Source: Vitrella brassicaformis CCMP3155 (taxonomy: Eukaryota > Protista > Chromerida). Taken from it: DNA of 64,000 bases. The notes beneath the pieces are model-generated. The model saw only the letters and a list, made by a program, of their open reading frames with translations. It did no database searches and was not told the DNA's origin. Positions 1 to 64,000 of the stretch are shown one piece after another; the first letter of the stretch is position 1, and every line of letters begins with the position of its first letter. The stretch is taken from NCBI GenBank assembly GCA_001179505.1, contig CDMY01000255.1, forward strand, positions 372,001 to 436,000, written 5' to 3'. The position numbers and the translations under genes are program-made.

Positions 1-96
1 TGAGCCAGACAAACACGGGGCTGAGAGGGCGATTCGCTCATGAGTGGTGGTCTGTGTGCGTGTGTGTGTGTGTGTTTGATTCATTCACTCATTCAG

Positions 97-2105
97 CTCA
101 CGAGGAGATTCTTCTTACCCTGCGGACTCTCAAAGATCACGGGCTGCTGTTCAGCGGCGACGCTTTGTGGCAGGAACGAGTCAACTTTCTGATGAATCTT
201 CTGATCGAGGAGACATCCGACCTTCACGTACGGGTGGCGGAGGACTTTGTGCGTGAGCTTGCCCCTACCGCCCCACGAGAAGGAGCTACATCAACAGGAG
301 GGCAAGAGCCCCCCCCACGGGCGGCAGCGAGGATAGTGTCGATCGAAGATGGCTGGTGTCCTGCGTGTGGCGAGAGGCTGGAAACGGTGCGATTGGACTC
401 GAGGGAGGGACGGCGACTAAGGCTGGCAGTGCTCAAACTCGCCGCGCTCAGCCATCCCAAGGAGGTCTGCGGACTCGAGATATTCAGGAGATTCCTCATG
501 AGGTCACATCAGCCACCCAGCAAGGCCTGGATGCACACTGTCGCACATCCATCTTAGGGGACACACACTTACAGGCAGATTGATGGGTATGATGTGACGT
601 GGCGTATGAATGTGTCCATCCATCGTGTTGTGTGCAGCCGCGGTCCGTTTACGATGATATTGGATGCGCCCAACATAGCGTACCAGCGCCAGAACACGAA
701 TAGGGGTCACTTCAGCTACCTGCAGATTGAGATGGTTAAGGAGGAGCTCGTGCGGCGAGGCGAGCGGCCGCTTATCGTCCTCCCCAGGCACTATTACTGG
801 GACAGGGTCAAAGTCCCCAACTGCTCCAAAGGCACAATTCGCACACTCGCAAGGTAGGGACACACAAACCGGACTGTATGTATGTATTTACTACCCCTAC
901 AGGGAGGGAGGGAGGAACGCAACAACCAGGAGACAGACAGACAGACAGACAGGCCAGCCGGCAGTGAGTGCGTCAGGAGTCCCACTTGGCTTGCGTGAAG
1001 CATCATGATACGTGTCCGTCCGCGTATGTGAGTATGGTTGACTTGGCTGCCCGTTTGTCTGTCTGTCTGTCTGTCTCGCTGACCAGGGAGGTGTACAGCG
1101 AGCGTACGGTGAATTGGGACGTACTTGCGCCTGAGGACAAGGAGCTGGTCAAGAAGTGGGAGGACGAGGGATGCCTATTCGTATGCAACTTCAAGGTACC
1201 ATGGCACCGCATCGCACTGCAGCCACAGGGGGAAAGAATGAATCGCGAGCTAGGTGCTGTGTGTCACTATATCCCTCCCTGTTGGTTGCGATGCAACTGC
1301 TGGTGTTTGCTTTGCAGGCGCACGATGATTACTACTGGATACTGGCGACGCTGATGGAGGACACGACCCTTCTGCATGAGTCGGTGCCCAACAACATGAA
1401 GGCTCAGTTCCTCAGGAGGCTGGACGACTATCGAGCCAGTCGGGGTGAGGGCGGTGGGGCCGGGGGTGAGACGGCCGTCAGCACCATCGGGCGAAACCAC
1501 CCGCCTGTCTATATTGTCACCAACGACCTCCTCAGAGACCATCACCTCACCATGCTAGGTCAGGTGGCACCCACCCACACATGCCAACAAGGGAAGGAAC
1601 TAGCGAGGGAGGGAGCGAGGGAGGGCCTGCCTGCATGCCTGCCAAGATGGTCTGTCTGCAACGTGTGTTTCCCTTCATGTTGTGCCCGCCTCCTTCTGTA
1701 GAGCCCCGAGCGTTTCGTCGGTGGCGGTCCTCGACGCTCATTAATTTCGACTTTGAGCGACCTATCTCACGTAAGGACCAGGGGTCGTCTGTGTATCTGT
1801 GTATATGTGTATCTGTGTATCTGTGTATCTGTGTGTATGTGTGTATGGGTCCCTCCCTCCCAGATCTGGACCCCCAATCCCTCTCCCGCAGGCCCGACTT
1901 TCACGTGCAATGGCCGCCCACCTTTTCCCGCGAGCCGCAGAAGGTCGAGGGGAGGAGGTGCTGGCACATACCCGTCTGGTACCCTGACCAATGGCGGGAA
2001 GCACCCTCCCGCTCCACTGGAGCCAAGAAGCCAAGACAGCAGCGCATGCTACCGGAGCCGGAGAGGAAACAAACAGGATGGCTATGTCTATGTCTGGACC
2101 TATGA
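97..2105 (+). CDS. PRORP: Protein-only RNase P (PRORP)-like metallonuclease, 5'-truncated (PPR part lies before the window). Exons approx 97-502, 638-853, 1087-1195, 1318-1558, 1702-1770, 1864-2105
   Basis: Spliced translation contains CPAC (Zn), ILDAPNIAY...FSYLQI (NYN start), HDDYYW, IVTNDLLRDH, FRRW, WHIP and a C-terminal WLC, in the same order as plant PRORP. All junctions are GT-AG and keep the frame. Confidence 0.85.
931..1076. repeat. Intronic (AGAC)n and (GTCT)n microsatellites forming a 21-bp inverted repeat; representative of the microsatellites in most introns
   Basis: 931-951 is the exact reverse complement of 1056-1076, inside intron 854-1086. Confidence 0.9.
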
Positions 2106-2486
2106 CTGACGGACGGACGTGTGTGTGTGTGCGTGTGGATGTACGTACATGTGCCAAAAGGCGTGTGCAGTTAGTTGGTTGATCGATGAATGAAGGGATC
2201 GGACATACATATTCACAAGGCCCAGGCAGACACCCAAGTCCATCGCTCCTTCCTCCGACATGATATCCACGTTTCGACACCCGTCCATCCATCAATCCAT
2301 CAGCCACCCATTCACCCACCCTCAGTCAGTCAGTCAGTCATTCTCGCCGATTCCCTCACTCAGTCACTGCATGGCAACTAGCGCATCCCCACACCGCCAG
2401 CATAAGATACTGGATTCGCCACCGCGGCCTACAAACACCACACACCCGGCAGAGTCGATGAAACCATGCCTTCCCTCCCGGCCAGC

Positions 2487-4498
2487 TTAAGATGGCTGCT
2501 CGCTGACCTGCCCGTTCTGCACAGCTGACATGGATGCCCTGAATGAATGAATCAATGAAATAAATACACACTAACAATCGCTGACCCACTGACTCGCTGG
2601 CTTTCTCGGGAGGGAGGGGACAGTCTCGTCGGGCGTTCTTCCTTCCTTCCTGCCTGCCTTGATGCCTGTCTCTGACTGACTGACCTGCATACATCCGTCG
2701 CTTCGGCATTCAAGAGCTGCTTTGGCGGGCCCTTTGCGAGCGGCGGATGGAGGCAACGAGCGTGACTTGCGCGCGGCTAGCAGGCCATAGCAGACACAGC
2801 ACACCCTCTCACCCGCACTGATGGGTCGGTGCGCCTGGGACAGCGAACAGGCCCTCACGCTGACATTCATACATACATACATACATGTGGATGCATGGAT
2901 GGGGTGCATCCAACAAGCCAAGGATAGGGAGGGAGAGAGGGGGGGAACAAAGAGACAAAGAGACAGACATGCTCTGACTGAGGCCTGTGATGAGGGAGGA
3001 AAAGGGGCTGGCTGCGTCCCTCCCTGCCTGCCTTTCTTTCGTACGTGGTATGCGTGCCATGTTCTTGGCGTGATGGCTGAGACACAGTGCCAACGAGTGC
3101 CGTCTGCGGAGTATCTGCCAGCCAGCCAGCCAAACACACAGACAGAACCCGTTGGCCCTCAAGTCAGTGACGCTTCACGTTGCCTTGCCCCTCTCTCTCC
3201 CTGTCTCACTCCCTCTCTCCCGCCCCATGTCTGTCACTCAGTCCATTGCCCCACTTGCTCCCTCACCTGTGATCCACACATTCATGCCCATCTTTCTGTG
3301 CCCATCCAGCGTCGGCCGCGCTTGATGCACCACTCTGGGATCTGCACACACACGAAACAAGGGAGGGCTTCTGTGTGTTTCAAGCCTTTCAATCGTATGG
3401 TACATACGTACGTGCATGCACTGCGTGTGTGTGTGTCCATCGCCCACCCACCCACCCAGCCAGCCAGCCAGCCTTCCCACGGCCACCCAGCCAGGTAGGT
3501 GCCTACCTGCAGTCCCGTCGGGGAATAGGTTGCTCCAGAAGAGTGCCCGGCCGCGCCGTGGATGGAACCGCTGGTTGATGAGCGGGAAATCCGTCTCACC
3601 GCCAGCCGAATCAGGCAGGGACGTCAGGTACTGACCCACACACACACACATACACACACATTGCACGTGTATGGTATGAGTCAAGTTGTAGGTAGGTGGG
3701 TAGGTACGTAGGTAGTCATGCATAGACGCTGCAAGGCCAGCCCAGCCCGCAGACCTGCCTGCCTACCACGAATGCAGTGAGGATCCTCCTGGGCTCCTCA
3801 GCAAATGCGTCGGGCATGACTACACGGATGTCAGGTGGGCTGTCCTGGAAGTCCTCGCGGCTTCTGCCCCCAGACGCGGCCCCCGGAAGCTTCAGACCTA
3901 CGGCGTCTACATCTCCCTCCAGACGACCTGCGTCATGATGAATATCGAAATACTGCATGCCATGCCATGCAACCAAACAACCAATTCACCCGCGACACAA
4001 CACAACACAGCACAACACAACACAACACAGCAAAGGGAGAAACACATTTGAATAAATGCCAAACGGGTTGTGTTGATTGAGCTGTCTGTCTGTCTGTCTG
4101 TCTGTGGCGTGGTGTGTGGTGCGTCTTTCTCGACTTACTTACCTGCCCCGGGGCGTATGAGAGGAGCTGCAGTGGCTCGACATTCTCGTGTGGCAGACCA
4201 ACGCAATCAGCCGCCCTCCTGACCACACCACACATCACACGACAGACAACAGTGTCACCTGCAGGTACCTGCAACTTGGGCTCAGTGTGTCTCTGTGTGT
4301 ACGTATGTGTGTGTGCATCGACAGTGTGCTGGTGGATGGGATGGCCGGCCCAGCACCCCAATCAATCTGTGTGCGCCCTCTCCTGTGGTTCATTCAACTG
4401 ACCTCTCAATGTTGCGGATAACGGTGCTGCCGCACTTTGGCAGGTGAGTGTAGGTGGACGTGCGGCACTCATCATACACCAACTGATGGTACATGCAT

Positions 4499-4529
<31 letters not shown>

Positions 4530-5026
4530 AGATCCGTCCGTCCGTCCGCGCAACTAGTGGCGTGTGTTCAGGGTGTGGTGCCCCCGACCTGACCTCCTCG
4601 TTCTCTAGGTCTTGCGTGAAGCTCCGCTGGAACTCATCGTGATGCTGACTGTAGTACTGGGCGATGTACGACAGCTCGCTGCAGCCATACACGGGATCAG
4701 GTGTGTGCCCGACCTCTGTTCTACTGATATGTATCCCTCCCTGCTGACCTTACCTTTCCGTCAGGAACTCATCGCACGCATAGATGTTTGGCGTGCGGTG
4801 GACCAACTCAAGAGTCCTGCCACCTGCAGTGCAGGCAGCAGACAGATGAATGAAAGGATGGACAGATTCAGACAGCTAGAGATGCAGCCATCACTCACTT
4901 ACAGATTCGTTCGACCGCCTGCGGCTTGGAAGTGTAGAATAGGCGCTTGAACTGCTCTGACACGTGTATCGCCCTCGGCCGCTCCTTCAGACCCTGAATG
5001 CGCACCGACTTTCGACTAGGATTCAT
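2487..5026 (-). CDS. Prolyl 4-hydroxylase alpha-like 2OG-Fe(II) dioxygenase (multi-exon; 3' end uncertain)
   Basis: Exons encode ELVHRTPNIYACDEFLT, CRTSTY, EPLQLLSYAPGQ, YFDIHHD (HxD), RILTAFVYL, GGETDFP..HPRRGRALFWSN, DPRVVHQARP (distal His) and GHRKMGMNVWI (2OG Lys). This is the P4H catalytic motif series. Confidence 0.8.
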
Positions 5027-5054
5027 CCTTGCTCATTTCTCATCCATCGTTTTG

Positions 5055-5062
5055 AGCTCGCA
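5055..5062. promoter_or_regulatory. AGCTCGCA motif between the divergent P4H and PhyH starts
   Basis: Exact octamer; the same word recurs at the other divergent gene pairs. Confidence 0.5.
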
Positions 5063-5210
5063 ATCCCTTCCCTCTTCGGCAAAGGACTCAATCCGCGTTC
5101 ACGAAGGTAGGGCACGCACTCCGATGCAGCGAAGGGAGAACGATTCATGAAGACTGTCACCCATTCGTTGATTTGTTGTGTGGTGTGACGGTGTCTGCAG
5201 CGACGAGGGG

Positions 5211-7499
5211 ATGGCCAAGAAGGGCGGGACAGGGGCCCACCCGCAGCCAAAAGAGGCTCCCAAGATGCCCCCTCGAGCCAAGAAGAAGGGCGGCGGCATG
5301 GGGTATGTGATGCCTGTGGTCGCAGCGGCGATTGCACTCATGGCCATCGGGGCGGCGGTGTTGTTCACCCGCTCATCGACGGGTCCAACTTCCATCCTTC
5401 CAAGGATGGGTTCGTCACGGCGGCGTGAGTCAGCGGCCGATCTGCTCAAGTCATGGAAGGATGCGCCCGTGGACAACATGCCCGACGGCCTCAAGGCCAA
5501 GCTCTCGTGCTTCAAGGAGTGCGCCGAGGAAATGACCGCCGACCAGGAGGAACGATTCAAATCAAAACTGCAGAAAACCAGCCCCCAACAGTGAGGCAGG
5601 CAGGGAGGGAGAGAGGCAGGCAGGAGGCCAGCCTTCCTCCCTATATGTTCGTCTGTGCGTTTCACCCACCCACCCACCCTTGTGTGTGTGTCAGGTACGT
5701 TGAGGTGGCAGCGTCCAACGAGCTTGATTTGCTTGCGTACGCCGACTGCCAGGCGTACTGCGAAAAGGCCGAGTTGGGGAGCCTCCTGGGTGTGTCCATC
5801 CAGGACCCCTGGGCCGACATCGCTTTGGGGCGGTTCAAGAAGCGCCAGCTCAAGGCAGACAGACTCAAGCTCCAGACGCAGCAAGCCGACAACGAGACGA
5901 CTGTCAAGGTGGTGGACTCGCAGCAGAACGAGACGGAGAATGCCATCATCAAGGGCAACCTGGACCTGTCGGCCCTCCCTGCCGACCTGGAAGAGTACCT
6001 CACCTGCGCCAAGGAGTGCACCGACATATCGAGACTCACATTCGACTTCAGCAAGGAGCCGCAGCCAACGGTAGAGGACTTGCTGCAGACCCTCCGCACC
6101 TGCGGCCTCGTGTCGCTCGTCAACTACTTCCCTTCAGCTTATGCGCGGGAGATCCACGCTGCCATCGGACAGCTCGAGAAGGCAGGCAAGGTCAACCAAA
6201 TCCCTCTCAAACACTTCCAAAACATGAACCTCTGGTGAGACAGGCGGACAGGCGGACAGACAGACAGACAGACAGACAGACAAGCGACAGGCAGGCACGA
6301 ACGGCCGCATTTTGTTTCCGTCCGTCCATCCATCCGTCCATCCGTCCGTGGTCAGGAACAACCGTTACGAGATGTGGCTGCCTTACGTGGAGCCGTTCAT
6401 GCGTCTGGCTGCCACCTTCGCCAACAGGACGGTCATCCCCCAAGTGATCAAGGGATACCTGCAGCCAGACCCACAAGGACCCGTTCTTGACTACCCCAGG
6501 TGACTGACGCACAGACACACAGACAGACAGACCGTCTCCTTGTGCTCTGTGGCTTGTCTGTCGTCAGTGCCATCTTTGCCCCTGCGCGTACGACCGGATC
6601 TCAGCCGCTGCACCGCGACACAGTGGATTCGCTGAGAAGCGAGAGGGGCGTCGGGGAGACCGTCAATGTGCAAATCGCCATACAAGACATGACACACCAA
6701 ATGGGTCGGTCAACTGGCCAGCAGGGCAGGCCCAACAGTGGCAGGCCCTTTGCGCCTGTTTGTGGCCAAGTCAAACACAGCCTGTCTGTGTATGTGCTGT
6801 CTGTGTCGTGCTGTGTGTCTGTCTGTCTCTGCAGGCCCCACTCTCTTCTGCCCATGCTCTCAGAAGTACTTGGTGAGTCAGTCAGTGCGTGAGCTGCCCT
6901 TGGAGGATAGATAGATGGACATGAAGCGAATTTAAATCGGTCGACGGCTGGCTGGCTGGCTGGCTGGTTGTGTCTGTCTGTCTGTCTGTGCGTTTAGGTG
7001 TTTGGTGACAATTACGTGACGGATGCGTTGGAGTTTTGGTTTTGGCGGTCGGCGGATGACCGCGACAACCACTGCATTGAGAGCACAGCCTTCTCGCGAG
7101 ACTTCACACCGGCAGGCGCTGTCACCGTATACGATGGCATCACTGTCCACCAAGGTGCCAGCCACGCGGGTGCATGGGGGCCGGGGGGGGGGGGGGGGGN
7201 NNNNNNNNNNNNNNNNNNNNNNNNNNNNNNNNNNNNNNNNNNNNNNNNNNNNNNNNNNNNNNNNNNNNNNNNNNNNNNNNNNNNNNNNNNNNNNNNNNNN
7301 NNNNNNNNNNNNNNNNNNNNNNNNNNNNNNNNNNNNNNNNNNNNNNNNNNNNNNNNNNNNNNNNNNNNNNNNNNNNNNNNNNNNNNNNNNNNNNNNNNNN
7401 NNNNNNNNNNNNNNNNNNNNNNNNNNNNNNNNNNNNNNNNNNNNNNNNNNNNNNNNNNNNNNNNNNNNNNNNNNNNNNNNNNNNNNNNNNNNNNNNNNN

Positions 7500-7536
<37 letters not shown>

Positions 7537-7812
7537 TGCGGTGGGGTGCGCACGGCAGGCAGGCAGGCAAAGGCAACCAAGAGATGCGGGGCGTGGCGTG
7601 GCGTGGGTGAGCGTGGCGTGTGTGTGTGTGTGTGTTCAGGAATGGCCAACACGAGTCCGTCGAATCGCACCATCATGAATCTGTCCTTCGCAGCGTCGGA
7701 CGCGATGCGGTCGAGCGATGCCTTCACTTCACTCATGTCGTCCTTTGCCAAAAAGGACGTACTCAAACATCGCAAGGCCTTCGCTGACAACGTCTTCCAC
7801 ACACACACATGA
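5211..7812 (+). CDS. PhyH (phytanoyl-CoA dioxygenase)-like 2OG-Fe(II) oxygenase with an N-terminal type II membrane anchor
   Basis: A basic N-terminus is followed by a hydrophobic helix (VMPVVAAAIALMAIGAAVLF). Later exons give GSQPLHRD (HxD), VNVQIAIQD, AGAVTVYDGITVHQG-MANTSPSNR (distal His and Arg typical of PhyH) after joining 7154 to 7640. Probable 5'UTR intron at 5107-5200. Confidence 0.65.
7200..7499. other. Assembly gap (300 N) flanked by poly-G runs, inside an intron
   Basis: N run at 7200-7499, with 17 G before and 36 G after. Confidence 0.98.
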
Positions 7813-8181
7813 ATCAATCAATGAATCAATGTACCACCCACACATGGGCCACTGGCTACCTGGGGCGGTTGGGTGTCTGTGTGTGTGACCTAAGACATTA
7901 TGGGAGTCCTAGAGTAAGATTTATTGTGGTGGTCTTTTGTGTTTGTGAGACACCCGATGGACATCGTGTGATACGACACACGTATTTAGGAGATTTTCCG
8001 ATACTGACTTGACTTACCGGGACGGATCGAATCGCCATTGCAGAGAGACATATCATCCATCCAATACGGTGGATGACTTGTTACCTCGAGAAGGTCCCCC
8101 CGGCCCCAATTCAAAGGAAACTCCCGCGGCCCCAGTCTCCTCCCTCCCTCCCTTCCAAGAAATACGCGTGTGTGCGAAGCA

Positions 8182-9832
8182 ATGCAGCCTGCTGATCATC
8201 TATGTCGTCTGCCGCCGCTGCTGCTGTTCCTCTTTGCCATCGGTGGGCGGCTGCCTGGCATCGCTGGCCAGTGTGAATGGAGCGTGAGTGAGTATGTGGG
8301 GACCGGGACGGGCGACTGCGGCCGCGAGTACGATGCCGGCGAGGTGGTGGCCTTGACGGGGCCTTCCAAGTACGGGCGTTACGAGGCGCGAATGCTGCCC
8401 AACGTCTTGTGGGCTGACGGGGTGGTGCTTTCATTCATCCTCTGGTACCAAGACAGCGACAAGGTGCCCGGCACCCCCTGGGGCGAGATAGACTACCAGA
8501 TATTCCTGGGGGGCCCTCATGGGGAGAAGGGGGAGCCGCTGCAGACTAACATCGTTCTAGGTAGGTATCAATGTGCATGGATGCATGTAAGCAACATGAA
8601 CAAGGAAGCAAGGCAGTCAATCAAGCCCCTCCGTCGCTCTATCCGTCCATCTGTCTGTCTGTCTGTCTGTCTGTGTGTGTGTGTGTGTGTTGGGTCGGCG
8701 CGTCGCAGGTTATGTGTGGAACGATCCCCCCGGCCTGGGTCTGCACGAGCAGTTCTACGGCCCCCCAGGGTATCCTAAGACCCCTGAGGGGCGGGACAAT
8801 GAGGCATCCAAAGGGGTCAAGGGCAGCTGGCACACTATCGCCATAGAGTGGACGCCGGAACACGTCGAGTGGTGGTTCGATGGACGCAGACTGCGCAGAT
8901 GCCCCAGTAAGTAATAAATACCGACGGATGCCTGGCTCGTTCGTTGATTCGTTCCGCTCGCCATTCACTTCATTCCCGAACCATACATACCTCAATCCAC
9001 TCATAACTGTGTGCATGTGTGTGTGAGTGTGCAGGTGCCGAGTGTTGCAGCACAGCGACAGTGCCGTCTTTGTGCGAGGACGGCGCTTTGATGACGAACC
9101 TGAATGCCATCCCGTCGATGAATGTGCGCATGTCGATGTGGCCGGTGAACCCCAAGGAGCCGTGGGCCGCCACCTGGAGTGGCCTGGCTGACCCCGAGAG
9201 CTTCCCTCTGGTGGCCTTTGTCGACTACGTCACCTTCTACTCATACGACCAGGCCACCAAGTCATTTGTCTTTGACGACGTCGAGGTCTTTGACTATGAA
9301 GTGGGCCTCGCCAGGACCGATGCCAACCTGCTCGAGAAATGGTCCCTGCCCACTGGGGTCACCTTCGACGTCAACTGGGCAGAGTTTGGACTCAGGTAAA
9401 CACACACACACACACACACAGACATTACACGACACGACACAACATGCACGCATCTCCGCATATATGTGGATGCGCCCTGGCTGTCACACACACGTGTTGT
9501 GCATAGCGTGTGTCTCTGTCTGTCTGTCCTGCCTCCTACCTGGTGTGTTGTGTGTGTGTGGTCAGGCGGACCAACATAGTGAGTGGATCTGTGTCGAAGC
9601 ATCTGGCCCTGACGCTTGCCAAGAAGGGTGAGAATGCGGTGCCGGCTGCACCCCTCATCGCACCCAATCGGCAGGCCTTGCCGCCAAATGACATCGACGA
9701 CACACTCTGTCAGTGAGACACACATACATACACACACATAAGACGTACGTACGTACGTACGTACGTACACCTGCACACCGGCTCATACCCTGCCCCCCGC
9801 TCGTTTGTAGTATATGTCTCATTTGTCAGTCA

Positions 9833-9868
<36 letters not shown>

Positions 9869-11693
9869 TATCAGATCCTAACAAGACGACTCTTCCGGAG
9901 GCAGCGGAGCGTTACCTGGATTGGCGAGAGGAGTGCGAGGCAGACCCATCGGTGGACCCGGCCAGCGGTAAGGTTCTGAGGATCCCTGGCAAGGTCTTCC
10001 AGTACGGCATGGCTCAGCTCAAGGCCGCCCTCACGCCCCCGGCAGAGACCGCCGACACGTCCACATGGGCTGTCGACGCATGCAAGGCCGAATGCATCGC
10101 ACGACTTGTCGCCGGCGTACCTCTACACTACTTGTCCGTCATCGAGACCACCCCTGAGGGGACGGATGAGACCGCATATCAGGTAGGGAGGTCGGTGGGT
10201 AGGGAGGCAGGCACAGCACACACGCTGGCTGCATGACTGACTGACGGACGTAGCCCGCTACATGCACGCACACGCACGGACGGGGGGGGCGCCCATCTAT
10301 CTAATGTGATGTGATCTATGTGACCGTTCCATCCATCCATCCATGCATCCATCCACCCTGCGTGTGTGCAGTGTATGTGTCTGTTGGAGACAGGTGCAGC
10401 AGTTGAGCTGGGTGATGGGGGCAGTGGCTTCGCATATAGCGGCATTCTGTGCGGCGAGGCGGGCAACTTCGACCCCAGCCTGACGACCCCCACCCCGCCC
10501 GACGACGTCTCTCCGCCATCCATTGTGGAGGGGCCGCCTGTCCTGCTGCCGGGGCAGCAGCTCCTGCTCCTTGATGGCGGTCGGCGGTTTACCGATGAGA
10601 ACTTTGGCACACAACTCCTCGCTGTGAGGATACAAAATGAGCCGCAGGGCACCTTTGAAACGGTAGGTAGGGCGGTGTGAACGCTGCGGGCGACGCAGCC
10701 AATAGACAGACAGACAGACAGACATTCGTGTATTGCATGTATGTATGTATGCATCAATGAATGAGAGCCGTTTGGTGACTCCCTGTCTGTCTGTCTGTCT
10801 GCCTGCCTGTCTGTCCTTCCCTACCCTCTTGGTTGATCTCCTTCCTCCTTGCTTTATTATCGATTCATTCAGGATGAGGCGCTGCAGGACTTCGCCACCG
10901 ATGCGCGGAACGTCATCGCCACGGACCTTTCGGAGGATCCCGAAAAGGTCATCATCCACTCCATCTCGCCGGGCTCGGCTATCGTCAGATTCGTGTCAGT
11001 GAGGAGACACGCACGAATACGTGGATTGCACGCAGGCAGCTGTCTGTGGAATGAAGGCAGGCGGGCAGCTAATGGGTCTCTGTGTGTGTGTGCAGTGTGC
11101 GAGACCAGACTGCGGCTTCGTTGCAGAGCAAATGGCAGACGAAAGTGGATGCAGCGGACTCTCTGATTGCCACGCAGTACACGATCGATCCTGATTATCC
11201 TGTGCTGGTGGCCGTGCCAGACAGTGGGACGCCTCCCCCGGCAGACTGTGCAGTGGGCGACCCGTTGTGTACCCCGCCCACCCCCCAGCCGACGACCAAG
11301 AGGCCCGGCGACTTCCTTGAGGACAACAAGGATGAAGACCTCGACAAGAAACCCGACATTACCCCGGAAGACCTCGTCCCGCCCGCCATCAAGGATGGCA
11401 TCGAGCAGATTAAGGATGACACCAAGGAGACCATCACAAAGAGCACAGGATGGACGTCATTCGCCATTGCCGCGGGCGCGGGGGTGGGTGTGTTGGCTGT
11501 GGGGATGCTCATTCTGTGGTGGACTGGGGCGCTGGGCAAGCTGCGGAGGCTGTGCTGTCCGAGGAGGGAGAAACTATTGGACAAAGGCGGCGAGAGGGCC
11601 AGGGAGAGGAAGACAGAGACGCTGAGACAGTCGCGCGGACACCACCAACCGGCACACAGGAGCCCTGCCAGTCCGCAGAGGGTCTTTGTTTAG
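8182..11693 (+). CDS. Type I membrane protein: signal peptide, GH16 (lichenase/laminarinase-like) domain, Cys-containing PAN/apple-like region, SEA-like region, Pro/acidic stalk, TM helix and short tail
   Basis: Hydrophobic leader (LPPLLLFLFAIGG). GH16 motifs YGRYEARM, GVVLSF, WGEIDYQ, WHTIAIEWTPEHVEWWFDG, MSMW and VDYVTFY. TM SFAIAAGAGVGVLAVGMLILWW followed by basic residues. Confidence 0.75.
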
Positions 11694-13368
11694 CTAGCGA
11701 GATTTAGACAGTCAGACAGACAGACAGGCAGACGACAGCCGGCCTTGCAAATTGGGATGTGCACTGGGTAGGTAGGGATTTGGGCCTGCCGCGGGATGGA
11801 TGTGCATTCATTGCATTGCGAGGGATGTGGGCGGGTGGGTGGGTGGGTTGTTGCGGCGATCAGATTCACCTGGTACTGACTGGACTGAACTGGCGGTGAG
11901 GGTGTCTGTCTGCGTGTGGTGAGGGTGTGGTGTGGCGTGGGTGCTTTTCACTAGGTCGTGTCTCTGAATACGTATGAATGTATGGTTCCCCTCAGTGTGT
12001 ATGTACTACAAGAATGAACATTCTGTTGCATATCATATGTGTAGGCAGAGAGTCACACTGATAAAGCCCTGCCGTCCGTCCATCCATCCACTTGTCCGTC
12101 CGTCCGTCCGCAAGGCACTAACTAAAAGTTGACTCAAACAGCTTGGCTGCCGTGGCCGACACACATAGATGTAGACATGAACACACCGTGGATGCTCTCA
12201 TTCGCCATCATGTACTCTCCCCCTGACAGAAAGACCGACAGGGTCCCAGTGGGCGATTGATCCAGCCATCTCAAATGAAGAGGGCAAAACGGATGGATCG
12301 ACAGCCAGACACACACTGGATAACGTCTCACTCCGGGTGTATGTATGTATGTATGTACAGAGAGGGAAGTGAGTGTGCTCTACGCGAAAAAGACAACTTC
12401 GTCCAACCACCAATACACACACAGCCCCTCAAACACACACAGAGACTAGCTACCTACCTGCCCAGAAGAATATGTGTGTATATAAATCAGGACACGACCC
12501 GACCCCACACAATAAACAAACAAGAGACGAGCACACTACATGTGCACGTAATAGCCACATGTTCACTCATCAATCCATCCATTCATCTACCTATCCATCC
12601 ATCCATCGCTCTCTTGCGATGTCCGCTTGTACATCCATCCAGGTAGCTTTTTGTATGATGAAGGAAGCAGCCAATGAAGGCAGCAAGAAGGCGGGCAGCA
12701 AGGCCATGCATGCATGTATCTCTCTGTCCATCGAGATATCTAGATAGATGGACGGACGTATCAAGGAAAGGAGGCGCCGCTCACTCATAAACGGAAGGAC
12801 ACCAAAAAGACGAGCAAGCAAGCAATCAAGGGCCCATCCATCACGTATGTTTGTATGTATGCACCAGGGAGTGAGTGAGTGAATGAGTGCAGCAGGGGGG
12901 GACATCGAACGCATGGAGAAAGGGAGGGTGGATGTATGTCTGTCTAGGTAGGGTAGATAGGATAGAGAGATAGATATCTGTACGGTACGTAGACGCTTTC
13001 ACATGCACTGCATGCATTAAAGTGCGATGGATGCTTCCTGCCTGCCTGCCTGCCTGCCTACCTGCGATCCACACACACACATGCACACGCACCCGTACGC
13101 ACCTACGTACGGAGGACAGAGTTGGGAGGGAGGGAGCATGCAATGCAATGCAGAGCAGCAGGGATTGAAAGCGGCTCACCCTGCCTGCCTGGTTCCTTTA
13201 TTCGTTCATGCACTGCACTGCACTGCACTGTACCTACCTACTGAAGGCCTGTCTGTCAGCGCTCCTTCCTTCCTGCCCTATATATGTGTGTTGTGTATGT
13301 ATGTACCACGCACACGTGAATTGAAATGCCCACGCGACGGATGATTGCATGCCGCCCTTGCCGCTATA

Positions 13369-20889
<7,521 letters not shown>

Positions 20890-20969
20890 CGAATTCCGCT
20901 CTAGAGAGTTGAGATCTTGAGGGAAAAGAAGAAAGACTTCTTCATGAGCTAAGCTTGCAAGTCCGGACA

Positions 20970-20988
20970 AGCTCGCAGATCTGCGAGC
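20970..20988. promoter_or_regulatory. AGCTCGCA motif within the 18-bp perfect palindrome GCTCGCAGATCTGCGAGC, between the ABCC and hbd starts
   Basis: Palindrome at 20971-20988; octamer at 20970-20977. Confidence 0.55.
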
Positions 20989-21071
20989 CACCCATAACCG
21001 ACCACCGACCCGCGAAAAGGGAAGGGACGAGCGGCGAAGGAGAGATCTCATAGATCCATCCAGAGAGATTC

Positions 21072-23042
21072 ATGAATTCGTCGGCTCTCTCTGCGCTTGG
21101 TCCATCGAGGCGGCTCATGGCAAGGGAAGCCGTGCGGCAGATGTCGTCGGCCAGCAGCAGCGCCAGCAGCATCAATCGCATCGCCGTCGTGGGCGCCGGA
21201 CAGATGGGCACCGGCATCGCCATCGTAGCCGCACAGTGAGTCAGACAGACATGATTGATGCACGATGCAGAGAGAGATGGCATCACATGCATCATACGCT
21301 CTGCTGCTTACATTCCTTACAATGTGTGTGCGTTGCAATGCACTGCCATCCATTCAGTGTTGGGCGATGTGCAGTGTCACTCTTCGACTCGTGCGGAGGG
21401 CAGCTCGCGAAAAGCGAGAAGTTTGTCGGTAGGGAATCATGCACTCACTGGACACACGGAGCCGCACAGAACCATCCTGTCTGTGTGTGTGTGACAGCGT
21501 CATGGTTAGAGAAGGAGGTGGGCAAGGGCCGCATGAGCGCTGAGGACAGCCAAGGGGTGGCGGCGCGGCTGTCATATGTTAACCTCAAGGATGATGCAGG
21601 CACAGCCACACACCTATCGCACAAAGACATGGCCTTCGCTATCGAGGTCAGAGAGCGGCCGCTGCGTGCTGTGCTGTGCCATGCCGGCCGATGTGCGTGT
21701 GGATGTCTGTGTGTTTGGTATGTATACCTGCCTGCAGGCTGTGGTTGAGGATTTCGGTGTGAAGCGGGAGGTGTTGGGTGTGTTGGACCGTCAGATGCCC
21801 CCCCAGGCCATCCTCGCCACCAACACATCCTCCATATCCATCACCAAACTGGCAGCCACCACTAACAGAGCACAAAAGGTACGTCACGTGACGTGTGTAA
21901 GGTAGGTAGCTAAGTGGGGCAGGGCAGAGAGCGGCGCCTAATTCTCGACAGCTCTGTCTGTGCACACGTGTGTGTATTCTGTCTGGCCTGGCAGGTGATT
22001 GGGATGCATTTCATGAATCCCGTGCCGAAGATGCCCCTGGTGGAGGTCATCAAAGGTCAGTCAGGAGGCCTGCATTGTCGGTTGAAGCGAAACAAATCAA
22101 TCAATTCTCTCGCTGGCTGTCAGGTCTTGCGACCGATGAGGAGACCCTTTCGACCACTATGGCGTGAGTGAGCCAAACGAATGCACCAACAAGGCCTGCA
22201 GGGAGGGGAGGGACGTATGGAAATATGATGGATGCACTGCACTACACCTGGCCATGCATTTGTCTCGTCGTGTGACCCGTTGGTTAATCGATCAGTTTGG
22301 GTAAAGTTGGTTTTGGCAAGGAGACGGCGGTGAGTGAGGACCGCCCCGGATTCGTCTCAAACCGTGTACTCATGCCATACATCAACGAAGCTGTCTTCAC
22401 CCTACAGGAGGTAGGGAGGCAGGGAGGGAGGGAGGTACACGCGCAGATGGATACTTGATACGCAGCTAATGGATTTTGCGCGTCTGTGTGTGTGGTCTAT
22501 CCGTCCATCCGTCCGTCCGCAGGGCATAGCGTCAGTTGAGGACATCGACAAGATCCTCAAACTCGGCACCAATGGTACACACACACACACTGGCCCAGCA
22601 CACACATAAACAATTAATTCCACATGCATGCAGTGCCGATGGGCCCCCTCACCCTGGCCGACTTCATCGGACTTGACACGTACGTGAGGAATGCATGAAT
22701 CCATACATCCATTTATTTGCGTCTCTGCTGGCCGGGCCCCACCACATCAATCAATCCGTGTGTGTGTCACCGGTGTGTGTATAATTAATAGGTGTTTGTA
22801 CGTCATGCGTGTGCTGCACACCGAGCTGGGCGACTCCAAATATAGACCCGCGCCTCTCCTGGTCAGTCAGGGGGGAGGCACCACGGCACGGCACGGCACA
22901 CCCAGCCCAGTATGTATGTATGCTGTGCTGTGCTGTGACGGGTTGGATATGAATGTCTGTGTGTGTGTGTGCACAGGTTCAGTATGTGGACGCTGGCTGG
23001 CTGGGCCGTAAGAGCGGCCGGGGATTCTATCGCTATCAATGA
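21072..23042 (+). CDS. hbd: 3-hydroxybutyryl/3-hydroxyacyl-CoA dehydrogenase with a probable mitochondrial presequence
   Basis: Arg/Ser-rich presequence, then RIAVVGAGQMGTGIA (Rossmann), EAVVED, ILATNTSSISIT, IGMHFMNP..MPLVEVI, DRPGFVSNR..MPYINEA, MGPLTLADFIGLDT and YVDAGWLGRKSGRGFY. Confidence 0.93.
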
Positions 23043-23519
23043 ACGAATGAATGACACCGAATACAATACTTGTGCTGTGTGTTGATTGAGTGACCGACTT
23101 TATGAGCTCTGTGACTGCATTCCGTCAGTCAGACAGACAGACAGACAGACATGTGTTTGTTGGTGAGTTGACCTGGACCAAGGTCACATCACATCAATCA
23201 TCTGTTAGTTGGTCGAAAACACCCGTGCGTAACTCATTCATCCACGCAGGGGACAGGCATGGCACATATTCATCCTCCCTCACCCCCCTCTCACAGAGCC
23301 TTGCTTGCAGTGCAGCCGACATGGTCGGACTCAAACATACAAGTCGCTCGGGACGAATAGGCTGTGACTGACACGACACCTCTCTCGGCTCACTGACTGA
23401 CGGACTGACTGACTGACTGACTGCGTTGGACAGACCACCCGGCCGACCACTGCAGGCAGGCAGACACACACGGGAGCGGTGCAGCCATGCACTGCACCGA
23501 CCGACCCCCACTCATTCAT

Positions 23520-25604
23520 TCATTCAGTCTTGAGCAGCCTCATAGCGACGAGCAGCCCCACACCCACCACCACAGCCACACCCACCCCCGCCAAGGCAGC
23601 CTTGTGCTCACCAGCCCACGACGACAACACCACACGCAGGCCCCTGTCTTTGCCCTCCTCCTTGTTATCGGGCCCCTTGTCGCCGCTACTGCTGTCCGCT
23701 GCTGCTGCCTCGGTCTGTCTGGCCGCCTGCCTCTCCTCTGTCTTCCTGCTGCTGACGGTGGACGAGGGGTTGTCGGCACTGTTGGCGGTGGGGAGGCTGT
23801 CAGGGGAGATGAGGCGCTTCTCGACGAGCAGCTCCCGCACTCGCTTGACGATGTCGGCCATCTTGGAGGGCATGTCGCGGTTGTCCACCTGCTTGGCCAC
23901 CACCTGGGCCTTCTCGCACACCGACTTGGAGAACCTGCACATACACAGGCAGACGGACAGACAGACAGGCGCGTGGACGTGTGTGTTGCTGTGTATGTGT
24001 GTCTGTTTTGGTGCGTCTGACCTTCGTTCATGTTTTGAGATTTTGAGCTGGAGCTGCACCTGCTTCTGAACCTTTGCACCGGACTCCTCCTACACACACA
24101 CATGCACAGCACACAGCCACCAACACACGCTCAGCTCATTGAATGATACCGGCCGGCCGGCACTCGGCCAACCGACATCACACACTCACTGACTGACGCA
24201 CCGGTGAGTCGCCCGGCATCGGGGGGTCGAGCGGCTCCACGCTCTCGAGCACCTCGATGAACCCCTCAAAGTACTTCTCCAGCTGTTGCTCCTCGCTGAG
24301 ACTGAGAACGTCCTGGTCAGGCCCCTCGTGCACGAAGCCCTCGGAGCGGCGCATGGACACAAACCCGATGCCCTCGAAGGTCGACGGCACGGGTGAGAAG
24401 GGATCCATCGACGTGTTCACCTGATGGATGGATGGATGCCATCATACACATCCATCCCATCCGTCCAAGATACATACACCGTAGGAAAGCGACCGAGTGA
24501 GATTGGGAGGGACGGACTTACGTGCAGTTGGTCGTTAGCGCGATCAGTGTCTGGGGAGTCATCCTCAGGGACGATGCGGATGACCCCTCGCCAGGGCGGC
24601 ACCGGAAAGGGCATGCCCGGCATGCTGCACACACACAGCACAACGAAAGGACGGACGGGCATGCAGCCAGACAGACTGTCGCCTCCTTCGCCTGCATGGC
24701 ATGGTGTGTCGGTGTGTGTGTGTTGACTGACTTGACGGCTGCCATTTGTAGTGTGTGTGGTGTCTGGTCGACGTCGACGTCGTACTTGACGTCCATGGGC
24801 ATATCGCTGTGCTCCACACTGACATGCATCTTGGTGTCATCGACGAAATCAAAGACCTGCTCATACCCACCCTGCATCACATCACACGCAGACCACACAC
24901 AAACAGACCTATAATGAATAACACACTCTGTTTGTGTGTGGGGCATGGCGTGGCGTGTGCCCCCGCCCCCACCCACCGACCCACCGACCCACCGACGGAC
25001 CATTTGCTGCGACACGGTGCCCCTCCACTTGCCCCGCAGCCGCTGCAAGAACATCTGCTTCAACGCCTCCTTGCGTGCCCCCTGCAGAAATGCATTGCCA
25101 GGGTCCACCTGAAGACCCCTGTCGACGGCCTGCAATGCCTCCCTGGGCCGCCTCAGCTGCAGGAGGGCGCCGGCCTTCCTGCCCCAGCCCTTGCCAAAGT
25201 CCTCCTTGAGCCGCACGCACTCCTCGGCGTCGCCCAGCGCATCTTCAAGGGCATTCACACGGATGCGGGCGGCTGATCGGTTGGAGTACAAGACGTGATT
25301 CGCAGGGTCCAACGATATCGCCTCACTCTGTGGAGTGCACTCAGTCAGTCAAACACACAGGCAGAAGAGCCACCAAACATGAACAAGCACATCCATCACA
25401 CACGTTGGTCTCTCTGCCACACGTGGCTTCTCTCGGCCTCCTTACATATCTGTCGATGGCCTCCTGGAACTTGTTCTGTGTGAGCAGGTCGTTGCCTTCC
25501 TTCTTGAGCCGCTCGGCGCGTTCCTTCGGCTCCTCATCATCGCATGGCCTGTCGGGGTCAGGCACTGAATCATGGCTCTCTTGACTCTCCTCTGCAGTCG
25601 CCAT
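23520..25604 (-). CDS. Tail-anchored TPR protein (HOP/STI1-TPR1-like carboxylate clamp, beta-rich middle domain, C-terminal TM)
   Basis: LKKEGN..QEAIDR/YSEAISLDPANHVLYSNRSAA..KGWGRKAG forms three TPRs. C-terminal ALAGVGVAVVVGVGLLVAM is followed only by RLLKTE-stop. Confidence 0.8.
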
Positions 25605-25640
25605 GTATAGGAGCCTTCTGAGATCCTTGCCCCTTTCAAC

Positions 25641-25669
25641 TGCGAGCTAAGAGAGCAGATTTGCGAGCT
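25641..25669. promoter_or_regulatory. Two TGCGAGCT copies between the divergent TPR and GT34 starts
   Basis: Exact octamers at 25641-25648 and 25662-25669. Confidence 0.55.
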
Positions 25670-25814
25670 GTGCTTTGAAAGACACACGGCCCGCCTCCCA
25701 TCCCATCCTCCCGTCTCGTGTGCGTTCGCTCAGAGATGAGATATGTCAGGGGCAGCAAACACCACCTTTCGGCGAAGGAGCAGCACAGACCAGTCCAACG
25801 TCCCAGCAGGCGAG

Positions 25815-27796
25815 ATGGGGCGCTCACTACTCATGGTCCGTCTGCTGCCGACAAGCGCCCTCTCCCTCAACACTCTCTTCTGCCTCGCTGTGTTGCTGTA
25901 TGTGTTGGCCTGGGCGCTGCTGGTGCTCTACAGTGGGATGCTGTTCGGCACTGGCGGAGGTGGCGGCGGCCCAGATGACCGGGCAGCCAGGCGGACTCGG
26001 AAAGAGGCGTTTGATTCATGGTTTGAGGACATCTTGGAGCAGTGGATACCGCCATGGGCCAGCCCATCGCTCTATCAGCTGGAGGACCTCTATGTGCCAT
26101 CAGCAGGGGAGGAAGACGGTCACACACGTCACCCCTGCAGAGTGGTCATCCTGACGTCGGGCGATTTGCGCATCGACATCGACGAGCCCCTGAGGGCCAA
26201 CCGGCAGCTCTACGCAGCCCAGCATGGCTACTGCTACAAACACCTATCGTGTATCAGGGGCTCGGGGCAGCGGTGGATGAATGATAATAATGAGACGGAG
26301 AGTGAGTCCGGCGGCCGTGACAACGAGGGCGACCGCCGGCTGTGCCACTCGCCGCATTATTGGCGGTACATCGCTTTGTGGAAGCTGATGCGCAGCGGGA
26401 CGGAGTGGATTCTCTACCTTGACGGCGACGCCATGTTCACCAACTTGAACCGCACGGTCGAGGACGTTACGCGCAACCCGGCCTACGCCTCCCCCTCCAC
26501 AGCCCTGCTCGTCGGCACAGATGCCGACTGTCAGAGCCCCAAGTTCCCCCTCAACAACGGCGTGATGCTCGTGAGGGCGTCCACCTTCGCACACATGCTG
26601 GCCTACCATGTGCTGGTGCGCAAGGACTACCACCGGGCCCTCAACCACACCGACAAGTGGGGCGCCAGGGGGCTGCACGACCAGCCCATTCTGATCGAGG
26701 TGCTCGCCGAGCTGAGGGTGATCAACCCGGAGGCCATCCAGGCGGCCTGCAGCAGCGGGGCCATCGTCAACCACACGGCCAGGGGGGAGGTGCTGCACCG
26801 CGGCAGGCATGTGACGGTGCTGCCGGGCAGACTGATGAATTCCTTCAGGAGGGGCAACACATACGCCGACATGCCGGAGCTCGTCTGGCAACCTGGCGAC
26901 TGGATCGCTCACTTCACAGGTTGGCTTAACCAACCAGTGTGCCAATCCATCAGGACTTGATCTCTTCCTGATATATGTTGGTTGGTGTCGTCATTCCCTC
27001 AGGCACTGCCAACAAGGTGCGTCGTTATTTACTGCGCGAGACGTGTCACGCGTCCCACGTGGCAGGCCACCTGGCGGTGTGTCCCTTCGCACTGTCGTCC
27101 CTGCTGACCCCCGACGAGGCGGCCTCGGTCATGGAGACAGAAAGGGTGGCGCTGAGTGAGCGGCAGCTGCGGCGGGCTCACAGCCAGCGCAGCATGAGGA
27201 TACAGAGAGCAGCGGAACAGATCCGCAGCAACTCAGACAAACTGCCAGGGGCACTCGACCACCTCAGACACACAATCGACCGGTGGGTGGGTGAAAACAC
27301 ACAACCGACCGACAAGGGCCTTACTCACCTGAGTCGGAATAGGCGTCCATATCTGTCTGTCTGTATGTGTGTGTATGGTATGTAGGTACGTGACGCGTCT
27401 GCTTGAGTGTGCGGACTGGTCGATGGGTGAGGGCGATGAGGCCAGGGGCGAGGAGATGCTGGGCTACCTCGAGGAGGTCGCCCGCCAGGTGTGGCAGAAC
27501 GCATTCCAACTCGGCACTTACACACTCAAGGCCGCTCAACACACAGCAGTAACCACCGCACACTGACTGCACAACCCGACACGCAGACCACACAGTCAGT
27601 GTCTTGCGCATCCATCCATATGCTGTTCGTTGTGGATGCCACCATTCAGGAGCAGATGGTCAACATCGATCAGTGCGGAGTGCCAGATGGTGTGGAGGCC
27701 ACCACAGACCTGCCGCTGTCTGCAGACGGCAGCCGGCCGGATGAGTCCGATGCGTCTTGCCAAGTAACTGACGCCGGACAGATAGCACTGAGCTGA
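25815..27796 (+). CDS. GT34-like (GMA12/MNN10 galactosyl/xylosyltransferase) type II Golgi glycosyltransferase with a C-terminal extension
   Basis: N-terminal TM, then NRQLYAAQHGY, YW..IALW, EWILYLDGDAMFTN (DxD), LNNGVMLVR, DQ.IL, NSF and WQPGDWIAHFTG. Three further exons after 26919. Confidence 0.75.
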
Positions 27797-28299
27797 CTGA
27801 CGGAGGGGGCAGGAAGGGATAACGAGTCCAGCACGAAGGATTGGCGCGGTCGGGTCAGCTAGTGAGGATGTCCGTCCGTCTGTCTGTCTGTCTGTCTGAT
27901 TGATCGATTGGAGAGATGGGAGAGGCGGGCGGGCGGCGCTCTTTCTTTGTCTTACACTATCATCATCATTATCATTGTATACATACCGTATTAGTCACTC
28001 ACTCCGTCCACTGGGATGTGTCTGTCTGTCTATCTATTTATGTCTGACCAGCTAGACAAGTGTACGTGTACATCTGTGTGTGCGTGTGTTGCTCGGGTGG
28101 GCCGATCAGAGAGACTGACTGGCGCTACTGGACGGACGGACGGATGGATGGATGGATGAAGGGATGAATGAATCCATATCACTTGAATGAACAACATTTT
28201 GATACAAAGAGTGACATACGCACCCATGAACGCATCCCATTGGCCAACACACGCACATCTCTTACTTAGCGCTTAATTTCTCATCCACAGACAGATACC

Positions 28300-31200
28300 T
28301 CACGAGGATGCCGATGACTCGGCTGCGTCATCCTCCTCTTCCCGCGGCGGCTCGGGAGACACGCGAGCCGGTCCATCCTCCCCCGACAGGAAACCGGACC
28401 CCTCCCTCCGCTTGTAAAAAATAGTCGCCTCGCCCCTCCCACTCCACCACAAACGCGTCAAGAGCTCCCCAATGTTCTTCACTATGCCTTTTTCCTCAGG
28501 TATCGCGGCCATGATGGCGAGAACGACCAGCTCCACCAGGCACATGTCGAGCAGCAGCGAGAGGAGCAGCGACATGAGGTAGATGCGGGGTGCGGGGTCA
28601 CTGAGGGATATGTCTCTGTCCTCATTATAGAGGAACCCTGACAGCCGCACCGTTCGCTCGGGATCGCCCGGTTTGAGGGCCAGTCGGTAGAAGAGCGCCG
28701 ACCTGACTATGTCACCGTCACTGGCTTCCTCCGGCCACTCTATACTGATCTCTTTGTCGTGGTGCTCGGCCGTGAAGGTGAAGAGGACGAAGGCCATCAT
28801 ATAGAAGGCCAACAGGAAGAAGACCAGCCAAACGACCAGCTGGAGCACAAACAGGCCCTTTGCGGCCACGATGCGCTTCTCGGCAGCCTCGTCTGATGAG
28901 TAAGGAGACGGGGCGGTGGTGGTCTGGTACTTGTCTGAGGACCGTCGTCTCCTGCCCCCCTTTTTTCTGGCCCTCCTCTTGTTCATCTGTCTCGTGCAGT
29001 AGGCGATGGCAGAGGTGATAAATAGGGGAAAGAGCCTTGGCGGCTCCAGGAACATCTCGATATAGAGGGCTTCCGTGTCTTCCTCTTTGATGCCATGCCG
29101 CTCCACGAAGGCCTCAAATGGGAGGGGGACCCACAGACCGTACGAGGGCAGGAGGGAGATAAGGCTGACAAACATGGACGTGATGAAAATCTGAAACACG
29201 TCCCATCCACTCCACATGTGGTCTTCACTAGCACACTTCCATGTGCTGTCGACCACCCCGCTGCACCGCCCCTCCCGCCCCTCGAATGTGCCGGCGGATA
29301 AGAACGTCATGCCGGGGAGGAAGAGGATTGACACCGCTGCGGTGTGGGAGAACACACGCAGGAACAGCAAGACCGCCTTCGTGTGCTTGGCCCAGGCATA
29401 AGTGCCCGAGTCGTGGGTCAGGCACAATAAGGAATGGAACTCCCGTATGTGTTCGTTGAATCGAGACAGATACCGTCCTGCCGCTGTCTTGGGCTCTCGG
29501 TCAGCATCCTCAGCCTCATCCGACTCCTCTCCATGTGCCTCCTCGTCGCTGGCCGCTTTTTGTTCCCCCGCCCGGCTGACAGCCATTGGCTGCCCCTGCC
29601 ATGTTGAGTACAGAAACTGCGGCTGCGACCCGACAGTGTAGCCCATCATAGGCGCAGAGGCAAAGGAGGGGCTGGTGGCTGCCAATGCCATTGTGGGGGA
29701 GCCCGAAGGCGTCCGAGAATCGCTGTCTCTGCTGTCGCTCAACCTGGCGTCATCGATCGCCATCGGTGGGGGGCTGAAGTGCCGTGCGTCATCAACTCGC
29801 TCATGCGGTGGAGGCAGTCTCTGAGCACCGCGAATGGGCGGCAGACGTGTCTGACGTCGTGTCGTTTGTATGAAGGCACTCTCACGAAGGGGCGCACGCT
29901 GCTGCTGCTGCTGCTGTTGTTCATCTTCCTCTTCCTCAGGTGGTGTGGGGGGCGGCTCGACTTCATCATCGGCCACCGATATGGCCTCGTCCATGTCACT
30001 GTCCTCCTCATCGTGGTCCATCTCGCCCACCACCGGTATCCACAGGGAGTCCTCGAGCGTCACCTGCCCCTCATCGCGCGACTGCATGCCCAAGGCCACC
30101 TGTGCCTGGTAGGGCAGCCCGCTGAAAGATGCTGCTGTTGACGATGCAGTGCCGGTGCGGGGAGGGCCCTCAGACACTACTATGGCACCCATCTGAGGGA
30201 CGGCTGGATCGGAGACACGGTGGCTGCCAGGGAATGGGTGCTGCGGGAATGAACTCGGTGAGACGGGCATAGTGGCGTGCAGGGGGGGCCCCATTTGGCT
30301 GGGGAGTGCGTAGGCAACAGGCTGAGAAAGCGGTGCCTTCAGCAAGAGCTCCGAAGCGGGCGGGGGCGGGAATGCTGTCGGGTCGGAGAAAGCACCATCT
30401 CGCAGCTAAACAGCATGTCAGCATGCATTGTTTAAGGAGGCATGCAATGCATGGGTATGTAATGAGCGGCTTTCCTCTTGTTCCCTGGCTGTGCTGGCGT
30501 GCTGTTTCCTTACCTTGCTGGCTTCCTTTTCTGCGCCCTCTACGGCTTGTGTGGCTTGATCGTCGAGCTTGGCCAGCTTGAGCTTCGTCCGCCGCCGCTC
30601 ACTCAAATCCGCCCACCAACCCAACACAATTGACGACAGCGCAAAACACAGCAGACCTATCGAGCTCGATACAAGGAGACGCACCACACCCGTGGATGGA
30701 TTCACGACTGCCTGGCCGACATACGTAAGTACAGGCACCTGTGGCGAGGTAGGCGCCCATAGCGTTGCCTGGCTCGAGTCGGGCCATCCACCACACCTTC
30801 CGCTCATGCACGATGGGCTTCGGTAGGGGCGGAGGGGGAAGAGGTGCGCGAGGCACAGGCAGCATGCTCATGGTGGGAGCCCACTGCATCGTCGCGTTTG
30901 CTGCGGTGGTCAGCAGAGGGCACGTGCACGACACTTTGACGCCCGTGACGGTGTCGTTGCCTCCACTGTTGGCGAGGAGCTCGGTGATGGTGGTGGGCTG
31001 GCAGCCATGCTCGAAGGCGTAGCGCCACTGCTCATGGCCGGGGTCCCACACTACACAGACATAGGAGCTGACATAGGTCGAGTTGAAGCAGACGGCAGAC
31101 GGCTTCTGGAATGTGTCGCTCTCGTCGCATGCAGGGATGGTGTGGGTGAGGGTGATGGTTGCCCCGTCACTGGTCGAAGAGTTGAGTTCGCGAGCGACAA

Positions 31201-34200
31201 GAGCGGCCATTCTCTCCTCTGTGCTCGCATTAGCTCGATACACCTGGATATAGACAGAGGGGACACGGCAGACTCAGGCGTACATCGCTGATCTCGCTCC
31301 TTCACCTGTATGCCCAGGGATGGTGTGCCCGTGACGGCGGCTCGATGACTCCACTGGGACCACTCAACGCCAGGCTTCCCCATCCAGGCCACAAACGAGC
31401 AGTCAGTACAGCTTAAGGCCCCACTAGAAGGAGCTGCAGCACTATACTGCAGCCGACTTGTCGACACGGCCCCTGCTGCTGATCCAGGGTGGCTGCCCGA
31501 TGTCTCCCATGATACCACGGCCTCACCAGAGACCGACAGAGAGAAGGAGCCCACCAAGCCGAGGGAGCCCGACGTCTCTAGTGTTTCCACCGTGTTGGGC
31601 TTTGCTGTCTGCAGCGAGGCCTTGGCCATGAGCATCTCCTGAATGAATTGCAGGTGTCGGCTCATCTTGGCGGCAGCCTTGCGGGAGACGACAGGAAGCT
31701 CTCGGTCCCCCCATCTGAGTGTACTCGTCAGCAGCATGGACGTGTCTGGCTCGCTGACGGCAGAGGGATTGCCCCATTGGGGGGGCAGCCACCAGCCGGG
31801 CAGAAAGGAGGGCGCACTGCTCGAGGCGGGGCTCCTCTGCAGCCTCCTCCGTGAGAAAGTGGCCCCCGTAAGGACATCCGCCAAGTAGAAGGGGAACGGG
31901 GAGGGGACGACAAAGGATGGAGGGATCCCACACGGACACTCGCCCAGGAATGCGGGGGCTCCTTCAGTTGACGAGTTGAGAACGATCATCTTGCGGAGAT
32001 TGCTGGGGGGCTGAAAGCGATCCGGACTCACTTTCTTGATGCTGAGTTTGGCCTCGACATTCGACAGATCGGCTGCAGTGTACACGTGGGCAAACGAGGA
32101 GGGAAATTCGAAAGTACAAGTGGTCACTGGTTGCTGTTTCCCGGTGTCATTTGGTGGTGGTGGGGTTGTGCATGAGACGTTGGCCTTGAGATAAGTGGGG
32201 TCCCAGCAGAGATAGGATGGAGGCTCACCGGCTTGTTGCTCCACATAGTATAGGCAGAACGGGCGGGTGTTGTCATGGACCAGGGCATTGTAAGGTCCCT
32301 CCTCCCCTTCCACCAGCGCCGAGGCCTCATCCGGTGGGATGGGCGGCAGCAGAGACACGATACCTTCTGTCATGTTGAGCACTGTCTCGAGGGCCGGCCC
32401 GCTTAGGGAAGATGCAGAGCTTTCCAGGACAATAACGCCCAGGAAGTCAGTAGCGACTGCGAGAATTCCCTCCGACAGCCGAGAGCTGTCGCTCAGGACA
32501 TGCCTGAGGACCTGCAGATGCAGCTCAATGTAGGCCGATGACAGGGGAACCAGCGAGGCAGCTGCCGCAGCGTCAGTAAACAAGGTCTCCGCCATGCCCA
32601 GGATGTACTCGGCCATCTCTTGCTGCAGAAGCCGCTGGCTGGCCATGCGATCGCACGCTACGCCCTCCCAGCCAGCGTCACACACACATCGGTCGGTGTC
32701 TTGTTTGGTCACATAGATGAGCTGTTGTTCGATGACCTCCACTGTACCATCCCTGTTGACCCTCGTCAGCGTCACTCGAGGGGAGAAGTCCACACTCGAG
32801 GCATCGACTGTACGGGCCACGAGCCGCAGCTCCTGAACGAGTCGCACGTTGGGACACCGGCCATGTTCACCGCAGTGCTCGCTGCAGTTGAAGGAAAAAT
32901 CGCTTGGCTGCGTGCGGTCCGGCCAGAGTGCCGCCAGAGCCACCTCCTGCAAAGCCTGCAAGACGGCAGACGGGCCGGAAGCACGAAGACGGTCGATGCT
33001 CTCCTTGATTTTATCGAACTCGGCAGGGAGTGAGACGGGCTGCGAAGCGGGGACGGCAGATTGTTGGTAGTCGAGGGGTAGAGCGGCGAGCCAGGGGTGG
33101 AGGGTGGGCCCCGTGCTCTCAAGAAACGACACATTATGGGTGGCTGATGTGGTCACTGAGCCCAGCCAATCCGACACGACCGCCCTAACGCTGAAGCACA
33201 CACAAAGCCCAAAGGCATGTACATCAGTCAGCGACACAATCCATCCGGTCCTCACCCAATCTTTCCACGTCTCGGATAGAGAAGCGCTTTCAGGTGAGGC
33301 ACATACATCCAATCCGACAGCAACACGAAGTCCTCGTCCGTGTCTGACGCAGTAGTGCGGGCTGTGGTGTTGGCTTCCGTCACATTGGGGGACACCTCGT
33401 TGGGTGCGGCATCGATGAACGGATAGAAATCCCTGTGGCGCGTCTCAAGGAAGGGCTGGTACTCAAATCTGTAGGCAAGTGGCAGATGGTCGGCACTCCA
33501 CCCCCTAAGGTCGAAGTCCGCCTCCCAAAGCCCAAAGGTGGCTGCCTTCTCCATTGCTCTCACAGACAAGCTCCCTCCCCCTGGTGGAGACGACGCCTCG
33601 ATCAGCTGGTCCGCGGTGACCTTAAGCAGCGTGCTGTCGGGATTGACGGCAGGGTGCTGCCAGTCGAGGCCTAGAGTGAGAGTCAGACGAAAATTCAGGA
33701 CAACGCCTGGCAGCAGCAGCAGTGGCGGCACGTGGATGAAGAGAGAAGAAGACTTGGAGGACAGGTCAACGGTGGCGTTTGAAAGGGTAGCATTGACACT
33801 TTTCGACCGTGATGGTGTGTCTTGGACTGGCCAAAACTGATCAGCTCTCTCGAAAGGGGTGCCCACGCTCCACTCGACCTCATACGCATAGATGGTCTCC
33901 CCCTCCATCTCCAACGGTCTCGCCACATACTGGAAATCGCGCGTCGTCGAGGCTGCACCGGCCGCAGGCGACGCCGTCCCGTTGGTCCTCTGATTCAGTT
34001 GCGCGGCCAGCACGAAGCCAAAGCCCTCTGGCACCGTCACCACCGTTTTTGCACCTCCAGATGTGTCGATGATTGTCTTGGTTGGTGCGTGCTGGTATGC
34101 CGATGGCAGCCCTTCCCCCCTGTCGTAGCTGAGGGAGTCAGCCACGCGCAGAGGTGGCACCTGGTGGAGGGCTGGGACATGTCTCGGGCTGTCAGGCTGC

Positions 34201-37200
34201 AGAATTGTCATAATGCTCGCCTCTACTGCGGATGGCTCCAGCGTGCCTGCAAAGAAAGGAGTAGTCCATCAAGAGGGAAAGACCTTTATCCTCTGGTGCA
34301 GTTCACTGAAAGAGTGAGCGCCTTGGAGAATCCTCCTGCTGATCGTTGCATCGGCAGCGTCCAGTGGGGCGAGCTGAGTCTCTCGCACCTTGACGGTAAA
34401 TGCCTTCTTGCCGCAAAGACCGGCATTCAAACAGGCTGTGGCAGTGAAAACATAAGTGCCAGGCACAAGCTTGTTTGCAGGAATGAACAGTCGTCTTGAT
34501 TTGTCTCCCTCGGTCAGATAATCAGCCATATGGATCGGCTGAGAGTCGTTTGTTCCCGTCCATTCTAACGAGGGGCTCTTGCTGAACAAGGCCGTCACCT
34601 CGGCTGGCGGCAGCTGACGGAGACCCGTGCAGCCATATGAGATCAGCACCTCTATCTCCAACAGCAGGGGGTCGCCCTCCGAAAGTGTTATAGCCGGTGG
34701 CTGAAACCCATGGACGACTGGCACTGGGGCTTCATTCGGCAGAATCTGCATCGAGTGGCGGGTGCTGGCACTCTGGCCCAGGACGTCGGTGATGGTGAGC
34801 TCGAAGGTATAGAGGAAGCCCGACGTTAGTGGAGGGGGCAGCATGCCTGTGCCCCACCACTCGGCCGACGCCACGAAGGAGAGAATGGAGCCGTTGACAA
34901 GCTGAGGACTGTTTGAATACACAGTCTGCAGCCGCAGGAGCTCGGCTGATGCTGCCGCTGGTGTCTGTGTCTCGAGCGCATTCACGTCATGCACTCTCCA
35001 TTTATACTGAAACACAACACCGAAAGGACACCAGTTGGCCATCCAAAGACACACTTATCTTATATGTACCATTATCGGCCACGTGGGAAGCCCAGGGATT
35101 GTGGAATAGGCACCGGACAGATCCGCACCCATACACCGAGATATCGCACCCGGCCCTGAGATTATCGCTCTGAGAGGGATCTGGGGCGTGCCTGCTTCCA
35201 CCGTGACATTCTGAGCCTCATTTGCCGACCCTAGGGAGAAATTAGCACCTTAGTAGCAGTCATGCACCGATGATGCCATACAACCCGCTTACCCGGCGCG
35301 AATCGGTATCGCCTTATCGCACCTTCTTCGATGGCCAGCACTGAGCCAGGTCTTACAGTCGCCCCTTCGGCAACCACAATCCGGGCTGTGCCGGGACTGT
35401 CGAACGAGCATGACGCCTGTCCGGCTCTCATATCCCCATTGGTAGCTTCGAGAAGCCGCAAAGGCTCTGCACCAAACAGCGACTGGCAGGGGAAGACCCG
35501 CTTGGTGGTCGGGGGCCCGCCCGTTGACGCGACGCCCCCGATGACCACCGGATTTGGCGAGAACGAGAGGGAGATGGCGGCAAACGAGGGTGAGAATGTG
35601 GCGGATACCACCCTTGAAGGGACGGCCTCGACGCATATCGAACTGTATGCACAGAAACACACGTACGCTCCGGTTGGTTGATTGGACTGCCATGTCATTT
35701 GTGTGTGACCTGGGTAGCGGGTAGTTTGGGGCATCGACTGATGGGCTGACTCGGAAGCAGTAGAAGTCATCTTCGATGCCACATGTGACATTGCACCCGT
35801 CCCCACTTAGCAAGTTGCCTACATCAGAACATGGTTCAGTGACGTTGGAGCATACACACACACACTCTCTTGTCTGTTTGATCAAGCTTTGCACCGTCGT
35901 CACATTGCTCCATAGCCTCGACCAGGATAGAGTCCCCGCAGACAGTTGAGCACTCAGAAAGCTCACCAGACGACGCAGGCGGCCTGGTACACTCATACCC
36001 CTTCTCGATCTTGCACCCTGAATCACATCCATCCCCCGAACTCGTATCGCCGTCATCACACTCCTCCGACGGCTGGACGATGCCATCGGAGCACCGCGAC
36101 ACTCCTTCGTATCGACATGATTGACAGCTCTCTGTTGATCCTGTTGTGTTGGACGTCTCGCACTCCTCATGTGCATCCAGCCGTCCGTTGCCGCATGTCG
36201 ATTGGCAAATTGAAGGCTTGGGCCCATATGGGCTGTCTACTATCGCTTGGGCAAGATTCAGGTCCACTGAGGGAGGCAACCCCCCATCAGATCCCGACTC
36301 CCGCTGACTCCACAGTTCGACGCTCTCTGACATCGCAATGAGAGCCGTGACGTTGCTGAGATATTCCGAGCGGTTGACGGGTGGCAACGGCGCTCCTCTG
36401 GTGCAGTGGTAGCCTGGTTGTGTCTTGCCGTTGAGGCATCCGAGCGAGAGTGGGTCAGCAGAGGGCATAACAAGAGGCAGAATGGCGGCGAAGAGGGCTC
36501 CCGTGTCACATGTCTCCCCTCCTGTCTCATAGCCATCCCCAAAGATGGGCGAACACACAGACGGCTTGCCCCCCTGGTGACACACAGCAATATACATAAC
36601 AGGAGACGATGAAGCAACAGGATACTCCGTGGATGCCTGTGCATTCGTGGCGTGATGGCCCCACCATTTCTTCGCGTCTATCGCATGAAAAGGTGCTTTC
36701 CACGATACACGTCTTGCTGCAGCCGTCACTGGCCCACGCGTTCCCATCGTCGCTGTAAGAACGAGAAGAGGCAGAGTACATGATTTGCCAAAAGGGCGTC
36801 TGGCTCTTCTTTCGACCATTCTTCCCCCAGTGGGTGGACAGTCCCATCACCACAGTGTGGCCTGCAAACGGATATCGGCCGCTTGGCGGCTTGTTGTACT
36901 TGGACCTGGTCCTGTCTGGCTGAGAGTGTTTCGTTGATGAGGACGAAGGCGTCGTCTGTGCTCCCCGCTTGAGCAGTGGATGTCTCGTTGGCTGCAGGGC
37001 CGGTCACTTGCAGGAACGTTAGCGGTCCCTGCTCCATCCCTTCAAAGCTTAGCTCACACAGCCAGCCCTCCTCAATAAGGCACTGTGAGCTGCAGCCGTC
37101 ACCATCTACCAGATTGCCTACAGACAGAGAGGAAGAGAGTCCGTGTAGTTCCACGTCGTGGTCGTTTCTCATGACAGGTACAGTACCATCGTCACAGCTT

Positions 37201-40200
37201 TCCTCTTCCTGGACAAAGATGCCGTCGCCACACACCGCTCGGCACTCAGTTGTGCCGTTGATGGGCTCGATCAAGCACATGTAGCCAGTGAGGATCATGC
37301 AAACCCCTGCGTCACACCCCGTCGGCAGCGACGGGGGCATGCCGGATGGGAAGGGAGTGATGCCGTGTGTTGTCCAGTTGAAGACTCCACTGCCGGCAGG
37401 TGTTGATCCTTCACCGAGGCCGATGAGAGGGATGTCGCATTGCTGCACGGCAGAAAGGACGGGCTGAATGCAAGTGCAAACATCTTCTTTAAGTGCTCGC
37501 TCACACCTCATTGCCAACAACAAGACCATCGCCGCAGACCTCTTGGCATACGTCAGTGGATAGGGCAGAGCCTCCGGCACATTCATAGCCTTCTTCCACA
37601 GTGCACTTGGCACTGCACCCTCTCTGCTCGATCCCACCTGGCACATTGATGTATATTGGAATTCACTCTGACGTACTATTCGGCTCACCTGTGTCACAGT
37701 GTTCGTCGCCGACTCTGAGGCCGTCGTTGCATACCGGCAGACACATGCCGGGGCCAGTGACGCTTTGATGGCACTCCCACCCTCTTGCTATTCTGCAGTC
37801 TGAACAGCCACCGCCTGAGAGGGGCACAGCCAGGGGTCGTAAACGGGGTCCTCTCGACGACAACTCTGTTTGTATGCGGTACGTACCATGGGACTGGTTC
37901 CCCAGGTCGCATTCCTCATTGTCGGATTTGAAGGCGTCGCCACATTCGGCTGCGCACTCCTGCTTGCACCTGCAAATGATGGCCCGGTCTGGAGTCGACA
38001 AAGGAACGCCTTCAGGTACAAAGCACTCGCGAGGGCACGCACACTGGAATCCCTGCTCGATCCGACACCGATCATCGCATCCGTCCGCAGCCAGTAGATT
38101 GCCTACATGCATACAATCACAAGAGGGGTCCGTCCGTCGGCGACGCTTCAGCGTCCTTGACCATCATCGCATTGCTCATGCGGCGACTCCAGCACGCCAT
38201 TCCCACACGTCGAGGGACACTTGAGCGGCTCCCCCGGCGACCTCAAGGAGCATTCGGAAGGCCCCTTGATGAGGGGCAGCTGGACGCCGGGCGTGAGGGT
38301 GAGGCGATCCACTGATGGCGAGTTGGCGAGCTCTTCGCGCATTCTCTTGTATACCGCGGCGGCTGATGGGTCTAGACTTGCGGGGCAGCACTCGTACGAT
38401 TCCTCAACAAGACATGAAGGGGAGCAGCCATCGCCGCCGCTGAGACACACGAAAGATGCTCCAAGTATGTCCAGATGCGGAACCTGTTGCCTCATCCCTT
38501 ACACGATATTCATGTCATCGCAACTCTCCCCTCCAGCTGTGTAGCCGTCCCCGCAGATGGGAAAGCATGTCGACCGTCTTGCTTCCGTCATGATGTCGAT
38601 GGCACATTCCCAGAAGGGCTCGATGGTACAACTCGACGAGCAGCCCTGTAGGACAAGCGCTGCAGAAGGAGGGTGGATTACTTGACGCTTGTTCACCTTA
38701 CGTCATCGTTGTGTGTGTTGCCGTCATCGCTAGAAAGGGACGACAGGAAGAAACGTGAGTCGGTGTCACCATATTTGTGCACAAGATTTGCTCTCTCGCC
38801 TGCCTCACCACTCTTCCAATCCCAGCTTGCGACCATCGCCACAGATGGGGACGCAAGGCTGCCCCTCCCCCACTTCAGCCCTCATTGGACACACCCAGCC
38901 TTCTTCAACAGTGCAATTGGGGTAGGCACATCCATCCGCAGACCTCGTGTCGCCGTCACACTGATGAAAAAGGAGATCAGACAGCATCCAATAATTCTTT
39001 GGGTGCATGTCTCAGCAAGCAGCTCGTGATATCACTTGCTCGGTGTCCTTGATCATCATGTCTCCGCACAGGGGGTGGCAGACCGACAGACTGATTGCGG
39101 GCCCACCACCCTCGGGCAGAGTGTCTGAGGTGGCTGAGTCTTCATGGCAAAAGTAACCTCTCTCAATCTCGCAGAAGACGCTACAGCCATCGCCATTCAC
39201 CAGGTTTCCTACATGGGAAAACAGCGAAAGTACGTCAACAGGAACGGCGATCTTGTCTTACCATCATCACACTGTTGTCCCACAAATGTCCCTGAACCTG
39301 AGTAGGCAGTCAAATAGTAGGGACGACAGTGGTATCTGTACATGAGAAACGCATCTATTGTGGTTCATTGATCTGCTTTCTTTCGTGATACCGGTTGCTG
39401 CTCCGCCCCTTCGTTCTGGCATCCGAATCCCGTCAGAGCACTCGGGCACGCACATGTCCGGCTGATATTGTCGATGGGCCCACTTCTCAACGCCAGCAGG
39501 CACCCGTGGCCGATAGCAGCTGAGCGAGAAAACAAAGACAGAGCGAAGGCGGATATCTGATGAGTTAGGCGAAGTTCTGTTTCCTACGTGAAGCCCTTCT
39601 CAATCTGACAGGTCCGGCTACACCCGTCGCCGGAGAGGGTATTGGAATCATCGCACTATGTCACCAAGCAGACAGATACAGAGGTCTAAGAGTGAGGCAG
39701 AAGTGGCCTAGGTGTGTTCTCACTTGTTCTAGGGGCTTGATAAGCAGAGAGTCCCCGCATTTGGGCAAGCAGAGGTCAGGCTGTCCCGTCTTGGCGCGGC
39801 TGAAACACTCCCACCCCTCCTCTACTTGGCAGACTTCATTGCATCCGTCCCCTCCGATCAAGTCTCCGTCATCACAGGCCTGTGTCCACAGGATCTAGGT
39901 GGCAAACTACTTCGGGCAGATTGAGTGCACTGACCTCATGCGCAGGGACACGATATCCATCTGAGCAATTCGGGATGCACGCCGAACCATTGATGCCGAG
40001 GACTTCATCGCACAGCCAGCCCTTTTCGATGCGGCAAAGGTGGTCGCAGCCGTCGTTTGGGTTTAGATTACCTGCAATACATCAAGCGGGACACCGTAAG
40101 TGTGAGAGCGTCTCCCTCTAAGCGCCGTCGAAGCCTTACCATCATCACACTCCTCAAGGCCGTAGGGATTCAGTTTGCCGTCCCCGCAAGCCTCCCGCAG

Positions 40201-43200
40201 ACACAGCTCGACGCCGTTCCTCATCTCCTCCAGATTGGTCTTGTTCACTCTCAAATCACCGATAGCGCTCTGCGCATCCGCAGGGTACTGCTTCAGCCGC
40301 ACACAGACCCAGCCGGGAGCCACTTTGCACTCTCTTGTGCATCCGTCATTATTGTTGATGTTGGCGTCATCACATCTGGGCAGCGACAAGCAAAGAACTT
40401 GACGGGGCAGATGTCCGAACATTCACTCCTTACTCTTCGCCTCCAAAGCGGAAGCCGTCTGGACACGTGGCTTGGCACTCACTTGTGAAGCTCTCCAATG
40501 ATGGACTCCAGACGTCCTTGCACGTGAATCCGAAACGTGTCTCGATGGTGCAGTTGGACGAACAGCCGTCTCCGTCGATCAGGTTGCCTGCAAATCAGAC
40601 ACAGATTCGTCATTGCATAGCTCGGCAATTCGTATCCCTGAGCTGCCCCTTCGCATGAGAGATTGACCATCGTCACACTCCTCGCGTCTGTATGCTTCGA
40701 GATGGATGCTGTTCGTCTCATTGACCGTCTCGTCAATGTAGATATACACGTCTGATGAGCAGACAAACACATTCGTGGATGGACAGACAAGAAAGCGGCC
40801 TTCTTTGCGGTATACACACGTCCGTCGCCTGCACATACAACGACAAGGTGGCGGATGCAACGACATTGGCCGCTACAGTCAAAGTCGTTGGCATGAGGTG
40901 CACGCACCGCAGTCAATGTTGCAATCATCGTGTCCAGACGGGCCAGGCGAGCACGAATAGAACTTCTCCACCAATCCATGATTGTCACAACCATCGTTCT
41001 CGAGCCTGTTCATATCGTCGCACTCCTCAGAGCCCACACGGATCTAAAATTAAACACATGCGTGGCAAATGACAGATGCGTGTGAGGCGCGTGACGCGTG
41101 TGAGGCGGGCTGTAATGTTCGTTCATCTTCTCTGACCCACCCCGTCTCCGTGGATGGGGCTGCAGTACAAGTACTGCGTGATATTGTCAGGGGCATTCCA
41201 ACGAAGGCCACACGTCCAACCTGTCTCTATCTCACACCAACTGTTGCACCCATCTCCTACCAAAAGAATATACAATGGACAAGCATCCAGGGGAAGGAAT
41301 CGCCTCACCTGGCTGGATGTTTGCGTCGTCGCACCCCTCGCTCTCTTCTCTGATGCCATCGCCGCACAAACCAACCGTCCTCGCCACAAATACATCCGAG
41401 GGGGGCGATTGGCCCGTGCTCGTCTGAACTGACAGTCGTAGGCCGTAACTCGTCGATGATCGGAGATTTGGCAAGATCAAATGAGTGTCGAATCCGCTGA
41501 GTGTCATTGTTCTGCTTGGCAGCTCAGCCCAATTTGTGCCAAGTCCACGAGCATCTTCATAGACTTCCAACAACATCTCCAAGACGGGCAACCCGCCGGA
41601 CAGGGTCGGACGATATGTCACGTTGAGTGCCAGAGAGGTCGAATAGGCCTTGCGAAGCGCGAAAGAGGTCAGGGGAGGCTTTGATGGGGCCATGAATCGC
41701 GTCGTAAAGTCTGCATACGAGAGCGCTACGGGATTGCCGTAATAGTCTTGATATGAAAGCCGGATGCGATAGCGAGTGCCGTCTCTCAGGTACCCAGTAA
41801 AGGGAGCAAGGATGGGCTCTGTTGTGACCGCATGAGTGACCTTTGACGTCGGTTGCTGACTCGCGGTGCGGAGTAGCGGGTGGGGCGCCATTGATGGGCT
41901 CGAAGGGTCAAGGAAAAGGTCATTCACCAGTAGCTGCATGTGAGTAGAGGAGCGATGACGTGCATCGCGCTTTCACCAATGTTTTTTTCACCTCAATCGT
42001 TTTCCACACGCCATATTCTTCCATCTTGGGCACAACCGTGAAGGAATATGGGGCGATAGGATCTCTGGCGCCCTGATCCCACTCAACCATCTCTGAAAGC
42101 GGCAAATGAGAATGACATGTCACACAAATGGCCAGTCATTCTTGCTTTCCTTGCCGTCGTGCCTTCAATATCGACGAGGAGCGACCCAGCTTTCGCGGGC
42201 TCGGGGATGCGATAGGAGATGCTGAGCGGCTGAGACACGGGAAGCGAGTCGACCTGGAGTTGAGCCGACTCGGTAAATCGATCGATCCAATGGAACAGAT
42301 CGTATACATAGGTGCTATTCGCCTCATTGCCATCGGCATCTTGTGCTTGCAGTTCCAAATCATAGGAAGCACCATCCACGAGGCCGATCGATGCTCCATC
42401 GCTGCTGTTGAAATCGTCGACCAACAGCGGACCACCTCGATGTATCTGCGCTGGCAAGTATGGCGATACGTTGCTGTCGATGCTTCGGCTTAGGTTGGAC
42501 GCCGTAAGCAGCAGGTCATGTGGCCCCTGCTGGCAGCCCTCCCAACTCAGCCTCAAGTAGTAGGGCGCGCCAGTGTCGTTGACGGGAGAGGACGGAGAGA
42601 GGGATAATATCAGGAAGGCAGTCCACTCCGCCATTGCCTCAGGCAGGTGATAGCGTAGGTTAATTTCTTGATGCAGCCAGGACCCGTTGTGGAGGCTGAC
42701 CAGCTCGGGGGCCTCCGTATAGTTGTCCTGCCTGAGGGTGAGCCGTGTCGCCGTGACATTGGCCTGCTCGTGATCAAACACATCTTGATAAGACACGATG
42801 AGATCGTAGATGGCGCCTTCTAGCAGACGGTGGTGGAAGTCAGTGTCCTCCAGCGGCACGGGGAGGGAGCCATTGGAGGATATCGATGTGAACAGGGGGC
42901 TGGCCGAGTCCGTCATGAACGGATGCCAGTGCTGGGACATATTGACTGAGTTGATATAGACCCTGCAGACGGAAACGGAGCAGAAGAGAAAAAAGATATC
43001 GGGGTCTCTCACGTGTCACACTTTTCTTTCTGTCCACTGACACGAAGCTGCCCGCTCTTGCGAAGTCCGCATTGACAGTGAGGATGTGGGGCGTGTCGGG
43101 ATCGGTCACAAGCCTGATCTCGTCTGAGAAGACGTCTAAAGGGGCATTGACGAGCGTGATCGTCACTGTGTTGTGAGATGGCCACTCGGGCAGCACAACC

Positions 43201-44473
43201 TCAATGGCCAGCCGCTGCGAAACGTCTGTGTTTGGCGCTGGAACGTGAATGACCTGCCCACCCAGACAAGTCGAGGGGGGTAGCTGTCGAGCCATTCCAT
43301 CGCCTTACTTACCGGCTCCATGGTCGACTCATCAGTGGGAATCTTTGATATCTCCTCATACACTGGACCCCCTCCCCAGCACGTGGCATTCCCATCTGTA
43401 TCCAGTCCACAGATGAACGACCCCCCGGCAGCCACATCCTTGGTCTTTAAGGGGGGCGTATCACACTGGCCGTTGTCATTGGAACCCCAGCAGTGCGTCA
43501 TTGCTAGGCTATCGATGCCACAGCAATGAAACGATCCGCAAGACACCTAAAAGGAGGGGGGAGGGGGCAGGGAAGAGAAGATAGGCTTGTTTTCTCCACC
43601 AAAGGCACCCGCTGACCTTGTCCCAGAATACTGTGTCTTGATTGTCTTGGTATATATCGCCGAGAACGGGCGGTGTCGTTTGCCCAAATGCCTGCAAGCC
43701 CCAACATGTGACCTGTGCAGCATCCAGGACGGCACAGCAGACGTCCTCGTAACAGCTCAAATCACTCCAGCTGTCCACGGCTGCCAAGGCAGGAGGGCTC
43801 GTGCGGGCGTCGGGGACGCCCCAACATACCAACACCTGAACAAAAGGAACCCAAATGCGCCAAGAGCGCTTCGTGCAATCAAGATTCTATCTACCTTGGT
43901 GAGTGTGGATGCGCATGTGTGGTACGTGCCAGCAGCAATGAGGTCGTATCTCCCCTGATAAGAAGGGGGGACGCTGCTCTGCCGGTTGGAGTTGTCACCA
44001 AAGCAATAAACATGGTTCAAATTCGTCACGCCACATGAATGGAAGCCGCCGGCCGTCAGCGAAGTGAAATGCTCGTTCTTCGCCAGGTCCTGTGTCGGAA
44101 CGTCCAGCTGCCCCTCACTGCCTCTCCCCCAGCAGTGTGCCGTCGGCAGTGCAGAGCCCAGGGTCAGCAGATCATCTTGCAGTGCAAGCGTTGGCACGGA
44201 CGGGAAGCCGCTGCCCGGCCCTGCTTGGGTAACGCCGCATGCGTGGAACGGTCCGGCCGACAGCTGGGAGAAGAGGAAGCCCACTGGAGGCATCGTGCGG
44301 CCAGTGAGGTCTTGGCCGCCATGCCATCCCACAGCAGTGCCGTGCGGGGCGGCAATAGCCAGACAGTAGTCATCTCCACAGTCGATGTGGTCGAAGTGAA
44401 TAGTAACCGAGGCAGCGGGCATCGCAAAGCTCATCAGAAACGTCCACACACGCCTCCACCGCGACATTTTCAT
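28300..44473 (-). CDS. Giant multi-domain surface receptor (polycystin-1/REJ-GPS family-like): signal peptide, RCC1/BLIP-II-like repeats, Ig-like and FN3 modules, about 20 Myxococcus-type Cys-rich repeats, REJ, EGF, GAIN/GPS and about 6 TM
   Basis: Consecutive minus-strand ORFs join in frame through short GT-AG introns (e.g. STLTK|VLVCWG, FWDK|VSCGSFH, GKIG|VRAVVSDWLGS, EASK|LRDG). Motifs: SAGPFHACG, CWGSNDNGQ, CGDG..EECDDGN..GDGC, PPGGGSLSV..GW..PLAYRFEY, CVCDAGWEGVAC, CVVWD..W..GC..CTC. Confidence 0.75.
35750..41375 (-). repeat. Coding array of about 20 Cys-rich repeats (CG[D/N]G..EECDDGN..GDGC..C..E.G[W/Y].C; Myxococcus cysteine-rich/DUF4215-like)
   Basis: Repeated units such as CGDGIREESEGCDD, CGDGKLNPYGLEECDDG, CGDSLLIKPLEQCDD, CGDGYTAGGESCDD, CGNGVLESPHEQCDDG, CGDGIFVQEEESCDDG and CSDGIVQPSEECDDGDTSSGDGC. 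Confidence 0.85.
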
Positions 44474-45388
44474 GGCGACCTGATTGTCGCGAATAGCGGC
44501 TGCCTGGTGTTGGTTGGCTCAAGGGTTCCCCCTGCTGAGAGAACCTCTTTCTGTCTTTTCTTTCTTCTTCGGAGTTTCCAAAATATGCATGCATGCACTC
44601 TGTGAGGGGCGCCCCCGGCGTCCGCGTACAACTTTGAAGCAGATGGGCCCTTACAAGTGTGCAAAGACGCAGGATACGCTGCGCTCTTTGCCGACTTCAG
44701 CGGGCACGGGCCGCAGGACGGTTCAATTGGGACGGTTCGATCGCACTGCAAGTCCCTGTGGTGCACACTTTACCTTTGAGAGCAGCAGAAAAGCAAAGCA
44801 AAGCACCCGTACACACACATCTACCACCCTGCGTTTCACATCAAGCTGCAAACACTCATCCAACGCAACGCCAACAGGTGCGTCCAACCCGAAAGCTGAT
44901 GGGAACAAAACGGGTTTGCCTTCCTCACACCACAGGGGCTTCGCTTGCTCTTCTGCTACGTAAGCGTCAGCCGTCCGATGAGAAAAACAATACCGACGCC
45001 CAAATATGAGCCGGTGAGAAAAGCAATATCGTCGCACTTCCCTCGCACAGTCATGACATCCTATGGCGCTCCTCGCGCTCGAAACTCAGGCAATATATGA
45101 GCCTCTATGAAAATCGATAAAGGCAGCCACGCACATGCAATGTAGACAGTCGCACATGTAGACAAACAAACAAGCCCTCGCGGGGGAGAGATGCGATAGA
45201 TAGGTAGAGAGTCGCCTTCGTGCCGATCGGCGTCAGAAGGCAGGCAGAGGAAGTGAGTCATCGATACACAGATGCTGCACGCAGGTAGTCAGACACTTGG
45301 CCAGTCAAGCCTGCACACCCCTACACGCAGACACACACAGGCAGATGGAGGCGTGCCGCACACTCACCACCCTCCCTCCTGTCTCACC

Positions 45389-45869
45389 TCAAGTGCTGCC
45401 GCCCGGGAGAGCCTCATCAACTAACAGGCCGTTGGTGTCGTCTGTTGGTGGTGGCGCTGCTGACTCGAACCTGACGTCAGCGAAGCCGAGATCAGGTGAC
45501 ACCGTGCTGGAGGTGTAGTATTCCCCATAGCCGGCCTCGTATGGCTCGTAGGTGGTGCTGGTGTCGGTGCCATAGCCAGCTTCATCGTATGGCTCGTAGG
45601 TGGTGCTGGTGTCGGTGCCATAGCCAGCTTCATTGTATGGCTCGTAGGTGGTGGTGACGGGACCGACTTGGAGGCCTCGCAAAGATGGAGCCTGCAAGGG
45701 AACGGCATATGAACGGCACACCCAATGAGACACGAAGAGCCACGCATGTGGCGCATTCATGGCACAAGATTTGCTGACGCATCACCTGCATGTCGTCTGC
45801 GGCAGCTAGGGGGGTGAGGACGGCCACGAGGCAGAGGGCCACGCACACGAACATCGACACGCCGGACAT
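45389..45869 (-). CDS. Small secreted acidic Tyr/Thr-rich repeat protein (exons 45869-45786 and 45691-45389)
   Basis: Signal peptide MSGVSMFVCVALCLVAVLTPLAAA; phase-0 GT-AG intron; then APSLRGLQ and the TTYEPY(N/D)EAGYGTDTS repeats. Confidence 0.65.
45519..45652. repeat. 48-bp coding tandem repeat, about 2.8 copies
   Basis: Unit gtatggctcgtaggtggtgctggtgtcggtgccatagccagcttcat(c/t) repeats from 45539 and encodes 16 aa on the minus strand. Confidence 0.9.
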
Positions 45870-46239
45870 GGTGGAGAGCTTCGAGGGACGATTGGTCTCA
45901 AGACAGACACCTGCACACAGCCACAGCGACTCTGCAGCTGTCGTGAGGAGGGACGAGCGAGAAAAGGGGCGGAGAAGGATACGAAGGGGAAAGATCCAAC
46001 AGTGGTTTTACGCCCAGCAGTGCTCTAACGCAGAACTTAAGGATTTCTAGAAACTTTTTGACGTTTGGGTCTCTCACCGGCCCGTCTCATACATAGATCA
46101 TTACCTATCACACGTCTCACAAAATCACCGACAACCACACAGAAACACAGCTACATGCACACCTACTCTATCAATAAACATCCACACACAACAAAAACCC
46201 GACGGCAACCCTTATATCGTCGCATGGCGTCAGCCCGTG

Positions 46240-48804
46240 TCACCTTACGACCTCTCTATCCGTCTCTGTTCCCGCAACTGCCTTGGTGCCGTCATTGCTG
46301 CCGTCTTGCGCGCCGTTGTCCATGGCTGTGTCGTCCTTGTCGTGAGTGCTCTGCTGGTAGAAGCTGGCCGATATCTCCTCGAGAGTGCGGCCGGTCGTCT
46401 CCGGGATGCAGAACAGGATGAAAAACACCAACAGGGCGTTGGTGCACGCGTAAAAGAAAAAAGTGCCTGCAGGAATGAACGCGACAGACATACACAGACA
46501 CCATCAGTCAGGGCTTCCTGCGTTGGCCTCGCTGAACTGACTGACCGGATCTGGTGAGGAGTGTGAACATGGATTCGAGAGTGGATTGTATGATGAATGC
46601 GAAGACCCAGAAGGTGGTGATGACGCACCCCATGCCCAGCGACCGAACCTCCTGCGGCAACACCTCACTCGCTACCACATACATCAGCCCCGCCCAACTG
46701 ATCGATCGCAGCCACACACATACACACCACATAGCATAGAGAGAGGCAGTGGGGAGTGTCTGTCTGTCTGTCTGTCTGCTGTCCACCTCATGTTCCAGAA
46801 AAACATGAACACAATCATCGCGCAGGCAGCTGTAGTCGGCCAGGACGGGTGGCTCTGTGATAAATGGCATCACCAACGAATACAGAGAAACCCATTTGCA
46901 CAGAACAGAGGAGAAAGACGTCTGCCTGGCTGGTTGGCCGTTCTTCCTACCGGCAAGAATGACAGTGCCAGGACGATGTGACAAATGGTGGTACCTGGCG
47001 GGCGGAAACACACACAGACACAGACAACGGACCTTGATCGGCTACGGCCTTGATCGGTCTCACCTAAAGTCCCTATGAGCAGTAGCCCCTTCCGCCCTAG
47101 CGTCTCAATCAGAAAAAATGTGATCAACACACCTGTCGTCTAAACACACACACACACACGAGTCCCAAGCACTTATACATGGTGTTTGTGAGGTGGCTCA
47201 CTATCTCTTTGCCTGCCTCACTGTCTCACCTTTGCGACCCCAATGCCCACACCAGCAACATACGGGCTTTTGACGCCGGCTAGCATGAAAATGTCGGTCG
47301 AGTACGGCAGCAACGCAGGCGCCGCCATCATGTTCTACAGACGCAACACCACACACACATCATTAAGTGCGTGAGTGAGGTGGCAGCCATATCTCGCAGA
47401 CCGCCCGACCTGTGCGACGGCACATCCGAGTGCCACAAAAAGGGGGGCGCGGTTGCGCCACAGCTTAGCCAGCCCCCTGCATACACACAGCACAGCATCC
47501 ATACCATGCACAATAGACACACATCGATACGATGGATCCAGAGATCCATCCACCCACCCGGCCCCCGTCGCCCCCACTCACTTTCTGCTGGACCGCACAA
47601 AGCGAAACGACTCTGCAAAGTCCACCAACCACTGTGCCGTGAACATCTCGTCGCTGGCCCGCCGCCCCGGTATGATCCGCCCCTCCACACATCGCAGCAG
47701 CCGACCACTCGCAGAGTGCACCTCTAACCTCGGAGGCCGCGTGTCGCCGTTCTGCTGCTCATGTGCATGTGCGCTGCCGCCTGTCGATGACGAGTGCTCG
47801 TTAGTACTATTCGTCGGGGGCTGGTAGCGGTCCGACGACTGATGGGCGGGTGGGGCACCGGCAGGCTCGGTCGGCGCCGTGGATGGGGAGGCGCATGACG
47901 ATGCATCTGCCGAAGCGGAAGCCGCGTGGAGTGCGGCGACCCGTGCGTTCTCCTGGGCCTGCTTCATGGCAAGGGCGCGGTCACGCTCCTCCTCCATCTC
48001 GCGAAGCTGAACACACACAAGCGAGAAGAACACCCGTGTGGTGTGAGTGGAAAGGTCTACCAGGGCCTGTCAGGGTTGTTCCTCCTTTCCCTTGTTGTGT
48101 TACCAATTCTTCGATTTCCTCGTCAGAGCCGACGCCCAGCCGTCTCATGTTGCGGCGAGCAGACTCCTTGCGATCCTTGGACATCAACCTGACGCAGCCA
48201 ACCGACCAACCAATCAACCAACCAAATATGGGGTGGCTGTAGTATGCCGTGCTATACATACTGACCATCTGGGGCTCTCGGGGAGGAAGCTGAGTCCCAG
48301 ACACTGCACGGCCCCCACAATGCCGGCGATGGCCAGGAGCCACCGCCAGTAGGGCGCCGTGTCAACCATCAGGGCTGCAGTCCCAAACGTAAAGATGCAC
48401 CCGATACACTGACATATCTCCTGCACACACACACACACACATCAGTTTTATGGCTGAGTGTGCAGTGCGTCCAGTTCAGTTACTCACTCACTCACTGACC
48501 TGCAGCAGCCCCAGCCTCCCTCTGAGGTGTGTGGGTGACACCTCCGATGTGTAGGTGGAGAAGACCACCATGCCCACGCCCACACCCAGACCCACAAAGA
48601 ACCTCCCCACTAGCAAGATCCAGTAGGCCGGCCCCAGGCACATGAGCAGGGCAGCCACCACCAGCAGCGCATCACTGATACCCAAAGCAGGCAGCCGGCC
48701 GAGCCGACGGGCCACAACACCACCATACAAACTGCCGACAACGGCGCCTGCGCAATCAATGCATCAGATGGGTCGTGACAGCACGGTTGGCTGAGGGATG
48801 GATG

Positions 48805-48846
<42 letters not shown>

Positions 48847-49266
48847 CAGGCGCCGGCATGGCGACGAATAGCTCCTTGAGTAGGCAGGAGAACTGTTGAC
48901 CACAGACGTTGAACTCATTACGCACAGGCTCCAGCACCACAGACACAACTGTAAGGTCATAGCCCAACAACAAACCTGCACCAACAGAAACGACAAAGGT
49001 CTGCACATTCCACTGCACACCGCACCCACTCACCCACTCACCCACCCACCTGTCATGGCTGCGAAGGACACCACCAGAAACAGCAGTGCCCGGCTCCGCT
49101 GCGGCCCTTGCGAAGAGGAGCCGCCCGCTCTCCCCCTGCCCTCCTCGGCTCTCGCAAGCTCCCCATTCGTGTGCATGCTGCCGTCCTTGGCCGCATTTGC
49201 CGCAGTGTGGTCATGGTCGATGAGGCGCTCACGCGGCAGGTCGCTCTCAAACGTGGCACGCTTCAT
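46240..49266 (-). CDS. MFS sugar-porter (SP) family transporter
   Basis: LLLGYD..VVS (TM1), GG..ARRLGRLPAL, GRFFVGLGVG, YTSEVSPTHLRG, WR, LPESPRW, IETLGRKGLLL, SEVLPQEVRS and IPETTGRTLEEI. Confidence 0.9.
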
Positions 49267-49309
49267 CAAATGAGATATCGGCTGGAAACCAGCTTCCTCT
49301 CCGTTCCCT

Positions 49310-49329
49310 TGCGAGCTACACCGCGAGCT
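49310..49329. promoter_or_regulatory. TGCGAGCT plus CGCGAGCT in the 73-bp spacer between the MFS and GTPase starts
   Basis: Motifs at 49310-49317 and 49322-49329. Confidence 0.55.
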
Positions 49330-49339
49330 TCCTTGCAAG

Positions 49340-51553
49340 ATGGGTCAGGATTTCATCATTGGATGCGTCGGCAAGCCATCTGCAGGTACGCAGGAAGGCG
49401 GGAGATGGAGATTGGTGCGAGCACCGATGAACCACATCACTGGTGTGTGACTCCCTTCATTCATGTGAACCGCACACGCAGGCAAGTCGACGTTCTTCAA
49501 CGCTGTGACGGACGGCAAGGCCAAGATCGGCAACTATCCCTTCACAACCATCGAGCCAAACCAGGGCGTCGGCTACTACACCACACAATGCCCTTGCAAA
49601 AAGTAGTTAATGAGCATCGCTGACTGACCACAACGGAGCAGCAGGATCAGATCCATCATCCACTGTCTGCTTGCTGCGTGCCCTGCCTGTGTGTTGTGTC
49701 TGTATGTGCAGATACGGTGTCAGGTGCCGGCCACGGTATGGGTGGTGCCACGATGGGCGGCGGAAGGTGCCTGTTAAGCTGCTGGACGTCGCTGGGCTGA
49801 TCCCTGGGGCGTCAGAGGGCTTGGGTCTGGGCAACAAGTTCCTGGACGACCTGCGGCACGCCGACGTGCTCCTGCACATCATCGATGTGTCTGGAACCAC
49901 AAACGAAAAGGTGGTCGACGGATGGGATCCACCGCACCTACCGTTGAGTGTGTATAAATATTGTGTGTGTGCAGGGTGAGTCGACTACAGGGTACGACCC
50001 GTCAGGCGACCATGAGTGGCTCGAGATGGAAGTACAACTATGGTATGGTCTGTTCGCCAGCATACAAATTCCACCAGAGGGATTGGAGTTGTATGCTCTT
50101 TCTTGCCTCCAGGATATACAACAATCTGTTTAGTCGGTGGCAGACCGTCGCCAAGCGCCACCAGGCCACCAACAGGTGAACCACACACACCAGACACACA
50201 GAGCAAGCAGGTATCTAGACATCAGTCACGCATGTGTGCCGCTGTAGGCAATGCGACGCGTTCATTGCAGTCCCGTCGTGCAGACACTGCTCGCACAGCT
50301 GTCGGGCTACGGCGCCAAGGAACCACTCGTGAGTCACGCACTGGCCGGCACACAACGAGCAAAAGTCTGTATTTGTCTTATCTGTGTGTGTGTGTGTGTC
50401 AGATCCAGTCGGTGTTGGATGAGCTGCACGTGAAGGATCCCGTCAATCTGATGGAGTGGGACAAGGAGCAGATACGACAGCTGGTGACTGGGTGGGTGGG
50501 TGGGTGGGTGGGTGGGTGGCCACACCAGCATAGCACCATACACCGATGGGATGGCCGCCGGCTCACATGTATGTGCCGTATCTCTCTGTCAGGTGCGTGT
50601 GTTTGTGCGTCGTCGGTTCATGTTCATCTTGGTGCTCAACAAGGCCGACTCGGGCGGCGACACCGACGCCAACGCACTCAAGCTCTCCCAGAAGTACGAC
50701 GAGGGGCGAATCGTCATGTGCAGCGCACTCGCAGAATGCTTCCTCAGGAAAATGAAGGACCAGGTACAGTAAGTACCCCAGCCGGTGCAAACAGGCGACT
50801 GACTGAGCCATAGATCCATTGGTTGTGTTGTGTTGTGTTGTGTTGTCTTGTGCTGTGTCTTCATCGTCAGAAGTACATTCGTTACGACGAGGGGTCGTTC
50901 ATGTTCACCACTGCAGAGGAAGAAGAGAATGAGAGCGAGGCCCAGCAGCCGAATGGCGGGCAATCATCAGATGACGCGCCAGGCAGCAGCAAGAGGCCAT
51001 CATCCTCACAGAAACCGTTGAAGCCGCTGGACGGCAAGGTCTCTCAGCGGCTGGAGAAGATCCGCGACATGGTCCTTTTCAGACATGGCTCCACGGGCGT
51101 ACACCAGGTACACGGACATACTGTGGTGCCTTTGTGGCGGACACACACCTGTCTGGCTGGCTGGCTGGCTGGCTGTGTGTGTGTGTGTGTCAGGCCATCG
51201 ATCGTGCGGTGGAGGTGGCAGGTCTGGTGCCAGTGTATCCCGTCAAGAACATCACACACTTCGGGGGAGGGGGCAAGGGCGAGGGCGCCTTCCCTGAGTG
51301 CGTGCTCGTCAGACCTGGCACCACGTAAGCCATCCCTGCTGTATGTGGTGGTGAGGATACATACCTTGTGTGTCGTTCCTGACGTTGCAGTGTTCGTCAG
51401 TTTGCGGGCATGCTTCACCATGAGATCGACAAGCATTTTCTGTATGCCGAGGGGCCCGACGGCCGGCGGCTGGGTGAGGATGATGAGATAACGGCCGAGA
51501 GGAACATCATACGATACGTGACGGAGAGAGCCGCTGAGGAGAACTCTCACTGA
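49340..51553 (+). CDS. Obg-family GTPase, Ygr210/archaeal YchF-like subfamily
   Basis: [17 protein letters not shown] (G1), [10 protein letters not shown] (G2), CPC..C..C insert, [24 protein letters not shown] (G3 plus Gly-rich), LNKAD (G4) and a C-terminal TGS-like region. Confidence 0.88.
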
Positions 51554-53363
51554 CTGACCGATGAGTGGGTGTGATGGGTGTGGGTGGTGCGAAGACTTGT
51601 TGGATTGTTGATTGCACTCCTCCGTAGTCCGTTGCATCCATGCATTGCATGTGTAACCACCGTCTCGTACATATGTGCGTATTGAACGTACACATTCATT
51701 ACACATGTACACATGTACACGTAGGCCAGCTAGCACAGCACGCAGCCGCCACTCGTTTCACATCGTCATCAGTTAGATAAAACACGCTCATCCACTCCAC
51801 GCAGCCATTCCGTCCGTCCATGTCCATTCATCCATCCACACGCGTCTACCACATGTACATAACATACACGTACGTATACATACATACATACGAGTGCATT
51901 GCAACACAGCTGCAGACAGATAGACAGTCGGAAACCCACAATCAGATCCCACCCAACAGGCATTGCATTCACCCATGTGCTTGTTTGTTTGTTTGTTTGT
52001 TGTCCCTATTAGGACACACCAAATCAAGGATAAACGAATTCGTACACGTACGTACAGACGTCGTTTGCCGAAAAAATCGACCAGCACACAACAGCATCCG
52101 AGCCAAGAGAGAATCAAGGAAGTAGCGACCCGGTAGGTAGTGAAACACAACACGACACGTGCGAGCCGCCATTCATCCCATTGATTCATCGCATTGCAAT
52201 GCATGTGCATGGATGCACATTTGCTACGATCATCGCTCATCGCTCTCGCTCGCTGGCGCGCCCGGCCGGCAAAAAGTTTGCCTGTCCGTCTATCTGTCTG
52301 TCTCTGCGCGCTTGCTCGGTGGGCGGTCGGTTTGTACCTCTCTCCCCTCTGCCTCTGCCTTGTCACAAAAAACCGTTCACTCATTCACTCATCCATTCCA
52401 AGAAATACAAAACGCCCGCCTGACCGACAGACACGCAGCACAGAGACGCACCGGTCGCATCGAGCATTGAGACAGTTTCGAGTGTGCATGCATTCAGCGA
52501 GTGAGCAGCGAGCAAAGGTCCCCTGTGCCTCTCAGTAGAGAGGATGCTCCACCCATCGGCAGGGGAGGTTCGCCAACCTCACTTTGCTTGTCCCGACACT
52601 CACTCATTGTCACGAAAAATGAGGCGGTGCACCGCCTACTAGGATAATTCACGCGACACGCATGACATGACATGACATGACATGACAACACCTACCTTGT
52701 TTGTGGCGAGTGAGTGCATGTGTATACGTTATGTGTACGTACGAATGTACGTACGCATTGTGTATGTGCATGTGTGAATATGTGTATGTGTGTATGTATA
52801 AGTACATGCAGCAGGATGGCCCCATCCACCGTACACGACACAACGACACAAAACACGCAACACGCAGCACGCGTTTTGTCTTACCCACACAAGACAGTTA
52901 GCAGTTAGTGGTTTGTCGGCTCACGCAGCAGTGAACCGCTGTACACTCACTCACTGACCCTACCTATACCGCTCGCACACATGCAAGCAAGTTGAAAGCC
53001 TTCAGCCTCTCCTCTTTCTCCCCAACACACACGTACATCAATCATCTTCATGTACCCCCATCCATACATCGATCCAAACATTTCAGATCGAATGGCAGGA
53101 GACCCCTCCCTCCCTCCCCCAGGCCACTCTGTACTGTACCTGTCTGACCCACGGACGGACGTACCCACCGCACAAGAAAACCCAATACATACACACACAC
53201 AGAGACATAGACATAGAGACATCGAGGCATGGACGATAAAGGACAAATATCCCCGCCGGTCTCACCCGCCTGGGCCTAAGCTTGGATGCTCCCCCTGTCT
53301 GTGTCTCTCTGGGCGTTTCTCTCGTCTCTCTGCGTCTTGTCTACATACGTGCGATGACTATGT

Positions 53364-54439
53364 CTAGCACGTGGGTTTGGCGTGGCCACGGTTGCTCTCC
53401 ATGGCGATGGCGAATATGTCGTTGGCCGAAGGGAACCGCTCCACAGAGATGAAGCTGCTTGAGGACACCGAGTGGGACAGCGAGAAGTGGCGTGTGGACG
53501 GGCTGCAGGGTGACATATCCATCATGTCCATGTCTGTGTCCAAGTCCATGTCGTCACTCCAGCTCGGGTCCTCCTCCTGCACCTCCATCGCCAGGTCAAA
53601 GTGACCAGACGCATGTCTGCACAAAAAGCAGGGAGAGAGTCTGGGTGCGTGTGTGTGGGGGGGCGGGGGGGAGGGGGATTACCTTTTGAGCGTCTTGAGC
53701 ATGAGGCCCTCGTTGAGGTCGGCGGTCTGCTTGGCTATGCTCGCATGTTTGCGAATGGCGCGCTCGGTGCTGTCCTCAGCCTCATACTCACACACCTGAC
53801 CACAGGCAGAAAGACAGACAGACAGACAGACAGACAGATGGACAGAAATGCCGTGTGCACCGTGCGCCGTCTGTTGCCTCCCTCCCTCCCCCCTCCCTCC
53901 CTCTCTGTGCGTACCTGCGTCAGATTCTCATCCTTCCACCGCACCCTGAGCCCCGGCAGCCGCGGCGCCTTCTTCTCACGCACCCCACGGTCCATCGTAC
54001 CCTCATCCCCACCCTCACTGCCATCATGAGCCAGCTCGTCGGCCAGCTTCTGGCGGCTGGCCACCCCCGGCAGCGTCAGCAGCGGCATCGGCGGCACAGC
54101 AGCCGCATGGCTGAGCGGGGACACAGCCGTCGTGACGTCTCTGTCGACATCATGATGGTGGTCATGTAGCAAGGGGGAGAGGCAGAGGGGTGGGAGGGAC
54201 GCCTTGGTCTGGATGGACAGGAATGTCAGGGAGGGGGAGGGAGGGGGGACGATGTATCCATTCGCGAAGCCCAGCGACGAGAAGGGCCGGCCAGTGGTGG
54301 TGGTGGCTGTGAGTGAGGCAGAGGGGTTGACGAAGCCGAGCTCTCCCCCCGCTAGATTGGCGTCGAAGTGCACTTGTGCTCCTTTGCGGCGCTTGAGGCC
54401 CTCGAATGTGGCGCGGCGGCCGAGGCGCGCAGGCAGCAT
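53364..54439 (-). CDS. Low-complexity protein with an RVxW PP1-docking-like motif (3 exons)
   Basis: ORF 54439-53913 splices in frame to VCEYEAED... and RHASGHFDL.... Motif LRVRWKDENLTQVCEY; Ser/Asp-rich tail. Confidence 0.55.
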
Positions 54440-54599
54440 GATGGTCTCAGAGTCTCAGCTTAGTCAACAACTACGGGACGCTGCTGGGGGCGGAGAGGAT
54501 GTGGCAGCTGGCTTGCTGCAGATCCATTGAACTAACGTCGTCTTCTGCTCCTTGGATCCACAACGGTGCAAGATCTTCTGTCCCTTTTTCCGTCCCATA

Positions 54600-54607
54600 A
54601 GCTCGCA
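54600..54607. promoter_or_regulatory. AGCTCGCA motif between the divergent PP1-docking and ankyrin starts
   Basis: Exact octamer. Confidence 0.5.
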
Positions 54608-54654
54608 GGAACCGTTTGCGTTCAACGGCTGAAAGTCCAGGTGTTTGAAGGGAC

Positions 54655-56540
54655 ATGGGCAACACATCGTCCGCCCCAGGGGACGAGGCCGCTGGTTTGG
54701 CTCACCAGATGTGTGGGTGCCAGCGGGGGGACGAACCCGAACTGAGTCAAGCGCTGCTGAGTGGGAGTGCTTGGAGGGTGACGAGGGTACTCACGAACGC
54801 ACCCCAGCTCGTGGTAGGCAATGCCGTCATTTCTGCACGTTTGCACTGTTTGTGAGGGTCGGCTTGTGTGCGGGGCTCGTTGTGTGCAGGAGTCTCCCCT
54901 ATTATTTGAGGGCAACGCCAAGCTGCTCGCTGCCCTGGAGAAGGTGATGCAGCGCAAGGACATCTCGACCGTCAAGGCCCTTCTCGAGGCAGGTATCTCA
55001 CCCAACGCCCCGCTCGCTCAGCCACCACCTCCAACTCGGAAACGGCCTCCGTCAAGCACCGGCCCTGTGGGGTCGTGCACGGGCGGGACAGAGGGCGATG
55101 AGGCCGGTGCTGCTGCGGTGGCTGACATGAGTGGGGAAGATGCGGGTGTGGGCCATGTGCCGATGTGGTTTCAGCACTCGTGTCGCGTGCCGCTGTGGAA
55201 CATTTTCGTGCTCATGCTCGACCACGGGGCCGACCCAGGTAGATTGGGCCAGCATCCTCAATCTCACGCGAAAGGGTATATGCCCTTGGCCGTCTCGTTT
55301 GTGGATGCAGAATGTGGTCTGGTGGCGGCATGCCTTGAAGGCAGCGCCGATATGGTAAAGATGCTCTTGGTGAAAGGGGCGAACCCCGACAGAATCCGAG
55401 TGAGAGATGAGCTGTTACAACACGGCCCGCAGTGCAGGCACACAGGTACGTATCTGCGCGCTGTGCATTGATCAGGAGGGCAGGACCCCACTGTCAGCCG
55501 CGGTGGAGAGTGAGGTCGACCGTCATCGGAAGGTGGAACTGCTGTTGCAGCATGGGGCCGACCCCAACTCGCCCCTCCCTGACGAATCCTCCCCGCCCCT
55601 CCTGATGAAGTCACCATGAAACGGGACATCAAATCGGTACGTCAGACAGACAGGAAGGGGAATGGTCAACGAATGATAGGTGTGTCTGTCATTTGTTCGT
55701 TGTCAGCTGGGTATGTTGCTGGATGCGGGTGCTGATCCTAACGTGTCGATGGCTGAGGAGGGTTTGCCGACTCCGCTGTTCTACAGTGTGTACTGGGGCA
55801 ATGTGGATGCGGTGGAGATGCTCTGCAGATATGACGTGGACCTGGCCATGCGCAAGTACACTGATGAGGATGTGTTCGAGGTCGCCAGGAACATCCTCGA
55901 CTTCTCAAAGGTGAGCCGCCCTGTCTCTCTCCGTCTGTACGTGGCCGACTGGCTGTGTGGGTCGTGTGGGGTGGTGGTTGCTTTGTTGCAGGTGCCCAAG
56001 CCGAAGCACATTGCCCGGCTGCTCCTCCCAAACACCCCCACAGAGACGTGTGCAAAGATACTCGACGTACTAGGTACGACGCCGAACACAGTAAAAGCCT
56101 CCTTTGTGTGTGGATTTTGCAATATCCGTGATGCTGCAGAGGAGTGTCGGTCGCGACAGCAGCAGCGGCAACAGCAGGAAGCCCGTCTAGACGCGCCATC
56201 CACCACGTCAGGATCAGCATCAGGGTCAAGCTGCTCGGCTGTCTTCGAGAGCCCCTGCCGCGAGAGAGACAGCATCTCATCCATCGTGGCTCCGCCCCCC
56301 CACATAGTGGTCAACCGTGTCTCTGTGGGGGTCATGCCGCCCGACCCGCTGGATGAGAATGATCCACTGCGCACACAGCAGGATGGGCACGATGGGGGCG
56401 AGGGTGATGATGAGAGTGGAGAGGTTGATGACCGTGCGATGAGGGATCCCGAGCTGAGGCGGCAGACTATTTCTATCGACAGGCAGCTGCAGGGGCAGGG
56501 CAGCAAGGACAGTGCCCTCTGGTACAGCTATGGCGAATGA
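54655..56540 (+). CDS. Ankyrin-repeat protein with an N-myristoylation consensus; apparent 1-nt frameshift near 55610
   Basis: Starts MGNTSS. Repeats VKALLEAGISPN, LMLDHGADP, VKMLLVKGANPD, EGRTPLSAA..VELLLQHGADPN and MLLDAGADPN..PTPLFYSV. Confidence 0.7.
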
Positions 56541-57231
56541 GTGGCTGGATGGCTATGGGTGCGGTCAAAGGTTCTTCTGCCCCTGGGTGCATGGTGTGCG
56601 CTTGCATCTTTCTTCACGTGTGTGGTTTGCGTGGTGTTTTGTCTTCTTCATTTGTTAGCCAACCAACATACATACGACGGTCTCATTTGTTCATGTCTGT
56701 ACTCACAGACCCCCACGCAACATGTATGTCATGTCTGTGTGTGTGTGTGTCACTCGTCACCGGACTTGACCCCACCCATCCCCTCTTCATTCATTCATTC
56801 GCTGCAATAGCAACATACATACGTGCGCACGTCACGTACTGACTCAATTCGAAGCATCCACCGATGGCTCGAGAGAAGATAAGAACCCACCCAGCTGCCC
56901 CTTAGAACTGCGTACCGTCCGTCTTTCCCTTCGCCTCTCCCTCCCTCTATTGTACATACTCATCATCAACCACTGGCCGGCCAGCGATGCCCAGTTTCGG
57001 TGCCGTCGCTGGCTGGTCAGCTACACTAGCTAGGTAGCTAGCTTGTCATCCTTCACATCACACTATGGCACATGGCTGGCTGCCCGCGATAAGCAGCCTT
57101 CTTCCCGTCAAGGCATAAGTCAGGCAGTCAGTCAGTCAATATGTATGGAAGATCAGAGAGCGACTCCACTCCAATTGCACTGCACTCACAAAAAGAGCAA
57201 AATTGCGTGACCAGCCTATCCACCCCCGGAG

Positions 57232-59199
57232 TCACTGAGCAATGGTTGTGTTGATCTGTGCCAGCAGAGCCGCCGCCTCGGTGATGAGAGCCGACGGGGA
57301 CTCCCCCTCCCCTCCCTCCCCGCCCTCACCACCCTCATTGGACTGACGCACCAGCGACCGCAGGTCGTGCCGTGCTCGAGCCAAGTTCCTCATTGCCAGG
57401 TAGCTCCTGCCTCGGTGGAACAAGGCCTTCGGGTGTCTTGGCTTGAGCGAGAGGGCCAGGTGTGACGCCCTGAGGGCCTCGCTCGTCCGGCCGAGCTTCA
57501 GGTAGCAGGCCGCCATGTTGGAGAGGAGCTTGGCTCTCTGCTCGGCTGGTGTTGTTGACGAGGGTGAGTAGAGGAGGTCCAGCAGAGAGAGGGCCTCGGT
57601 GTAGCAGGCGAGAGCGAGCCGCTGCTGGTTCTGCTGGAAGTGCACATTGCCCTCCTGCTTGATCTCGTCCACCAGGCTCGCCAGCAGCTGCCGCCCAGAC
57701 GGCACCACGTCGCGGAGCAGGTGCTTCAGGGTGTCGATCTTGTGGACCAGCTGGTTGGTCGACGAGGCGTGTGGGAAGGCCGCCCCGTCTTCATAGCGAT
57801 CAATGCAGTGGTTGGCCCCCCCCTCTGCGCCATACACCGGCAGTGGGGCCACATGCGCCACCCCACCCCTCGGCCGCCTCGGCAGCAAAGCCCTGAGCTC
57901 GATGCCCTCCCTCGCCAGCCGCTGGCGCAGCACGTTGGTGGCCACCTTCCTCCATGCGCAGCTGCAGAGGCGCATCGTCCGAACCGACGACGAGCCCATG
58001 TAGTCCATCACCTTCAGGACCACCTCGATGGGCACCCGGTCGCAGGAAAGCCGAATGTCCCGCATATGGTGGTCGGCGTCGTAGGGGCTCACATGCTGCT
58101 GCTGCTGGTGGTGGTGGTGGTCGGAGACAGACGCTGGCGAGCAGAGGGAGGGCCCCCAGACGGAAATGGCGCGGTCGCCGATGCCGATTGACGCTGGGGT
58201 GAGGTCGTCCCCTCCCCCACATGTGGAGGGGAGGGCAGGCAGACCCGTCCGACAGGGGGGCGGCGGGGCGCTCAGCGCGCGATGGAAGTGGTGATGATGG
58301 TGGCCGGGGGTGGTGGTTGTCGATGATTCGTCGTCGTCTCCGTAGCTGTTACTGTCGTCTTGCTGCTCCTGCTGCCGTCGTCGGCGGCTGCGGGGGGTGG
58401 GCTCATTGCTGGATGAGCCGCCGAGGCCGAGGACCGCATGGATGACGCGGTCAAGGCGACACGCCTGCCGCTCGATGCGCTGACGCTGATGACATCACAC
58501 ACACACATCCAAAGGAGTGTTCCTTCCTCGGCGAGTCTTTCGCTGCCGCATTGCATTCCGCTGACCCACCTGCATGACGAGGTACTTGGTCAAATCTCCA
58601 AAACCGGTAGCCCACACGGACCGCCCAATCTGCTTGTACCCAATGCGGAGATCGCCCGATGACCCCCCACCGCCAGACGCCGACCGATGATGAGTGGACT
58701 TCATCTCGACAGTGAAGACGCACGGCACACAGACAGACGTGGGCGTCACCAGGCCCAGCTGATGACAGAGGGAGCCCTGGTCCTGGGCGACCAGTGTGCG
58801 GTGGCTGCCGCCGCATGCCGACTTCTGCAGCTGCCGCAGGGTGTGGATGTCCTGCCGCCCGATGACGAGGACGGGCAAGTCCTGGTACATCAAGCGGACG
58901 TAGTCGGCCCTGTTGTCGAGCTGCAGGGCGGCGAGCTCTCTCTGACAGCTCCTGGGGAGGTACTTGCACTTGAGCCGCTCCCTCCCACACGCCGCCAGGC
59001 CGCGAAGGAGGTCTGTGCAGGGCTGCTGCACCTCGACGTCGTCTCGCTTGCTGCTGAAGAGGACGACCACCACCATCTCGCTGCTCCGGCAATAGCTGGG
59101 GCTGCGGAGGTTTACCTTACGGTCATCGACACACACCAGCACACGGTCCGGAAAGCGCACAGCCTCCCCAAGAGGCTGGGCCACAGCAGCAAGTGCCAT
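57232..59199 (-). CDS. F-box + TPR protein with an N-terminal globular domain (ORF could extend to an ATG at 59457)
   Basis: F-box-like VPIEVVLKVMDYM..MRLCSCAW. FKBP-type TPRs IKQEGNVHF..YTEAL, LLSNMAACYLKLG and KALFHRGRSY. Upstream exon joins at LVMQ|RQRIER (intron about 58570-58487). Confidence 0.7.
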
Positions 59200-59471
59200 G
59201 GGATCCTGCCTTTCGTCCCCTTCGGCTTTGCTGGTCAGCTCACCCGTACAGCGCTTTTGACAGTGACGTTTGCCGGCAGCCTCTCGTGGTAGAAGGGGAA
59301 GAGTTCCTTCCCTCTTGGCTTTGGAAGGAGCGGTTTCACGGAATCTCCCGGCGAGCTTGCCTCCGAAGTGATAAGCATGCGATACGTTCATTCGTTCGTT
59401 AACGGACACCGAGGTCCCGGCCCCTGCAAATGCTGTGTCCATGAAAGCGTTTGTCATACGTGAATTGAGAG

Positions 59472-61825
59472 ATGACGGCCACCGTGCGAGCGTTGGGTGT
59501 TGTGACAGCCTTCATGGCGGGTGTGCTCGTGTCCCTCCAGCTCTCGACGAGTAGCAGGATCAGCAAGGTGGTCGGCAGCCCCGTGTATGTGTCAACAAGC
59601 AGGTCAAGAAGGAAGAAGTCACAAAGCACACAGGCATTCATCTCGCCAGCCAACATAGAATTGATGACCCCTGTGTGTGTGAATGAATGTGCATCGCATC
59701 GCATCCACCGTGCAGCTATACTTTCTCCTTGCTGATACTGGGTGGGATGGCGGTCTCGCAGGTAGGTGTGTATGCCCATGCAGCACACACACACACACAC
59801 ACATCTACATGGTATGCCGTGTGTGCACTGCAGAGGAGTCCATGGCACCTGGCCAGCGTCCGCCCAGCCTACCTGATCGGCGGCTTCCTTGTGTCCCTGT
59901 CATTCCTGTCAATACCTGCCGCGCCGCACCTCGGTGAGTGCCGCGCACATGCGATGGATGGATGGATGGAGGTTCTTTGTCTGTGCGTGCAGGTGTGGAG
60001 CTGGTGATGATTGTGATGACGGCAGGCGAGATGCTTGGCGCGCTCGTCATCGACCGCGTGGCGCTGGGCATCACGTCACTGGGTACTGTCATGGCGGCAG
60101 TGATCGCCTCCGTCGGGGCGTCTGTGTCGTTCGAGGTCTCTGTGGACGAAGACATTCTTGTGGTGGCTGCATACGTTGCACTCATGTTCGGTACGTACGC
60201 CACACACACATCTGAGAACGTGCAAAGAGTTCGTTTGGTCTGTGTGTGGTCCGTGCAATGCAATGCATGGTTCACTCGTCGTTCGTTCAGGTGTGGGCAC
60301 TTTGTTCCCTCTATTGAGTTTCCTCAACACCGAGCTGTCCAGGCAAACCCACAGCGGCGTCAAGGTGCGTCAGACACAGACAGACACGCAACGGAGGAAT
60401 CGTTCAACATCGATGCACGAGTGTGTGTGTCCCTCTGCGAGCGCAGGCGGCCTTTTTGTCCTCTTGTGTGACAACGATTACGATGTTCGGTCTGTCCACA
60501 TTTGTGTGGCTGGCCTTCCACCAGCACTTCACGCCGCGGCTCAATCAGTGGTGGCTGTGGCTCATTGACGGCGGATGCTGCGCATTCTACGTCTTCACCA
60601 TCACTTTAGTGCCCAAAAGGATCGGCTTCGCGCCGTGCTTCATTCTGATCGTCCTTGGGTGAGCAGCAGAAGGCGATAGCAATAGCGCACACAACACAAT
60701 AGATATATATATATGGGCCATGCATCAACGCAACGCCTCCTTGTTGTCTGCAGGAAAATGGTTGGTGGTCTAATCTGCGACACTTACGGCATCCTCGTGA
60801 AGCCGCAGGCCATCACTCCCAGGCGCATCTTGGGTGTCATCCTGGTCACGGCCGGTGCCTGCATCTACAAGCTCGAGTGGTCCCACCTCAACCTGGTCGA
60901 CCCACTGGGCCTCCTGTCCACCCCCCCACCAGCCCGCCAGCCACGCATCAATGACGGCGACACTGACGACGGCAGCGGCAGTCCGACAGCCGAGTGTGCT
61001 AGCGAAGGGTCCGCCAAGCGGGGCCTGGCTGACCGCTCCGACGCCAACACGACCCATGGCGGCATGACGGATGATTCGCCGCTGTCGAGCTCTAGTTGCA
61101 TGCGGCTCAACGGGGAGGGCATGCACATTATCGAGAACGACAGTGGGCCGAGGGCTGCAGATGAAGATGCCACGACAGATGGGGGGGCGAGGAGGCCGCC
61201 GTCATCATCATCGTCAGCAGGAATAGTGTCGATGGTCATGATGTGGGGAAGGAGTCGAAGGACAAACAAAATGGCTGCTGCAAGCGGCGAATCAGATGTG
61301 GGCCAGGCCAGCCAGCACACCAACGTGTTGGCGAAGGAGATCCCACCCAGCTACCCGCACCCACACATCAAGCTTCTGAGGTCGCAGCATGGAGAGGGGG
61401 CCGAGACCCAGCAGCTGCTGGCCGCGCCGACTTGCCTCTCTCCGATGGTCCACAGGACTCGTAGGAACCGAGGGCAGCACTCCCCCTATTCCCACTCGCC
61501 AGCCTCTTCCCTCTCGCCATCCCCCCGGTCGGGGCGCAAGGCGCTCAGTGACGGAGGCTCCTCTCCCTTCCACTCGCCCGACTCACCGATGTCTCTTCTC
61601 GACGAGTCAACCGATGGCTGGCAGCCTCAAGACAGCGACAGCGACGCCAAGGCGGCAAGCGGCAAGCCATTTTCGCGCCTGCTGCTGCTGCCCCCAAAGG
61701 ATAGAGAGAGGGAAGGTATGTTGGAGCAGGGGCGGAAGGGGACTGGGAAAGGCTCGCCATTGTGGCGTTCGCCGCCCTTGCGTGTGCTGGTGGATGTGGG
61801 CGATCGGGGGGACGCGAGCGAATGA
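59472..61825 (+). CDS. DMT superfamily transporter, YdcZ/DUF606-like, two tandem repeats plus a long disordered C-terminal tail
   Basis: AGVLVSLQ, YLIGG..PHLG..GEMLGALVID (repeat 1); N..LS, WWLWLIDGG..FY..LVPKRIG..VLGKMVGGLICDTYG..PRRILGVILVTAG (repeat 2). Confidence 0.7.
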
Positions 61826-62127
61826 TGGCAATGCATGTGCATCGAAAGGTCGACATGCTGTGTGTGTCGTTTATCTGGTTTGACGTGTGGATGTTGGTGT
61901 AGCTGGTGTTCTTGCCTGCTCGTATCTGTCAGTCGTCACGCGTCTGACCATTGTGATATGTAGAGAGCTTGAGATGCGTCTTGGGGGGTGGGTGTCTACG
62001 GTAGCCATGCAGTGCAGGCAGCATATGCATGCGCTTCTCAGAGTGTCTCGGACTTTCTCGGGATCAGTAGTTGCGATCAAGTCTCTTGCTTACACAGAAA
62101 CTCTCCGCTGGCGTTGACTCAATCAAA

Positions 62128-63738
62128 TCATTCTTGTGGGAGGAATTCCCTCAGAGTGATCCTCAGCTCCTTCGGAGCCTCCTCGAGAGGAGTCCGCCCA
62201 TCCTAACCGAAAAACAACACACACAGGGGACCAGCTACACACACACCAGCCACCACCTTCTCATGCCATGCCGTCCTCACGCACTTTGTTTTTCCAAGTG
62301 AGTAGCTCTGGTTTGCGCTTGCAGATGAGGATGCAGATGGACGTGTACTGACCATTCTGAACACAGGTGCCGTACCAAGGCACACAGTCATTTACGTGGC
62401 CTGTCCCCGTGGTGCTCGTGCATACCACGGCCATGTGCAGTGCATTCTCGCCAGTTGACTTTTCCTCAAACTGATCAGCGATAAAGAGAAGAGAGCAGGG
62501 ATGCAGGCAGACGCATGTGAGTGTGGTGGTGTTTCTCTTTTCCTCTTCCTTTGTCTGTGTTTACCTACCGTGAGGTCAGCTCCCTCGTCGATGAGCATCT
62601 GTGCGATGGCCTCGTGACCCGCAGCACACGCCTTCATCAGAGCACTCGCCTACATTACATACATGCCCACACACACATCGGCGCGTGTGTGGATGCACTC
62701 ACTCAATCATCTGTGTACGGAGCGGGTCGTATATAGAGCTGGAATGCCTACCCCATATTTGTCTCGTGCATTGATGGGCGCCTTGGCATTCAGGAGGGCC
62801 CGCACAACCTGCACTTTGCCTTCGCACACACACACACACACACACGCGCACAAGGAGTGTACAAGGAGTGTCCACTTAGCTGCAGGTGGGCCCAATGACT
62901 GACCTTTGCCAGCCGCCGAGTGCAGCGCTGTGGCATTCGAAGACGTTCGCGCATCGATCTGCAGCAACCACACACATGGATAGAGATGGATGACACACAA
63001 AGAACACACTCCAGCGCCCTGGTTGCGTCACCTTTGCGCCGTGCTTGATGAGCAGGTCTACAGTGCTGGAATGGCCAGCCGACGACGCCAAATGAAGACT
63101 CGTCCATCCCTGCATTCCAGGGCAGCCACAAACACCATCACACCTTCATCTGCCCACTCACTTACGCAGTCGTCCGTTTGGTTGATATTCGCCCCTTTGT
63201 CGAGCAAGAACTGAACCTGCACCAGCCACCAAACAAGCCGACCTTTGTCAGCCAGCCCCGTGCGTGTGTCTTCAAAGTGATGCTCCTCGACTGACCACAG
63301 CATCCCGCCCACCCCCGCTGCCCCTGAGAGGCAGTAAGCCATGCAGGCGGCACAAGCACACGGCATCCAGTCACAACCAGACAAATGCTCTGCAGGTGTG
63401 TACCTACCAGTGTAGTGCTGTTCTGTCGTCTGAGTCCTTCTTGTTGAGCAGCGAGGGGTCTTCACCGTAAAGCTCTGACCACACAAAGGGCCAGACAGAG
63501 ATGCGCATCAAGCACCCTGCCCTCGTGTGAAGGCGACACTTACTCTCTATGCGGTCAACGCTGCCGTCTTGCTGCGGCAGTCGAATACACACAGACACAC
63601 ACACAACAGAGAGAGAGATCAGCGCAGTGATCTCGCTCCAAATCCACTCGTCGCTGCTGTCCTGTGTCGTTTGGTGCCTACCGCAGCGTCCACAAATGTC
63701 TGTACAGGGTCCTTCGCAGCACCAGGCCTCTGCTCCAT
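62128..63738 (-). CDS. PSMD10: Gankyrin / 26S proteasome assembly chaperone PSMD10 (Nas6)-like ankyrin protein
   Basis: Spliced DPSLLNKKDSDDRTALHW, DDCGWTSLHLASSAG, NATALHSAAGKG, ARDKY, GENALHMA and KNKDGRTPL align register by register with gankyrin (recalled sequence, not a database search). Confidence 0.7.
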
Positions 63739-63786
63739 CGGAACACCTCCCAAAACAGACCGAAAATCGGCAGGTTTCGCAGTGAA

Positions 63787-64000
63787 ATGGCTGCCAATGC
63801 CCTGCAAGCCTCACTCAGGCAACAGCGTCGGAAACTGGGCTTGCTGATGGATTCGATCCAATCCACTAAGCTCGCAGAGGAAGAGGAGAGAAAAAGGGGA
63901 GCGGACGATGACACGAAGACCTCTTGAGATGTGCTGATGAAGATCCTCAGCTCAAAAACATGATTGCTCGGCGCTGCTTTCGCGCCAAGCGGCAGCTGCT
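63787..64000 (+). other. Possible start of a further gene (short ORF MAANALQASLRQQRRK...), unresolved at the window edge
   Basis: A 46-codon ORF at 63787-63927 and a second open frame running to the window end; no clean splice joins them. Confidence 0.2.
63869..63876. promoter_or_regulatory. AGCTCGCA motif 130 bp upstream of the gankyrin ATG
   Basis: Exact octamer. Confidence 0.45.

Follow-up and report, generated by a model that had tools for sequence, protein, structure and literature searches.

Whether one giant cell-surface receptor is encoded on the minus strand of this Vitrella window (the whole 64-kb stretch of DNA that was analyzed), and to which receptor family such a protein could be assigned, are the questions raised by positions 44473 to 28300. 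A sequence-only reading had proposed a single spliceable, in-frame gene of 4,000+ aa, and the gene model, domain, and homologue searches reported here bear this out. In our view the protein is best explained, with a probability of about 0.6, as a large plasma-membrane receptor for adhesion or sensing that belongs with polycystin-1-like protist proteins without a channel, a family with a common REJ-EGF-GAIN/GPS-five-TM base and exchangeable outer modules. The surface adhesion or sensing role suggested earlier we take as right.

Gene model and splice control

The frame runs from an ATG at 44473 to a stop codon at 28300, with a CDS of 13,551 nt and zero internal stops (Table 1); another in-frame stop lies 45 nt 5' of the ATG. 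Introns are 51 to 108 nt long (median, 68 nt), with GT-AG borders in 37 and GC-AG in one (at 42162). Twenty-five of them fall inside the Cys repeats, mostly within the short CGDG/EECDDGN/DGDGC core, and their removal restores the repeat consensus. A first automatic splice model was dropped at five junctions, where the consensus was lost. There is uncertainty at four junctions (39391-39298, a 9-nt exon at 40828-40820, 36664-36574, and 34306-34247), with the frame intact at each.

As a control, a path search that used splice signals only was compared with the plus strand and with eight Markov controls. The path on the gene strand reached a score of 358; it used 32 introns, left 86% of the sequence exonic, and recovered 26 of the 38 curated introns. 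The plus strand scored -3, and the Markov controls scored -71 to +8 and needed 51 to 59 poor introns. As judged from these sequence signals, 44473..28300 is a single gene for a cell-surface receptor of ~4,500 residues in this single-celled alga.

That the splice model alone has joined two or more separate genes (e.g., one for a secreted protein with propeller and Cys repeats and another for a REJ-GPS-5TM receptor), or the pieces of a gene in partial decay, is very improbable. Several donors or acceptors are weak, and the product was absent from protein libraries in an exact look-up of two ORFs, both of which would suit separate genes, but no noncoding gap exceeds 108 nt, none of the internal ATGs heads a signal peptide, and Cys repeat 21 runs without break into the REJ part. 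Each of the three ectodomain parts is enriched in sequons for N-glycosylation (47 versus 18.8 +/- 4.0 on shuffling), and the REJ-GPS half is itself sequon enriched (19 versus 6.8 expected) yet has no signal peptide of its own. The splice control, a GC3 of 0.67, and the lack of any frameshift likewise argue against separate genes or decay. No paralogue was found elsewhere in the 64-kb window.

Table 1. Features of the gene and its predicted product
Feature	Position	Strand	Basis or remark
Complete gene model	28300..44473	-	39 exons/38 introns, 4,516 aa; splice-signal control
Probable signal peptide, aa 1-22	44408..44473	-	Basic n-region; hydrophobic core short, weak
Seven-blade CRINKLY4/BLIP-II-type (RCC1-like) propeller, aa ~26-330	43355..44398	-	Exons 1-3; RCC1_2, ACR4/BLIP-II matches
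Three related ~150-aa repeats, aa 345-797	41694..43253	-	Probably beta-rich; internal similarity
A single fibronectin type III (FN3) domain, aa ~796-903	41370..41693	-	Pfam fn3 match under the cut-off (E 1e-3)
21 Myxococcus cysteine-rich (DUF4215/TIGR02232) repeats, aa 905-2240	35633..41366	-	Profile matches, repeat alignment
REJ-like module, aa ~2241-2995 (limits approximate)	33118..35632	-	Atlas features; weak PKD/Ig hints
EGF-like domain split by ~50-aa insert, aa 3073-3152	32647..32886	-	Pfam EGF_Teneurin match under the cut-off (E 3e-4)
Presumed GAIN region, aa ~3153-3724	30869..32646	-	Inferred: lies between EGF and GPS motif
GPS-like motif	30869..31060	-	C3662, W3665, W3672, C3680, C3705, C3707, L3709-L3710-T3711
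TM1, aa ~3760-3782	30613..30763	-	Spans intron 37; basic stretch after
Pro-rich acidic low-complexity cytosolic loop, ~340 aa	29479..30612	-	Sits where polycystin-1 has PLAT
TM2, aa 4159-4179	29314..29376	-	Amphipathic motif directly before
TM3, aa 4216-4240	29131..29205	-	Short TM2-TM3 loop has two Cys
TM4, aa 4330-4353	28792..28863	-	Polybasic cytosolic loop before
TM5, aa 4423-4450	28501..28584	-	Hydrophobic segment
66-aa cytosolic tail + stop codon	28300..28500	-	Topology

Propeller tip and Cys-repeat stalk

Domain and homologue searches were made exon by exon. The signal peptide proposed earlier was recovered as a probable one, weakened by its short hydrophobic core. Behind it lies the propeller, which matched Pfam RCC1_2 (E values of 2e-14 and 2e-10) and, in the PDB, ACR4 (7A0J; E 2e-17) best and BLIP-II (E 5e-14) as well; a homologue search with the propeller piece returned only three RCC1-like proteins, at 28 to 45% identity. 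In CRINKLY4/ACR4 the extracellular propeller is RCC1-like, with seven blades of the form C(x~10)CWG, and Cys-rich sequence follows further on. These crinkly repeats are present here, with C-x9-C-[WF]-G in five blades and a sixth blade in which an insert splits the motif. One Cys pair per blade, the mark of the extracellular CRINKLY4 propellers, is also found, whereas the seven-blade propeller of Streptomyces BLIP-II has no blade disulfides. ACR4 as best match and the blade Cys pairs confirm the CRINKLY4-type tip of the sequence-only reading; a cytosolic RCC1 GEF was rejected on account of the blade disulfides and the sequons. The gene is not a CRINKLY4 receptor kinase, since the TNFR-like Cys domain, single TM helix, and cytosolic kinase are missing. 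It has five TM helices versus one, and the propeller sits ~3,400 residues away from the membrane.

The domain order that had been read from the letters holds as a whole, except for Ig: residues 345 to 797 had no Ig or other match in Pfam/NCBIfam and consist of three related repeats without an assigned fold. Their internal similarity was matched or beaten by 0, 11, and 20 of 1000 shuffles, and a single-sequence AlphaFold model of the segment reached a pLDDT of 31.

About 20 Myxococcus Cys repeats had been counted earlier, and we found 21. Profile searches placed them above the family cut-off (DUF4215, E 2e-13; TIGR02232, E 6e-18); most have six Cys each, and 15 of the 21 keep the full acidic core. 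The repeat sequence also matches PAPP-A/A2, in the M3 domain of PAPP-A, which holds two Ca2+ ions (PMC9579167). Because of this match, the stalk probably binds Ca2+, and the earlier suggestion of a disulfide-rich, possibly Ca-binding stalk gains in strength.

The same six-Cys acidic repeat occurs in bacterial DUF4215 arrays of 20 to 70 copies, in Myxococcota and others. Long stalks of this kind are common there, with up to 73 copies in surface proteins that have no REJ/GPS/TM base, and a diatom adhesive-trail protein carries DUF4215 repeats as well. These cases favor a structural tether, or a wall or adhesive anchor without signaling, in which the tip would glue, the stalk span, and the helices only anchor. 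Further points for such a tether are the GPS, which is probably catalytically dead (see below), and the finding that Pfam detected no known enzyme or signaling domain inside the cell. For a plain anchor, however, one helix or GPI is enough; REJ, the GPS-like motif, the five helices, and the cytosolic loop of 340 aa would all be superfluous, and we regard this alternative as unlikely. A prokaryotic origin of propeller and stalk as a unit was rejected: among 99 repeat-bearing ORFs from 80 prokaryotic loci (a small sample), none had a propeller, REJ, GPS, or this five-TM unit.

Membrane-proximal base

For the REJ part, all 30 of 30 Atlas hits were REJ clusters (0.93; 197 shared features; recognition value low), and Pfam REJ, searched exon by exon, gave no match, with weak PKD/Ig hints only. 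This language-model evidence lends moderate support to the REJ module as a feature shared with polycystin-1. Homologue searches found no sequence relatives of the REJ, GAIN, or TM parts. A search with exon 36 (targets 0.55 to 1.75 times query length) was blank, exon 35 gave one chance match, to an unrelated acidic repeat protein, among 1.84 billion representatives, and a PDB search with the GPS exon had no relevant match.

In the GPS-like motif, two Trp and four Cys are spaced as in a GPS, and the only Pfam match of this part, under the cut-off, was GPS (E 3.1). Cleavage follows a rule of His at -2, Leu at -1, and Thr/Ser at +1, and loss of the His abolishes it (PMC13197933). Here the Thr is kept at +1 (T3711), and Leu replaces the catalytic His at -2 (L3709), so self-cleavage is unlikely and, going by these residues, the receptor probably cannot cut itself. 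The mechanosensory role proposed earlier stands insofar as adhesion or sensing is concerned, but the usual GAIN mechanosensor route is weakened by the missing His.

The multi-TM C terminus of the sequence-only reading resolves into five helices. Its loops fit a positive-inside pattern, which leaves the TM1-TM2 loop and the tail cytosolic, and 7TM and 11TM topologies were rejected, as there are only five hydrophobic segments; 7tm had no Pfam match, and the stop codon follows 66 aa after TM5. In Atlas the TM region was closest to unnamed diatom/ciliate clusters (0.90 to 0.91), with PLAT, at most a lead, as the nearest named cluster at 0.76 (low recognition value). Pfam found no domain in the low-complexity TM1-TM2 loop, and PLAT/LH2 is absent. 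A homologue search with the TM part (0.55 to 1.75 times query length) was blank, and a PDB search with the TM exons gave no relevant match. A metagenome scan and a plasmid tblastn were blank. A single-sequence AlphaFold model of the TM unit had a pLDDT of 48, and fold searches returned only generic helical hairpins. The amphipathic motif before TM2 is reminiscent of the one that precedes TM2 in polycystin-1.

Comparison with known receptor families

Although it resembles adhesion or sensing receptors, the protein is a member of none of the polycystin-1, adhesion GPCR, and CRINKLY4 families. With polycystin-1, PKDREJ, and suREJ it shares a giant ectodomain, REJ, a GPS-like motif before TM1, and a large cytosolic TM1-TM2 loop, and its five helices have the topology of the N-terminal TM unit of polycystin-1, to which they may be akin. 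It differs from polycystin-1 in having no PLAT/LH2, no six-helix TRPP-like part, a short tail, a GPS without His, and a tip without LRR, C-lectin, or PKD repeats. Polycystin-1 joins PKD2 through its six channel-type helices and PLAT. The earlier label of polycystin-1-type receptor was too strong for a protein with no PLAT, five rather than eleven TM helices, and no channel part. Adhesion GPCRs likewise have a long modular ectodomain and a membrane-near GPS-like motif, but here the helices number five and not seven, GPS and TM1 lie ~45 residues apart, and there is no H-L/T site. In alveolate CRMP proteins the Cys repeats are of the GCC2/GCC3 type and the TM domain has nine helices, in contrast to the DUF4215 repeats and five TM helices found here.

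A true polycystin-1-type subunit that gates Ca2+ entry with a TRPP/PKD2-like channel, or a GAIN mechanosensor that cleaves itself and bears a tethered agonist, is quite improbable. The REJ-GPS-TM order is the same, the Thr at +1 is kept, TRP-domain proteins are listed for Vitrella (PMC4501334), and noncleaved GAIN domains still unfold under force (PMC13197933); against this, the six channel-type helices, PLAT, and the His at -2 are all missing.

The 2015 catalogue of chromerid surface proteins (Woo et al. 2015, Suppl. file 5; PMC4501334) gives domain lists and no function. It lists Myxococcus repeat + GPS proteins for both Chromera and Vitrella, and REJ + GPS proteins for Vitrella. Of the listed ids Cvel_3369, Vbra_1225, and Vbra_4910, Vbra_1225 has PAN-apple instead of a propeller, and the domain table holds no RCC1/crinkly domain (PMC4501334). 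The present gene may itself be among the listed ids, e.g., Vbra_1446. The novelty claimed earlier is consequently smaller: in the literature we found no account of all these parts together with a crinkly propeller, but Myxococcus + GPS and REJ + GPS proteins were already on record, and bacteria commonly have long DUF4215 stalks. What is new here is the crinkly propeller tip and the GPS without its catalytic His.

Proposed mechanism and significance

For the channel-less receptor that we favor, we propose the following course. The first step is well supported: directed by the signal peptide, ~3,750 residues enter the secretory pathway to be glycosylated and disulfide bonded, and the five helices keep the long loop and tail in the cytosol. 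By homology to PAPP-A M3, the 21 Cys repeats would each fold around disulfides and Ca2+ and build a stiff spacer of roughly tens of nanometers. The CRINKLY4-type tip may bind a large ligand presented by another cell or by a surface (gamete, host, or substrate). Since the GPS has no catalytic His, the chain would stay whole, and binding or pull would travel via REJ and GAIN to reach the unit of five helices; this would signal via a partner or via proteins on the disordered loop and not through a pore of its own.

A bolder extension of this receptor reading, to which we give rather low odds, is that the alga maintains a set of polycystin-like receptors that lack a channel and whose tips can be exchanged. 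This member would have, on a Ca2+-stiffened stalk, a ligand-binding propeller of the CRINKLY4 type, a module studied to date in plants only, and would signal without cleavage, G protein, kinase, or pore, by way of an undescribed five-helix unit. On the same reading, that unit could represent the N-terminal membrane half of polycystin-1 in its ancestral form.

For the present, the gene adds a further member to a large family of shuffled proteins. If its base is the front half of polycystin-1 without the channel, nature has supplied a way to test REJ, GAIN, and TM1-5 on their own, and a noncleaving member set beside cleaving sisters would test whether GPS cleavage is needed. The disulfide-type crinkly propeller in an alveolate shows an orphan plant receptor module in wider use and may help to find its class of ligand.

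Two other kinds of non-animal REJ-type surface protein bear comparison, and for neither has a propeller tip or a DUF4215 stalk been reported: Ectocarpus Esi0130_0068, a male-gamete protein with REJ, GPS, and 6 to 7 predicted TM helices (PMC4700764), and the Cryptosporidium GGC proteins of the male-gamete surface (10.64898/2026.10.13.757955). Since REJ-type proteins act in gamete contact in both organisms, the family becomes a candidate for a role in recognition among free-living apicomplexan relatives, and we speculate that the present receptor may, for example, serve gamete or host recognition.

Gene model and neighboring features

The window has a GC content of about 57% and carries eukaryotic genes with short introns. 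A single in-frame, spliceable minus-strand gene of roughly 4,000 or more amino acids had been proposed from a sequence-only reading, and our model, built by a splice-path search with five junctions corrected by hand, bears this out, giving a 4,516-aa frame with no internal stop. Its introns measure 51 to 108 nt (37 GT-AG and one GC-AG) and have 50% GC; GC3 of the gene is 0.67. A path based on splice signals only scored 358 on the real strand, where it placed 32 introns, 26 of them as in the curated model, and left 86% of the sequence exonic; the opposite strand scored -3, and eight Markov controls scored -71 to +8. No non-coding gap large enough to hold a gene boundary was found within the model. 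A real gene encoding one chain is well supported, and division of the region into separate genes is highly improbable. Microsatellites are scarce in the introns (0.75 per kb, versus 4.2 and 2.2 per kb in the flanks as a whole).

Features of the window and the receptor gene
Feature	Window position	Strand	Details
N-run assembly gap flanked by G homopolymers, distant from receptor gene	7200-7499		300 nt
Membrane-anchored glycosyltransferase-like gene, downstream of receptor gene	25743-26960	plus	Intron-less, 405 aa; Pfam GT34 narrowly misses the cut-off (E 2e-4)
Receptor gene model (ATG to stop)	44473..28300	minus	39 exons, 38 introns, 13,551 coding nt, 4,516 aa
Weak signal peptide and seven propeller blades		minus	Exons 1-3
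Three related ~150-aa units	41694-43253	minus	Residues 345-797; internal similarity
Sole GC-AG intron of receptor model	42093-42162	minus	
21 DUF4215/TIGR02232 repeats	35633-41366	minus	Residues 905-2240; profile matches and repeat consensus
Small gene just upstream of receptor gene	45389-45869	minus	Two exons

The small upstream gene encodes a clear signal peptide followed by about 2.5 copies of a 48-nt unit (Thr/Tyr/Glu/Gly-rich); it had no Pfam match, and its product looks like a secreted repeat peptide.

Extracellular tip, neck, and stalk

Database searches, run per exon, matched Pfam RCC1_2 in the propeller exons (E values of 2e-14 and 2e-10), and the closest solved structures were Arabidopsis ACR4 (7A0J, E 2e-17), BLIP-II (5e-14), and Physcomitrella CR4. 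The sequence C-x9-C-[WF]-G is intact in five blades and interrupted by an insert in a sixth. This type of blade signature is the crinkly motif (PMC4617170), and disulfides in the blades set CRINKLY4 propellers apart from BLIP-II and UVR8 (10.1101/2020.08.10.245050). Because ACR4 is the top structure match and the motif and blade cysteines are present, the tip, judged from its sequence, is an extracellular crinkly-type propeller, as the suggestion of a CRINKLY4-like ectodomain had anticipated. The blade cysteines and the sequons speak against a cytosolic RCC1 identity. In CR4, a putative groove on the propeller could accommodate a large ligand (10.1101/2020.08.10.245050).

The ~150-aa units of the neck share two short motifs, and their pairwise scores were reached by 0, 11, and 20 of 1000 shuffles. 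They matched no Pfam or NCBIfam family and no plasmid or metagenome sequence, and possibly represent an unnamed extracellular domain. The single FN3 domain that follows (Pfam fn3 E 1e-3, below cut-off) preserves half of the earlier Ig/FN3 label; to name the ~150-aa units Ig is a guess.

About 20 Myxococcus Cys repeats had been expected in the stalk, close to the number counted; most have six cysteines, and 15 retain the acidic core. Twenty-five introns lie in these repeats, mostly within the short core motif, and their excision restores the repeat consensus. They recur at the same few positions (seven directly after CDD, in phase 1), which suggests that units already containing introns were duplicated as the stalk lengthened. 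A 9-nt micro-exon (40828-40820) contributes to one CGDG motif. Among the repeats, one aligns with residues 935-988 of pappalysin-1 and also with pappalysin-2; the pappalysin-1 segment overlaps PAPP-A domain M3 (944-995), which holds two Ca2+ ions by cryo-EM (PMC9579167), so the Ca2+ binding proposed earlier is supported by homology.

Membrane base and proposed function

In exon 35, all 30 matches in the Atlas, which scores language-model feature similarity to protein clusters, were REJ clusters (0.93, 197 features; recognition value low), and Pfam REJ had no match in the exon-by-exon scan. A split EGF follows (Pfam E 3e-4, below cut-off). The spacing of four Cys and two Trp in exon 37 is that of a GPS, which is also the exon's sole, weak Pfam match (E 3.1); five hydrophobic helices come next. 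This agrees in outline with the proposed base of REJ, EGF, a presumed GAIN, a GPS-like motif, and multiple TM helices. The GPS-like site reads L3709-L3710-T3711, lacking His at -2. In GAIN proteins, loss of this His abolishes cleavage (PMC13197933), and we predict that the GPS is dead.

Three features support an N-out/C-in topology: sequons are in excess before TM1 (47 versus 18.8 expected), basic segments follow TM1 and lie between TM3 and TM4, and the loop joining TM2 to TM3 contains two Cys. Sequons are absent after TM1, which is not significant by itself. The low-complexity TM1-TM2 loop (about 340-370 aa) contained no PLAT by Pfam, and no channel half, 7TM, or kinase was found in the product by Pfam or hydrophobic-segment count. 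The TM region is closest to unnamed diatom and ciliate Atlas clusters (0.90-0.91); a PLAT-bearing cluster at 0.76 is a lead only. A PDB sequence search gave no match that would support homology of the five helices to polycystin-1 TM1-5, and per-exon searches found no sequence relatives of the REJ, GAIN, and TM parts.

One secreted chain, with its modules and topology, is demonstrated or well supported, and we postulate, at a probability of about 0.6, that it is an uncleaved adhesion or sensing receptor. The propeller would bind ligand at the end of a Ca2+-stiffened spacer, and binding or pull would pass via REJ/GAIN to the five-helix unit, which may signal through partners. A plain tether is unlikely; a channel subunit or self-cleaving sensor, set beside the missing channel half and the altered GPS site, is less likely still.

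Relation to known systems

The layout resembles those of polycystin-1 and adhesion GPCRs, but the receptor lacks defining features of both (PLAT and the channel half in the former; 7TM, with five helices instead, and His at -2 in the latter), so assignment as a polycystin-1-type receptor does not hold in the strict sense. With CRINKLY4, it shares the propeller alone. Among the proteins listed by Woo et al. (2015), Cvel_3369 and Vbra_1225 pair GPS with Myxococcus repeats, and Vbra_4910 pairs it with REJ; their table has no RCC1-type domain (PMC4501334, Suppl. file 5). The gene is a real, well-built, domain-shuffled member of a catalogued, functionally unstudied family. The combination as a whole had been called undescribed, and literature searches found no account of it. 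Two of its pairings were already catalogued, and what is new is the crinkly tip, with a 21-repeat stalk (Ca2+ by homology) on a REJ/GPS/five-TM base and a putatively dead GPS. Among related observations, Ectocarpus has a REJ-GPS multi-pass protein of male gametes (PMC4700764), and REJ-like proteins are also known from Cryptosporidium gametes (10.64898/2026.10.13.757955).

Long DUF4215 arrays are not unusual: a diatom adhesive protein has twelve repeats, and ORFs with up to 73 copies occur among 80 prokaryotic loci, none of which combines the repeats with a propeller or the receptor's membrane base in one ORF. At L080, from a myxobacterial MAG (Sandaracinaceae), RCC1/BLIP-II-type propeller ORFs adjoin a 17-repeat DUF4215 ORF in separate reading frames.
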